From an uncultured Syntrophaceae bacterium (GTDB lineage: Bacteria > Desulfobacterota > Syntrophia > Syntrophales > PHBD01), in assembly GCA_964578535.1 (NCBI GenBank), contig CAZODI010000012.1, positions 20,183-84,182 of the forward strand: a DNA stretch of 64,000 nucleotides, in the 5' to 3' direction. Position numbers and translations under genes: made by a program. The notes under the pieces are model-generated. The model saw only the letters and a program-made list of their open reading frames with translations, ran no database searches and was not told where the DNA came from. Of the stretch, positions 1 through 64,000 are shown piece after piece. Position 1 is the first letter of the stretch. Every line of letters begins with the position of its first letter.

Positions 1-135
1 CGATTTGGTATCTTAAATCCGGAGAACCTGTCAATGAAATTTTCAAAACCCGCGCCAGTGTTGGAACAGCGGCGCCCCATCTTTCTGTAACCGGTCAGTC
101 CGTGAATTTTACAGGCATATCCCACGGCGGATTTC

Positions 136-894
136 TCAGTCGTCCGGGCAGGCGGGAGCGGTCTTCCGGAAGTAGCGGATTCCCGTCACGATGAGAACCG
201 CGGCGAAGACAACCCTGAGGATGTGCTCCGGCAGGAAAGCGGCCACGATGCCGCCCGCTACCGTCCCGGCCAGGATTCCCGGGATGAGCCCCGGGAGAAC
301 GGTTTTCTTGACGCTGCCGAGGCGCCAGTGGGCCCAGGCCCCGATGGCACTGACCGGAACCATGGCGAGAAGCGAGCTGCCCTGGGCCGGCTGCTGATCG
401 AACCCTGCCAGGAGAACCATGAAGGCGATCATGATCGCCCCGCCGCCCACGCCCATCAGCCCCGACAGGAACCCCGTGACGGCCCCGCCGGCCAGGAGAA
501 CGGCGGCCCAGATCCAGTCCCTCGCCGAGGCCGCCGTCAGCGTGAAAAGCCAGGGCTTCGCCAGGAGCAGCGCCGAAGAGATGATCAGAAACAACCCGAA
601 GGCGTGCAGGAGATTCCGCTCCGGCATGGTCCTGCAGAGCCGGGCCCCCGCGCGGATGGGCCAGAACGCCCCCGCCGCCAGGAGCAGGGCCGCCGTCCAG
701 TCCACGTGGTCGAAAAAGGCGTAGGTTGCCGCGCCGGCGATCCCGGTAAAGACGACCGCCACGAGGCTGGTGCCGTGGCAGACATGCTGGGGCAGCTTCA
801 GGAAGCGGCCCATCAGCGGGATCATCAGGACGCCGCCGCCCATCCCCACCATGCCGCCGAAGACACCGGAAACCAGGCCGATCCAGAAGTTCAT
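136..894 (-). CDS. TauE/SafE (DUF81) family membrane permease
   Basis: 252-aa ORF with ATG start. It is polytopic and hydrophobic, with two internal halves that each carry a glycine-rich segment (GGMVGMGGGVLMIP and GLMGVGGGAIMIA), as in TauE/SafE anion exporters. Confidence 0.8.
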   Translation of the reverse strand: MNFWIGLVSGVFGGMVGMGGGVLMIPLMGRFLKLPQHVCHGTSLVAVVFTGIAGAATYAFFDHVDWTAALLLAAGAFWPIRAGARLCRTMPERNLLHAFGLFLIISSALLLAKPWLFTLTAASARDWIWAAVLLAGGAVTGFLSGLMGVGGGAIMIAFMVLLAGFDQQPAQGSSLLAMVPVSAIGAWAHWRLGSVKKTVLPGLIPGILAGTVAGGIVAAFLPEHILRVVFAAVLIVTGIRYFRKTAPACPDD

Positions 895-954
895 GCCAGC
901 CGCCGCCGTTTCATATTTTCTCCGGAATCCGTTGCCGCACAGGCCTTCCGGCCG

Positions 955-1611
955 TCAGCGGCTTCTCGATACGCCGACCCGATCGCAGAACGGACCGACG
1001 GGACAGCGGGTGCAGAGAGGCGAGACGGGCTTGCAGACGGTCCTGCCGAAGGCCACCATCAGCGTGTTGTAGCGGCTCCACCAGCGGACGGGCAGTTTCG
1101 CCCGGAGGGCCGTCTCCGTCTCCTCCGGTGTCTTCGTCGCCACGTATCCCAGCCGGTTCGAGATCCGGTGGACGTGAGTGTCCACGCAGATGCCGTCGAT
1201 CCCGTATCCCAGCGAGAGGACCAGGTTCGCGGTCTTCCGGCCGACGCCCTTGAGGCTCAGGAGGTCCTCCATCGTGTCGGGCACCCGCCCCCCGAAGCGT
1301 TCGATCAGGTCCCGGCAGACGGTGTGAATCGTCCGGGCCTTTGTCCGGTAGAAGCCGACGGGAAAGACGGTCCGGGCAATGGTCTCCTCGGGAAGGGCCA
1401 GCATCTTCGCGGGGGTGTCGGCCAGGCGGAAGAGGCGATCGGAAGCCTCCGCGGTCACCTCGTCCTTGGTGCGGAGGCTGAGGAGGGTGGAAATCAAAAG
1501 CAGGAAGGGATCGGCATGATCGTCGGCGAGGGCGGAGACGATGGGCATGTCCCAGCCGGGAAGGTTCTTCTCCAGGATGGCGAGGATTTTCGTGATGGCC
1601 CGATCGTTCAC
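955..1611 (-). CDS. nth: endonuclease III (DNA glycosylase/AP lyase)
   Basis: 218 aa with a GTG start and GAGG 6 nt upstream. HhH-GPD motif LLSLKGVGRKTANLVL, DTHVHR, and a C-terminal 4Fe-4S loop CKPVSPLCTRCPVGPFC (Cx6Cx2Cx5C). Confidence 0.9.
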   Translation of the reverse strand: MNDRAITKILAILEKNLPGWDMPIVSALADDHADPFLLLISTLLSLRTKDEVTAEASDRLFRLADTPAKMLALPEETIARTVFPVGFYRTKARTIHTVCRDLIERFGGRVPDTMEDLLSLKGVGRKTANLVLSLGYGIDGICVDTHVHRISNRLGYVATKTPEETETALRAKLPVRWWSRYNTLMVAFGRTVCKPVSPLCTRCPVGPFCDRVGVSRSR

Positions 1612-1620
1612 GGGAGACCT

Positions 1621-1672
1621 CGCTTTTCAGAAAAGGGGGCAGATTTGAAATCCGCCCCCTTTATATGTTTTC
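1621..1672. terminator. intrinsic-terminator-like hairpin downstream of fdhE (bidirectional appearance)
   Basis: GGGGGCAGATT-TGA-AATCCGCCCCC (1635-1659, one mismatch), flanked by a run that reads T-rich on either strand (AAAA upstream, TTTATATGTTTTC downstream). The core is related to the hairpins at 24047 and 24539. Confidence 0.5.
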
Positions 1673-1720
1673 ACAACGAAGCATCCGGCCAATTTCCAAA
1701 GCCGCTACTCTTCACCCCAA

Positions 1721-1843
1721 GCGACCCTGCAAAATGCGCGCAGGCAAGGCGCGCGAGTCGTAAGGAGGGAGGCGTACCCCTGTGTACGCCGCACCGACGA
1801 GGGACAATGCGCAACGCAGCATCCGCGCATTTTCCAGGGTCGC
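1721..1843. repeat. 123-bp palindromic extragenic element with 20-bp terminal inverted repeats
   Basis: Left arm GCGACCCTGCAAAATGCGCG (1721-1740) pairs with right arm CGCGCATTTTCCAGGGTCGC (1824-1843), 19/20 complementary. The right arm abuts the fdhE stop codon. The terminal 11-mer CGACCCTGCAA recurs (reverse complement) at 24432-24442. Confidence 0.5.
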
Positions 1844-2685
1844 TACTCGTAGCCTTCCTCGTTGGCCAGTATGTCGAGATGGAGCGTCGCAATATCCTCC
1901 ACGTCCAGGTTGGCCTCCTTCTTCAGCTCCCGGAAGTCCACCATCTTGATGTAGCGCTTGCAGACGTTGCAGACATCGACCCGGTAGCGCTCCTCCCCTT
2001 CGACGGTGAAATAGGCAAGGCTGTCGTGCTCCTCGTTTCCGCAGAAGGGGCACTTGATGCGGCGGAAGTTCCATTCGTACCCGCACTGGCTGCAGAACAG
2101 GTAGCGGAACCCCTCCTCCTGCCGGATCTCGCCGATCTTGGGCTCCTTGCCGCAGACGGGGCAATAGCCTTCCGTCCAGTTGGCAGCGGCGATCCGGCTT
2201 CCGTAGCGGGCGGCCTGACGGGAGAGGAACGGGCGAAGGCTCTCCTCCAGGAACAGGTCGATGAGATCGAAGGTCTCGCTGTCCGCCCCCTCCTCTTCGC
2301 CCTGATCCTCGTCGGCATCGTCCGGGGCAAAGGAGCGGTGGATCAGGTCCTCGAAATCGATCTCGCCGTCCCGGATCCTCCGGGCCACGTCCCCCGTCTC
2401 CCCCGGAACGCGCCGCTCGGCGATCTCGAGGAGCTCAAGGAAGTATTCCTTCGGCCGGGAAAGATCATACGAGCCGCCGAGCACGTCCACCAGGGGAAAT
2501 CCCCCCCCGATCTTGGACTCGACGAGCCGCTCGTCCAGGGAAAACGTTTCTTCGTCCATCTCCTGGAGATACTTTTCCCGGAGGATGAGGATATCTCCGA
2601 GGATGTCCAGGAGCTCCTCGTAGTGAGGCGACTCCTTCTTATATTCTTCAATGGTTTTAAGTGCTTCTTTCAGTTTCTGCGGCAT
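1843..2685 (-). CDS. fdhE: formate dehydrogenase accessory protein FdhE
   Basis: The real gene is the C-terminal 280 aa of a 517-aa ORF, starting at ATG 2685 (MPQKLKEALK). It has four CxxC pairs in FdhE spacing: CPVCG, CSQCG, CPFCG, CNVCKRYIK. Confidence 0.85.
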   Translation of the reverse strand: MPQKLKEALKTIEEYKKESPHYEELLDILGDILILREKYLQEMDEETFSLDERLVESKIGGGFPLVDVLGGSYDLSRPKEYFLELLEIAERRVPGETGDVARRIRDGEIDFEDLIHRSFAPDDADEDQGEEEGADSETFDLIDLFLEESLRPFLSRQAARYGSRIAAANWTEGYCPVCGKEPKIGEIRQEEGFRYLFCSQCGYEWNFRRIKCPFCGNEEHDSLAYFTVEGEERYRVDVCNVCKRYIKMVDFRELKKEANLDVEDIATLHLDILANEEGYE

Positions 2686-2815
2686 GTGCCGGGTCCTTTC
2701 CGAAATTTCGTTGAGCGGTGTATATAACCTTTCCCCCGGGAGTTCAAGAAAAGTTCCCGCGAGAGATTTCAAGGAGATAGGCTTTCTGCGGCATCGTTGA
2801 CCGGACAAGGCGGGA

Positions 2816-4198
2816 ATGGTAGGAAGCCTTTTGGAAAGGACGGGCGGAATGAAGAAGAAGGAACGCGGGGAGTCTCCGGAGGAGCACCCCATCGTCGTGG
2901 TCGGAGCCGGCGCGGGAGGAATGATGGCGGCTGGCCGGGCGGCCGAATGCGGCCGGGCGGTGATGCTTCTGGAAAAGACGGACCAGCCGGGGAGGAAGAT
3001 CCTGGTCAGCGGCAAGGGCCGCTGCAACCTGTCGAACACGAAAGAGCTCCGGGACTTCATCGCCATGTTCGGGGAGAACGGGCCTTTTCTCCACGGTGCC
3101 TTCCGGCGCTTCTTCCGGGAGGAATTGCTGGATCTCCTGGGGCGCTTCGGCCTCGAGACCAAGAGCGAACGGGGAGGGAGAATCTTCCCCGCCTCCGACC
3201 GCGCCGCCGACGTCGTAGAGGCCCTCCGCCGGTACCTGTCCGCGGGAGGCGTGCAGGTCCGGACCCGCACCCGGGTCTCCGGGCTGCGCCTGGAAGGCAG
3301 CCACGTGGCCGGCGTCGAGACGGAGGCGGGATGGATCCCCGCCCGGGCCGTCATCCTGGCGGCCGGCGGATCCACCTGGCCGGCCACGGGATCCACCGGC
3401 GACGGCTATGCCATAGCCCGTGCCGCCGGCCACACCCTCGTCCCGCTCCGACCCGCCCTGGTGCCCCTCGTCGTCGAGGAGACCGGCACCGCCCGGTCCA
3501 TGCAGGGCGTCAGCCTGCGGAACGTGCGACTCACCGCGTACGCCTGCCGGGCCGGGGAGATCCGGGAGGACCGGGAACCGGCCCGGGATGTTGGACGGGG
3601 CATCCCGGGGAAAAAGCCGTCCGGGCGGATCATCGAGAGTCGCATGGGCGAGATGATGCTGACCCACTTCGGGATCGGCGGACCCGTCACGCTGCTCATG
3701 AGCCTGGCCGTGGTGGACGCCCTGAAGCAGGGCCCCGTCTCGGTGGCCGTCGACTTCAAGCCCGCCCTGACCCGGGAGCAGCTCCGGGACCGCCTCCAGC
3801 GAGACCTGGACCGCCATGGAAAGAGATCCGCCACCCGGATCCTGGAGGGGCTCCTGCCCCGGAAGGCCGCCGGGGCCTTCCTCGAGCGGTGGGGCATCGC
3901 CCCGGACCGGCAGGCCGGCCAGGTGACGGCGTCGGAGCGGGACGCACTCCTGGGCCTCCTGAAGTCCTTCCGCTTCAACATCCGCAGCTCCCTCCCCATG
4001 TCCGCCGCCATCGTCACCGCCGGGGGCATTTCCCTCAAGGAAGTGAACCCCCGGACCATGGCGTCCCGTCTCGTGGAAGGGCTTTTCTTCTGCGGCGAGA
4101 TCCTGGACCTGGACGCCGACACGGGGGGGTACAACCTCCAGGCCGCCTTCTCCACGGGATACGTGGCCGGAGAGTCAGCGGCGAGCGCAACCTTTTGA
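2816..4198 (+). CDS. HI0933/BaiN-family NAD(P)/FAD-dependent oxidoreductase
   Basis: 460 aa. Dinucleotide fold VVVGAGAGGMMAAG, family motifs KILVSGKGRCNLSN and GGSTWPATGSTGDGY, and C-terminal FCGEILDLDADTGGYNLQAAFSTG. An alternative start is ATG 2849 (MKKKERG), which has an AAGGA RBS. Confidence 0.85.
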   Translation: MVGSLLERTGGMKKKERGESPEEHPIVVVGAGAGGMMAAGRAAECGRAVMLLEKTDQPGRKILVSGKGRCNLSNTKELRDFIAMFGENGPFLHGAFRRFFREELLDLLGRFGLETKSERGGRIFPASDRAADVVEALRRYLSAGGVQVRTRTRVSGLRLEGSHVAGVETEAGWIPARAVILAAGGSTWPATGSTGDGYAIARAAGHTLVPLRPALVPLVVEETGTARSMQGVSLRNVRLTAYACRAGEIREDREPARDVGRGIPGKKPSGRIIESRMGEMMLTHFGIGGPVTLLMSLAVVDALKQGPVSVAVDFKPALTREQLRDRLQRDLDRHGKRSATRILEGLLPRKAAGAFLERWGIAPDRQAGQVTASERDALLGLLKSFRFNIRSSLPMSAAIVTAGGISLKEVNPRTMASRLVEGLFFCGEILDLDADTGGYNLQAAFSTGYVAGESAASATF

Positions 4199-4383
4199 TA
4201 TATTTTCTGATTCAACGAGACAACAATTTATTGTCAAAACGCCGGGAAACGGTTATAGGCGGGGGCCGGGACGCTGGACGTGCCCGGAAACAGGTCGGGA
4301 AAATCCGATTGTCAGCCGAAGACGTGATGCGCAGCGGGGGGGACGGGCGCAATCGCGGAAGATATGGGTGCAAGGAGAGAGCC

Positions 4384-6180
4384 ATGTACAAGTATGACAA
4401 ACCGGATAACCTCGTGGAGCTCATTGAGGAAAGTGTCAGGAAGTATGCGGGAAACCGCATGTTCGGAACGAAAAACAAGGAAGGGGTCTACGAGTGGGTC
4501 ACCTATGGAGAAGTGGGGCGCCGCGTGGACAACCTGCGGGGAGGACTTGCCCAGATCGGCATCGGCAAGGGGGACGCCGTCGGGCTCATCGCCAACAACC
4601 GGGTGGAGTGGGTTGTGGCGGCCTTCGCCACGTACGGCCTCGGCGGTCAGTTCATCCCGATGTACGAGGCGGAGCTCCTCCACATCTGGAAGTACATCAT
4701 CGCCGACAGCCAGGTGAAGGTCCTGTTCGTCTCCAAGCCGGAGATCTACGAGAAGATCAAGAATTTCCCGAACGAGATCTCGTCCCTCCAGAGCATCTAT
4801 CTCATCGATGACACCGGAGAGGGGACCATGGAGGCCCTGGAGCGGATCGGGGAGAAGAACCCCATCCCCTCGATCCGGCCCACGCCGGAAGATGTGGCCG
4901 TCCTGATCTACACCTCCGGCACGACGGGAGACCCGAAGGGGGTTCTCCTGACCCACGGCAACTTCACCAGCAATCTCCTGGGAGGAATCGCCAAGTACCC
5001 CGAACTGAGCGAGAAGGACGTGACGCTCGCCATTCTCCCCTGGGCCCACTCCTACGGCCAGACGGGCGAGCTGTACGCCATGATCCACATGGGAGCCTCC
5101 ATGGGCCTGGCGGAAAGCCCCGCCACCATCGCGCAGGACATCCTGGCGGTCAAGCCGACCTGGCTCGTTGCCGTTCCCCGCGTCTTCAACCGCATCTATG
5201 ACGGCATAACAACGAAAATGAGGGAGGAGGGCGGCCTCGCGAAGGCCCTCTTCGACATGGGCGTGGCGGCGGCAAAGAAAAAGAGGGAGCTGGCGGCCCA
5301 GGGGAAGTCCGATTTCCTCACGAACATCAAGTTCGCCATCGCCGACAAGATCGTCTTCTCCAAGATCCGCGAAAAGCTGGGCGGCCGCCTGAAGGGCTCC
5401 ATGACCGCCAGCGCCGCCATGAACGTGGACATCGCCTACTTCTTCTACGACATCGGCGTCCCCGTCTACGACTGCTACGGTATGACGGAGACCTCCCCGG
5501 CGATCGCCATGAACGCCTCCTATGCCTTCCGTTTCGGGAGCGTCGGCCAGGCCATCAACAATGTGAAGATCGTTATCGATTCATCGGTCGTGGAGCCGGG
5601 GGCGACGGACGGAGAGATCATCGCCTACGGGCCCAACGTCATGAAGGGGTATCACAACAAGCCCGATGCCACCCGGGAGGTCCTGATGCCGGACGGGGGG
5701 CTCCGGACGGGCGACCGCGGCCGCCTCGACAAGGACGGCTTCCTTTACATCACCGGCCGCATCAAGGAGCAGTTCAAGCTGGAGAACGGGAAATTCGTCT
5801 TCCCCGCGGCCCTGGAAGAGGACATCTGCCTCGTTCCCTGGGTGGCCAACTGCGTCATTTACGGTGAAAACAGGCCCTTCAACGTGTGCCTCGTGGTTCC
5901 GGAAATCCCGGCCCTTCAGCGCTGGGCGGAACAGAAGGGGCTGCCGGCGGACCCGAAAAGCCTTGTCGAAAATGCCGAGGCGAAGGCCTTTATCGCCGCG
6001 GAAATCACCAACTCCCTGAAGGGAAAATACGGAGGGTACGAGATCCCGAAAAGGTACCTCCTGCTGGAGGAAAACTTCACCCTGGAGAACGGGATGCTCA
6101 CCCAGACGATGAAGCTCAAGCGACGGGTGGTCCTCAAGAAGTACATGGACGCCATCGAGGCGCTCTACCGGGAAGGCTGA
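4384..6180 (+). CDS. long-chain acyl-CoA synthetase (AMP-forming ligase)
   Basis: 598 aa starting at ATG 4384, inside a longer 1127-aa ORF. AMP-binding signature IYTSGTTGDPKGV, then YGMTE and TGDRG...GRIKEQFKLENGK. Confidence 0.9.
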   Translation: MYKYDKPDNLVELIEESVRKYAGNRMFGTKNKEGVYEWVTYGEVGRRVDNLRGGLAQIGIGKGDAVGLIANNRVEWVVAAFATYGLGGQFIPMYEAELLHIWKYIIADSQVKVLFVSKPEIYEKIKNFPNEISSLQSIYLIDDTGEGTMEALERIGEKNPIPSIRPTPEDVAVLIYTSGTTGDPKGVLLTHGNFTSNLLGGIAKYPELSEKDVTLAILPWAHSYGQTGELYAMIHMGASMGLAESPATIAQDILAVKPTWLVAVPRVFNRIYDGITTKMREEGGLAKALFDMGVAAAKKKRELAAQGKSDFLTNIKFAIADKIVFSKIREKLGGRLKGSMTASAAMNVDIAYFFYDIGVPVYDCYGMTETSPAIAMNASYAFRFGSVGQAINNVKIVIDSSVVEPGATDGEIIAYGPNVMKGYHNKPDATREVLMPDGGLRTGDRGRLDKDGFLYITGRIKEQFKLENGKFVFPAALEEDICLVPWVANCVIYGENRPFNVCLVVPEIPALQRWAEQKGLPADPKSLVENAEAKAFIAAEITNSLKGKYGGYEIPKRYLLLEENFTLENGMLTQTMKLKRRVVLKKYMDAIEALYREG

Positions 6181-6248
6181 TCATCCGGGATCGCCCGCGG
6201 CCGGATTTCTCCCGCCGCGGGCGAAAGCCCTCCCGGGGTACAAGGCAC

Positions 6249-6446
6249 ATGAGCATGCCCGAATCGGAAGAAAAGGAAACCGCGCCCGAATCCGCCGAAT
6301 CCTCCACAACCCCGGATCCGGAAGAGGACTTCTGGAACTGCAAGGGCCGGTGCGGCTACACCCGCTGGTGTGCCGCCTGCATGGCGGAGCGGAAGAAGGC
6401 CGAGCTCGAGGAGGAGCGGCGGCGTTACGAGAGCGGCGACGATTAA
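6249..6446 (+). CDS. small acidic Cys-rich hypothetical protein (65 aa)
   Basis: ATG 6249. Third-position GC-rich codon usage matches neighbouring genes. Motif NCKGRCGYTRWCAACM (CxxxC...CxxC) is followed by a charged helix. I recognise no homolog. Confidence 0.35.
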   Translation: MSMPESEEKETAPESAESSTTPDPEEDFWNCKGRCGYTRWCAACMAERKKAELEEERRRYESGDD

Positions 6447-6471
6447 GACAGAAAATAGGTCACATAAAACT

Positions 6472-6524
6472 GGGGACACTTCCCAAATTTTTCCACGCGG
6501 CGGGAAAATATGGGAAGTGTCCCC
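6472..6524. terminator. perfect 14-bp stem hairpin between convergent genes
   Basis: GGGGACACTTCCCA (6472-6485) and TGGGAAGTGTCCCC (6511-6524) with a 25-nt loop. It sits 3 nt from the NUDIX stop codon, and a T-rich run follows on the minus strand (AGTTTTATGTG...TTTTCTG). Confidence 0.45.
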
Positions 6525-6527
6525 ATA

Positions 6528-7535
6528 TTAATGTTCTCGAGACTCGTAGCCCTGGGTTGCGTGAAACACGGCGCGGTCGAAGAAGATGACGATGCGCCGG
6601 TCCAGCTCCAGGGCCATGTAGATATCCAGCGTCTTCTGCCACATCCCCCGCGACAGGGCGAATTCCCAGAGGTGCTTCTTCACGAGGCTCAGCGAGCTCA
6701 GGACGTGGCTGAGCGGCACGCCCTCCCTCCTGCTCTGCCGTCCCAGGGCCGAGAAGAAATCCTTCACCTCCGCGTCCTCGCGGACGCCTCCCAGCCAGGC
6801 GCTGAAGCGGGACAGGATGTCGAGGACGCCCCCGAAAAGCCGCTCCCGGCCGAACAGGTGGTACCCGGCGGTGGTCCGGCTCGTCAGGGCCTCTTTCATC
6901 CACATGCGGGCGATCGATTCGGCGTTCTCCTCGATGACCTCGACAAGCCGGTCGGACAGCAGGTTCCGTCGTCCCTCCGCCGGCTCCTCCCCGACGGACT
7001 GGCGGAAGGAATCGACGATGGCCCAGTAGTCCGACTTGCTCCGGACAAAGGCCCCGATGGCCTTGCGGTTCGAAGGGAAGGCGATTCGCGGCAGATCGTC
7101 CGGAGGATAGTACCGGACCGCCGTCGTATCGCTCCCGGGCCGCAGGATACCGCCCGTCTGCTCCACCTCGAACGTCAGGAACAGAAGATCCCCGTAAAAG
7201 CGGCTCCTGTATGAATCCACATCCACCAGACCCGCGATTTTCCCTTTGATCCCCGCTTCTTCCTCCAACTCCCGGAGGACCGCCTCCTCGATGCTCTCCC
7301 CCGATTCGGCGAATCCCGTGGGAAGACACCACAATCCCCTGTAGGGGCGTTTCCCCCTCCGGACAAAGAGGAGCCAGCGGTCCATTGTCACGATGGCCGA
7401 GACGACGGGCAGCGGGTTCTCATAGAAAAAACGGCCGCAGGGACGGCAGTAATCCCGGTCGGTTCCCTCATCGTCCCTCTCGCGGACGATTCCCCCCCCG
7501 CAGACATGGCAGTAATGCCTTCGCGGCGTGCTCAT
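6528..7535 (-). CDS. zinc-ribbon / NUDIX hydrolase / C-terminal helical sensor-like domain fusion
   Basis: 335 aa from ATG 7535, inside a 571-aa ORF. N-terminal CHVCGG...CRPCG. NUDIX box GFAESGESIEEAVLRELEEEAGI. The C-terminal ~170 aa are helical and resemble RsbRD-N-type domains (weak call). Confidence 0.8.
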   Translation of the reverse strand: MSTPRRHYCHVCGGGIVRERDDEGTDRDYCRPCGRFFYENPLPVVSAIVTMDRWLLFVRRGKRPYRGLWCLPTGFAESGESIEEAVLRELEEEAGIKGKIAGLVDVDSYRSRFYGDLLFLTFEVEQTGGILRPGSDTTAVRYYPPDDLPRIAFPSNRKAIGAFVRSKSDYWAIVDSFRQSVGEEPAEGRRNLLSDRLVEVIEENAESIARMWMKEALTSRTTAGYHLFGRERLFGGVLDILSRFSAWLGGVREDAEVKDFFSALGRQSRREGVPLSHVLSSLSLVKKHLWEFALSRGMWQKTLDIYMALELDRRIVIFFDRAVFHATQGYESREH

Positions 7536-8389
7536 GTTCCGTCCTTTCGGGACCGCGGCTGCCGGCAGCGGAAGATTCGGTCGTTCTTGGACAGATGGAT
7601 GCTTCCGGTACTCCGGATCCAGCGCTGGAGCTCCTCCTCCAGAAGCTTTGTAACCTCCGGGACGGTGCGGGTGGTTCCGGTCAGAAGAAACGGGCTCTTG
7701 AAGTGGATGTACTGCAGGATCTGGGGAATGTCGGACGGCGGGAAAACCAAGGTGTTCCGGTAGTCCTGCGTCTCGACTTCCCCGAACCAGGGCGCCAGGA
7801 GATCCCGGCCGTTTTCCGCGGAAAACCGCGCCACAATGCTCTCCACGGGAAGGCGTCCCCCCGGGAGGTCGCCCTGCCGCGTCAGCGTTCTCCGGATCAG
7901 GTCTGCCAGCTCCCCCATGTTGTTCCGGTCGTGGGTGATGACAACAAACAGGCCGCCCGGCCGCAGAATCCGGGCGATCCCGGGAATGACCTCGGGAAAG
8001 AAATACAGGGCGAAGGAGCACAGGACCAGGTCGAAGCACGCCTCCGGGAAGCTCCGGATCACCGGGACTCCCTCCGGGAGGAAGCGTCCCCGGAGGCCCG
8101 CCCGGCGGCAGGCCTCCAGGAACGGCTCTTCGTAAGCCGCCACGATGTCCACCCCCGTAACGGAGGCGTCCGGCGCGACCCGCCCCTGCAGGGTCTCGGT
8201 GAAGGGGCCGAAGGCGCAACCCAGCTCCAGGATGTCGCGGCAATCCGAAAGATCGAGTCCCTCCAGCGCATAACGGCGGACATCCCGGCCGTTTGTCGAG
8301 TGGCTGCGGATGATCCCGGCAATGGCGCGATGGCCCGCCACATCCCTGAAAACACTCTGGACCGCTTCCGGATCCGGCCGCTCGTTCAC
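7532..8389 (-). CDS. class I SAM-dependent methyltransferase
   Basis: 285 aa. Motif I ILELGCAFGPF, post-I VTGVDI, and motif II/III region LRPGGLFVVITHD. Its stop overlaps the NUDIX start by 4 nt (ATGA). Confidence 0.8.
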   Translation of the reverse strand: MNERPDPEAVQSVFRDVAGHRAIAGIIRSHSTNGRDVRRYALEGLDLSDCRDILELGCAFGPFTETLQGRVAPDASVTGVDIVAAYEEPFLEACRRAGLRGRFLPEGVPVIRSFPEACFDLVLCSFALYFFPEVIPGIARILRPGGLFVVITHDRNNMGELADLIRRTLTRQGDLPGGRLPVESIVARFSAENGRDLLAPWFGEVETQDYRNTLVFPPSDIPQILQYIHFKSPFLLTGTTRTVPEVTKLLEEELQRWIRSTGSIHLSKNDRIFRCRQPRSRKDGT

Positions 8390-9534
8390 TTCGATTCCTC
8401 CCGCCCGGGCCCGGGCACGAGATCGATCACGGTAATTTCAGGAGGCGCCAGAAACCGCATGGGCGGACCCCAGGTCCCGGTCCCCCGGCTGACATGGAGA
8501 AGCCCCCCGCCGGGCAGCCGGTAATCCCCCGCATGATGGGAAAATGCCATCCTCGTGAAAAAACTGAAAGGGAAAATCTGTCCCTTGTGCGTATGCCCCG
8601 AAAGCTGCAGGTCGAATCGGCCGGCGGCGGCGGAGCGGTTTTCCGGCCGGTGCCGGAGCAGAACGGTGAAAAGCCCGGGATCGAGGCGGTCGAGAAGCGC
8701 CCGCTCGTCCACCACCGGGGCCAGTCCGGCCTGGATTCCCGTCGCGTCGTCCACACCGGCCAGAGTCAGGATCCCGCCCACGGTCCGCCCCTCTCCCCGG
8801 AGAACCGTGAACCCGGCCCCTTCGGTGAACGCCAGGGCCTGATCGAGGCCGGCGTAGAACTCATGGTTCCCCGTCACCGCAAACTTGCCGAGAGGCGGCC
8901 GGATCGCCCGGAGCCGCTCCATGGAATCCCGAAGGCTGTCGATCTGGCCGTCCACCAGGTCCCCCGTGGACACCACCAGGTCCGGACGGGCTGCCTCGAC
9001 GGCCGCGGCGATGCGGTCGATGCGGTTCCCGGCGATGATGAACCCGACGTGGACGTCCGAGATCTGGACGATCCGCACCGGCCGGGAAACCTTGGCGCTC
9101 GGAATTACGATCCGCTCCGCATGGAGGCGGGTCGCCTCCCAGACGCTGTAGACGGAGAGCAGCACGGCCCCCGCCAGGGCCAACAGCGCGGCGGGGCGGG
9201 CACCGACCATCCAGGCCGTCCGATCCGCGCCCGTGACGACCGCTCCGAGCCGCACCACCCAGTTCCAGGCATCCAGGCCCAGAAACAGGCAGAACGCGAA
9301 GAACAGCGCCCCCATCCACAGGTAGCCGGTCCAGGATGCCAGGCAGGCCGCACGCTCCTGGCCGATCCGCTCGAGGAAGTGAACCGCCACCGGAAGGAGA
9401 ACCATCATGGCCAGGAAAACGCCGAGCACTCCCTGTCCCGGTGCCGGCAGCGAAAACGCCCGCGCCAGTTTCAGGAATATGTAGACATGGACTCCCCCGT
9501 ACACGAGGAAGTAGAGGACAAGAAACAGTATCAT
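8386..9534 (-). CDS. membrane-anchored metallophosphoesterase
   Basis: 382 aa. An N-terminal multi-helix hydrophobic region is followed by calcineurin-like motifs ISDVHVG, TGDLVDG, VTGNHEF and LSGHTHKGQ. It has 4-nt overlaps with both neighbours. Confidence 0.85.
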   Translation of the reverse strand: MILFLVLYFLVYGGVHVYIFLKLARAFSLPAPGQGVLGVFLAMMVLLPVAVHFLERIGQERAACLASWTGYLWMGALFFAFCLFLGLDAWNWVVRLGAVVTGADRTAWMVGARPAALLALAGAVLLSVYSVWEATRLHAERIVIPSAKVSRPVRIVQISDVHVGFIIAGNRIDRIAAAVEAARPDLVVSTGDLVDGQIDSLRDSMERLRAIRPPLGKFAVTGNHEFYAGLDQALAFTEGAGFTVLRGEGRTVGGILTLAGVDDATGIQAGLAPVVDERALLDRLDPGLFTVLLRHRPENRSAAAGRFDLQLSGHTHKGQIFPFSFFTRMAFSHHAGDYRLPGGGLLHVSRGTGTWGPPMRFLAPPEITVIDLVPGPGREESK

Positions 9535-10244
9535 TTGCCGGAGGGCATTTTATCCTTGGGCATCCCGGCTCCCGAATTCCGCCGGACCGCCGCGCTGGCG
9601 TCCTCGATGATCTGACGGGACAGGAGGGCCATGGCGCGGCTCATTGAGGCGGCGAGGCCGCCGGCGCTCCTGCCTTCCACGGGAAGGGACGACTCGTATT
9701 TCTTCTGATACACGACCCGGTTCTGGACGTCGCTCTTGCTCATGTCCATCAGCGTCATCCGGAGCACGAGGAGCGAGCGGCGGCCGTCGGTACCGCCGGT
9801 CTCGGAGAATTCCTCCACGGCGCCCTTGAGTACAAACCTCGCATCCACGGGATCCCGCCACGTGAACACAGCCTTGAAGAGCCCCGCGCTGCGCAGGTCC
9901 CGGGCCAGGAAATCCGTGGCCAGGTCGGCCGGATTGACCCTCCAGCGATGGTAGGGATCCGCATAGTAGACGTAGGGCTCCAGCCGGGAAATCATCAGGG
10001 GACCCCGGAGGGCCTCCGTGGCGGAAAAACGGTCCAGCTTGAGGACTTCGTCCAGGGGCGCCGTCCCCTCGAAGGCGGGCGGATCGTATTCAAGGGAATA
10101 ATGATCCACCAGGAGCGCCGGCTTTGCACCGGCACAGCCCCAAAGCGATCCCGCCACGAGAAGGACGACCGCCAGAACCCGCAATCCCGCTTTCATTCTC
10201 CCGGTCGAGCCGATGCGGGACCCTCTCTTCATCCTGTTCGTCAT
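9531..10244 (-). CDS. ABC-transport auxiliary lipoprotein (YmbA/DUF330-like)
   Basis: 237 aa with a strong RBS GGGAGGAA. Signal peptide with lipobox LVAGSLWGC. Its position directly after an MlaD/MCE gene is typical of this auxiliary component. Confidence 0.7.
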   Translation of the reverse strand: MTNRMKRGSRIGSTGRMKAGLRVLAVVLLVAGSLWGCAGAKPALLVDHYSLEYDPPAFEGTAPLDEVLKLDRFSATEALRGPLMISRLEPYVYYADPYHRWRVNPADLATDFLARDLRSAGLFKAVFTWRDPVDARFVLKGAVEEFSETGGTDGRRSLLVLRMTLMDMSKSDVQNRVVYQKKYESSLPVEGRSAGGLAASMSRAMALLSRQIIEDASAAVRRNSGAGMPKDKMPSGK

Positions 10245-10259
10245 ATTCCGATTCCTCCC

Positions 10260-11213
10260 TCAGCGGAAACGTCGGGGCGGCGGAGGCTCCCCGAAGATCA
10301 GGTCCGAAGGATTGGCCTCCAGCCTCTGGAGCAGCGCGTCGAGATTTTCCGAGGCCCGGCGGATGTTCTCCCCGGCCAGTTCCATATCCGTCGTGATCTG
10401 CCGCGTCTTGTGGTCGAGATCCGTCACCATGCCCTCGGTCCGCCGGGCCGTTTCGGCGAGATTCATCGCCTTGATCTCTTTCCGCACGTCGTCGATCAGT
10501 CCGCGGGCATCCACAATGCCGTCCTTGGTCTCCTGAAACAGGGTCTTCGCGTCATCCAGGGTCCCCTCCAGGTGCCCCTCGGAGACGAGTTGGTCCACCT
10601 TGTCCAGCGTGTGATTGAGATGCGCCGTGGTGGATTCCAGGTTCTCGAGAATGCGGTGGGTCTGCCTGCCGCCGAAGAACTCGCTGATGGACTTTTCCAC
10701 CCGCTTCAACTCGTTCGAGATCCCCGCCAGGTCGACTTCCTTGATTTTGGCGATGGTCATCTCCAGGCCCGACAGGATCAGCTTCTGCGCCGAGGCCTGG
10801 GAGGGGATGATGGGATGGGGCGGGGTGAAGTTGACTCGCGGCGTATCGACCCGCTCGCCCGTGGGAACCCGGTCCAGGTCCACGAAAACGATGCCCGTGA
10901 GGCCGGCGGACTTCAACTGGGCCACGGAGTCCTTTGCCTCCGAGGGCTTCAGGTCCACCTTCATGACCACCTCGATGAGGCGCCGGTCCTGGGCCACCTG
11001 GATGCTGTCGATGCGGCCGACGTCGACGCCCCGGTATTTCACCATGGAGTCCGGGGATAGACCCTGCACCGATTCATCGAAATACGTCACGTACATATCG
11101 CCTTTCTGGAGGATCTTGGACGCCCCGATCCAGATGACCGTGGCGACGCCGATGGAAACCCCCAGGGTGATGAACAGACCGATCAGGAACTTGGGAGTCT
11201 TGATTCTGGCCAT
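10260..11213 (-). CDS. MlaD/MCE-domain protein (ABC transporter periplasmic component)
   Basis: 317 aa. N-terminal TM anchor, then an MCE fold segment YFDESVQGLSPDSMVKYRGVDVGRIDSI, then a C-terminal coiled-coil tail. Confidence 0.85.
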   Translation of the reverse strand: MARIKTPKFLIGLFITLGVSIGVATVIWIGASKILQKGDMYVTYFDESVQGLSPDSMVKYRGVDVGRIDSIQVAQDRRLIEVVMKVDLKPSEAKDSVAQLKSAGLTGIVFVDLDRVPTGERVDTPRVNFTPPHPIIPSQASAQKLILSGLEMTIAKIKEVDLAGISNELKRVEKSISEFFGGRQTHRILENLESTTAHLNHTLDKVDQLVSEGHLEGTLDDAKTLFQETKDGIVDARGLIDDVRKEIKAMNLAETARRTEGMVTDLDHKTRQITTDMELAGENIRRASENLDALLQRLEANPSDLIFGEPPPPRRFR

Positions 11214-11228
11214 GGACGGAATGCCTCC

Positions 11229-12035
11229 CTATGCGGAAGAACCGCTCGTGCGATTGAAGAAATGGTACACCCGCGGATCGGACGTATCCTTCTGCAGGTC
11301 CCGGGGCCGCCCCTGGGCGATGATGCCGCGGGCGGACTTGTCGAGCATGACGGCCCGGGACGCGATGGTGAAGATCGACTCCAGCTCGTGGGTGACGACC
11401 ACCATCGTCGTTCCCATGCCCTCGTTGATGCTCCTGACCATCATGTCCAGCTCCACCGACGTGACGGGATCCAGGCCGGCGGACATCTCGTCGAAGAACA
11501 GGATCGTCGGGTCCAGGGCCATGGCCCGGGCCAGGCCCGCGCGCTTCTTCATGCCCCCCGAGAGCTCCGCCGGCAGGTAATCCTCGTAGCCCGACAGGTT
11601 CACCATGGAGAGCTTCATCCGCACGACCTCGTCGATGATCGCCGGCGGGAGGTCCGTGTGCCCCTGGAGCGGGAGGGCCACGTTCTCGGCCAGGGTCATG
11701 GAGCCGATGAGGGCGCTCGACTGGAACAGGACGCCGATCTGCCGCTTGAACTCCTGGAGGGCGGCATCGTCGGCCGTGGCGATGTCCACGCCGTTGACCC
11801 GGACCCGTCCCGACGTCGGCCGATAAAGCCCGATGAGGTATTTCAGCAGGGTCGACTTCCCGCAGCCGCTTCCCCCGACGATGGCGATGATCTCCCCGGG
11901 CTGCACCTGCAAGCTGACGTTTTCCAGGACGACATGGTCTCCGTAGGCGGCCGTCAGGTTCTCGACTTCGATGACGGGCCCGGTCCCGTTTGCCGGTACC
12001 GCGGATGGATCGTTCATGTCAACCTTTCCCGGCAT
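11229..12035 (-). CDS. ABC transporter ATP-binding protein (MlaF-like)
   Basis: 268 aa. Walker A GGSGCGKST, signature LSGGMKKRAGLARA, Walker B ILFFDE. Confidence 0.9.
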   Translation of the reverse strand: MPGKVDMNDPSAVPANGTGPVIEVENLTAAYGDHVVLENVSLQVQPGEIIAIVGGSGCGKSTLLKYLIGLYRPTSGRVRVNGVDIATADDAALQEFKRQIGVLFQSSALIGSMTLAENVALPLQGHTDLPPAIIDEVVRMKLSMVNLSGYEDYLPAELSGGMKKRAGLARAMALDPTILFFDEMSAGLDPVTSVELDMMVRSINEGMGTTMVVVTHELESIFTIASRAVMLDKSARGIIAQGRPRDLQKDTSDPRVYHFFNRTSGSSA

Positions 12036-12039
12036 CCCC

Positions 12040-13197
12040 CTACGGCCGGATGTAGTGCAGCATGATGGCGAAGGCCGAGTCCGCCACGATGATCAGGAAG
12101 ATGGCCGACACCACGGCGGAGGTCGCCGCCGCCCCGACCGCCTCCGCCCCTCCCCGGACCTGGAAGCCCCGATAGCAGACGATGCCCGAGATCAGGAGGG
12201 AGAAGCACATGGCCTTGAACATGCTGGCGTTTATGTCGAAGATCCGGATGCTCTTGATGGTCTGGGTCATGTAGGCATGGACCGTGATGTCGAGCCCCGT
12301 CACACCGACGATCAGGCCGCCCAGAACTCCCAGCAGGTCCGCGTACAGGGTCAGGACGGGCACGACCACGAGGGCGGCGATCACTTTCGGGATCACCAGG
12401 AACTTGACGGGATCGAACCCCATGGTCGTCAGGGCGTCCACTTCCTCGTTGACCATCATGGTGCCGATCTCCGCAGCAAAGGCAGATCCGGAGCGGCCGG
12501 CCACGAGAATGGCCGTCATGATCGGCCCCAGCTCGCGCACGATGGAGATCGACACAAGGGAGGCCACGTAAATGTTGGCACCGAACTGGCGAAGCTGAAG
12601 GGAGGCCATGAAGGCCATGATCAGGCCCAGGAGCAGGCTGATGAGCCCGACCACGGGCAGGCCCTCCACGCCCGCCCGTCTCATGTAGAACAGGACGGCG
12701 TTCCAGCGCACCGAGCGGGGATGGAAAAGGGAGTGGAGCAGGGCCAGGACGACCTCCCCGACAAACGTCATGAGGTCCGCGAAGGCATCGAGCAGGGACT
12801 CCGCCGTCTCCGCAACCTTCGGGAAGAAGCCCTCCGGCTTCACCGCGGCCGCCTTCGTCACGGCAGGGGCGGACCTGCTTTCCACGAGCGACAGAATCCG
12901 CCGGGCATCCTCCCCGAGGCCTGCCAGATCCAGAGGAATGGACCGGGCCGCGGCCAGCGTCCGGAGACGTCCGATGAAAAGGGCCCCGGCGCTGTCCATG
13001 TAATCGACCCGGGAGAGATCCACCCGGACGGCCGACGGCTGGCGGCTCTCGAACAATGCACCGGCTTCCGCGAGCAGCCGCTCCAGGTTCTCCAGGGCGA
13101 GCCGGCCCGACAGGGAAAGAGTGCAGGCCTCCCCGGGTGTTCCCTCCGCGGTGAGGGTGAAACTCTGAGGCTTGTCCGGAACCCCTTTCTTGAACAT
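12040..13197 (-). CDS. MlaE-type ABC permease with N-terminal STAS domain
   Basis: The ORF runs to 13269. ATG 13197 (MFKKG) is preferred because the upstream 24 codons have atypical T-ending codons. The STAS-like part is LSLSGRLALENLERL...VDLSRVDYMDSAGA. The C-terminal permease helices are MlaE-like. Confidence 0.85.
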   Translation of the reverse strand: MFKKGVPDKPQSFTLTAEGTPGEACTLSLSGRLALENLERLLAEAGALFESRQPSAVRVDLSRVDYMDSAGALFIGRLRTLAAARSIPLDLAGLGEDARRILSLVESRSAPAVTKAAAVKPEGFFPKVAETAESLLDAFADLMTFVGEVVLALLHSLFHPRSVRWNAVLFYMRRAGVEGLPVVGLISLLLGLIMAFMASLQLRQFGANIYVASLVSISIVRELGPIMTAILVAGRSGSAFAAEIGTMMVNEEVDALTTMGFDPVKFLVIPKVIAALVVVPVLTLYADLLGVLGGLIVGVTGLDITVHAYMTQTIKSIRIFDINASMFKAMCFSLLISGIVCYRGFQVRGGAEAVGAAATSAVVSAIFLIIVADSAFAIMLHYIRP

Positions 13198-13309
13198 GCG
13201 GCCGGAATCCCTCCATTCGGAAACCGGTGAAACACGACGCAAAACGGCCCCGGGACGGAGGGGCGCCATGCGAGGAGGACGGCGCCGCTCCGTCCGGAAC
13301 CGTCACCGG

Positions 13310-14995
13310 TCACGCAAGGCTGGCTAGATGGGTGCGCAGGTTGGCCTTCTTTTTATTCAGGCCCAGCTTCGCCCGGATATGATTCCGGTGCAGGTCGATC
13401 GCACTCCGGGAGACACTCATGATCCTGGCGATTTCCTTCGTGGTCTTCCCGCTGCGGATGTAGTTGGCCACCTGGATTTCCTTCGGGGTAAAGTTCAGGT
13501 ACTGAGAGGTCAGCGTCCGGAGGAAGGGCGACATGATATCCTCCAGGTTTGTCTCGATGATGTCCACGTATGCCTTCTGCGTGCCGTCCAGGGACGTGCT
13601 CTGCATTTTCTTTACATAGGGGAGCACCAGCTCGCGGACATTCGCGAGGACCTTCGATTCCACCTCTCCCTGGCTTTCCTGCTTGTGCTTCAGGAGGACG
13701 CGCAGGGCCTCGTTGACCTCCTCCAGGCGCCGGGTCGTATCCTGCAGGGTTTTCTCTCTCTCCACAAGCGCAAGGACCGCCTGCTTCCGCTCCGTGATGT
13801 CCATGAGGGAGCATACGATGAGCCGGGTCTCGGGGATGGCGGAGATTACGAGAAAAACATCCCGCATCCCGCCCGATTTGTCCTTCAGGGTAAATTCCGT
13901 ATGGAAAGGCCCCCTGGCCGGGTTCTCCAGGATTTCGCGCTGCAGGCCCACCAGACGCTCCAGGTCGGCGCTCTCGATCAGGTCGTCGGCCCGGATCTTC
14001 CCAACGACGTCCTCCCGACGGATTCCCGCAACCCTCTCGAACTCGCCATTCAGGAGGACGATGTTCCGGTCCTCGTCGGCGATCATCATGATGGTGCCCG
14101 TGTTTTCGAAGATGGTGCGGTAGAGGTTCTCCGACTGGCGCAGGCTGTCCTCCGCCTTCTTGCGGTCCGTGATGTCCAGGAGCTTGACGACGGCCTGCAG
14201 AACCCCCTTTGCGTCCTTCAGGACGGAGATCTTCGCCTCGACATGGATCTGCCTGCCGTCCTGGCAGACAATCCTCGTTTCGTACTGGTCGACCACGTCC
14301 TCGCCGCGCCGGCGCCTCGTAAAGCGATCCAGGGCGACGGTCCGGTCTTCCGGAACGAGAAAATCGGTGAATTTCTTCCCGAGGTTCTCCCCCCTGGTGT
14401 AGCCCGTCATCCGGGACAGCTCATCGTTCCCGTACTGGATGCGGCCTTCCCTGTCGATCACGCAGATCCCGTCATGGGTGTGCTCCACGATGGAGCGGTA
14501 GCGCTCCTCGCTTTCCCGGAGCTGGATCTCCGCATTCTTCTGGTGGGAGATGTCGACCCCCACGCCCCGCAGCCCCCGGATGCCGTCCACCGAGTGGATG
14601 GGAGACGCGAAAATGGCGACGGGGAAGGACGTGCCGTCTTTTCGGAGCAGGGCCGTCTGGGTGCCCTGGGCCTTCGACTTTCCCTTGAGTACCAGGTCGA
14701 TTTCCCGCTTCATCCGCTCCCGGTCTTCCGGGATCACCGCGTCCCAGGCGGTCATTCCCTTGCTGAAATCTTCCTGGTCGTAGCCGAGGAACGCGGTGAT
14801 ATGGCGATTGAAGAACGTAAAGCGGCCTTTCCTGTCCAGTTCGAAGACGATCTGCGGCAGGCACTCCGCCAGTTCCCGGTAGCGCTCTTCCCAGGATTGT
14901 AAGGCCGGGCCGCCCCGTTCGAGGCCCTGCACTTTCTTCCTCAACTCCGCCACTTCCTTCAGCAGCTCTTCCCTGGTTTTCTTCGCGCCTTCCAT
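13310..14995 (-). CDS. multi-PAS / coiled-coil / LuxR-type HTH one-component regulator
   Basis: 561 aa from ATG 14995 (RBS GGGAGGAG). It has about four PAS repeats, each preceded by an (S/T)EERYR-like linker. The C-terminal GerE/LuxR HTH is FTPKEIQVANYIRSGKTTKEIARIMSVSRSAIDLHRNHIRAKLG. There is no receiver or kinase domain. Confidence 0.85.
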   Translation of the reverse strand: MEGAKKTREELLKEVAELRKKVQGLERGGPALQSWEERYRELAECLPQIVFELDRKGRFTFFNRHITAFLGYDQEDFSKGMTAWDAVIPEDRERMKREIDLVLKGKSKAQGTQTALLRKDGTSFPVAIFASPIHSVDGIRGLRGVGVDISHQKNAEIQLRESEERYRSIVEHTHDGICVIDREGRIQYGNDELSRMTGYTRGENLGKKFTDFLVPEDRTVALDRFTRRRRGEDVVDQYETRIVCQDGRQIHVEAKISVLKDAKGVLQAVVKLLDITDRKKAEDSLRQSENLYRTIFENTGTIMMIADEDRNIVLLNGEFERVAGIRREDVVGKIRADDLIESADLERLVGLQREILENPARGPFHTEFTLKDKSGGMRDVFLVISAIPETRLIVCSLMDITERKQAVLALVEREKTLQDTTRRLEEVNEALRVLLKHKQESQGEVESKVLANVRELVLPYVKKMQSTSLDGTQKAYVDIIETNLEDIMSPFLRTLTSQYLNFTPKEIQVANYIRSGKTTKEIARIMSVSRSAIDLHRNHIRAKLGLNKKKANLRTHLASLA

Positions 14996-15125
14996 ATCTC
15001 CTCCCTTGCCGGTCCTTCGAGGCATCCTCTCCGGCAGCCGGGCTCCCTGCCGCTGTCCGAAATCCCGGATCCATCCAGGACTTCACTTCCTGAAAGGAGC
15101 GGGCATCCGGTCCGGTCTTCCCGGG

Positions 15126-15782
15126 TCACAGGGACCTTGTTTTATACAGCTCGTTCTTCACAATGTAGCGGCGCACCGCATCGGGGACGAGGTAGGCAAT
15201 CGATTGCGAAACCTTCGCCCGCTGGCGGATGTTGCTGGAAGCGATATCGAGGAAGGTGACCTCCCGGAAGTAAATCATGTGCCCCGTCGGCCCCCGGTAA
15301 CCGTCAAGCTCTTCTTCGTAGGTGAAGCGGGAAGAGAAATCCTCCGGAAGAATCGTCGCGAGACCCTTGTTCTCGTAGCCGGGCCGGGTCATGACGACCA
15401 TGTGGCACAGGAGGAGAAGCCTGTTCCAGTCGCGCCATGTCTGGATGGCGTGAAAGGCGTCCTGGCCCAGGATGAAGTAAAGCTCGAGGTCCTTGAGATA
15501 GCGGTTCAGGAAATACTCGATGGTCTCCACCGAATAGGACGTTCCCTCCCGCTGGTTTTCCACGTCGGAAAAGGAAAAGGAGGGGTTGTCCTCGATGGCG
15601 AGCCGGACCATCTGCTCCCGGTGGAAGAAGGGCGTGATCTCCGCCCCCAGCTTGTGCGGGGGCCGGGATGCGGGCACGAAGATGATCCGGTTCAGGTCGA
15701 ACATCTCCAGGATCTCCTCGGCGCATCGCAGATGGCCCATGTGAATCGGATCGAAGGTTCCGCCCAACAGTCCCCACTTCAT
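15126..15782 (-). CDS. nadD: nicotinate-nucleotide adenylyltransferase
   Basis: 218 aa. [11 protein letters not shown] (HxGH motif), PPHK, and the ISSSxIR-type motif [10 protein letters not shown]. Confidence 0.9.
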
Positions 15783-17035
15783 GTCCTCACCTGTCCGTCT
15801 CCGTAGATGATGAATTTCGTTGTCGTCAGCTCTTCCAGCCCCATGGGCCCGAAGGCGTGCAGTTTCGTCGTGCTGATGCCGATCTCGGCCCCGAGTCCAA
15901 GCTCGAACCCGTCACTGAAGCGGGTCGAGGCGTTCACCAGCACCGTCGAGGAGGAAACCTCCCGGAGAAAACGCTGTGCATTGGCATAATCCTTCGTCAG
16001 GATCGCCTCCGTGTGCAGGGAGCCGTAGCGCTCGATATGGTCCATCGCCTCGTCGATCCCGTCCACCACGCGGACCGCGAGGATCAGGTCCAGGTACTCG
16101 GCGTGCCAGTCCTCTTCCCGGGCCTCTTCGGCGGAGGGAACGATCTCCCGCGTGCGGGGACACCCGCGGAGCAGCACGCCGGCGTCCATAAGGGCCCGGG
16201 CCGCCTCCGGGAGAAACGCCCCGGCGATCTTCTCGTGGACGAGGAGGGTCTCCATGGCGTTGCAGACGCCCGGGCGCTGGGTCTTGGCGTTCATGCAGAT
16301 CCCGACCGCCTCCCCGACGTCCGCGCCGGCATCGACGAAGATGTGGCAGACACCCTTGTAGTGCTTGATGACGGGAATCTTCGAGTCCCGCACCACCGCC
16401 CGGATCAGGTCCTCCCCTCCCCGGGGGATGATCAGGTCGATGTACTCCTCCAGCTGGAGCATCTCGTAGACCGCCCGGCGGTCCGTCACGCCGATGACCT
16501 GCACCGCCGCCGGCGGCAGTCCCGACGTCTCCAGCACATCCTGCAGGACGCGGGCAATGGCCAGGTTGGAGTCGATGGCCTCCGATCCGCCCCGCAGGAT
16601 CACCGCATTGCCCGATTTCAGGCACAGGGCCGCCGCATCGACGGTCACGTTGGGACGCGCCTCATAGATGATGCCGATGACGCCCAGGGGAATCCGCATC
16701 CGCCCGACCAGGAGTCCGTTGGGGCGCCGCCACATGCCGGTGATCCGGCCGACCGGATCCGGCAGCGCCGCCACCTCCTCCAGCCCCCGGGCCATGCCCC
16801 GGATCGTCGCCGGAGTCAGTGTGAGGCGGTCGACCATGGCCTTGGACAGCCCCCGCTCCCGGGCCTTTGCGACATCGCCGGCGTTCGCCTCCAGCAGGAA
16901 CGCCTCCCGCTCCCGCAGGGCACCGGCCATGGCCAGGAGGGTGCGATCCTTGCGATCGGACGGGACACGCCCGAGGGCGGAAGCGGCCGCACGCGCTCTG
17001 ACTGCCGTTTCGAGAATACTTTCCCTTATCTCCAA
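15779..17035 (-). CDS. proA: gamma-glutamyl phosphate reductase
   Basis: The ORF extends to 17152. TTG 17035, with GGGAG 7 nt upstream, gives 418 aa, the usual ProA size. Aldehyde-dehydrogenase-type core includes [28 protein letters not shown] and [10 protein letters not shown]. Its stop overlaps the nadD start by 4 nt. Confidence 0.9.
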
Positions 17036-17350
17036 TCCCGCGCTCCCGAAGAGAATTCCCAGGAAGGTTTCCCTTTCCGCCACCCTGCCGGCGAGGGAAA
17101 TGTTGACAAAACCAAAGGAGATTTTGTATGAACCGACTGCCAGCCCAACCATCTCCGTATCTGCCGGCTGGGCCCGCAGGGGCCAAGCGGCAGGATCAAC
17201 TTACAAAACGTACCGGACCGTGTCAAGAACGATATCATTATATCAGGTAATAACTAAAAGTGGTCCGGTCACCCGGAGCGGGTGCACGATCCGGCGGCGG
17301 CCGTCCGATTCCGCACGCATGCTGTGCATCCCCCACCGGCAGGGAATCCC

Positions 17351-18421
17351 ATGAGCACCCTTCGGATCCGTGCAGGCCGCTCCGCCATGGCCCTGATCCG
17401 GGACGGCGGGTTTTCCCTGGACGCCGTCCGTTCCTACTACGGCCCCGCGTCGGGTCCGCGCTGGCTCATCGTTTCCGGCTTCGACCGGACGCTCTTCTCT
17501 TCGGGGGTCCTGGGAAACCGGCACCCGGTCCTTCTGGCGGGATCCTCCGCCGGGGCCTGGCGCTTCGCCGCCTGGCTGCAGCCCGAGCCGGACAAAAGCT
17601 ACAATGCCCTCCTCGAGTCCTACCTCACGGCCTCCTATCACCGGAAGGACTCGCCCCAGGACATCCTCAAGACCTTGGGCGGGATCATCAATACCTTCCT
17701 GGAGCGCGACGCCGTTCCCTTCGCCCTGGCCAACAAAAAATACCGCTTTGCCGTGTCCACGATGCGATGCCGCCCGCTGACCGCCTCGGAACGGCCCTGG
17801 ATCCAGAAGGGCGGTTTCATGCTCAGCTACCTCATGAACATCCTCAGCCCGTCGACCCTGCACTCCTTCGGAGAGCGGGTCATCTTCTACAACGGCCCCA
17901 AGCCTCCCTCGTTCTGCCTGCGCAGCGACTTCAGGGGGACCTTCATCCGGCTGAGCGCCACGAACTTCCGGGCCGCCGTCCTCGCGTCCGGCGCCATCCC
18001 CGTCGTTGTCGCCGGCGTCCGGGACATCTACGGCGCGCCGACCGGCATCTACCGGGACGGGGGCTTCTTCGACTACCACCTGACCCACCGCTACACGGAG
18101 CGGGACGACGAGGTGACCCTTTTCTTCAACCACCAGGAGCGGATCATCCCCGGCTGGATGGACAAGAAGCGCATGAAGCGCAGGCCTTCCGAGGAGATCC
18201 TCGACAACGTCCTGATGGTGTACCCCTCCGAGGCCTTCGTCGAGGGTCTCCCGGGCGGAAAGGTACCGGACCGGGACGACCTCACCGACCTGATCGACGA
18301 GCCGGAGACCCGGATTCGCAACTGGTGGCAGGCCGTCCGGCAGTCGGCCCATTTCGGGGAGGAATTCCTGGAACTCGTCGAGAGCGGGCGGATCCGTGAC
18401 GTGGTGGAGCCCATCTCCTGA
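17351..18421 (+). CDS. patatin-like phospholipase family protein (atypical)
   Basis: 356 aa from ATG 17351. Nucleophile elbow GSSAG (GxSxG) and a DGG dyad motif (YRDGGFFDY). The N-terminal glycine-rich oxyanion loop is degenerate (PASGPRW). Confidence 0.6.
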   Translation: MSTLRIRAGRSAMALIRDGGFSLDAVRSYYGPASGPRWLIVSGFDRTLFSSGVLGNRHPVLLAGSSAGAWRFAAWLQPEPDKSYNALLESYLTASYHRKDSPQDILKTLGGIINTFLERDAVPFALANKKYRFAVSTMRCRPLTASERPWIQKGGFMLSYLMNILSPSTLHSFGERVIFYNGPKPPSFCLRSDFRGTFIRLSATNFRAAVLASGAIPVVVAGVRDIYGAPTGIYRDGGFFDYHLTHRYTERDDEVTLFFNHQERIIPGWMDKKRMKRRPSEEILDNVLMVYPSEAFVEGLPGGKVPDRDDLTDLIDEPETRIRNWWQAVRQSAHFGEEFLELVESGRIRDVVEPIS

Positions 18422-18470
18422 CGGCGGCCGCCCCGTCCCGTCCTATCGGAAACAGGCCTTTCCGTACCCC

Positions 18471-19409
18471 ATGGAAGAAAATCTCCGCCGACTGAAGCAA
18501 ATCCTCAAACGTTGTGTCCTCTGTCCCCGGCGCTGCGCCGTGGACCGGACGGGCGGCGAGCGCGGTTTCTGCGGACTCGCGGATCGTCCCGTCGTCGCCC
18601 GGGCCCTTCCCCACCACGGAGAAGAGCCCCCGATCTCTGGATCCCGGGGCGCCGGCACGATCTTCCTGTCCTCCTGCAACCTGCGCTGCACCTTCTGCCA
18701 GAACCATCAGATCAGCCATGAAACGGAAGGCCGGGAGGAAACAGCCGCCGGGCTGGCCCGGACCATGCTCCGCCTCCAGGAGGCGGGGTGCCACAACATC
18801 GAGCCGGTGACGCCGACGCCGCACGCGGCGGGCATCCTGGAGGCCTGGATGGCCGCCCGCCGCGACGGGCTGTCAGTTCCGCTGGTCTACAACTGCGGCG
18901 GATACGAGGATCCGGCGGTCCTCCGGCTCCTCGAGGGGATGGTGGACGTCTACCTCCCCGACTTCAAGTTCGGGGATCCCGCCCTGGGCATGAAGCTCAC
19001 CGGGGTCCCCGATTACCCGGAGACGGCTCTCCGGGCCGTCGGCGAGATGATCCGACAGGTCGGGGACACCCTGGAGACAGACGGCTCCCTGGCGAGAAGC
19101 GGCATCCTCGTCCGGCACCTGGTCCTTCCCGGCAACACCGCCAACAGCAGGGCGGCCCTCGATCTTCTCCGGCGGCGGCTCGGCCCCTCGGTTCCCCTCA
19201 GCCTGATGTCCCAGTACACTCCCGTCAACCTGGTCGGGCAGGAGCCGGACCTGAGCCGGCGGGTGACACCGCAGGAGTACGAGTCCGTCGTGGATTACGC
19301 CCTTGACCTTGGTTTTGAAGAACTCTATGTTCAGGCCGTGGACGAGCGGGAGATCGTCCCGGACTTCCGGCGGGAGGACCCTTTCCGCTGGCCCGGGAGC
19401 GGCGGCTGA
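18471..19409 (+). CDS. radical SAM protein, PflX (COG1313)-like activase homolog
   Basis: 312 aa from ATG 18471. N-terminal CVLCPRRC...GFCG, HHGEEPPISG, and radical SAM cluster CNLRCTFCQN. Confidence 0.8.
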   Translation: MEENLRRLKQILKRCVLCPRRCAVDRTGGERGFCGLADRPVVARALPHHGEEPPISGSRGAGTIFLSSCNLRCTFCQNHQISHETEGREETAAGLARTMLRLQEAGCHNIEPVTPTPHAAGILEAWMAARRDGLSVPLVYNCGGYEDPAVLRLLEGMVDVYLPDFKFGDPALGMKLTGVPDYPETALRAVGEMIRQVGDTLETDGSLARSGILVRHLVLPGNTANSRAALDLLRRRLGPSVPLSLMSQYTPVNLVGQEPDLSRRVTPQEYESVVDYALDLGFEELYVQAVDEREIVPDFRREDPFRWPGSGG

Positions 19410-19471
19410 CAGGCCGGCCCCCTCCCGCCCCTCGCGCGACACCCCGAATCCACCCTCATCCGGAGCGGCAC

Positions 19472-19702
19472 ATGGCGGATCTTTCCGGCGTCGGGAAAAT
19501 GCTCATTGTCTTCGGCCTGGTCCTCGCGGGCGTCGGCCTTCTTTTCGTCCTGGGGGGAAAGGGATTCCTCTCCTGGTTCGGACGCCTGCCGGGGGATTTT
19601 TCCTGGCGGGGCCGGAACGTTCACATCCATGTCCCCCTGGCGACAAGCCTCCTGGTCAGCCTGGTCCTGAGTCTCCTTTGGATCTTCCTGAACCGGAAGT
19701 AA
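19472..19702 (+). CDS. DUF2905-family small membrane protein
   Basis: 76 aa with two TM helices flanking the conserved GRLPGDF motif. Confidence 0.7.
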   Translation: MADLSGVGKMLIVFGLVLAGVGLLFVLGGKGFLSWFGRLPGDFSWRGRNVHIHVPLATSLLVSLVLSLLWIFLNRK

Positions 19703-19804
19703 GGAAAAAGAATTTGCAATTCCGCCGTGTTTGTACTACCAAAACGGCCCTTCCCGACCCGCGTTCCGCATCGGGAAAATCAGCCTGACCGGAGCAGGAC
19801 AACC

Positions 19805-21397
19805 ATGCTGGAACTGATGAGAAAACACGCCAGGAGCTGGATCATGAAGATCCTCCTGGGAATCATCGTCATCGTCTTTGTCCTTTATTTCGGCTCTCTC
19901 GGTGGTCTCCAACAGACGGAGACGGTCGTCACGATCGACGGAAAGAACCTCGTCTACGCCGACTTCCAGCGGGAGTACCAGAACATGGTGGAGGCCTACC
20001 GCCAGCGGCTCGGCAACGAGGTCACCGACGAGCTGGTCAAGGACGGCAGGCTGAAGCAGCAGGCCCTGGACAATCTCATCCACCAGACGATTCTCCTCAA
20101 GAAGGCCGATGAGATGAACATCCGGGTATCCGACGAGGACATGAAGAACTTCATCATGTCCGTTCCCGCTTTCCAGCGGAACGGCGTTTTCGACGACCGT
20201 CTCTACAAGCAGGCCCTCCGGTACAACAAGGTCACCGCGGAAGAGTTCGAGGGGATCCAGAGACGGGCCATGACCATCGCCCGCCTGGAGGACCTGATCC
20301 AGGGATCGGTCAAGGTCTCGGACAGCGAGATCTCGGACCTCTATCGTCTCCAGAACGAAAAGATGAACCTGGCCTTCGTCGCGATCTCGCCCGCGGATTT
20401 CGAAGGCCGGATCACGCCCTCCGAGAAGGACCTGGAGAGCTACCTGAAGGAGAAGGGCGACCGGTATCGCGTGGCCGAGCGAATCCAGCTCAAGGTGCTG
20501 GCCTTCCCGGGAAAAGACTTTGAGGACGCGGTGAAGCCCTCCGATGAGGACGTCCGCGACTATTACGACCGGCACAAATCCGATTTCCGCAAGGACGGCA
20601 GGCAGTTGTCCCTGGAGCAGGTTCGGGACCGGATCGTCGCGGAGAAGAAGCGCGTCGAGGGGATGTACATGGCCTCGGACCGCGCCAAGAAGGCCCACGA
20701 CACCATCTACCAGGACGAGAATTTCGACGGCTATGCCGCCCAGAACCGCCTGAGCGTCCAGGTGACGGAGTTCTTCGCCGTCTCCGCTCCGCCGGCCGCA
20801 TTTCGCGGGATCAAGGACTTCGAAAAGACGGTCTTCAACCTGAAGCCCAAGGAGGTGAGCCCCGTGCTCTCGAACGACCGGGGGTACCTCCTCTTCCAGG
20901 TGGCGGAGCGGAAGCCCGCCTATGTTCCCCCGCTCAAGGAGATCGAAAAGGAGGTCCGGGCCGGGTACATCAAGGAGGAAGCCCGCCGGAAGGCCGCCGG
21001 GGAGGCGGAAGCCCTGGCCGGCCGGCTCAAGGCCGGAGCGACGCTCGATCAGGTCGCCAAGGGCTGGAAGATCGAGGAGACGGGCTTCTTCGCCCCAACC
21101 CGGGCCATTCCGAAAATCGGCGAATCCCGGGAGCTGACGGAAGCCATCTGGTCGCTTTCCGCCAAGAAGCCCCATCCGGAGAAGGCCTTCGCGGTGGGCG
21201 ACCGGTTCATCCTGGTGGAGTTCAAGGGGAAGAGCTCCATCGATTTCACCGACTTCGCATCCAGGAAGGAAGCCCTCCGGAACGCTCTCCTGCAGATGAA
21301 GCAGAGGACCATCCTCCAGACCTGGGTGGAGGGCATCAAGACAGCCATGGTGAAGGAAGGCCGGCTGAAGATCAAGAAAGACGTGAAGGATCTGTAA
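19805..21397 (+). CDS. PpiD/SurA-N-domain periplasmic chaperone-like protein
   Basis: 530 aa from ATG 19805. N-terminal MLELMRKHARSWIMKILLGIIVIVFVLYFG anchor typical of PpiD, followed by a SurA-N-like helical domain and a parvulin-like region. Confidence 0.8.
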   Translation: MLELMRKHARSWIMKILLGIIVIVFVLYFGSLGGLQQTETVVTIDGKNLVYADFQREYQNMVEAYRQRLGNEVTDELVKDGRLKQQALDNLIHQTILLKKADEMNIRVSDEDMKNFIMSVPAFQRNGVFDDRLYKQALRYNKVTAEEFEGIQRRAMTIARLEDLIQGSVKVSDSEISDLYRLQNEKMNLAFVAISPADFEGRITPSEKDLESYLKEKGDRYRVAERIQLKVLAFPGKDFEDAVKPSDEDVRDYYDRHKSDFRKDGRQLSLEQVRDRIVAEKKRVEGMYMASDRAKKAHDTIYQDENFDGYAAQNRLSVQVTEFFAVSAPPAAFRGIKDFEKTVFNLKPKEVSPVLSNDRGYLLFQVAERKPAYVPPLKEIEKEVRAGYIKEEARRKAAGEAEALAGRLKAGATLDQVAKGWKIEETGFFAPTRAIPKIGESRELTEAIWSLSAKKPHPEKAFAVGDRFILVEFKGKSSIDFTDFASRKEALRNALLQMKQRTILQTWVEGIKTAMVKEGRLKIKKDVKDL

Positions 21398-21480
21398 CCG
21401 CATCCGGCGGGAGGGAAGCCCTCGCCGCCCATTGTGATTCCGCCGGCCGACCCGGCAAAGAAACGAACAGGAGGAACATC

Positions 21481-22308
21481 ATGGACTGGGGCATGAAGAA
21501 CCGCCTCTCCCGCCTGATCCAGCCGGACGGCCGCTGCTTCTTTCTTCCCATCGATCACGGGTATTTCCAGGGACCCACGTCCTGCCTGGAGAAACCCGGC
21601 GAGACCATCGCGCCGCTCCTGCCGTACTGCGACGCCCTGTTCGTCACGCGGGGCGTTCTGCGGGCCGCCGTGGATCCGGCCATCACCACCCCCATCATCC
21701 TCCGCGTCTCCGGCGGCACCAGCGTCATCGGAGCCGACCTGGCCAACGAGTCCATCACCACCTCCATGGAGGAGATCCTCCGCCTGAACGTGGCCGCTGT
21801 GGGCGTCTCCATCTTCGTGGGCAGCGAGTACGAGCGGGAGTCCCTCCTGAACCTGGCGGAGATGGTCAACCTCTGCGAGGACTACGGGATTCCCGTCATG
21901 GCCGTCACCGCCGTGGGCAAGGAGCTGGAGAAGCGGGACGCCCGCTACCTGGCCCTGGCCTCCCGCATCGCCGCCGAGCTGGGCGCCCGGGTGGTCAAGA
22001 CCTACTGGTGCGAGGACTTCGACCGGGTGACCTGCGGCTGCCCCGTTCCGGTGGTCATGGCCGGAGGACCGAAGTGCGAGACCGAGCTGGAGGTGATGGA
22101 ATTCGTCCACGACGGCATCAAGAAGGGCGCCATCGGCCTCAACCTGGGGCGGAACGTCTGGCAGCATCCCCACCCCGTGGCCATGATGCGATCGCTCCGG
22201 GCCATCATCCACGAAAATTACACGGCCCCCGAGGCCCACGGGCTCTACCGGGAGATCGTCTCCGCCGGCAGGAAGAAAGCACCCGGGACGAAAACGCGGA
22301 AAAAGTAA
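21481..22308 (+). CDS. class I (DhnA/FbaB/LsrF/AroA-prime family) aldolase
   Basis: 275 aa with a strong RBS AGGAGGAA. LPIDHG motif, Schiff-base lysine context ARVVKTY, and VVMAGGPK...GLNLGRNVWQH, which align by eye to archaeal-type class I aldolases. Confidence 0.85.
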   Translation: MDWGMKNRLSRLIQPDGRCFFLPIDHGYFQGPTSCLEKPGETIAPLLPYCDALFVTRGVLRAAVDPAITTPIILRVSGGTSVIGADLANESITTSMEEILRLNVAAVGVSIFVGSEYERESLLNLAEMVNLCEDYGIPVMAVTAVGKELEKRDARYLALASRIAAELGARVVKTYWCEDFDRVTCGCPVPVVMAGGPKCETELEVMEFVHDGIKKGAIGLNLGRNVWQHPHPVAMMRSLRAIIHENYTAPEAHGLYREIVSAGRKKAPGTKTRKK

Positions 22309-22364
22309 CCTATTGAACAGGCGGGAAGCCCGTTTCCCGTAAAACGTTCCCCCCGGATCCAGCC

Positions 22365-23390
22365 ATGCGCGTCGCCGTCTACTACAGAAACCGGGACGTC
22401 CGGGTCGAGGAGCGGCCCTTGCCGGCCGTCGGCCCCGGCGAGATCCTCGTCAAAGTCCTGGCCAGCGGCATCTGCGGCAGCGACGTCATGGAGTGGTACC
22501 GGCTCCGCAAGGCCCCGCTCGTCCTGGGGCATGAGATCGCCGGGACCGTCGAGGAGATCGGCCCCGGGGTGACCGGCTGGAGTCCCGGCGACCGGGTTTT
22601 CGTCTCCCACCACATCCCCTGCAACACCTGCCGCTGGTGCCTCCGGGGCTGCCACACGGCCTGCGAGACCCTCCACACCACGAACTACGATCCGGGAGGC
22701 TTCGCCGAGTATCTTCGGGTGCCCCGCCTGAACGTGGACCGGGGCGTCTTTCTCCTGCCCGAGGAAATGAGCTTCGCCGCCGGTGTGATGATCGAGCCGC
22801 TGGCCTGCGTCATCCGGGGGCAGCGCCTCGCCGGCCTCCAGCCCGGCCAGTCGGTCCTGGTCCTGGGGAGCGGCATCTCGGGCATCCTCCACATCATGCT
22901 GGCCCGGGCCCTCGGGGCGGGCCGGATCCTGGCGACGGACGTCCACAATTACCGGTGCGAGGCGGCGCTCCGTTTCGGCGCCGAGGCCGTCGCGGACGCC
23001 CGGGAGGACCTGCCGGACTGGGTCCGCCGGCAGAACGACGGCTGCCTGGCCGACACGGTCATCGTTTGCGCCGGCGCGCCATCCGCCTTCGAACAGGCGA
23101 TCCGCTGCGTTGACCGTGGAGGGGTCGTTCTCTGCTTCGCCACCACGGAACCGGATTTTCTGCTGCCTTTGCCCCTCAACGATTTCTGGCGGAACGAGAT
23201 CCGGATCCTGCCCTCCTACGGGAACAGCCCCCTGGACGCCCGGGTCGCTATCGACCTCATCCGCCTGGGACGCGTTCCCGTGGAGGAGATGATCACCCAC
23301 AAACTCCCGCTCGGGGACATCCAGGAGGGCTTCCGCCTCGTCGCCGAGGGCGGTCCGTCCCTGAAAGTCGTCATCGAACCCCATCGCTGA
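22365..23390 (+). CDS. zinc-dependent medium-chain alcohol/polyol dehydrogenase
   Basis: 341 aa. Catalytic Zn motif GHEIAGTVEEIG, structural Zn cysteines CNTCRWCLRGCHTAC, and Rossmann segment VLVLGSGISG. Confidence 0.9.
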   Translation: MRVAVYYRNRDVRVEERPLPAVGPGEILVKVLASGICGSDVMEWYRLRKAPLVLGHEIAGTVEEIGPGVTGWSPGDRVFVSHHIPCNTCRWCLRGCHTACETLHTTNYDPGGFAEYLRVPRLNVDRGVFLLPEEMSFAAGVMIEPLACVIRGQRLAGLQPGQSVLVLGSGISGILHIMLARALGAGRILATDVHNYRCEAALRFGAEAVADAREDLPDWVRRQNDGCLADTVIVCAGAPSAFEQAIRCVDRGGVVLCFATTEPDFLLPLPLNDFWRNEIRILPSYGNSPLDARVAIDLIRLGRVPVEEMITHKLPLGDIQEGFRLVAEGGPSLKVVIEPHR

Positions 23391-23435
23391 AAACCCGTCG
23401 CGATCGTTCCCATTGTGAAAGGAGAAGGCAGAACC

Positions 23436-24005
23436 ATGTTCAAGGACCTGGTAGTGAAAAACAGGAGTTACCGGAGATTCGACGAATCCTTCGCCATCAG
23501 CCGGGAGACGCTCCTGGGGCTGGTGGACCTGGCCCGCCAGACGGCCTCGGCGGCCAACAAGCAGCCCCTCCGGTACATCCTGTCCTCGGACCCGGAGAGA
23601 AACGCCGTCGTCTTCGGGCACCTCGCCTGGGCGGGCTACCTGCCGGACTGGCCGGGACCGGAGGCCGGGGAGCGCCCGACGGGATATGTCATCATGCTGG
23701 GAGACAGGGAAACCGCGCCGGAGGTGGCCTACGACCACGGCATCGCCGCCCAGACGATCCTCCTGGGGGCGGTGGAAAAGGGGCTGGGGGGCTGCATGAT
23801 TGCCTCGGTGAGCCGGGCCGCCCTGCGGAAGGCCCTGGCCATCCCGGAGCGCTACGAGATTCTGCTCGTCATCGCCCTGGGCAGGCCCGTAGAGACCGTC
23901 GTCATGGACCCGATCGGCCCGGACGGGGACGTGAAGTACTGGCGCGATGGCAACCGCGTCCACCACGTTCCGAAGCGGCGCCTGGAGGACATCGTCCTGG
24001 GCTGA
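23436..24005 (+). CDS. nitroreductase family protein
   Basis: 189 aa from ATG 23436 (RBS AAAGGAGAAGG). RSYRRF motif, then QPLRYIL and a LLGAVEKGLGGCMI core. Confidence 0.85.
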   Translation: MFKDLVVKNRSYRRFDESFAISRETLLGLVDLARQTASAANKQPLRYILSSDPERNAVVFGHLAWAGYLPDWPGPEAGERPTGYVIMLGDRETAPEVAYDHGIAAQTILLGAVEKGLGGCMIASVSRAALRKALAIPERYEILLVIALGRPVETVVMDPIGPDGDVKYWRDGNRVHHVPKRRLEDIVLG

Positions 24006-24046
24006 CCCCGGGGCCGCCCGGCACGCCCGGCACACCAAGCAGAGGA

Positions 24047-24082
24047 GGAGCGGATTTCGAATCCGCTCCCCCTTCTTTTCTT
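24047..24082 (+). terminator. rho-independent terminator of the aldolase-ADH-nitroreductase unit
   Basis: GGAGCGGAT-TTCGA-ATCCGCTCC followed by CCCTTCTTTTCTT. Confidence 0.65.
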
Positions 24083-24131
24083 GCTGTTCGCATCGCGGCA
24101 CGGGGGCTGCCACGGGGGCTCCCGACGTCGC

Positions 24132-24191
24132 GGAGACTTTTCCATGGAGCGCATCGTCTGGCCGGAAGTCCATCCGGATGGAAAAGTCTCC
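24132..24191. repeat. 60-bp hairpin with perfect 14-bp arms
   Basis: GGAGACTTTTCCAT (24132-24145) and ATGGAAAAGTCTCC (24178-24191). The loop contains a second small stem CCGGA-AGTCCA-TCCGG. Confidence 0.4.
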
Positions 24192-24310
24192 TGATCGCTC
24201 CTCTGGGAACCCCCGGTCGCGCCCCCGCGAATGCAGAGGTGAGGGCGGAAACAACCGGAATTCGCTTCTCGTGTGGACCTGTCCCCCGCGAAGGTCGGTT
24301 GGGGAGGGGG

Positions 24311-24470
24311 GCTTCCCGGAGCGCGAATAGCGGCTTTTTCGGGGCACCCTGCCGTCGCAGCGCAGCGCCCGCAAAGTCATCTGTCTGAGCACCGCCAGGT
24401 GCGAGTTATGACTTTGCAGCGGAGCGAGACGTTGCAGGGTCGAAAAAACGCTTCTGAGCGCGAGGGAAGC
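24311..24470. repeat. about 160-bp nested imperfect palindrome (MITE/REP-like or structured RNA)
   Basis: Outer arms pair in blocks: GCTTCCC/GGGAAGC, CGCG/CGCG, TTTTTCG/CGAAAAA, ACCCTGC/GCAGGGT. The inner stem is a perfect 10 bp, GCAAAGTCAT (24371-24380) with ATGACTTTGC (24408-24417). Confidence 0.35.
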
Positions 24471-24514
24471 CCTGCTCCCACATGCCGGCCTCCCATCCGC
24501 GCCTGATTCTCTAT

Positions 24515-24561
24515 AAAAAAGAAGAAATAAAGGAAGGGGGAGCGGATTCGAAATCCGCTCC
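24515..24561 (-). terminator. rho-independent terminator of fbp-fba (inverted copy of the 24047 hairpin)
   Basis: On the minus strand it reads GGAGCGGATTTCGAATCCGCTCC followed by CCCTTCCTTTATTTCTTCTTTTTT. The hairpin is identical to the plus-strand copy at 24047. Confidence 0.65.
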
Positions 24562-24597
24562 TCCTTCCTTTCTTGTTTCACGTTCGGTAGGTGCGCC

Positions 24598-25989
24598 TTA
24601 GAGTCCGGCCGGTTTCTTCATGGCGGCGTCCACGGGCTGAATGTAGCGGGCCACGAGGTGCTCCGTGTCGTGCATGTTCAGCTTGCCGAAGAAAAAGGCG
24701 AACTGGTTCTCCAGTTCCCGGCCCAGGGCGGCCAGGGTCTCCGCCGGCAGGTCCCACAATTCTCGCTTGAAAGGTCCGAATCCCTTCTTCCGGGTCTTGT
24801 AGAGGAACTGCTCCTCCGTGTCGCTTGCTTTCCTCTCCCCCGCCATTTCCGTTTTCAGGTATCCGTAGATTTTCTCCTTCATCGGGGCCGGGAAGGCCGG
24901 GCTGTCGTAAACGATGTTCTGGAACCCCGTGGCGAGGTGGATCTCCGCCGTTCCCGTGGCGGGGAAGCGGTCAAAGGCCTCGTTGGGCAGGGTGGAAGCG
25001 CCGTGCTGCACGGCCCCGGAGAGGCCCCAGCGGGCCCGGGCCTCCTCGGACAGGCGCTCCAGCGTCTCGAAATCCAGCTTCACCCGGGCCACGGTTCCAT
25101 CGGGAAGGGGCACGCCGCCGTGGCTCGTTCCCGTCTGGACGCTCATCTTGCTGATCCCCTTGAGGTTCTCCCCCTGCTGTTTCAGGGTCTCCAGGAAACC
25201 CTCCATGTAGGCGTTCAGCTCCTCCACCGTGCTGTTCTTGCCGCCGACCTCGCCGATCTCGCCTCCCACGGAGATGGTGATCCCCGCCGGCTCCAGGTCG
25301 CGGATCATGGTCGTGAGCTCCGCCGCGAGGCTGTAATTCAGGTACTGCTGCTCCCGCACGGTCGGCTTGGAAAGGTCCACCAGCGTGGAGGTGTCGATGT
25401 CGATGTTGTAGAAGCCTCCTTCGATGGCCTCCCAGATCAGGTCCTTGACGCCCCGCAGCTCCTTATCGGGGTCCTTGGCATAACGGCCCGCGTTCACCTG
25501 GAAATGGTCCCCCTGGAGAAAGATGGGGCCTTTCCATCCCGTCTTGACGGCCGCCGCGAGAACGGCCGCCGTGTATTCGGCGGGGCGCTGCTTCGTGTAG
25601 TCGATCTCGGAGCGGGCGATCTCGAAGATGACGAAACCCGCCTTTCCCTTCATGGCGGCCCGGAGGATGGCCTGGGCGGTATGGTACGTGAGGGTCCGGA
25701 TATTGATGGCCGGCACGGTGAAACCGGAGACCTCCCTTCTTCCCATGGCCTCGTACAGCGGCTGGATGGAGGCGGAATAAATCCCGAGGTCCCAGCCGGC
25801 GCGCCGGATCAGCCAGCGGCAGGCCTCCCGGACACCCTCGTCGCCGCTGAAGACGGCGGAATAAACCAGGTCGTCCACGAGGCCGTCCCTCAGGGTTCGC
25901 TCGTCGAGAACCCGGACGTCCTCTTCGATCGAGAGGATTCCCTTCAAAGCGGCACGCAACGAATCCATCTGTTCAAAAAGCACGGGCAT
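24598..25989 (-). CDS. fba: class II fructose-bisphosphate aldolase (long form)
   Basis: 463 aa from ATG 25989 (MPVLFEQ). Motifs VPAINIRTL, PIFLQGDHF, GFYNIDIDTS and VQTGTSHGG are typical of class II FBA. Confidence 0.9.
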   Translation of the reverse strand: MPVLFEQMDSLRAALKGILSIEEDVRVLDERTLRDGLVDDLVYSAVFSGDEGVREACRWLIRRAGWDLGIYSASIQPLYEAMGRREVSGFTVPAINIRTLTYHTAQAILRAAMKGKAGFVIFEIARSEIDYTKQRPAEYTAAVLAAAVKTGWKGPIFLQGDHFQVNAGRYAKDPDKELRGVKDLIWEAIEGGFYNIDIDTSTLVDLSKPTVREQQYLNYSLAAELTTMIRDLEPAGITISVGGEIGEVGGKNSTVEELNAYMEGFLETLKQQGENLKGISKMSVQTGTSHGGVPLPDGTVARVKLDFETLERLSEEARARWGLSGAVQHGASTLPNEAFDRFPATGTAEIHLATGFQNIVYDSPAFPAPMKEKIYGYLKTEMAGERKASDTEEQFLYKTRKKGFGPFKRELWDLPAETLAALGRELENQFAFFFGKLNMHDTEHLVARYIQPVDAAMKKPAGL

Positions 25990-26067
25990 GAAACATCTCC
26001 TTTCTGAGTAGCGGACACGGGCTGCGGGAAAGATCATCCGCTTCCGGATTTTACGAGGCGCCCTCCC

Positions 26068-27012
26068 TCAGGATGCCTGCTTCAGGAACTCCGCGGCCTT
26101 CTGAATCTCGAAGGAGCTCCCGATGTAAATGGGGGAGCACTGATCCAGCTCCTCCACCGGAATCGAGAGGATGTCGCGGCGGCCGTCGGTCGCCATGCCC
26201 CCGGCCTGGGTGACGATGAAGGCCATGGGCTGCAGCTCGAACAGGAGCCGCAGTTTCCCGCGGGGATTTTTCTTCAGGGCGGGATACGTGAAGACGCCCC
26301 CCTTCTTGATGAGCACCTGGTTGATATCGGGGACGAACCCCCCACTGTACCGGAGCTTGTAGCCCTGATCCTCGAGGAACTCCACGAACCTCCGGTGCCC
26401 GTCCGTCCATTCCTTGCGCAGACCGCCCAGGCTGTAGATCGATCCCTGCTCGTTGAGACGGATGTTTTCCTGGGAAAGGACGTACTCCCCCTCCCGGTTG
26501 AGGACAAACTCATGGGTTCCCTTGCCGGCGGAATAGACCATCGTGATCAGGGGGCCGTAGGTAATGTAAAGGGCCGCTACCATGGAGCGCGCTCCCTCCG
26601 TGAGAAACGTCTCCCGGTGAATGCCGATGATCGTGCCGATGGAAAGGTTTGTATCCACCAGGGAGGATCCGTCCAGGGGATCCGCCGTGACGAAGTATTT
26701 GCCGTTTCCCTGTCCGATCTCGACGATGGCCTCCTGCTCCTCCGAGGCATACTGGCGGACGAAACCCGAGTGGTGAAGCTGGTTTTTCAGAATCTCGTCG
26801 GCGCTCCGGTCCAGGGCGAGCTGCTCCTCCCCGTACACGTTCCGGAGCCCCGCGAGTTTGCGGTTGGATTCATGAATTTTCGCGGAGATATACTTTCCCG
26901 TCACGGCGATCTGCCAGATGAGACGCCTCAGTTCCATCTCCACGCCGGCCATCCACATGTGGCGCCGCAGGTCCACGACGAACTTCGTATAATCCGAAAT
27001 GCCCTCTCCCAT
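26068..27012 (-). CDS. fbp: class 1 fructose-1,6-bisphosphatase
   Basis: 314 aa. Motifs EEQ...LDRSADE, DPLDGSS, YSGGFVPD and GKLRLLFE match FBPase class 1. Confidence 0.9.
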   Translation of the reverse strand: MGEGISDYTKFVVDLRRHMWMAGVEMELRRLIWQIAVTGKYISAKIHESNRKLAGLRNVYGEEQLALDRSADEILKNQLHHSGFVRQYASEEQEAIVEIGQGNGKYFVTADPLDGSSLVDTNLSIGTIIGIHRETFLTEGARSMVAALYITYGPLITMVYSAGKGTHEFVLNREGEYVLSQENIRLNEQGSIYSLGGLRKEWTDGHRRFVEFLEDQGYKLRYSGGFVPDINQVLIKKGGVFTYPALKKNPRGKLRLLFELQPMAFIVTQAGGMATDGRRDILSIPVEELDQCSPIYIGSSFEIQKAAEFLKQAS

Positions 27013-27268
27013 CCGATGTTCACCTCACTTCCTCTATAAGTGCCTGGCTTGTAGCAATGAACGCCGGTTTTGACAAGCACAATTTCCGCCTCTTGCACTC
27101 GGATCTAACCGGAATCCATCATGATTCACCCTATGGACATCCTCCCCGCAACCATGATCGGTCCCCCTCCCGTGTAACCCCGAGGAAAGGATCGGCAGGA
27201 ATATCCTGATCTTCCCTTGTCCCGAATACCGGAAAGGGAGCAAATCCGGGACCCGGCGGGATGAATTC

Positions 27269-27297
27269 TTGACAACCTCTCTGATCACGGTTATTTA
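27269..27297 (+). promoter_or_regulatory. candidate sigma-70 promoter for the MBL-fold gene
   Basis: TTGACA (27269-27274), a 17-nt spacer, then TATTTA (27292-27297), about 80 nt upstream of ATG 27377. Confidence 0.35.
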
Positions 27298-27376
27298 CTA
27301 CCCTGTTGCATCGCAGTCCCGCAGAAACGGCGTCATTTATGAATCGCTCCCGGACAAGGGTGCGTGGAGGGAACCT

Positions 27377-28216
27377 ATGATCATCCGCTGCTGGGGGGCC
27401 CGGGGATCGATCCCCGTATCCGGGAGCGAGTATCTCAAGTACGGCGGGGATACAACCAGTATCGAGATCCGGACGAAGAGCAACGACGTCATCCTGATCG
27501 ACGCCGGCTCCGGAATCCGGCGGCTGGGCAACCAGCTCATGGCCGAAGGCGTAAACTCCTTTACCATGATCTTCACCCATGCCCACTGGGACCATCTCAT
27601 GGGCTTCCCCTTCTTCAAGCCCATCTATTTCCCGAAGATCACCATCGCCATGTATGGCTGCTCCTACGCCCAGTCCTCCCTGAAGGAAATCATCTCCCGG
27701 GTCATGGAACCTCCCCATTTTCCTGTCAATTTCGAAGACATCCGGGCGGATATCCTCTATCACGAGGCCTGCGTCGAGGAGTTCCGGATCAACTCCGTCA
27801 CCATCAGTACCATCCCGATCAGCCATCCGAACCAGGGAGAGGGGTTCAAGTTCGAAGAGGACGGAAAGACCTTTGTCTTCCTGACGGACAACGAGCTCAT
27901 GTACAAGCATCCGGGCGGGTGTGATTTTCAAGACTACATGGCATTCTCCCGGGGCGCGGACCTGCTGATCCACGACGCCGAGTACACGGAGACGGAATAC
28001 CTCCGCACGCGGGCCTGGGGGCACTCGGTCTACACGGACGCCCTGAATCTGGCCCTGGAGGCGGGCGTACAGCGTCTTGGCCTGTTCCACCACAACCAGG
28101 AGCGTTCCGACGACCAGGTGGATGCCATCGTGCAGGACTGCCGCCGCCTCATCAAGCGGGAAGGACGAAAAATGGACTGCTTCGCCCTCCACCAGAACAT
28201 GGAAATCAAGATTTAA
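27377..28216 (+). CDS. MBL-fold metallo-hydrolase
   Basis: 279 aa from ATG 27377 (RBS GGAGGG). HxHxDH motif (THAHWDH) and later His/Asp ligand contexts (ISHPN, IHDAEY, HHNQE). Confidence 0.85.
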   Translation: MIIRCWGARGSIPVSGSEYLKYGGDTTSIEIRTKSNDVILIDAGSGIRRLGNQLMAEGVNSFTMIFTHAHWDHLMGFPFFKPIYFPKITIAMYGCSYAQSSLKEIISRVMEPPHFPVNFEDIRADILYHEACVEEFRINSVTISTIPISHPNQGEGFKFEEDGKTFVFLTDNELMYKHPGGCDFQDYMAFSRGADLLIHDAEYTETEYLRTRAWGHSVYTDALNLALEAGVQRLGLFHHNQERSDDQVDAIVQDCRRLIKREGRKMDCFALHQNMEIKI

Positions 28217-28302
28217 CCCGCCCCAGGCCCGCCCGCGGCGCACCCGACGACGACCGGGCATGGGGCAAAAAGCCTCTGAGAAAGGAAGGAAGGAGACCGA
28301 CG

Positions 28303-28707
28303 ATGAAACGGAATGCGAGAAAAACGGCCCGCGGCCTGGTCCCGCTGGCGATATTCTGGACGATCCTGGCAGGGGTATGGCTTCTCCCCTGCGGCGTTGC
28401 CCAGGCCCATGCACCCGGCGATGTGAAGTGCAGCTACGACGCCGCATCCCAGACACTCCAGGTGACCATCACCCACTCCTCTCCGATTCCGACCTCCCAC
28501 TACATCAAGAACGTGGAGATCAGGAAAGACAAAAAGGTTATCGTCTCCCAGGACTACAAGAGCCAGCCGGAAGCACCGGCCTTTTCCTACAGCTACCGCA
28601 TCCAGCTCGCTCCCGGAGACGTTCTGGACGTGAAGGCGACCTGCAATCTCTGGGGTTCGAAAACCGTAAAATACACCGTCCCGGCGGCGAACCCGGCATC
28701 AAAATAG
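28303..28707 (+). CDS. exported small beta-rich protein with superoxide-reductase-like (desulfoferrodoxin Fe-domain-like) motifs
   Basis: 134 aa with a strong RBS. Sec-type signal peptide with predicted cleavage AQA/HAPGD. Spacing of HAP..., THSS...SHYI and CNLWG recalls the SOR centre II ligand order (KHVP, HP..HYI, CN.HG), but the last His is Trp. Confidence 0.55.
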   Translation: MKRNARKTARGLVPLAIFWTILAGVWLLPCGVAQAHAPGDVKCSYDAASQTLQVTITHSSPIPTSHYIKNVEIRKDKKVIVSQDYKSQPEAPAFSYSYRIQLAPGDVLDVKATCNLWGSKTVKYTVPAANPASK

Positions 28708-29106
28708 ATGAATCCTCTCCTGATCCATGGTCTCCTCATGGGATCGGGACTCGGCCTGATGGCCGCGGCCGGCTTCATTTCCCGCTTCCTCAAGCGCAGG
28801 CGCTGGTGGCTGAAGGCGCACCGGGCGCTGGGAATCGCCGGTGCGGCCGTGCTGATTCCCGGGGCCGTCACCGCCTTTCGTCTCGTGGAGGCATCCTCCG
28901 GGGTCCATCTCGATGCGCCCCACACCTGGTTTGGAGCCGCCGCGCTCTCCCTGTCCTGGACCGCCCCGATCCTCGGCCTCCTGGCGTTCCGGATCCGCGC
29001 CCATGCCGTCCGGCTCCGCACGCTGCATCGCTGGACGGGCCGCCTCGCCCTGGCGGCGGCGTTCCTGGCCGCCCTCTCGGGCCTTCGGCTGGCGGGAGTA
29101 TTCTGA
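28708..29106 (+). CDS. 4-TM membrane protein with one His at the start of each helix (possible di-heme b-type)
   Basis: 132 aa. Its ATG abuts the upstream TAG (TAGATG). His7, His48, His82 and His117 open the four predicted helices. The Arg/Lys-rich loops 1 and 3 place two His near each membrane face. Confidence 0.55.
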   Translation: MNPLLIHGLLMGSGLGLMAAAGFISRFLKRRRWWLKAHRALGIAGAAVLIPGAVTAFRLVEASSGVHLDAPHTWFGAAALSLSWTAPILGLLAFRIRAHAVRLRTLHRWTGRLALAAAFLAALSGLRLAGVF

Positions 29107-29247
29107 ATCCGACCCGGCCGCCGCACACCGGACACGAAGCAAGACCGGAACTCGACGTTTCGGGGCTCCCTCCATTCGCCGCCGTCGGGAAATCCGCACC
29201 GGCCGCCGTTGGGAATATTCTCGTATTATTAACAAGTTATTTCCGCC

Positions 29248-29276
29248 TTGACAACCGGAGGGCTCTCCCCTATATA
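29248..29276 (+). promoter_or_regulatory. near-consensus sigma-70 promoter upstream of carB paralog
   Basis: TTGACA (29248-29253), a 17-nt spacer, then TATATA (29271-29276). This leaves a leader of about 115 nt that begins with the perfect palindrome CAACCGGTTG (29281-29290). Confidence 0.45.
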
Positions 29277-29396
29277 TCGCCAACCGGTTGACCGATCTCC
29301 ACAGCAATCCTCCCGGAAATCTGTACGTTATCGTCGACGGTCCATTCCGACAGAAAGCCGTCCCGCCCCCGGTGCGGCGGAAAGACAGAGGAAACC

Positions 29397-32597
<3,201 letters not shown>

Positions 32598-32626
32598 CCG
32601 GTGTCGTTCGAGGAGGCAAGAAGGTC

Positions 32627-34003
32627 ATGGGAGGCGAGATCAAAGACAACTGCGGCGTGTTCGGGATCTATTCGACCCGGCCCTGCGTCTACGACATTTA
32701 CAACGGCCTCGATTTCATCCAGCACCGCGGACAGGAATACTGCGGGATCGCCACCTATGACGGCCGGATCCACCAGGTGACCCACCACGGCAAGGTCGGC
32801 AGCTCCTTCAGTACCGAGGACCTCTCCTACCTGCACGGGAACTGGGGCATCGGCCACGTGAGCCTCTGGGAGCGCCAGCCCATGAGCTGGCAATCCAAGG
32901 TGGGAGACATCTCCCTGGCCTTCAGCGGCAACATCATCAACGCCGAGGAACTCGTCGCCGACCTCAAGCAGCAGGGACACGCCTTCTATCGCGGATACAA
33001 CATTGAGGTCATTGCCAAGATCATCATGGAGTCCTCGGACATCCTGACGGGGATCAACTCCCTGGCGGAGCGGATCCGGGGGGCTTACTGCCTGGTGATC
33101 CTGGCGAAGGAAGGAATCTATGCGACCCGCGACCCATACGGGTTCCGGCCCCTGATCCTCGGCCGGGACGGGGAGCGGACCGCCGTCAGCTCCGAGTCGC
33201 GGGCCCTGCAGAACCTGGAGATGGAGATCCTCCGGGACGTCCGCCCGGGAGAGACGGTCCTCATCGACGGCCACGGATTCCGCACCGTCGCCCAGATCCC
33301 GTCGCCCCGCAAGGCGCACTGCGCCTTCGAGTGGGCCTACACGGCCAGCATCGACTCCATCATCGACGGCCTGTACGTCCAGGAGGCCCGCAACTGCATC
33401 GGCCGGAGCCTGGCCCGCCGGGACCGCGAAGAAGGCAGCCCGCAGGCGGACCTGGTTTCGCCCGTGCCCATGTCCGGAATCGGACACGCCGTGGGCTACC
33501 ACCAGGAATCCGGCATCCCCTACCAGGAGGTTTTCCTCTACAACCGGTACGCCGACCGGAGCTACACCCAGTCGACCCAGGACGCCCGGAGCCGCATGGC
33601 CAAGCGCAAACTCTCGGTGCTGCGGTACGCCGTGAAGGGAAAGCGGATCGTCATCTGCGACGACTCGATCGTCCGGGGGACGCAGATCCTTTACAAAGTG
33701 AGGGACCTGAAGGAGGCCGGGGCCGAGGAGGTCCATGTGCGGATTGCCTGCCCGCCCCTGATGTACCCTTGCGATTTCGGCATCTCCACCCGGTCGTACG
33801 ACGAACTGACGGCCCGGAGCTTCTTCCGGACCGGCGATATCGAGTCGATGGACCAGTTGCGGGAACTGGAGCGGTGGGTGGCGGACCAGATCGGGGCCGA
33901 TTCGGTCAAGTACAACAGTACCGAGGCCTTCGTGGCCGCCCTGGGGCTGCCCCGCGGGGACCTGTGCCTGAAATGCTTTGACGGCAGCGTTCCGATCCCC
34001 TGA
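32627..34003 (+). CDS. amidophosphoribosyltransferase-like protein (divergent PurF paralog)
   Basis: 458 aa from ATG 32627 (RBS GAGGAGG). Ntn propeptide then CGVFG. PRPP loop RIVICDDSIVRGTQ. Cys-containing C-terminal segments (CPPLMYPCDFG, CLKC). Glutamine-site positions differ from the canonical copy at 56091. Confidence 0.85.
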   Translation: MGGEIKDNCGVFGIYSTRPCVYDIYNGLDFIQHRGQEYCGIATYDGRIHQVTHHGKVGSSFSTEDLSYLHGNWGIGHVSLWERQPMSWQSKVGDISLAFSGNIINAEELVADLKQQGHAFYRGYNIEVIAKIIMESSDILTGINSLAERIRGAYCLVILAKEGIYATRDPYGFRPLILGRDGERTAVSSESRALQNLEMEILRDVRPGETVLIDGHGFRTVAQIPSPRKAHCAFEWAYTASIDSIIDGLYVQEARNCIGRSLARRDREEGSPQADLVSPVPMSGIGHAVGYHQESGIPYQEVFLYNRYADRSYTQSTQDARSRMAKRKLSVLRYAVKGKRIVICDDSIVRGTQILYKVRDLKEAGAEEVHVRIACPPLMYPCDFGISTRSYDELTARSFFRTGDIESMDQLRELERWVADQIGADSVKYNSTEAFVAALGLPRGDLCLKCFDGSVPIP

Positions 34004-34073
34004 GAGCCGTGGTTTCCCGGGCGGTTGCGCTCTGCAACGGCAACCCGCCTGTCACCGTCCCCCTGGAGACGCT

Positions 34074-35273
34074 TCAGACCTTGAAGACTCCTCCGTCGTA
34101 GACAACGACGTTCTTCCCTGTTTTCAGCCTGGCCGTCACGGTCTTGTTCTCCGTGTTCACGAGATCCCAGTGGAGGGCCGAATCGTTGAAGCCCAGGGCC
34201 TTCTTCTTTTCCCTTGTCAGTTCCGCCGGGTTTCCCGAGTAGGTGTCCGAATAGGACGACCCGACGGCCACGTGGCAGTTCCCGAAGGCCCCTCCGTGGT
34301 TCTCGTCGAAGAGCGTGTCCGCCATGAAGCGGCCGATCCGGGAGAACCGGCGGTCCGTCAGGGAGAACTCCCCTACCCGGCTCGCCCCCCGGTCCATGGC
34401 GAGCTGCTTCCGGACGAACTCCGCCCCCGTGGCGGCCTGGATGCCGACGGCCACGCCTTTCCGGAAGGTCAGCCGGACCCCATCCACGTAGTTGCCGCTC
34501 CGGTAGGAAGGAAGGTTCGCGTAATACGTCCCCTCGGTTCCACGCCAGTCCGGAGACAGGAAGACTTCGTAGCTCGGGATGTTGTGCCCCGAAACGCCGG
34601 CCCATTTCCTCTGCTCCCCCGGTACGACCGTCAGATCCATGTTCGCCGACTCGACGCGGAAGGACTTCACGGGCAGGCTGCCCAGCCACGTCTTGATGCG
34701 GCCGATTTCCCGGTGGATCCAGGACCACTTCCGGACGGGATCCTCCTCGTCGAGCCAGCAGGCCCGGACGATCTCGTTCTCGTAGGTCTTCGGGGTCGTC
34801 TTCGCCTGGAGGGCCAGCTCCTTCGTCGGATACGTGCAGAGGGTCCAGCCGTAGTGCCCCTCCTCTTCCCGGCGATCCAGGATGTCCTTCAGGGACTTGC
34901 GGGCCACCAGGACCTTCCCGATCCGGAGGGGATCGATCTCCTTCAGGTGCGTCAGCGACTCCGGCGCCCGCAGGAAAATCCGTCCATTGACCCGCTCCAG
35001 AAGCTCCCTTTCCCCCGGGGCGATGAAGGTCAGCTGGCGTCCCGATGATTTCTCGAAAAACATCCTCTCCATGCGAAACGTCAGCCCCATCCTCTGGACC
35101 GGGGACATCCCGCGATCCAGGACGCGGGCATACAGAAGCTCGGCCAGAGGCAGTGCCGGCGGGTCATACTGGATCAGGACAAGATCCCCTTTCCGGAATT
35201 TCCCTTTCCGGGCGGTTTCCAATCCCCACAGAAGAACATCCGCATAGCGCTCCAACCGGGTATCCGTCAGCAT
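34074..35273 (-). CDS. M29-family (AmpS/PepS-like) aminopeptidase
   Basis: 399 aa from ATG 35273, inside an 887-aa ORF. C-terminal FDENHGGAFGNCHVAVGSSY and NDSALHWDLV are typical of thermophilic metalloprotease M29. Confidence 0.85.
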   Translation of the reverse strand: MLTDTRLERYADVLLWGLETARKGKFRKGDLVLIQYDPPALPLAELLYARVLDRGMSPVQRMGLTFRMERMFFEKSSGRQLTFIAPGERELLERVNGRIFLRAPESLTHLKEIDPLRIGKVLVARKSLKDILDRREEEGHYGWTLCTYPTKELALQAKTTPKTYENEIVRACWLDEEDPVRKWSWIHREIGRIKTWLGSLPVKSFRVESANMDLTVVPGEQRKWAGVSGHNIPSYEVFLSPDWRGTEGTYYANLPSYRSGNYVDGVRLTFRKGVAVGIQAATGAEFVRKQLAMDRGASRVGEFSLTDRRFSRIGRFMADTLFDENHGGAFGNCHVAVGSSYSDTYSGNPAELTREKKKALGFNDSALHWDLVNTENKTVTARLKTGKNVVVYDGGVFKV

Positions 35274-35424
35274 GTCCTCTTCCCTCCCTCGAAAAGTAGG
35301 GGAAAGGTAGCAGAAAAAGCGGGATTTGGCAAAGAGGACGGGGGGCGGGCAGGCCTTCCCCCGGGGTCGCCAGCGCCAGTGGAGAGAGGCGCGGCGGGAC
35401 CCGCCGAAAAGGGCCAATTTTGTG

Positions 35425-35454
35425 TTGACAAGATTGTCCCTTTCCGTGTAGTTG
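35425..35454 (+). promoter_or_regulatory. weak sigma-70-like promoter with overlapping palindrome upstream of nrpR
   Basis: TTGACA (35425-35430), with only a poor -10 (TAGTTG) 18 nt downstream. The palindrome GACAA-GA-TTGTC (35427-35438) overlaps the -35. Confidence 0.25.
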
Positions 35455-35480
35455 CGTCGGCAAAGGATGGCCGATTGCCG

Positions 35481-37953
<2,473 letters not shown>

Positions 37954-37981
37954 AACGAAGTCCAAGGTTCCGAACGCGAAA

Positions 37982-38017
37982 GGACGGCCGCGGAATTCCC
38001 GCGGCCGTCCCTGTTTT
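37982..38017 (+). terminator. rho-independent terminator of gdhA
   Basis: Perfect 12-bp stem GGACGGCCGCGG-AATTC-CCGCGGCCGTCC followed by CTGTTTT. Confidence 0.7.
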
Positions 38018-38094
38018 CATGCCTCCACCGGCACCCCGGCATTCGCCGGTTCGCCCCTCTTCTCCGCCGACCCGGGGCCGGCTTCCCGCATCCC

Positions 38095-40686
38095 TCATTC
38101 CCGGGCGTATACGATCAGCTTCTGCGTCACGACGTTCGACATGAGCCGGAGGTTCCGCTCCCGCACGTCGTAGACGCGCACCACTTCCCCGTAGGCGCCG
38201 TCCCTGGGGGACAGTTCCGAGAGGCGGTTGGGAAAGGCCGAGAGCCACGCCGGATTGAAGTAGACGTTCTCCTTTTCGGGATAGATGGCCATATAGAAGA
38301 TCTCCATCTCCACAAGGTCCTGGAAGAAATGGGTCCCGAAGGAGAGATCGGGGATCAGGCTTCCGTCCCGGTAGGCGATCTCGGCAATGGCGGTGATGTT
38401 GTTGATCTCCGAGAAGGTCACGGGGACCCCCATGGCCGGCGTCGTCGTTCCCCATCGACCCGGTCCCAGGAGTGCCGTGGGCCTTTCCTCCCGGTTCTCC
38501 ACGAGCTTGTTGAGCCGGCCGATGATGCGGGCCACATCGTATTTTTCCGAGAGGGACAATTTTGTATAGCCCTGGGGATCGATGTAGATCACGTGGGAAA
38601 TGGGCTGCGAGACGCTTCCGCCCATGAAGTTTCCCTCCTGCCGGATGAGCACCCGCTCCTTCCGGACCCTGGCCGGGATCTCCACCTGGGCCGTCTGCCC
38701 CCGCGTCTGGAACGGCCGGCATTGCAGCAGGTTGACCTGCAGGTTCCCCTGGGCGTTGAAGTTGGCCGTAAACTCAATGTCAACCGGATATTCGTAAACC
38801 CTTTCGAGCGTCTTGAGCATCCGGGACATGGTATCGGGAAAATCCGTCGTCGAGAGGAGCTCGTCGAAGGTCAGGATCCAGATGTCCGTTTCGGGCCTGC
38901 CCAGGGCCCGCAGGCGGTCCGCAGACTCCATGTCACGGGTGCCCACCAGGTCCAGCCTCGCGTCCAGGCCCTCCTGGACCACCTGCACCAGCGGCAGAGA
39001 CTGGAAGCGGTTTTCCTCCAGGTTGAGCACGTCCACATCGTGCTGGGAGAACCGCCGGGCGTCGTCAAGCCCCGAATGGGCCTTCAGAAGGGGATCGTCG
39101 AGAGCCACGATCCGCGGATAATCGTTTTCCACCCGGTTGACCGCCCGGGTTCCCAGCCCCAGGACCAGACGGAGCATTCCGGCCTTGGGATCGAGGCCCT
39201 GTTTCCAGACGAAGGTGTTGTGGGAAAGACCGACCCCTGCCAGCTCCGGGAAGAAATAATGCTTCCGGTAGGATCCGGACACCCGCTGGACGAGGAGGGC
39301 CATCTGCTCGTCCTGCTGGTCCAGGCCCCGCTGAAGCCGGTAGGTCAGGGCATCGACATTCATGGTGCTGGCGAAGATGCGCCGCACCGCCTCCTCGAAA
39401 AGCTCGTAGCGCTGCTCCGGCGTGCCCTGGTTGGCGCAGAAATAGCTCTCGTACTTGCCCGCGAAGGCATTGCCGAAGGCGTCTTCCAGCAGGCTGCTGG
39501 AGCGGACGATGATGGGGGACTGGCCGAAATACTCGAGCATCAACTGGAACTGCTCCCGCACCTCCTCCGGGAAAACACCCCGGAGCATGACGTTCCGAAG
39601 CTCACCGGCGCACTCGAAATAGCCTTCCTTGGTCTTCTGCGCCATCAGGAGCTTCCACCAGCCGTTCTGAACGATGTAGGAGTAAAAGACATCGGATCCG
39701 ATATAAAAGGAATCATGCCGTTCCAGCTTGCCGTCCCAGTCGAAGGACCGGTCCTTCCGAAGGACGTTCCGGGCCAGGAGCATGCCGACGGACTTTCCGC
39801 CGATGAATCCCGTTCCGATAAGGCGTTCGTGGATCTCCAGCAGATCCTCCAGGGTGAAATAATCCCTGGCCAGGGACAGCATGCGCTTCTCCCGCCCGAT
39901 GAGGACCCGGGAGAGCTGGTCCACCATGCCGTGTTTCGCTTCCCTTGCCCCGGGGTCCTGTGCCAGTTCGCGGGCCTGCATGAAGATGCGGTCCCAGTAA
40001 TCCAGGTTCCGCTCGGCACCGACGGATCCCTTGTGGGCCAGGAAGGCGAACAGGTTGGTGGCGTCGACGCTGTTCATGATCGGCGTGAAGCGGCCGTTGG
40101 TCTGAATGTGGGGAAGGAACATGGTGGGCGAATAGCGGTGCCAGGCCTTGAGGGGGTGGACGCACATCTTTCCCTTGTAATTGTAGATGTCCAGGAGCAC
40201 CTGGGTGGTCTCCCGGATGCGGGCGACCGTCTTGAAGGAGTGCCGGCTCCGGAGAATGGCGAAATAGGCGACGGTGTTCAACTCGAAGAGGTACGGGCAG
40301 GTGATGACGAAGAAATTGCCGATCATCAGGTCCGTGGCCCAGGCGTGCAGGAGGTCCGAAAGGCAGTCGAAGACATAGAAAACATCCCGTCCCTCCTTGC
40401 GGATGATGTTGTGGACCTGCGTGGAGAAGGACTCGAACCCCATGTCGGCGTTGAGCTTGTAGATGGTCACCTGGCCCGTGGGCTCCAGGAGCGGCGCATG
40501 GCGGGCGAAGCGCATGTAGACGACCCGCTCGTTGTTCTCGAGGGCTGTCTTGACAAAGGGAAGGACGAAGGAGCGGTAGTCCTCCATGTCGTCCACCTGG
40601 AGCACCACATTGTCTCCTGTCTGGAGGTAGTTGAGGACGTTGTCGAGCCCCTCGATGCCGGTCGAGACCCGGGAAAAGGATACCAT
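38095..40686 (-). CDS. degenerate KaiC/RecA-like domain fused to PEP/pyruvate-binding (PPDK-N, ATP-grasp) domain protein
   Basis: 863 aa from ATG 40686 (the ORF runs to 40731). The N-terminus STGIEGLDNVL is KaiC/RadA-like, but no GxxGxGK[ST] P-loop follows. A central IIVRSSSLLEDAFGNAFAGKYESY matches the PPDK/PEP-synthase nucleotide-binding domain. No swivel-His or PEP-utiliser TIM domain was seen. Confidence 0.8.
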   Translation of the reverse strand: MVSFSRVSTGIEGLDNVLNYLQTGDNVVLQVDDMEDYRSFVLPFVKTALENNERVVYMRFARHAPLLEPTGQVTIYKLNADMGFESFSTQVHNIIRKEGRDVFYVFDCLSDLLHAWATDLMIGNFFVITCPYLFELNTVAYFAILRSRHSFKTVARIRETTQVLLDIYNYKGKMCVHPLKAWHRYSPTMFLPHIQTNGRFTPIMNSVDATNLFAFLAHKGSVGAERNLDYWDRIFMQARELAQDPGAREAKHGMVDQLSRVLIGREKRMLSLARDYFTLEDLLEIHERLIGTGFIGGKSVGMLLARNVLRKDRSFDWDGKLERHDSFYIGSDVFYSYIVQNGWWKLLMAQKTKEGYFECAGELRNVMLRGVFPEEVREQFQLMLEYFGQSPIIVRSSSLLEDAFGNAFAGKYESYFCANQGTPEQRYELFEEAVRRIFASTMNVDALTYRLQRGLDQQDEQMALLVQRVSGSYRKHYFFPELAGVGLSHNTFVWKQGLDPKAGMLRLVLGLGTRAVNRVENDYPRIVALDDPLLKAHSGLDDARRFSQHDVDVLNLEENRFQSLPLVQVVQEGLDARLDLVGTRDMESADRLRALGRPETDIWILTFDELLSTTDFPDTMSRMLKTLERVYEYPVDIEFTANFNAQGNLQVNLLQCRPFQTRGQTAQVEIPARVRKERVLIRQEGNFMGGSVSQPISHVIYIDPQGYTKLSLSEKYDVARIIGRLNKLVENREERPTALLGPGRWGTTTPAMGVPVTFSEINNITAIAEIAYRDGSLIPDLSFGTHFFQDLVEMEIFYMAIYPEKENVYFNPAWLSAFPNRLSELSPRDGAYGEVVRVYDVRERNLRLMSNVVTQKLIVYARE

Positions 40687-40799
40687 GGACAGAAACCCCC
40701 TTTTCGAAATTGCCGACTCATTCTTTATCAAATTTCATACCAGAAATGGTTTTCTTCTCCCATTGCCAATTTAAACGAAAATGTATAGAAGGGATTCGT

Positions 40800-40827
40800 T
40801 GGCACACTTTTTGTTCATTTTTGTCCA
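40800..40827 (+). promoter_or_regulatory. sigma-54-like -24/-12 element or EBP half-sites upstream of the activator gene (ambiguous)
   Basis: TGGCAC-ACTTT-TTGT (GG-N10-GT, so the -12 is off consensus) at 40800-40814. It overlaps the tandem 10-mers TTTTTGTTCA and TTTTTGTCCA (40808-40827), which resemble the TTTTTGTGCC half-site of the glt UAS. Confidence 0.3.
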
Positions 40828-40871
40828 TTAACAACCGCCGCGGCGGATCCGAGACAACCCGGAGGAACCTT

Positions 40872-42431
40872 GTGAGCACCCATAGTTTCGAAGAACTGGC
40901 GGCCCTCCATGCCATCGCCAAGATCCTGGCCCAGCCCTGGGAGTTGCGGGACCAGCTCGAGCGCGTCCTCAACGAAATGCATGTCCGGCTGGGGATGGAG
41001 CGCGGCATGATCTCGCTCCTCGATCGGGATACCGGCGAGGCGTGGCTGGATGTCGCCCATGGCGTCAATCTCGACGGCCTGGAGATCACCTACCGGATGG
41101 GGGAGGGGATCACCGGCAAGGTGGCCCAGACGGGCCGTCCCATGGCAATCCCCAACCTGGGCAAGGAGGCCCTGTTCCTGGACCGGACGGGAGCCCGGCG
41201 ATACCTGAACCGGGAAGAACTGGCGTTTCTGTGCGTCCCGATCATGTACGACAACCGGGTCGTAGGCATCCTGTCGGCCGACAAGGGCGCCGGCTCCGTG
41301 ATCGACCTCGATCTCGAGCTTACCATGCTCACCGCCGTCGCGGAACTGATCGCCAAGGCGGTGCACATCCTGGCGCTGGAAGAGGAGAACCGGCGGCTCC
41401 GCCGGATCATCAATCAGGGACGGTCGCCGTCCGTCGATTTTATAGGACATTCCAAGGGGATGCAGGAAGTCTTCGGGCTCGTCAGCCATGTGGCCGACTC
41501 GGGCACAACGGTCCTGATCCTGGGGGAGACGGGAACCGGGAAGGAGCTGGTGGCCCGGGCGATCCACATGAACAGTCCCCACGGCAAGGGCCCCCTGGTC
41601 CAGGTGAACTGCGCCGCGATTCCCGACACCCTCATGGAAAGCGAGCTGTTCGGTCATGAAAAGGGTGCCTTCACGGGGGCGCTTCGCCAGCGTCGGGGCC
41701 GCTTCGAGGAGGCCAACAACGGCACGATTTTCCTGGACGAGGTATCGGAGCTGTCCGCCGCCGCCCAGGCCAAGCTGCTCCGCGTTCTCCAGGAAAAGCA
41801 GTTCCAGCCGCTGGGCTCGTCCCGGCTGGTTCACACGAACGCCAGGGTTGTCGCGGCCACGAACCGCCGCCTGGAGGAATGCATCGCCACCGGCCAGTTC
41901 CGGTCCGACCTGTATTATCGCCTGAGCGTCTTCCCCATCCATCTGCCACCGCTTCGCGAGCGGGGCAACGACATCATTCTCCTGGCCGACCATTTCGTAC
42001 TCAAGTATTCGCACGAACTGGGAAAACCGGTCAAACGGATCTCCACGGCCGTGGTCGAGGCCTTCCTGAGCCACACCTGGCCGGGCAATGTCCGCGAACT
42101 GGAAAACTGCATCGAGCGGGCCGTCCTGCTCGCGGAGGGGGATTCCATTGAAATCGTGCATCTTCCCCCTTCCCTGCAGATCAAGACCCGGACCTGTGAA
42201 AAGAAGGACTCGGGACGGCTCAGCTCCGTCGTCGAGGCCCAGGAACGGACGCTGATCATCGACGCCCTGAAGGAGACCCGGGGCAACCAGAGCCAGGCAG
42301 CGCGGCTCCTGGGAACGACGAAGCGGATCATCCAGTACAAGATCCAGAAGCTGGGCATCGACCCCCGGAAATACCGGCAGAAGGGGCGCGGACCGGACCG
42401 CCCGGGTCAGGACGTCCAGGAGGTGGCGTGA
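40872..42431 (+). CDS. GAF-domain sigma-54-dependent transcriptional activator (NifA-like architecture)
   Basis: 519 aa from GTG 40872 (RBS GGAGGA). N-terminal GAF-like domain, AAA+ core with Walker A GETGTGKE and ESELFGHEKGAFTGA, and a C-terminal Fis-type HTH QSQAARLLGTTKRIIQYKIQKLGI. There is no receiver domain. Confidence 0.9.
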   Translation: MSTHSFEELAALHAIAKILAQPWELRDQLERVLNEMHVRLGMERGMISLLDRDTGEAWLDVAHGVNLDGLEITYRMGEGITGKVAQTGRPMAIPNLGKEALFLDRTGARRYLNREELAFLCVPIMYDNRVVGILSADKGAGSVIDLDLELTMLTAVAELIAKAVHILALEEENRRLRRIINQGRSPSVDFIGHSKGMQEVFGLVSHVADSGTTVLILGETGTGKELVARAIHMNSPHGKGPLVQVNCAAIPDTLMESELFGHEKGAFTGALRQRRGRFEEANNGTIFLDEVSELSAAAQAKLLRVLQEKQFQPLGSSRLVHTNARVVAATNRRLEECIATGQFRSDLYYRLSVFPIHLPPLRERGNDIILLADHFVLKYSHELGKPVKRISTAVVEAFLSHTWPGNVRELENCIERAVLLAEGDSIEIVHLPPSLQIKTRTCEKKDSGRLSSVVEAQERTLIIDALKETRGNQSQAARLLGTTKRIIQYKIQKLGIDPRKYRQKGRGPDRPGQDVQEVA

Positions 42432-42456
42432 CGGATGTCCGGCGGGATCGGAAACA

Positions 42457-42500
42457 ACAATTTTGTATTTTCAGGCACACAGAAAAGACATTTTTGTGCC
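42457..42500 (+). promoter_or_regulatory. candidate upstream activator sequence for the glt-glnN operon
   Basis: ACAA-TT-TTGT (42457-42466), TGT-N10-ACA (42464-42479, NifA-UAS-like), and the inverted repeat GGCACA-N15-TGTGCC (42474-42500). It is centred about 90-110 nt upstream of the sigma-54 promoter. Confidence 0.4.
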
Positions 42501-42575
42501 AGGACGCGCAAAGCCCGCAATGGTCCGTCTGCGGCGAATCCCATGTCCGCGCATGTCTTCATCCGCCGGCCATGG

Positions 42576-42590
42576 TGGCACATTTTTCGC
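42576..42590 (+). promoter_or_regulatory. sigma-54 promoter of the glutamate synthase/GS operon
   Basis: TGGCAC-ATTTT-TCGC. GG-N10-GC spacing is correct, with one mismatch to TTGC in the -12 box. It lies 59 nt upstream of ATG 42649. Confidence 0.65.
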
Positions 42591-42648
42591 TTTTAAGCAG
42601 GGACTGTTTGACGCCCTGCGGCGTGAATCGTTTTTGAAAGGATTTGTC

Positions 42649-43764
42649 ATGTGCCGTCTGTTTGCCATCACCAGCCGGGAGCCCCTCTCCCCCATGACGG
42701 CCGTCCATGCCCTGAACGTCATGAAGGAAGGGCACGACGGCTCCGGAATGGGCCTGTTCCTGACGGACCTCGGGGGCAGCTTCGAGCGTTTCCGCGGCTC
42801 TCCCATTCTCTCAGGCATCTTCTCCAATGAAGGGCTCCGGACCCTGGATCGGTACCTGATGGACCTGGACTTCACCGTCAAGTACAAGCTCTCCATCCGG
42901 CCGGCCCAGATTCCGCCGAACGGAACACCGAAAAGGGACAATTATGTCATTCGCGCCTACGACTACCCGCCGGACTGGCTCACCCTGTCCCAGGAGGAGA
43001 GAGAGCACCGCCTGATGCTCACGCGTCTGCGTCTCCGCCAGATGGGCGAGGCCGACGGGTCCATGCTGATCTTCAGCTTCTGGCCGGACGTGATCATGCT
43101 CAAGGAGGTCGGGGATCCGATGGAGCTGGCGGATTACCTGGGCCTCGACCACGAGGAGCTTCAGGCGCGGGTCATCCTTGCGCAGGGGCGGCAGAATACG
43201 AATTACGCCATCAACATCTACGCCTGCCATCCCTTCTTCATCCAGGGCTACGCGACGATGACCAACGGCGAGAACACCGCCTTCGTCCCCATCCGAGAGT
43301 TCCTGACCTCGCGGGATTACGCCGGATACACGGGATACCAGTCGGACTCGGAGGTCTTCACCCATATCCTTCATTACACCCAGAAGCATCTCCATCTCGG
43401 CCTCGATCTGTACAAGCACATCATCACCCCCCTGAAGGACGAGGAACTGGGGCGCCACCCGAACGGCACAAAATTGAAACAGATCAAGCAGGCCTGCCGT
43501 CCCCTCATCATCGACGGCCCCAATTGCGTGATCGGCTGCCTGCCCGACAAGACCGTCTTCATGGTCCAGGACAGCAAAAAGCTCCGTCCCGGCATCGTGG
43601 GCGGCAGTTCCGGCCTGTTCGCCTTCTCCTCGGAGGTGTGCGGACTCGACGCGGCGATCCCGGCACGGAACAAGAGCACCGACATTCAGCCCATGAAGTA
43701 CGACACGGTCATAATCCCGCCCGGCCGGGAGGAGGTGATTCGATGGAATCAGTGGGAACGATAA
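42649..43764 (+). CDS. glutamate synthase glutamine-amidotransferase subunit (archaeal-type split GltB, class II GATase)
   Basis: 371 aa from ATG 42649. The N-terminal Met-Cys (MCRLFAI) fits an Ntn nucleophile. GHDGSGMG and an RQNTN...HPF-type class II GATase core. Confidence 0.85.
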   Translation: MCRLFAITSREPLSPMTAVHALNVMKEGHDGSGMGLFLTDLGGSFERFRGSPILSGIFSNEGLRTLDRYLMDLDFTVKYKLSIRPAQIPPNGTPKRDNYVIRAYDYPPDWLTLSQEEREHRLMLTRLRLRQMGEADGSMLIFSFWPDVIMLKEVGDPMELADYLGLDHEELQARVILAQGRQNTNYAINIYACHPFFIQGYATMTNGENTAFVPIREFLTSRDYAGYTGYQSDSEVFTHILHYTQKHLHLGLDLYKHIITPLKDEELGRHPNGTKLKQIKQACRPLIIDGPNCVIGCLPDKTVFMVQDSKKLRPGIVGGSSGLFAFSSEVCGLDAAIPARNKSTDIQPMKYDTVIIPPGREEVIRWNQWER

Positions 43765-45377
43765 CGCCTTCCACCTTGAGCCGGACCGACCTGCCCTGGC
43801 AGATCGACTGGAGTAAGGAGCGGTGCACGCTCTGCGGGCGGTGTACGGCCGTCTGTCCCGTCCGGGCCATCGAGCTGGGAGTGCACCGGAAGCGGGTTGT
43901 CCAGGTCGGCATGGGGCTGGCGGAGAAACCGGGGAACGTGTTCAGCGTCTATCACGGCGTCCGCCAGAAGACCGATCCGGCCTTCGCCTGCATCGGCTGC
44001 GGCATGTGCGACCTGGTCTGCCCGAACGAGGCCATCCGTCCCGTCCGGGGCGATGAGCCCGACAAGCTCCGCTTCCACAACAACGCGGGCGGGGTCCCCC
44101 GCAGGCGCGGCGGACGCAGGAACGACCCCAGGAGCCTGCTCGACGAGATCAAGTTCATCCGCATTTCCATGCTCACGGACCCGGCATTGGACGCGGGACG
44201 CCACGACTTCGAGCTGCGCACCCTCCTGGGCAGGATCCTGCCGCCGGAGAGACTGGTCCGGACCATCCAGGAGAACGGCTGGATTCCCCCCGTGCGGGAG
44301 ATCTACCCCCTCATCATCGGCAGCATGTCCTTCGGGGCTCTCTCGCCGAACATGTGGGAGGGGCTCCAGATGGGGGTTGCCTACCTGAACGAGGAAAAGG
44401 GCATGCCCGTGCGCATCTGCACGGGTGAGGGAGGCTGCCCCCCGAGGCTCCTGCGCTCCCGGTTCCTGAAATATATCATCCTGCAGATCGCCAGCGGCTA
44501 CTTCGGGTGGGACGAGATCATCCACGCCCTGCCGCACATGAAGGAAGACCCCTGCGCCATCGAGATCAAGTACGGCCAGGGGGCGAAGCCCGGCGACGGC
44601 GGTCTCCTGATGTGGTACAAGGTGAACAGGCTGATCGCCGCGATCCGGGGTGTTCCGCCGGGCATCAGCCTTCCCAGCCCGCCGACCCACCAGACGAAGT
44701 ACTCCATCGAGGAGTCCGTGGCCAAGATGACCCAGTCCATGGCCATGGCCTGGGGATTCCGGGTCCCCGTCTATCCCAAGATCTCCGCCACGAGCACCAC
44801 CCTGGCCGTGCTGAACAACCTTACCCGCAATCCGTATGCGGCGGGTCTAGCCATCGACGGGGAGGACGGCGGGACCGGAGCCGCCTACAACGTGTCCATG
44901 AACACGATGGGCCACCCCATCGCCAGCAACATCCGGGACGCCTACATGAACCTGGTGAAAGTGGGAAAGCAGAACGAGATCCCGCTGTTCGCCGGCGGCG
45001 GCATCGGCAAGAACGGCAACCTCGCCGCCAACGCCGCCGCCCTGATCATGCTGGGGGCCAGCGGCGTCCAGATCGGCAAGTACATCATGCAGGCGGCGGC
45101 GGGATGCCTCGGCTCCGAGACGGACCGATGCAACATCTGCAACATCGGACTCTGCCCCAAGGGCATCACCTCCCAGGATCCGCGGCTGTACCGGCGACTG
45201 GATCCGGAGAAGGTCGCCCAGCGGGTGGTGGATACGTACCTGAGCTTTGACACGGAACTGAAGAAGATCGTGGCCCCCCTGGGCCGCTCGACGTCCCTGC
45301 CGATCGGCATGTCCGACGCCCTGGGCATCGCCGACGGCGCCGCCGCCGCACGGCTCAAAATCAGCCACGTTCTGTAG
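43743..45377 (+). CDS. glutamate synthase FMN/Fe-S central-domain subunit with N-terminal 2x[4Fe-4S] ferredoxin domain
   Basis: 544 aa from ATG 43743, overlapping the upstream gene by 22 nt. CTLCGRCTAVCP and CIGCGMCDLVCP, then the GltB domain-2 motifs IGSMSFGALS, IKYGQGAKPGDGG and IDGEDGGTGAA. Confidence 0.88.
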   Translation: MESVGTITPSTLSRTDLPWQIDWSKERCTLCGRCTAVCPVRAIELGVHRKRVVQVGMGLAEKPGNVFSVYHGVRQKTDPAFACIGCGMCDLVCPNEAIRPVRGDEPDKLRFHNNAGGVPRRRGGRRNDPRSLLDEIKFIRISMLTDPALDAGRHDFELRTLLGRILPPERLVRTIQENGWIPPVREIYPLIIGSMSFGALSPNMWEGLQMGVAYLNEEKGMPVRICTGEGGCPPRLLRSRFLKYIILQIASGYFGWDEIIHALPHMKEDPCAIEIKYGQGAKPGDGGLLMWYKVNRLIAAIRGVPPGISLPSPPTHQTKYSIEESVAKMTQSMAMAWGFRVPVYPKISATSTTLAVLNNLTRNPYAAGLAIDGEDGGTGAAYNVSMNTMGHPIASNIRDAYMNLVKVGKQNEIPLFAGGGIGKNGNLAANAAALIMLGASGVQIGKYIMQAAAGCLGSETDRCNICNIGLCPKGITSQDPRLYRRLDPEKVAQRVVDTYLSFDTELKKIVAPLGRSTSLPIGMSDALGIADGAAAARLKISHVL

Positions 45378-45401
45378 GAAACAGGAAGAAGGAGCATCTC
45401 C

Positions 45402-47735
45402 ATGCTGTACAAACCGACGATTGTCCTGCCCGGGGTCATTCAGGGCGTCCGCGTGGATTCCCGGGACCTGGAGGCAAACCTTCAGAAGGCCGTCCAGAAC
45501 GGGCACCGGTGCATCGAGATCCATGCCTACGGCCAGCACGGGATCGGCGGCCGCCTCTGGAGAGGCGGCGACGACGAGATCATGATCCGCGTTCTCGGCT
45601 CATCAGGCCAGCGCGTTGGGTCCATGGGCTTTCCCAACACGACGATCGACGTCTTCGGCCCCGCCTCCGACGATGTGGGCTGGCTGAACGCCGGGGCGAC
45701 CATCATTGTACGGGGCCATGCCACCAACGGGGTGGCCAATGCCATGGCCCAGGGGAAGATCTATGTCGCCGGTGACATCGGCGCCCGCGGCATGACCATG
45801 ACCAAGCACAACCCCCGATTTGCACCTCCCGAACTCTGGGTGTTGGGCAGCGCCGGCGACTCCTTCGCCGAGTTCATGGCCGGCGGGACCGCCGTGGTCT
45901 GCGGCCATGGGACGACCCGGATCGAGAACACGCTGGGTTACCGCCCCTGCGTCGGAATGGTGAGCGGCCGGATCTTCTTCCGCGGACCCCACCGGGGGTA
46001 CAGCGAGCAGGACGCCCGGCTGACCGATCCCGACGACGAGGATTGGCAGTGGCTGCTGGACAACCTTCTTGACTTTCTCAAGACGATCGGCCGGACGGAG
46101 CTTTACCCGGTCCTGGTATCGGACCGCTCGGAGTGGCACCTCCTGGTGGCCCGCAAGCCTTTTGAAAAGACGGGAACGCCGGTCCGGACCATGGCGCAGT
46201 TTGTCCGGGAAACCTGGGACGGGGAGCTGGGAGCAGGCGGCCTGATCGGCGACCTGACGGACCTCCCGCGTTCGGCCATCGACGTCGTACCCACCGGCGA
46301 CCTCCGCCGCTGGATTCCCCGCTGGGAAAACGAAAAACATCTCCCCCCGTGCCAGGCATCCTGCCCGACGGGCATTCCCGTGCAGAAGCGGTGGACCCTG
46401 ATCCGGCAGGGCCGGATGGCGGAGGCGGTGGATCTGGCGCTGACCTGCACCCCCTTCCCGGCCACCGTCTGCGGATACCTGTGCCCCAACCTCTGCATGC
46501 AGGGATGTACGCGGCAGGCGGCCTCGCTGCCGGCCCTGGACGTTGCCCTCCTGGGCAGGGCCTCCCTGGAGGCGAAGACGCCCGATCCCGCTCCCGCGAC
46601 CGGAAAGAGCGTCGCCGTCATCGGCGGCGGTCCGGCGGGGCTCTCCGCGGCCTGGCAGCTCATGATGATGGGCCATTCGCCGGTCGTCTACGAGCGGGAG
46701 AAACGGCTGGGAGGCAAAATCACCGCCACGATTCCCAGGGCGCGGATCCCCGACGACGTGGTGGCCCGTGAAATTGAGCGGGTCCGGGAGCGGATCCCCG
46801 TGACATACCTGAAGAAATCCCTCACGAAAGAGGCGTTCCGGACCCTCAAGGGAAAGCATGACATCGTCGTCATCGCCCCGGGCGCCCAGAAGCCCCGGAA
46901 AATTCCCATTCCGGGCAAGGAGCGGGCGCTGGCCGCCCTGGACTTCCTGAGGGACAGCAAAGAAGACCGGGCCGCCGTGGGTGAGCGCGTGGTGATCATC
47001 GGCGCCGGCAACGTGGGCTGCGATGCCGCGGCGGAGGCCGCCCGGCTCGGAGCCCGGGAGATCACCCTGGTGGACATCCAGGAGCCCGCATCCTTCGGGG
47101 CGGAGCGCCGCCATGCCGAGGCCGCCGGGGCACGCTTTCTCTGGCCGCGGACGACCCGGTCCATCACCGACCGGGGCGTGGAGCTGGCCGACGGCGAAAT
47201 CCTGCCGGCGGATACGGTCATCATGGCCGTCGGCGACGCGCCGGACCTCGGATTCCTTCCCGAGGACATCGTCCTGGAGAGGGGTTTCGTCGCCGTCAAC
47301 GGGCAGTACCAGAGCTCCGATCCCCAGGTCTTCGCCATCGGCGACGCCGTCAGGCCGGGCCTCCTGACGGAGGCCATCGGGGCCGGTCGGATCGCCGCCC
47401 GGGCCATCGACGACCTGCTTCGGGGCCGGCAGGACACCTACGACAACCTGCCCGCCATTTCAACCTCGCGGGTGCACCTGGAATACTACGACCCGCGGAT
47501 CCCGACGACGGGAGACCTGGGCAGCTGTTCCACCGCATGTGCCTCCTGCGGCGCCTGCCGGGACTGCGGCCTCTGTGAGACCCTCTGCCCGGGCCAGGCG
47601 ATTTCAAGGCGGAGCCTCGGGGAAGACGCCTACGAATATATTGTGGACGGGGAACGCTGCATCGGATGCGGTTTCTGTGCCGACGCCTGCCCCTGCGGCA
47701 TCTGGGAGCTTGCAGAGAACGCCCCTATCGAATAA
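45402..47735 (+). CDS. fusion of GltB C-terminal GXGXG domain, GltD-like NAD(P)H/FAD oxidoreductase and C-terminal ferredoxin
   Basis: 777 aa. GXGXG repeats (HAYGQHGIGG, VRGHATNGVAN, VAGDIGARG). GltD-type Fe-S region CQASCPTG...CGYLCPNLCMQGC. Dinucleotide folds VAVIGGGPAGLSAA and VVIIGAGNVGCDAA. Terminal CASCGACRDCGLCETLCP and CIGCGFCADACPCG. Confidence 0.88.
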   Translation: MLYKPTIVLPGVIQGVRVDSRDLEANLQKAVQNGHRCIEIHAYGQHGIGGRLWRGGDDEIMIRVLGSSGQRVGSMGFPNTTIDVFGPASDDVGWLNAGATIIVRGHATNGVANAMAQGKIYVAGDIGARGMTMTKHNPRFAPPELWVLGSAGDSFAEFMAGGTAVVCGHGTTRIENTLGYRPCVGMVSGRIFFRGPHRGYSEQDARLTDPDDEDWQWLLDNLLDFLKTIGRTELYPVLVSDRSEWHLLVARKPFEKTGTPVRTMAQFVRETWDGELGAGGLIGDLTDLPRSAIDVVPTGDLRRWIPRWENEKHLPPCQASCPTGIPVQKRWTLIRQGRMAEAVDLALTCTPFPATVCGYLCPNLCMQGCTRQAASLPALDVALLGRASLEAKTPDPAPATGKSVAVIGGGPAGLSAAWQLMMMGHSPVVYEREKRLGGKITATIPRARIPDDVVAREIERVRERIPVTYLKKSLTKEAFRTLKGKHDIVVIAPGAQKPRKIPIPGKERALAALDFLRDSKEDRAAVGERVVIIGAGNVGCDAAAEAARLGAREITLVDIQEPASFGAERRHAEAAGARFLWPRTTRSITDRGVELADGEILPADTVIMAVGDAPDLGFLPEDIVLERGFVAVNGQYQSSDPQVFAIGDAVRPGLLTEAIGAGRIAARAIDDLLRGRQDTYDNLPAISTSRVHLEYYDPRIPTTGDLGSCSTACASCGACRDCGLCETLCPGQAISRRSLGEDAYEYIVDGERCIGCGFCADACPCGIWELAENAPIE

Positions 47736-47766
47736 TAACGATCATTAAGAGAGATATGGAGGATTT

Positions 47767-49944
47767 ATGAAAAAGACATGCCCGATCACCGCAGCCGAAA
47801 GGAGTTACCCGGTGGCGAAGGAAAAGTCCGGCCCCGTATCGGAATACTACGGCGAGGACACCTTCAACATCCGGGTCATGAAGGGCAAGCTGCCCGGAGA
47901 CGCCTATGACAAGATCATCGACGCCATCCACGAAAACACCATTCTCGACCTCGAGACGGCCAACACGGTTGCCCACGCCATGGCGAAGTGGGCCATCGAG
48001 AAGGGGGCGACCCATTTCGCCCACTGGTTCCAGCCCATGACGGGGATCACGGCGGAGAAGCACGACGCCTTCATCGATGTAACCGGGCCCAGTTCGGTCA
48101 TCGAGCGCTTTTCCGGCAAGCAGCTGGTCCAGGGGGAGCCGGACGCCTCGAGCTTCCCGAGCGGCGGCATCCGGGCAACCTTTGAAGCACGCGGCTACAC
48201 GGCCTGGGACATGTCCTCCCCCGCCTTCATCCGGCGGAACGGCATCTCGACGACCCTCTGCATCCCGACGGCCTTTATCTCCTATACCGGCCAGGCCCTC
48301 GACAAGAAAACCCCCCTCCTGCGGTCGAACCGGGCGGTCAGCAAAAGCGCCCTGAAGATCCTGGACCTCCTGGGCGGCAAAGGCGTGAGAGGCGTTTACG
48401 CCACCCTGGGTCCCGAGCAGGAGTACTTCCTGATCGACGCGGACTTTTTCTTCAAGCGCCCCGACCTGGTCATGGGAGGCCGGGCCGTCGTCGGCGCACC
48501 CCCGCCGAAGGGACAGGAGCTGGAAGACCAGTACTTCGGGAGCATCAAGGAGCGCATCGCCTCGTACATGCACGACATGGAGGAGGAGCTCTTCAAGCTG
48601 GGCGTTCCCGCCAAGACCCGGCACAACGAGGTGGCGCCCAGCCAGTTCGAGCTGGCCCCGGTCTTCGAGGAGGCCAACCTGGCGGTCGACCACAACCAGA
48701 TTGTCATGGACACGATGCAACTGGTTGCAAAGAAGCACCGCCTCGCCTGCCTGCTCCACGAAAAGCCCTTCGCGGGCATCAACGGCTCGGGCAAGCACCT
48801 GAACTGGTCGCTGTCGGACAACAAGGGGAACAACCTCCTGAATCCCGGACAGACGCCGCAGGACAACATCCAGTTCCTGGTCTTCCTGATCGCCGTCATC
48901 CGCGCCGTCTACAGGCACGCGGACATCCTGCGGGCCGCCGTGGGATCCTACGCCAACGACCACCGCCTGGGCGCCAACGAGGCACCGCCGGCCATCATTT
49001 CGATCTTCCTCGGCGACCAGCTCACGAAGATTCTCGAGGACATCGAGGCCGGCAAAGTGACGAAGGCCTCCGACAAGGAGATCATCAACCTCGGCATCGC
49101 CTCGCTGCCCATCGTGAGCAAGGACAACACCGACCGGAACCGGACGTCGCCCTTTGCGTTCACGGGAAACAAATTCGAATTCCGGGCCGTCGGTTCGGCC
49201 CAGTCGATTTCCTTCCCGGCCACGGTCCTCAACACGATCATCGCCGAAAGCCTCGATTACCTGGCAGACAAGATCAAGGCCGAGTGCGGAAAGAACGCCA
49301 ATATCAACCAGTGCGTCCTGGCGGTGATCCGCAGGGAAATGAAGGATCTCAAGCCGGTTCTCTTCAACGGCGACAACTACTCCCGGGCATGGGAAAAGGA
49401 AGCGGCAAAGCGGGGGCTTCCCAATTACAAGACCACGCCGGAGGCCCTGAAGGCCCTGATCACCCCGAAGTCTCTGGACCTCTTCGAAAAATACAGGGTT
49501 CTCTCCAGGGAGGAGCTCAAATCGCGCTATCTGATCCGCGTCGAGCGGTACATCAAGGATCTGAGCATCGAGGCAAAGTGCCTGCAGAACATCTGCCTGA
49601 GCCAGATCATCCCGGTGGCGACGTCCTATCAGAACCGGCTCTCGGAGACGATCCTCCATACGCGGGAGGCTCTCGGCAAGGGCGCCGGACTGGCGGCCCA
49701 GCAGGCGCTGTTGAAGCAGGTGACGGAGCTGGTGAACAAGGTCTACGCCACCAACCAGACCATTCTCGCGGAAATCGAGAAGGTGTCGGCCGTTCACGAT
49801 GAGCAGAAAAAGGCGGAGATGCTCTGCAACAAAGTCAAGACCCGGATGAACGAGCTGAGGGAATACACGGACGAACTGGAGGGCATCGTGGACGATGAGC
49901 TCTGGCCGCTGCCGAAGTTCTGGGAAATGCTCTTCATCATTTGA
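47767..49944 (+). CDS. glnN: type III glutamine synthetase
   Basis: 725 aa, the GSIII size class. N-terminal GSIII-specific domain (YYGEDTFN...THFAHWFQP) and a catalytic core including NGSGKHLNWS and RTSPFAFTGNKFEFRAVGS. It lies 31 nt after the preceding gene. Confidence 0.92.
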   Translation: MKKTCPITAAERSYPVAKEKSGPVSEYYGEDTFNIRVMKGKLPGDAYDKIIDAIHENTILDLETANTVAHAMAKWAIEKGATHFAHWFQPMTGITAEKHDAFIDVTGPSSVIERFSGKQLVQGEPDASSFPSGGIRATFEARGYTAWDMSSPAFIRRNGISTTLCIPTAFISYTGQALDKKTPLLRSNRAVSKSALKILDLLGGKGVRGVYATLGPEQEYFLIDADFFFKRPDLVMGGRAVVGAPPPKGQELEDQYFGSIKERIASYMHDMEEELFKLGVPAKTRHNEVAPSQFELAPVFEEANLAVDHNQIVMDTMQLVAKKHRLACLLHEKPFAGINGSGKHLNWSLSDNKGNNLLNPGQTPQDNIQFLVFLIAVIRAVYRHADILRAAVGSYANDHRLGANEAPPAIISIFLGDQLTKILEDIEAGKVTKASDKEIINLGIASLPIVSKDNTDRNRTSPFAFTGNKFEFRAVGSAQSISFPATVLNTIIAESLDYLADKIKAECGKNANINQCVLAVIRREMKDLKPVLFNGDNYSRAWEKEAAKRGLPNYKTTPEALKALITPKSLDLFEKYRVLSREELKSRYLIRVERYIKDLSIEAKCLQNICLSQIIPVATSYQNRLSETILHTREALGKGAGLAAQQALLKQVTELVNKVYATNQTILAEIEKVSAVHDEQKKAEMLCNKVKTRMNELREYTDELEGIVDDELWPLPKFWEMLFII

Positions 49945-50035
49945 CGGCCTCACGGTTGCATTCGTGCGCGGGATAGGATAAGGACGCCCGCGGGTTGTAA
50001 ATCGTGGACCATATGACCTGGGTCCCTGGCGAGGG

Positions 50036-50090
50036 GGCGGGAAACGCGAAAGCTGCGTCTGTGCATTCGCCTTCCCGCCTTCTGGTTTCT
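50036..50090 (+). terminator. possible terminator/structured element after glnN
   Basis: GGCGGGAA (50036-50043) pairs with TTCCCGCC (50072-50079) around a 28-nt loop that holds an inner ACGC/GCGT stem, followed by TTCTGGTTTCT. The long loop makes this weak. Confidence 0.3.
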
Positions 50091-50160
50091 CGCGGGCAAC
50101 CGGAAGACGGATCGGAAATCCGGAGCCCGCATCCTGTTTCTTGACGGTTGAGGTATGTTC

Positions 50161-51302
<1,142 letters not shown>

Positions 51303-51306
<4 letters not shown>

Positions 51307-52832
51307 TCCTCATCGTCGACTTCGGGTCGCAGTACAACCAGCTCATCGCCCGGCGTGTCCGGGAACACCATGTCTACTGCCAGATCGAGCCTCCGGACCT
51401 CCCGCTGGAGAAGATCCGGGACCTGAATCCCGAGGGAATCATCCTTTCGGGGGGACCCGCCAGCATCTACGAGCCCGGCAGCCCCAAGGCGGATCCGGGG
51501 ATCTTCGGCCTGGGCATCCCCGTCCTGGGAATCTGCTACGGTCTCCATTTCATGGCGGACGCCCTGGGGGGTGAGGTCATCCCGGCGAAAAAGCGGGAGT
51601 ACGGCTTTGCCGAGCTCCAGATCCGGAAGCCGGAAGGGATCTTCAAGGGCATTCACCAGGATTCCCGCTGCTGGATGAGCCACGGCGATTCCATCGGCAA
51701 GCTCCCGAAGGGCTTCCGCATCACCGCCACGACACCCAGCACCCGGGTCGCCGCTGCGGAGGACCCGAAGCGGCACTTCTACGGCCTCCAGTTTCACCCC
51801 GAGGTGGTCCACACCCCGGAAGGCAGGCGGATGCTGGGCAACTTCCTCTTCGACGTCTGCCGCTGCAAGCGCTCCTGGACCATGAAGAATTTCGCCCGGG
51901 ACACCATCGCGGAGACCCGGGAGGAGGTCGGCGAGAAGAAGGTCATCCTGGGACTGAGCGGCGGGGTGGACTCCTCCGTGGCCGCGGTCCTCCTTCACCA
52001 GGCCATCGGGGAACAGCTGACCTGCGTCTTCGTGGACAACGGGGTCCTCCGTCACGGGGAGGCCGAAAAGGTCCAGGAGGTCTTCCGCAGCAACTACCGC
52101 ATGAAGCTCCGCTTCGTCCGGGCAGGGAGAGAATTCCTGAAAAAGCTCAAGGGAGTGGAGGACCCGGAACGGAAACGGAAGATCATCGGCCGAACCTTCA
52201 TCGAGGTCTTCGACCGGGAGGCCAGAAAGATCAAAGGCGCCGAATTCCTCGCCCAGGGAACGCTCTACCCGGACCTGATCGAATCGCGGTCGGTCTTCGG
52301 CGGCCCCAGCGCCGTCATCAAGTCCCACCACAACGTGGGCGGGCTCCCGAAGCGCATGAAGCTCCGGCTCGTGGAGCCCCTGAAGCACCTCTTCAAGGAC
52401 GAGGTCCGCCTCCTGGGAAAGGAACTGGGGCTCCCGGAGGAGATGATCTGGCGGCAGCCCTTCCCCGGCCCGGGCCTGGCCATCCGGATCATCGGCGAGG
52501 TGACGGAGCGCCGCCTGTCCGTCCTGCGCAAGTGCGACGTGATCTTCCTCGAGGAGATCCGCGCGGCCGGGCTATACCGGAAACTCTGGCAGTCATTCAC
52601 GGTCCTCCTGCCCGTCAAGAGCGTCGGCATCATGGGAGACCAGCGGACCTACGAAAACATCCTCGCCCTCCGGGCCGTCACCAGCGACGACGCCATGACG
52701 GCCGACTGGGCACGCCTGCCCCACGACCTCCTGGGAAAGGTCTCCAACCGGATCATCAACGAGGTGAGGGGCGTCAACCGGGTGGTCTACGACATCAGCT
52801 CCAAGCCACCCAGCACCATCGAGTGGGAGTAA
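51303..52832 (+). CDS. guaA: GMP synthase (glutamine-hydrolysing)
   Basis: 509 aa. The ATG overlaps the carA stop (ATGA). GATase GICYGLH...QFHPE, ATP-PPase P-loop LSGGVDSSV, and C-terminal KPPSTIEWE. Confidence 0.95.
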
Positions 52833-52834
52833 TC

Positions 52835-56068
<3,234 letters not shown>

Positions 56069-56090
56069 GAACAGACCGAAGAGGGCGGGC

Positions 56091-57533
56091 ATGAAAGACA
56101 GGGAACGAGACAACGGGAAGCCCCGGGAGGAGTGCGGCGTCTTCGCCGTCTACGGGCACCGGGAGGCGGCGCGGGTCACCTATTTCGGCCTTTTCGCCCT
56201 ACAGCACCGCGGGCAGGAGAGCGCCGGCATCAAGGTGGCCGACGGCTGCCGGGTCTGGGGCCACAAGGGCATGGGGCTTGTCTCCGAGGTCTTCCCGGAG
56301 CAGACCCTGGCGAAACTGACGGGAACCATGGCCATCGGGCACGTCCGCTACTCCACGACGGGATCGTCGGTGATTTCCAACGCCCAGCCCTTTCTCGTCC
56401 ACCACGGCGAGGAATACTACGCCATCGCCCACAATGGAAACCTGACCAACGCCCTGGCCATCCGCCGGGAGCTCGAGGTGCGGGGATCCATCTTCCAGTC
56501 CACCATGGACACGGAGGTGATCGTCCACCTGATGGCCCGCCATCTCGATGCGGGCATTGAGAGCGCCCTCACCCACGCCCTCTCGCGGGTCGAAGGCGCC
56601 TACAGCCTCGTGATCCTGACGCGAAACACCGTTGTCGCCGCCCGGGATCCCCGGGGGTTTCGGCCCCTGTGCCTGGGCCGCCTCGGCGACGGCTGGGTCG
56701 TCGCCTCGGAAACCTGCGCTTTCGATCTCGTGGGAGCCCAGTATGTGAGGGACATCCGTCCCGGGGAAATCCTCATTATCGACGAGAACGGCCCCCGCAG
56801 CATCGAGCCCTTTCCACCGCTCCCGCAGGCTCGCTGCATCTTTGAGCTGATCTACTTCGCCCGCCCCGACAGCCAGGTCTTCGGCCAGAACGTCTATCTC
56901 TGCCGGAAGCGCCTGGGCCGGCAGATGGCCCGGGAGTACCGGCCCGACGTGGACTTCGTGATGCCCTTCCCGGACTCGGGGAACTATGCGGCCCTGGGCT
57001 ACGCGGAGGGGAGCGGCATCCCCTTCGAGATGGGCATGATCCGCAACCACTATGTCGGCCGCACCTTCATCCAGCCGACCCAGACGGTCCGTGACTTCGG
57101 CGTGCGGGTGAAGCTGAACCCCGTCCGGCCGCTCATCGCGGGACAGCGCGTTCTCATCGTGGAGGACTCCATCATCCGGGGCACGACCAGCCGCAACCGG
57201 GTACGAAACCTGCGGGACAACGGCGCCCGGGAGGTCCACATGGCCGTGAGCTGCCCCCCGACACGACACCCCTGTCCGTACGGCATCGACTTCTCTTCCA
57301 AGGGGGAACTCCTGGCTGCCGAAATGAACGACATGGAGGAGATCGCCCGCTTCGTCGGCCTCGATTCGGTGCATTACCTCTCCGTGGAGGGCATGGTGGC
57401 CGCCACGGGCGTGGAGGCCAACGGCTTCTGCCTCGCCTGCTACACCGGGGAATACCCCGTCGCGCCGCCGGAAACCTTCGGCAAGCACTGCCTCGAACCG
57501 GCCGACCCGGTCCAGCTCACCCTGATTCCATAA
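56091..57533 (+). CDS. purF: amidophosphoribosyltransferase
   Basis: 480 aa. Propeptide then CGVFAV. Conserved HVRYSTTG, HNGNLTN, DTEV. PRPP loop VLIVEDSIIRGTT. Fe-S cysteines (CPPTRHPC, CLAC). Confidence 0.93.
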   Translation: MKDRERDNGKPREECGVFAVYGHREAARVTYFGLFALQHRGQESAGIKVADGCRVWGHKGMGLVSEVFPEQTLAKLTGTMAIGHVRYSTTGSSVISNAQPFLVHHGEEYYAIAHNGNLTNALAIRRELEVRGSIFQSTMDTEVIVHLMARHLDAGIESALTHALSRVEGAYSLVILTRNTVVAARDPRGFRPLCLGRLGDGWVVASETCAFDLVGAQYVRDIRPGEILIIDENGPRSIEPFPPLPQARCIFELIYFARPDSQVFGQNVYLCRKRLGRQMAREYRPDVDFVMPFPDSGNYAALGYAEGSGIPFEMGMIRNHYVGRTFIQPTQTVRDFGVRVKLNPVRPLIAGQRVLIVEDSIIRGTTSRNRVRNLRDNGAREVHMAVSCPPTRHPCPYGIDFSSKGELLAAEMNDMEEIARFVGLDSVHYLSVEGMVAATGVEANGFCLACYTGEYPVAPPETFGKHCLEPADPVQLTLIP

Positions 57534-57802
57534 GAATCTTTCCTTTTCCCCGGACAACGGGCTCTCCGGCGCATCGGGCATATCCGTGTCCCGCAGGCGG
57601 ACCCACGCCGTATCGGAAGAAATCTTGCCCCGACATCCTTATTGAACAGATAGCATTTATCTATCAATTCTGATACACAGGGACGTCTTTCCCGCCTCGT
57701 TTGTCCGTTTGTGACCCGGGCTCCGAGCGGGATCCCGGTGTGGATATCCTGCAAGTCCCTTCGGGCGGCATCTCCGGAGAAGCCGCCCCGACAGGAGGCC
57801 CC

Positions 57803-60697
57803 GTGGAGAATGGGCGCAAGACAAAGGCGCGGCTGATCGAGGAACTGCAAACCCTCCGCCGGCAGGTTGCCTCTCCCGGGGAGGGCGACCCCCTCCTGGA
57901 ACATTCCCCCCTGGGCATTCTCGTTTTTCAGGACAACCGCTTCGTCGTCGTCAATCCCGCCCTGGAAGTCATGACCGGGCGCAGCCGGGACGAGCTCCTG
58001 GCGCTCACCAGGACCGGCATGGACGGGCTTCTGCACCCGGAGGACCGCGACGTCGTATGGCGCCGCCTGACCGAAAGGCTGGAGGGGACCCCCCTCTCTC
58101 CATCCAACCGTCTCCGCATCGTCCGTCCGGACGGCAGTATCCTTCCGGCGGAGGCCTACATCAACGTCACCCGCTATCAGGGCCGGCCCGCCGTTCAGGT
58201 CCACTTCATCGACGTCACGGAACGCCTGAAGACCGAAGAGGCCCTGCGGGAATCGGAGGAGAAATACCGCAACCTGGCGGAAAACGCCAACGAGGCCATC
58301 TTCGTGGCCCAGGACGGCATCATCCGCTACATCAACCCGAAATCGACGGAGATCGCGGGATATACAAGAGAAGAGTTCATTTCCCACTCCTTCCTGGAGT
58401 TCATCCACCCGGAAGACCAGCAGATGGTGGTCGAGCGGCACCTCCAGCGCCTGGCCGGGGAGGTGCCTGCTTCCTATTCCTACGTGTTTCGGGTTGTAAC
58501 AAAGGATGGCGCGGTCAAGTGGGTCGAGCTCAAGGGAGTCCGCATCGACTGGGAGGGAAAACCGGCCACTCTCAACTTCCTCGACGACATCACGGCGCGC
58601 CGGGCGGCGGAGGAGGCCCTGCTGGCGAGCGAAGGACGCTTCCGGGCTCTCTTCGATTCCATCGAGGATTTTGTCTTCATCAAGGACACGGACCGGCGAT
58701 ATACCCTGGTGAACGCGTTTTTCCGGAAACGGTTCGGAATTCAAATCGATGCCTTCCTCGGCAGGAAGGACGCGGAGATCGGGATCTTCGAATCCCTCCC
58801 GGATACGCAGGAGATCATCGCCGACACGGACACCCGGGTGCTGGCGGGAGAAAGCGTCGAATACGAGCTGACACACCGCATCCAGGGTACTTCCCTTACC
58901 TTCCACGTCATCAAGACCCCCATCCGGGACGAGCGAGGAACCGTCGAGGGAATCTGCGGCCTCTCCCGGGACGTCACGGAACGCCGGCGGATCGAGGAGA
59001 GCCTTCGTATCTCCGAGGAAAACTACCGGCACATCTTTGAGCACGCCGCGGAGGGGATCTTCCAGAGCACTCCCGACGGGCGATATCTCCAGATGAACCC
59101 GGCGCTGGCCCGGATGTGCGGTTATGAAACGCCGGGGCAGATGATCCGCTCCGTGACGGACATCGCCACCCAGGTCTTTCTGGACCCCCTGGACCGGGAG
59201 CGCTTCCGGGAAATCCTGGAGCGGGAAGGGGTTGTCCGGAGCTTCGAGTGCCGGATGCAGAGGAGGAGCGGAGAGTCCTTCTGGGTGTCCATGAATGCAA
59301 ATTGCGTCCGGAATCCCTCCGGGCAGGTTCTCTACTACGAGGGCATCCTGGAGAACATCGACGACCGCCGGACGGCGGAGAACGCCCTCCGGGAATCACA
59401 GCAGCAGCTGGCCGACATCATCAGCTTCCTGCCCGACGCGACGCTGGCCATCGATGCGGACGGGAACGTCATCGTCTGGAACCGGGCAATCGAGGAGATG
59501 ACGGGCATCCCGGCCTCCGAGATGATCGGCCGGGGGGACTACGCCTATACGATCCCTTTCTACGGCGAACGCCGCCCCCAACTCATGGATCTGATCTGGG
59601 GGGACAACGCCGATCTCGAGACCCGCTACTCCCAGGTCCGGAAAGACGGCGGCGCCATTACCGCGGAGGCATTCTGCCCCGCCCTGTACGGCGGCCGCGG
59701 CGCGTACATCTTCATGAAGGTCTCACCCCTCCACGACCGGGAGGGGCGGATCATCGGCGCCATCGAATCCATCCGGGACATCAGCGAACGCAAGCGCATG
59801 GAGGAGGTTCTCCAGCAGAGCGAGGAGCGCTACCGGACCATCATCGAGAACATCGAGGACGGGTACTGCGAGGTGGACCTGGAGGGGAACTTCACGTTTT
59901 TCAACGGCTCTCTGCAGCGGATCATGGGATACGAAGCCGACGAACTGCGCGGCATGAACTTCCAGAAGTACATGGACGAGGACAACAGCCACAGGGTCTC
60001 CCGGACATTCGACGGCATTCTCGAGACGGGCGCTCCCGTGGACCGCTTTGAGTGTGAGATCCTGCGCGGGAACGGCGTCCGCAGGACGGTGGAGATGTCG
60101 GCCACGCTGATCCGGGACGCGGAGGGCAATCCCACGGGATTCCGGAGCATCGCCCGGGACACCACGGAGCGCAAGAAGGCCGAAGAGGCCATCCGGGAAA
60201 TGGCCTACCACGACATCCTCACGGGCCTGCCGAACCGCCAGTTATTCACGGACCGCCTGGAGATGGCCCTGGCCCGGGCCGAGCGGGAAGGAGGCGTCCT
60301 GGCCGTCCTGATGATGGATCTCGACCGCTTCAAGGAAATCAACGACACCCTGGGACACACCGTCGGGGACGAGCTCCTGGTCGCCGTCGCCTCCCGCCTG
60401 AAGGGCCTGTTCCGGAGAGTGGACACGGTGGCCCGCTTCGGCGGTGACGAGTTCGTCATCCTGCTGCCGGAGGTCCGGGGCGACGAAGACACGCTCTGGA
60501 TCTGCCAGAAGGCCGTGGAGGCCATCCGGGAGCCCTTCACCTGCGGGGAGCACGTCATGGAGGTCACCACGAGCATCGGGGCGGCCCTTTACCCGTCCCA
60601 CGGCTCCGACATGAACACGCTGCTCCGGAATGCCGACGTGGCCATGTACAAGGCGAAACGGGCGGGCAGAAACCGGTGCGCCTTCTTCAGCGGCTGA
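57803..60697 (+). CDS. multi-PAS diguanylate cyclase (GGDEF with I-site)
   Basis: The ORF opens at TTG 57701. GTG 57803, preceded by AGGAGG, is preferred. About seven PAS/PAC repeats are separated by E(E/N)(K/R)YR linkers. The C-terminal GGDEF domain contains RFGGDEF with RRVD (RxxD) five residues upstream. Confidence 0.88.
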   Translation: MENGRKTKARLIEELQTLRRQVASPGEGDPLLEHSPLGILVFQDNRFVVVNPALEVMTGRSRDELLALTRTGMDGLLHPEDRDVVWRRLTERLEGTPLSPSNRLRIVRPDGSILPAEAYINVTRYQGRPAVQVHFIDVTERLKTEEALRESEEKYRNLAENANEAIFVAQDGIIRYINPKSTEIAGYTREEFISHSFLEFIHPEDQQMVVERHLQRLAGEVPASYSYVFRVVTKDGAVKWVELKGVRIDWEGKPATLNFLDDITARRAAEEALLASEGRFRALFDSIEDFVFIKDTDRRYTLVNAFFRKRFGIQIDAFLGRKDAEIGIFESLPDTQEIIADTDTRVLAGESVEYELTHRIQGTSLTFHVIKTPIRDERGTVEGICGLSRDVTERRRIEESLRISEENYRHIFEHAAEGIFQSTPDGRYLQMNPALARMCGYETPGQMIRSVTDIATQVFLDPLDRERFREILEREGVVRSFECRMQRRSGESFWVSMNANCVRNPSGQVLYYEGILENIDDRRTAENALRESQQQLADIISFLPDATLAIDADGNVIVWNRAIEEMTGIPASEMIGRGDYAYTIPFYGERRPQLMDLIWGDNADLETRYSQVRKDGGAITAEAFCPALYGGRGAYIFMKVSPLHDREGRIIGAIESIRDISERKRMEEVLQQSEERYRTIIENIEDGYCEVDLEGNFTFFNGSLQRIMGYEADELRGMNFQKYMDEDNSHRVSRTFDGILETGAPVDRFECEILRGNGVRRTVEMSATLIRDAEGNPTGFRSIARDTTERKKAEEAIREMAYHDILTGLPNRQLFTDRLEMALARAEREGGVLAVLMMDLDRFKEINDTLGHTVGDELLVAVASRLKGLFRRVDTVARFGGDEFVILLPEVRGDEDTLWICQKAVEAIREPFTCGEHVMEVTTSIGAALYPSHGSDMNTLLRNADVAMYKAKRAGRNRCAFFSG

Positions 60698-60762
60698 GCC
60701 CGGAACGAAGCGGGCTGCCGCCCTTCAGGACCAACCCGCCCTGCGCCGCCCCCGGCTGCAGG

Positions 60763-61488
60763 TCAGGCCGCAGGACCGCCCGGTCGCGTCTTCGCGGCGA
60801 CGCTCTCATGGCTCCACTGGTCGGGCCGCCTTCCCGTAATGCCCTCGTAGAAGGCCCGGATCTCCGCCATGTCCCGCTCGATGTCTCCGGTGGGATGAAA
60901 GAGCGGTCCCACTCCTCCGACCTTGCGGCGGTAATCCATGAAGCCCAGGCAGATGGGAACCCCGGCGCCGTGGGCGATGTGATAGAAGCCCGTCTTCCAG
61001 TAACGGACTTTTTTCCGGGTCCCCTCGGGGGGAATGATCATGGCCAGCGCCTCCGAGGTCCGGAATCGTTCAACGGACTGGGCCACCAGGTTTGTGGACT
61101 GCCTCCGGTCCACCTCGATCCCTCCGAGCCAGCGGCAGATCGGGCCCATGATTCCCCGGAACAGGGTGTGCTTGCCCATCCAGTAAACCTTCAGGCGGAA
61201 GGCGAAGGCAAGCATCAGGGTCAGGGGAAAGTCCCAGTTCGACGTGTGGGGCGCCGCAATGACCACGAATTTGGGGATCTCCGGGAGCTTCCCTTCTTTC
61301 TTCCAGCCCGTGACCCTGAGCAGGAAAAGGGAGAGTCCATAAAAGAACTGCTTCAGGACGGGCGTGTCGAACATGGTTCTCGACATGATGCGCCCCTGGA
61401 CGGGCGCATCGATCGTGTCCCGCGGAGGCGACGACGAAGGGACAGCGGCGGCATCGGCCTCCTGCCCGGAACGGATTTGCCTCTCCAA
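60763..61488 (-). CDS. PlsC-family lysophospholipid acyltransferase
   Basis: 241 aa from TTG 61488 (strong RBS AAGGAGGA 8 nt upstream). Internal ATGs at 61386 and 61374 are alternatives. Acyltransferase motifs HTSNWD (HxxxxD) and PPEGTR. Confidence 0.8.
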   Translation of the reverse strand: MERQIRSGQEADAAAVPSSSPPRDTIDAPVQGRIMSRTMFDTPVLKQFFYGLSLFLLRVTGWKKEGKLPEIPKFVVIAAPHTSNWDFPLTLMLAFAFRLKVYWMGKHTLFRGIMGPICRWLGGIEVDRRQSTNLVAQSVERFRTSEALAMIIPPEGTRKKVRYWKTGFYHIAHGAGVPICLGFMDYRRKVGGVGPLFHPTGDIERDMAEIRAFYEGITGRRPDQWSHESVAAKTRPGGPAA

Positions 61489-61749
61489 GTGGGTTTCCTC
61501 CTTCTGTCTGCTTCGTGAAGCGTTTCCATTTCCCCGATGGGTCGGCGCGGGATCCCCGCTGCCGTCGAACGGACCGGCCGGAAAACGGCTGAGGGTACGG
61601 CAGGAATGGTGTAGCGGGGCGGCAAGGCGCCTGCTGCGCTTCCCTGCACCCTCTTCACCTGTAGATTGGATTTCCCTCCGAGAGGCCTCTTATCCGAACG
61701 TCATCGGGGTGTCAATTCGGAAAAAATTGCTGCGGGGAATGGAAAATGC

Positions 61750-61812
61750 CGTGAAAACAAAGAGGAGGGAGAGGTCCCCGCTCCCCGGGGGTACGGGTAT
61801 TGGGACCTCTCC
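61750..61812 (-). terminator. rho-independent terminator of amtB-glnK
   Basis: Perfect 11-bp stem: GGAGAGGTCCC (61768-61778) with GGGACCTCTCC (61802-61812). On the minus strand it is followed by CTCCTCTTTGTTTTCAC. Confidence 0.6.
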
Positions 61813-61897
61813 TTTGGCGCTGTCCGGGCGGTCGCCCGGCGGGTTGAAGAAAATGGGGTTCCGGATGGAATGCTCAGGACCTGCGATGCGCCGTCCG

Positions 61898-62242
61898 TCA
61901 GCCGATGGCCTCCCCGCCATGCTCACCCGTGCGGATGCGGATGGTCTCGGCCAGGTCCAGAATAAAGATCTTGCCGTCCCCGACTTCGCCCGTCCGGGCG
62001 CTCTGGGTAATCGCCCGGACGGCAGGCTCGACGAAGTCCTCGTTCACGGCGATCTCCAGTTTGACCTTTTTCAGGAGGCTCCCCGCCTCCCGGACAGCCC
62101 CTCGATACACTTCCGTCACACCCTTCTGCCGCCCGCGGCCGAGGACGGTGGAGACGGTCACAAGGGGGATCTGCACTTCCTCCAGGGCCTTCATGACCTC
62201 GTCCAGTTTGTGGGGCTGAATGAGGGCGATAATGTATTTCAT
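61898..62242 (-). CDS. glnK: P-II nitrogen regulatory protein (GlnK-type)
   Basis: 114 aa. [17 protein letters not shown]-loop [18 protein letters not shown], and C-terminal [11 protein letters not shown]...IRIRTGE. RBS GGGAGG, 15 nt after the amtB stop. Confidence 0.92.
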
Positions 62243-62257
62243 GACGAACCTCCCTTT

Positions 62258-63490
62258 CTATTCGATGACCGTGTAGGCCGCTTCGCTCTGCTGGGTCAGG
62301 TCGAGGCCGATGGTCTCGTCCTTTTCCGGAACGCGCATGCCGATCAGGGCGTCCACAACCTTGAAGAGGATCCAGGTCATGATGCCGGCGAACAGCGGGG
62401 CCACGGCCACCATGATCAGCTGCGGCACGAGCTGCCCGCCGCCGAAGAAAAGGCCGTCCGCTCCGGCGGCATTGACGGCCTTCTCGGCAAAGAGGCCCGT
62501 AGCGATGGTTCCCCAGATCCCGCCGACACCATGCACGCCGAAGGCATCCAGCGCATCGTCATACCCGAGACGGGACTTGATCACGGCCACCGCAACATAA
62601 CAGAAGACCGCCACCAGGATGCCGATGAAGATCGCATTCATGGGATTCACGAATCCGCAGGCCGGCGTGATGGCGACGAGTCCCGCCACCGCGCCCGTGG
62701 TCGTACCCAGGACCGTCGGGGCCCCGTGCTGCTGCCACTCGATGAGTGCCCAGGTCAGCCCCGCCGCCGCCGTGGCGATGTGCGTCGTTACGAAGGCGTT
62801 CGCGGCGAGTTCATTCGCCCCCAGGGCGCTGCCGGCGTTGAAGCCGAACCAGCCGAACCAGAGCAGGGCGCCGCCCAGCACGGTAAACGGCAGGTTGTGC
62901 GGCCGGAAGGGGGATTTCCGGTAGCCGAGTCGCCTGCCCAGGAGAATGCACAGGACCAGGGCGGAGACGCCGGAACTGACATGGACGACGATGCCCCCGG
63001 CAAAATCCAGCCCCCCCAGGTTCCTCATCCAACCGCCGGTACCCCACACCCAGTGGGCCAGCGGGTCGTAAACGAGGGTCGTCCAGAGCAGCGTGAAGAC
63101 CAGGAACGCGGAGAATTTCATCCGCTCGGCGAAGGCCCCGATGATCAGGGCCGGTGTGATGACGGCGAACATGGCCTGGAAGATCATGAAAACCAGGTGG
63201 GGAATCGTCGCCGCATAGTCCCCGTTCGGCTGGCCTCCCACCGATTTGAGGCCGGCCCACTGGAGCCCCCCGATGATCCCCGAACCCGTGTCGGGCCCGA
63301 AGGAAAGGGAGTAGCCGAACAGCACCCACTGCAGACTGATGACGCACATGACGATGAAACACTGCATCAGGATGGACAGCACGTTTTTTCGCCGGACCAG
63401 CCCCCCGTAAAAGAAGGCCAGACCGGGAATCGTCATGGCAAAGACCAGGACCGTGGAAATCAAGACCCACGCTGTGTCGCCGGTATTCAT
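62258..63490 (-). CDS. amtB: ammonium transporter
   Basis: 410 aa from ATG 63490 (RBS GGGAGGTG; the ORF extends to 63505). Amt signature regions DFAGGIVVHVSSG and FGVHGVGGIWG, with about 11 TM helices. Confidence 0.93.
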   Translation of the reverse strand: MNTGDTAWVLISTVLVFAMTIPGLAFFYGGLVRRKNVLSILMQCFIVMCVISLQWVLFGYSLSFGPDTGSGIIGGLQWAGLKSVGGQPNGDYAATIPHLVFMIFQAMFAVITPALIIGAFAERMKFSAFLVFTLLWTTLVYDPLAHWVWGTGGWMRNLGGLDFAGGIVVHVSSGVSALVLCILLGRRLGYRKSPFRPHNLPFTVLGGALLWFGWFGFNAGSALGANELAANAFVTTHIATAAAGLTWALIEWQQHGAPTVLGTTTGAVAGLVAITPACGFVNPMNAIFIGILVAVFCYVAVAVIKSRLGYDDALDAFGVHGVGGIWGTIATGLFAEKAVNAAGADGLFFGGGQLVPQLIMVAVAPLFAGIMTWILFKVVDALIGMRVPEKDETIGLDLTQQSEAAYTVIE

Positions 63491-63545
63491 GATTACACCT
63501 CCCACACTGCAAGAATAGGGTTTGCCCCAGATGAGACATGAAAGG

Positions 63546-63560
63546 GCAAGGGACGTGCCA
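63546..63560 (-). promoter_or_regulatory. sigma-54 promoter of amtB-glnK
   Basis: The minus strand reads TGGCAC-GTCCC-TTGC, an exact match to the TGGCAC-N5-TTGC core. It lies 56 nt upstream of ATG 63490. Confidence 0.7.
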
Positions 63561-63639
63561 ATGGACCGAGTGAAGCTTAACTGCTCGATATCATATATTC
63601 TATTTCACCTTGACGGCTTTGGGGACAGACCCGGAAGGA

Positions 63640-63672
63640 ACAATCTTGTGCCATAAAATCACTCCAGCACAA
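63640..63672 (-). promoter_or_regulatory. candidate UAS/operator upstream of amtB
   Basis: In gene orientation it reads TTGTGC-N15-GCACAA immediately followed by GATTGT, which creates ACAAGATTGT. It is centred about 90-110 nt upstream of the sigma-54 promoter. The half-sites match those at 42474-42500. Confidence 0.4.
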
Positions 63673-63794
63673 AATCGTGGTCCCCGCTTTTCGGTCCTGA
63701 AGACCATTCTTGAAGATTGACGGGCCGATGAAACAACGATATGAAGAATCCAACCGGCGGCAATCCGCCGTTTTTTTAAACGGAGACCTTCGAA

Positions 63795-64000
63795 ATGATT
63801 CCTTTTTTTAAAATGAGCGGCAGCGGCAACGACTTCATCCTCATCGACAATCGGGATCATATCGTCGAGGCGGCCCTCGGCCCGGTGCAGGTTGTGGATT
63901 TCGTTCAGTCGGCCTGCCGCAGGGTGGCCTCTGTCGGGGCCGACGGCCTGATTCTCATCGAACGGTCCGACCGCCACGCCTTTCGCTGGCGCTTTTTCAA
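63795..64000 (+). CDS. dapF: diaminopimelate epimerase, 5-prime partial (runs off the window)
   Basis: ATG 63795 translates to MIPFFKMSGSGNDFILIDNRD...GADGLILIE, the DapF N-terminal signature (F.KM.G.GNDF). It is absent from the ORF track because no stop is reached. Confidence 0.8.
   Translation, partial: MIPFFKMSGSGNDFILIDNRDHIVEAALGPVQVVDFVQSACRRVASVGADGLILIERSDRHAFRWRFF

What the first reader, a model, noticed from the sequence alone, without database searches (positions are those of the whole stretch)
38095..40686. 863-aa fusion of a P-loop-less KaiC/RecA-like domain with a PEP/pyruvate-binding ATP-grasp domain, wedged between gdhA and the nitrogen sigma-54 activator
The N-terminus starts like KaiC/RadA (VSTGIEGLDNVL). 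The position where GxxGxGK[ST] should follow reads NYLQTGDNVVLQVDDMEDY, so the domain is probably a non-hydrolysing scaffold.

The C-terminal half has the PPDK/PEP-synthase nucleotide-binding signature (IIVRSSSLLEDAFGNAFAGKYESY). I see no phospho-His swivel domain or PEP-utiliser barrel, so it cannot be a normal dikinase.

It is transcribed divergently from the EBP across a 185-bp gap and convergently with gdhA. A stand-alone ATP-grasp phosphotransfer module on a pseudo-KaiC platform at the carbon/nitrogen junction (PEP/pyruvate next to 2-OG/glutamate) is a plausible uncharacterised signalling or small-molecule-modifying enzyme.
Basis: partly seen in the sequence, partly recalled or inferred. 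Interest (0 to 1): 0.6.

Follow-up and report, generated by a model that had tools for sequence, protein, structure and literature searches.

The report
Nitrogen-linked ATP-grasp enzyme, unknown function
This gene encodes a member of a large, unstudied bacterial protein family (a dead KaiC-like domain, a working-looking PEP-synthase-type ATP-binding domain and a new histidine-bearing tail) that sits beside glutamate dehydrogenase, glutamate synthase and ammonium-sensing genes in many phyla, so it is probably an overlooked ATP-driven player in nitrogen assimilation.

Summary
Window 38095-40686 (-) encodes an 863-aa protein with three domains:
- A RecA/KaiC-fold N-domain with no Walker A. GDNVV...DDMEDY stands in its place.
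- A PPDK_N ATP-grasp domain (residues 295-676, E 1.4e-51). All nucleotide- and Mg-binding residues are invariant.
It folds confidently (pLDDT 92) but matches no Pfam family and no PDB fold.

There is no swivel phospho-His domain and no PEP/pyruvate barrel, so it is not PEP synthase or PPDK despite its database names.

ATP-grasp plus C-domain is the conserved catalytic core. Across 91 diverse relatives, half of them lacking the KaiC-like domain, R744, E769, S782 and H786 are 100% conserved. That equals the conservation of the ATP-grasp catalytic residues.

Linkage to nitrogen genes is strong. Of 70 loci from several phyla, 64% have GDH, GOGAT, AmtB/PII, NrpR, a GAF-sigma54 activator, CarAB or GS within 6 kb. 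Presence tracks GDH in related genomes (26/27 versus 7/14). A conserved sigma54-like promoter precedes the gene.

My best reading is an ATP-dependent, His786-mediated phosphotransferase that regulates or services the glutamate-forming node. The substrate is unknown. I found no paper on the family.

The parts
38095..40686 (-). Whole coding sequence, 863 aa plus stop codon
   Evidence: ORF list and translation. Orthologues align from this ATG. RBS GGGGG lies upstream.
39952..40686 (-). N-domain (residues 1-245): RecA/KaiC fold without Walker A or catalytic Glu. The Walker-B-like D107 is kept. Invariant polar residues include D25, N26, R59, H63, R146, H149, R158, K180 and R184.
   Evidence: Foldseek matches KaiC-CI, FlaH and RecA. 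Faint Pfam hits to MEDS and PAXNEB (Elp4) only. Weak KaiC profile alignment. Invariant columns.
38659..39804 (-). PPDK_N-type ATP-grasp nucleotide-binding domain (residues 295-676), preceded by a helical lead-in from about residue 248. Motifs: GIGGK298, R395-SSSLLED402, E638, Q655, R657.
   Evidence: Pfam E 1.4e-51. Foldseek matches rifampin phosphotransferase 5hv3 at E 9e-12 and HpeI 9goj. Alignment to PEP synthase chains. Motifs conserved 97-100% in 91 relatives.
38098..38658 (-). New C-terminal domain (residues 677-863). Motifs: GPGR744WG and S782-x-G-T-H786-FF-x-D-x-x-E793.
   Evidence: No Pfam hit in any of 24 members. No PDB sequence hit. AF2 model of the domain alone has pLDDT 91.7 and pTM 0.90. 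Best Foldseek PDB hit is E 0.04 with TM below 0.3, and the viral library gives nothing.
38329..38331 (-). Codon of invariant His786. It sits at the N-terminus of helix 785-793, after the low-confidence loop 773-786.
   Evidence: Translation check. 100% conserved in 91 relatives, with and without the N-domain. Model confidence and secondary structure.
40728..40742 (-). Sigma54-like -24/-12 element TGGTATGAAATTTGA, starting 56 nt upstream of the start codon
   Evidence: Retained in orthologue loci L026-L030 and L042 while the flanking intergenic sequence diverges. L044 has a perfect TGGCAC-N5-TTGC. 13 hits in 97 upstream regions against 0.58 expected.
40801..40827 (.). 27-bp element GGCACACTTTTTGTTCATTTTTGTCCA, a possible activator binding site. 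It overlaps a sigma54-like TGGCACACTTTTTGT on the + strand that faces the activator gene.
   Evidence: Matches the perfect inverted repeat upstream of the glt operon (42474-42500) at 10 of its 12 specified positions. It lies about 80 nt upstream of the target's -24 element, the same geometry as at glt. This is an inference and is not statistically secure.
40872..42431 (+). Divergent GAF / sigma54-AAA+ / HTH_8 enhancer-binding protein
   Evidence: Pfam. Start codon check. The same divergent or upstream partner appears in many orthologue loci.
36598..37953 (+). Convergent gdhA (glutamate dehydrogenase), downstream of nrpR (35379-36566)
   Evidence: Pfam. GdhA is the most frequent neighbour of the family, in 25 of 80 loci.
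37982..38010 (.). GC-rich hairpin between the convergent gdhA and target genes, probably a terminator
   Evidence: Terminator scan: 12-bp stem, 11 GC pairs, T-run on the + strand.

Best explanation
The gene encodes a three-domain, ATP-dependent phosphotransferase of an uncharacterised and widespread family. The family belongs to the nitrogen-assimilation gene set.

Shown:
- The PPDK-type ATP-grasp domain keeps every residue needed to bind Mg-ATP.
- It is always joined to a new C-terminal domain whose R744, E769, S782 and H786 are as invariant as the ATP-grasp catalytic residues.
- The canonical swivel-His and PEP/pyruvate domains are absent.
- The KaiC-like N-domain has lost its P-loop and is an optional accessory module.
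- Across phyla the gene sits beside the genes for GDH, GOGAT, AmtB-GlnK, NrpR, a NifA-like activator, CarAB and GS.

Inferred mechanism: the ATP-grasp domain phosphorylates His786. This residue sits at a helix N-terminus on a mobile loop, the same local setting as the phospho-His of dikinases. The new domain thereby replaces the swivel domain as phosphoryl carrier. The phosphoryl group then goes to an unknown acceptor. I think the most likely role is regulatory. In that reading a phospho-His autokinase, like the PPDK-derived VadK, binds and tunes a glutamate-forming enzyme (GDH first, GOGAT second) or a PII-type signal protein. The P-loop-less KaiC-fold domain would act as a sensor or docking module for a nitrogen or carbon signal.

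In this organism the gene is probably transcribed from a sigma54-type promoter under the divergently encoded GAF activator.
For: Architecture and fold.

Catalytic-grade conservation: in 91 relatives (43 with the N-domain, 47 without), K298, R395, E401, D402, E638, Q655 and R657 of the ATP-grasp and R744, G753, E769, S782, G784 and H786 of the C-domain are 99-100% conserved. His786 lies at the start of helix 785-793 after a low-confidence loop.

Unbiased neighbour clustering of 80 loci: the top families are GdhA 25, AmtB 11, GltD 11, GAF-EBP 9, PII 8, GltB 8, NrpR 7, CarA 6 and CarB 5, plus PyrG, split GltB-FMN and GlnA. Of 70 loci with enough flank, 45 have such a gene within 6 kb and 38 have one as an immediate neighbour.

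Independent arrangements:
- gltB-gltD-target on one strand
- gdhA>target> on one strand
- EBP>target> on one strand
- amtB-glnK beside the gene
- Conserved synteny in the order down to 43% identity
- A genome with two copies, one keeping gdhA-nrpR and the other the activator

The N-domain-less subfamily also follows a gdh gene or glnE.

Co-occurrence with GDH in 41 related genomes is 26/27 against 7/14, Fisher p = 0.001.

The sigma54-like promoter is conserved and enriched.

Precedents for PPDK-derived non-dikinase kinases: VadK autophosphorylates on His and binds metabolic enzymes (bioRxiv 10.1101/2025.10.30.685616). Rifampin phosphotransferase and HpeHI are further examples (PMC4844700; PMC12167813).
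Against: - No biochemical datum exists for any member. I found no paper on the family.
- Phosphorylation of His786 is inferred only from conservation and local structure.
- The acceptor is unknown, and gene context cannot tell a regulator from a metabolic enzyme.
- Linkage is weak in Bacillota (5 of 18 loci) and absent at some loci.
- A double-length relative in Geobacter sp. OR-1 sits among carbohydrate genes.
- The -12 element reads TTGA rather than TTGC.
Confidence: 0.45

Rival explanations
1. It is a small-molecule dikinase or kinase of central nitrogen metabolism. The enzyme would use ATP, via His786 or directly, to phosphorylate a metabolite at the 2-oxoglutarate / glutamate / glutamine / ammonium node. 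The P-loop-less KaiC-fold pocket, or the C-domain, would be the substrate site. This makes it a missing metabolic step and not a regulator.
For: - Its closest structural relatives among solved proteins are small-molecule dikinases: rifampin phosphotransferase and HpeI (PMC12167813).
- It has operon-like placement directly behind the enzyme genes gltBD, gdhA and carB.
- Its presence depends on GDH.
- The former nucleotide pocket of the N-domain is lined with invariant basic residues.
Against: - The N-domain is missing in about half of the family, while the GDH and GlnE linkage persists. It therefore cannot be the universal substrate site.
- The partners are diverse and include regulators and a transporter-sensor pair (EBP, NrpR, AmtB-GlnK, GlnE). 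That fits a regulon member or regulator better than one pathway step.
- No known pathway at this node lacks such a step.
Confidence: 0.27
2. It is the ATP-binding subunit of a two-component dikinase, like HpeI/HpeH or phenylphosphate synthase. A separately encoded swivel-His protein would then carry the phosphate.
For: Stand-alone PPDK_N subunits that work with a separate His-swivel subunit do exist (PMC12167813). HpeI is among the best fold matches.
Against: - No PEP-utilizers-domain gene recurs next to the family in 80 loci.
- The only PF00391 proteins in this 98%-complete genome are the canonical PPDK/PPS, PtsI and GAF-PtsP.
- The protein has its own invariant His-bearing domain.
Confidence: 0.05
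3. It is a non-catalytic pseudoenzyme or scaffold. In that case both nucleotide domains would be degenerate and the protein would only organise nitrogen-assimilation enzymes.
For: The KaiC-like domain has clearly lost its P-loop. The swivel domain is absent.
Against: Every ATP- and Mg-binding residue of the ATP-grasp is conserved 99-100% across relatives down to about 30% identity. Pseudoenzymes do not show that pattern.
Confidence: 0.05
4. It is an ordinary PEP synthase or pyruvate-phosphate dikinase, as many database records name it.
For: Sources name it 'phosphoenolpyruvate synthase' or 'pyruvate, water dikinase'.
Against: - All NCBIfam PEP-synthase and PPDK models score 12-59 bits against cut-offs of 456-1063 bits, and they match only part of the ATP-grasp.
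- There is no PF00391 or PF02896 domain.
- The genome has a separate canonical enzyme on contig C4.
Confidence: 0.01

Closest known systems
PEP synthase (PpsA) / pyruvate-phosphate dikinase (PPDK)
   Same: Homologous N-terminal ATP-grasp nucleotide-binding domain (PF01326) with the same Lys/Arg/Glu/Gln/Arg catalytic set.
   Different: It lacks the swivel phospho-His domain (PF00391) and the PEP/pyruvate TIM-barrel (PF02896). It has a P-loop-less KaiC-fold domain in front and a new domain behind.
Rifampin phosphotransferase (RPH, PDB 5hv1-5hv3) and related small-molecule dikinases (HpeHI, PigC/RedH)
   Same: RPH is the best structural match for the ATP-grasp part (Foldseek E 9e-12). These are PPDK_N enzymes that phosphorylate something other than pyruvate (PMC4844700; PMC12167813).
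   Different: RPH and HpeH relay the phosphate through a canonical swivel His domain and have a rifampin-type substrate domain. Neither domain is present here or encoded nearby.
VadK (Rv1127c) of Mycobacterium tuberculosis, a PPDK-derived regulatory autokinase
   Same: It descends from PPDK, has lost the PEP/pyruvate domain, autophosphorylates on His, and binds metabolic enzymes to tune flux (bioRxiv 10.1101/2025.10.30.685616). This is the functional model I favour.
   Different: I expect VadK to keep the canonical swivel His domain, since it derives from PPDK, but I did not check this in the paper. It has no KaiC-like domain and acts on the methylcitrate cycle, not on nitrogen assimilation. 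I did not test homology beyond the ATP-grasp.
KaiC / FlaH (ArlH) / RecA-family ATPases and their P-loop-less derivatives (MEDS domain, Elp4/PAXNEB)
   Same: The N-domain has the same fold (TM 0.70 to KaiC-CI and FlaH). The N-terminal STG..LD motif and a Walker-B-like Asp are kept.
   Different: There is no Walker A and no catalytic Glu pair. Hits to MEDS and PAXNEB are below threshold (16-18 bits against 29.8), so it is not a demonstrable member of those families.

Membership tests
PEP synthase / PPDK (PEP-utilising dikinases) | PPDK_N ATP-grasp nucleotide-binding domain | tested here: met
   PF01326 matches at E 1.4e-51 over residues 295-676.
PEP synthase / PPDK (PEP-utilising dikinases) | Swivel phospho-His domain (PF00391, GGxTSHAAI motif) | tested here: not met
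   There is no Pfam hit in the full protein or in 24 C-domain sequences at E <= 1. The C-domain model has no PDB fold match.
PEP synthase / PPDK (PEP-utilising dikinases) | PEP/pyruvate-binding TIM-barrel (PF02896), and full-length match to the equivalog models | tested here: not met
   PF02896 is absent. NCBIfam PEP-synthase and PPDK models score 12-59 bits against cut-offs of 456-1063 bits.
Rifampin-phosphotransferase-type small-molecule dikinases | ATP-grasp plus swivel His domain plus rifampin-type substrate-binding domain | tested here: not met
   Only the ATP-grasp part matches: NF041857 scores 34.9 bits against a cut-off of 999, and Foldseek aligns 403 of 846 residues of 5hv3.
Two-component dikinases (HpeHI, phenylphosphate synthase) | A partner subunit with a swivel His domain, encoded nearby or as an orphan in the genome | tested here: not met
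   No such neighbour appears in 80 loci. The genome's PF00391 proteins are PPDK/PPS, PtsI and PtsP.
KaiC/RecA-family ATPases | RecA-like alpha/beta fold | tested here: met
   Foldseek matches KaiC-CI 4tl7 and FlaH 4yds at TM 0.70 normalised to target, and RecA 1xp8.
KaiC/RecA-family ATPases | Walker A GxxxxGK[ST] and a catalytic Glu after strand 2 | tested here: not met
   After strand 1 the sequence reads QVDDMEDY. The block is GDNVV...D.[LIM][ED][DE]Y in 45 orthologues. In a weak alignment, KaiC GATGTGKT and FAYEES align to DELEDY and RFAxH.
MEDS domain (PF14417) | Score above the Pfam gathering threshold | tested here: not met
   The score is 16.4-18.3 bits against a cut-off of 29.8, over 35 residues only, in 5 of 23 orthologues.
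PPDK-derived regulatory His autokinase (VadK-like) | ATP-dependent autophosphorylation on a conserved His, and binding of metabolic enzymes | not testable with these tools
   The only support is an intact ATP-grasp and the invariant His786. Biochemistry is needed.
Sigma54 / NifA-like-activator nitrogen regulon of this organism | A -24/-12 promoter and an activator site upstream | tested here: inconclusive
   TGGTAT-N5-TTGA is conserved among orthologues and enriched, with 13 hits against 0.58 expected. The -12 element is not GC. The 27-bp glt-like element has 2 mismatches. No RNA data were available.

The most novel reading that the evidence does not exclude
The family would be a new kind of nitrogen-status phosphotransfer device used by bacteria that mostly lack GlnD and GlnE. 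A PPDK-type ATP-grasp would load a previously unknown, non-swivel phospho-histidine domain (His786). That domain would then covalently or allosterically control the glutamate-forming enzymes (GDH, GOGAT) or a PII protein. The P-loop-less KaiC-fold domain would read 2-oxoglutarate, glutamine or a partner protein.
Probability: 0.3. Interest if true: 0.85.

Novelty: new variant of a known kind. Interest (0 to 1): 0.7.

Why it matters
Control of ammonium assimilation is textbook knowledge for enterobacteria (GlnD, GlnE, PII, NtrBC). It is poorly understood in the anaerobic lineages that dominate sediments, digesters and subsurface habitats: Syntrophales, Planctomycetota, Omnitrophota and Spirochaetota. 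GlnD/GlnE-type enzymes are absent from this genome and from 37 of its 41 relatives.

Several features together suggest an unrecognised ATP-consuming step or control point:
- The protein is highly conserved.
- It occurs in at least 596 species-level genomes.
- It has catalytic-grade conservation.
- It contains a domain of unknown fold.
- It is encoded next to the GDH, GOGAT and AmtB-GlnK genes.

If His786 carries phosphate, this would also be a new structural solution for the phospho-carrier role in the dikinase superfamily. The gene is widely mis-annotated as PEP synthase, which distorts metabolic reconstructions of these organisms.

Tried and rejected
- Canonical PEP synthase / PPDK: rejected on domain content and NCBIfam scores.
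- Anti-phage defence protein: no PADLOC hit.
- C-domain as a degenerate swivel domain, because GPGRWGTTTP loosely resembles GGxTSHAAI: rejected. The TTT is not conserved (SSN or SND in other clades), Pfam finds nothing, and Foldseek finds no swivel or other fold.
- C-domain as a Pol-beta nucleotidyltransferase: no support. Some relatives carry a separate, additional NTase domain.
- Profile searches of the N- and C-domains against PDB sequences: nothing significant.
- Anti-correlation with GlnD/GlnE: uninformative, because only 4 of 41 genomes have them.
- Co-occurrence with NrpR: weak (p = 0.06).
- NrpR-type GGAA-N6-TTCC operator upstream: an AGAA-N6-TTCT is seen in the window but is not conserved in orthologues (by eye).
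- Canonical TGGCAC-N5-TTGC promoter for the target: absent in the window. Only the variant TGGTAT-N5-TTGA is present.
- Recurrent unnamed neighbours (c13 porin-like Gcw_chp, c17, c30, CMD, LysR, NuoEF-like): no dedicated partner emerged.
Full report
**1. The observation**

The minus-strand ORF at 38095..40686 encodes 863 aa from the ATG at 40686. A GGGGG Shine-Dalgarno sequence precedes that ATG, and orthologues align from it. An in-frame upstream TTG (878 aa) is unlikely to be the start.

gdhA (36598-37953, +) is convergent. The 141-bp gap holds a strong hairpin at 37982-38010. The GAF / sigma54-AAA+ / HTH activator starts at GTG 40872, which gives the stated 185-bp divergent gap. nrpR lies upstream of gdhA, and the split GOGAT genes lie downstream of the activator.

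**2. Domain anatomy**

Pfam finds one significant domain, PPDK_N, at residues 295-676 (E 1.4e-51). There is no PEP-utilizers swivel domain (PF00391) and no PEP-utilizers_C barrel (PF02896). NCBIfam PEP-synthase, PPDK, rifampin-phosphotransferase and PigC models touch only about 110-150 residues of the ATP-grasp. Their scores are 12-59 bits against cut-offs of 456-1700 bits. The database names 'phosphoenolpyruvate synthase' and 'pyruvate, water dikinase' are therefore wrong. The genome has a separate canonical PPDK/PPS on another contig.

An AlphaFold2 model built from 45 orthologues (42-99% identity) is good, with mean pLDDT 82 and pTM 0.80. Foldseek against the PDB splits it as follows:
- The centre matches rifampin phosphotransferase (5hv3, E 9e-12) and the stand-alone ATP-grasp subunit HpeI (9goj).
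- Residues 1-245 match KaiC-CI (4tl7), the KaiC-like FlaH (4yds) and RecA (1xp8), with TM 0.70 normalised to target.

At sequence level the N-domain gives only sub-threshold hits, to MEDS and to PAXNEB/Elp4. From general knowledge, not tested here, both are RecA-fold families without a P-loop. A weak profile alignment puts KaiC's GATGTGKT opposite DELEDY, and its catalytic FAYEES opposite RFAxH. So the Walker A motif and the catalytic glutamates are gone, while a Walker-B-like Asp107 remains.

**3.

Residues 677-863 form a separate domain.
- No member of a 24-sequence alignment hits any Pfam family, even at E <= 1.
- A profile search of PDB sequences finds nothing.
- Folded alone, the domain gives a very confident model (pLDDT 91.7, pTM 0.90).
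- That model has no significant match in the PDB (best E 0.04, TM below 0.3) or among viral models.

It is therefore not a degenerate swivel domain. As far as these libraries show, it is a new fold.

Its motifs are GPGR744WG and S782-x-G-T-H786-F-F-x-D-x-x-E793. His786 opens helix 785-793, directly after a loop (773-786) that is the least confident segment of the full-length model. From general knowledge of PPDK and PEP synthase, the canonical phospho-His (GG-x-T-S-H-A-A) also sits at a helix N-terminus.

**4. What the conserved unit is**

An exhaustive search of 1.84 billion cluster representatives finds 884 clusters with E <= 1e-30.
- About half have the full architecture.
- The rest share only residues ~255-860 (ATP-grasp plus C-domain). 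They have other N-termini that match no Pfam family, or none at all.
- Some add a C-terminal Pol-beta nucleotidyltransferase domain.
- About 1,470-aa forms have the layout [ATP-grasp + C-domain] followed by [KaiC-like + ATP-grasp + C-domain].

In an alignment of 91 such representatives (43 with the N-domain, 47 without), the following are 99-100% conserved:
- ATP-grasp residues K298, R395, E401, D402, E638, Q655, R657
- C-domain residues R744, G753, E769, S782, G784, H786

From the alignments to PEP synthase and from established knowledge of PPDK, these ATP-grasp residues are the nucleotide and Mg2+ ligands. The conclusions are:
- ATP-grasp plus C-domain is one catalytic core.
- The ATP site is intact.
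- His786 is conserved to catalytic grade.
- The KaiC-like domain is an accessory module.

The accessory domain is nevertheless strongly conserved. Mean column identity is 61%, and there are many invariant polar residues (D25, N26, R59, H63, R146, H149, R158, K180, R184) around the former nucleotide pocket. That argues for a ligand- or partner-binding role and against a passive scaffold.

**5.

Within the order, 27 of 41 genomes carry the gene. I fetched +/-8 kb around 20 copies. The gene lies convergent with gdhA-nrpR, divergent from the activator-GOGAT unit, or both. This holds in at least eight GTDB families and down to 43% identity. One genome has two copies, one beside gdhA-nrpR and the other beside the activator.

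A scan of GTDB species genomes found at least 596 carriers. They span Desulfobacterota, Planctomycetota, Omnitrophota, Spirochaetota, Bacillota, Actinomycetota, Margulisiibacteriota and Elusimicrobia, with one Methanoregula MAG.

I clustered all ORFs within 6 kb of 80 of these loci without prior labels. The most frequent neighbour families are:

| Neighbour family | Loci (of 80) |
|---|---|
| GdhA | 25 |
| AmtB | 11 |
| GltD | 11 |
| GAF-sigma54 activator | 9 |
| PII | 8 |
| GltB | 8 |
| NrpR | 7 |
| LuxR-type response regulator | 7 |
| CarA | 6 |
| CarB | 5 |

CTP synthase, the split-GOGAT FMN subunit, glutamine synthetase and a class-I amidotransferase follow.

Of 70 loci with at least 3 kb of flank, 45 (64%) have such a gene within 6 kb and 38 (54%) have one as an immediate neighbour. 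By lineage the counts are Desulfobacterota 19/23, Planctomycetota 9/10, Omnitrophota 6/7 and Bacillota only 5/18. As a rough estimate of mine, a single-copy gene in a 3-Mb genome should fall in such a 15-kb window by chance about 0.5% of the time.

Operon-like forms recur on one strand: gltB-gltD-target, gdhA-target, activator-target and amtB-target. There are also target-dapF-aminotransferase arrangements with overlapping genes.

The N-domain-less ~760-aa subfamily shows the same pattern. It follows gdh directly in Desulfacinum hydrothermale and in an 8-Mb genome, and follows glnE with carAB nearby in another. The nitrogen link therefore belongs to the catalytic core.

Phyletically, 26 of 27 carriers in the order have a GDH, against 7 of 14 non-carriers. 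Fisher p is 0.001, or 0.003 after collapsing the window's genus. These genomes are related, so the p values are indicative only. The link to NrpR is weaker (p = 0.06).

Exceptions exist. A Sumerlaeia locus, some Bacillota loci, and a locus beside pyruvate kinase show no nitrogen genes. The double-length Geobacter sp. OR-1 gene lies between an alpha-amylase-family gene and pgi.

**6. Regulation in this window**

The target has no canonical TGGCAC-N5-TTGC. However, TGGTATGAAATTTGA at 40728-40742 (-), starting 56 nt upstream of the ATG, is retained in orthologue loci L026-L030 and L042. In those loci the rest of the intergenic region has diverged. A distant orthologue (L044) has a perfect TGGCACAGGTATTGC. 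The class TGG[CT]A[CT]-N5-TTG[CAT] occurs in 13 of 97 upstream regions against 0.58 expected from locus-wide density.

About 80 nt further upstream lies a 27-bp element at 40801-40827. It matches the perfect inverted repeat upstream of the glt operon (42474-42500) at 10 of the 12 specified positions and shares further bases in the spacer. The geometry parallels that of glt. The element overlaps a sigma54-like TGGCACACTTTTTGT on the + strand that faces the activator gene, so its role is ambiguous.

I infer, without proof, sigma54-dependent transcription under the neighbouring GAF activator.

**7. Mechanism**

Shown:
- An intact Mg-ATP site of the dikinase type.
- No canonical phospho-carrier or PEP/pyruvate domain.
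- An obligatory new domain with an invariant His on a mobile element.
- An optional, P-loop-less KaiC-fold module.
- Membership of the nitrogen-assimilation gene neighbourhood, with GDH as the prime associate.

Inferred: ATP-dependent phosphorylation of His786, followed by transfer to, or control of, a partner.

I favour a regulatory role (confidence 0.45 for the whole statement) for two reasons. First, the partners include regulators and sensors (activator, NrpR, AmtB-GlnK, GlnE) as well as enzymes. Second, there is a precedent: VadK, a PPDK-derived His autokinase that binds metabolic enzymes and tunes flux.

The rivals are:
- A small-molecule dikinase acting at the 2-oxoglutarate/glutamate node (0.27). 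The closest solved relatives are small-molecule dikinases (PMC4844700; PMC12167813).
- A two-component dikinase (0.05). This is disfavoured because no swivel-His partner is encoded nearby, and the genome's only other PF00391 proteins are PtsI and GAF-PtsP.
- A pseudoenzyme (0.05). This is disfavoured by the catalytic-grade conservation.
- A true PEP synthase (0.01). This is refuted.

**8. Comparison, novelty and earlier notes**

I found no paper on the family. It works like a member of the PPDK_N dikinase/kinase superfamily, but it fails the defining tests for PEP synthase/PPDK, for RPH-type enzymes and for two-component dikinases. The N-domain has the KaiC/RecA fold but fails the ATPase motifs. 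I rate it a new variant of a known kind: a known ATP-grasp chemistry combined with a new putative phospho-carrier domain and a new biological context.

Earlier notes of this scan describe the same family in other genomes and reach similar readings. I treated them as leads and re-derived the main claims here.
- The nitrogen/GDH linkage of the N-domain-less subfamily.
- The GDH co-occurrence statistic.
- The conserved sigma54-like promoter and glt-like upstream element in this window.
- The exclusion of an orphan swivel partner.

GlnD/GlnE-type enzymes are absent from this genome and from 37 of 41 relatives. That leaves room for an alternative modifier but proves nothing.

Noticed in passing
G000 contig C17 (locus L005:448-2775, -) and contig C60 (L003:430-2208, -): The genome encodes a GAF-domain enzyme I (PtsP / EI-Ntr type, 776 aa) and an ordinary PtsI (593 aa). 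A nitrogen-PTS branch may therefore coexist with NrpR, the NifA-like activator and the target.
   Followed up: partly
L031 and L032 (genome G023, contigs C18 and C9): One related genome has two full-length copies (71% and 70% identical to the query). One copy keeps the gdhA-nrpR side of the neighbourhood and the other keeps the activator side.
   Followed up: no
L047:8001-12419 (Geobacter sp. OR-1, P0006, 1472 aa): Double-length relatives have the layout [ATP-grasp + C-domain] followed by [KaiC-like + ATP-grasp + C-domain]. This one lies between a 1149-aa alpha-amylase-family gene and pgi, which is a carbohydrate context and not a nitrogen one.
   Followed up: no
Proteins P0182, P0231 and P0243: Some relatives of the ATP-grasp + C-domain core carry an extra C-terminal Pol-beta-type nucleotidyltransferase domain (PF01909 / PF18765). 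One of them also contains two ATP-grasp domains.
   Followed up: no
window 40800-40814 (+): TGGCACACTTTTTGT is a sigma54-like -24/-12 element with one mismatch. It faces the activator gene (start 40872), so the activator may itself be sigma54-dependent. The element overlaps the 27-bp glt-like repeat.
   Followed up: partly
whole genome G000 and 40 relatives: GlnD/GlnE-type domains (PF08335) are absent from this genome and from 37 of the 41 genomes of the order. NrpR is present in 31 of the 41.
   Followed up: partly
L048/L049:10644-12677 and L050:10625-12650: In one clade (about 43% identity to the query) the gene overlaps or abuts dapF and an aminotransferase gene on the same strand. In L048/L049 it is also preceded by a cNMP-binding-domain gene and a divergent amtB-glnK pair.
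   Followed up: no
window 34074-35363 (-): An M29 (thermophilic-type) aminopeptidase gene lies divergent from nrpR. The same position is conserved in same-genus relatives (L026, L027).
   Followed up: no
L060, L062, L067 (Desulfobacterales-type loci): A roughly 206-aa ORF with no Pfam match (cluster c17) recurs directly beside gdhA in gdhA-target loci. A 376-aa ORF with no Pfam match (c30) lies next to the target in L060 and L095.
   Followed up: partly
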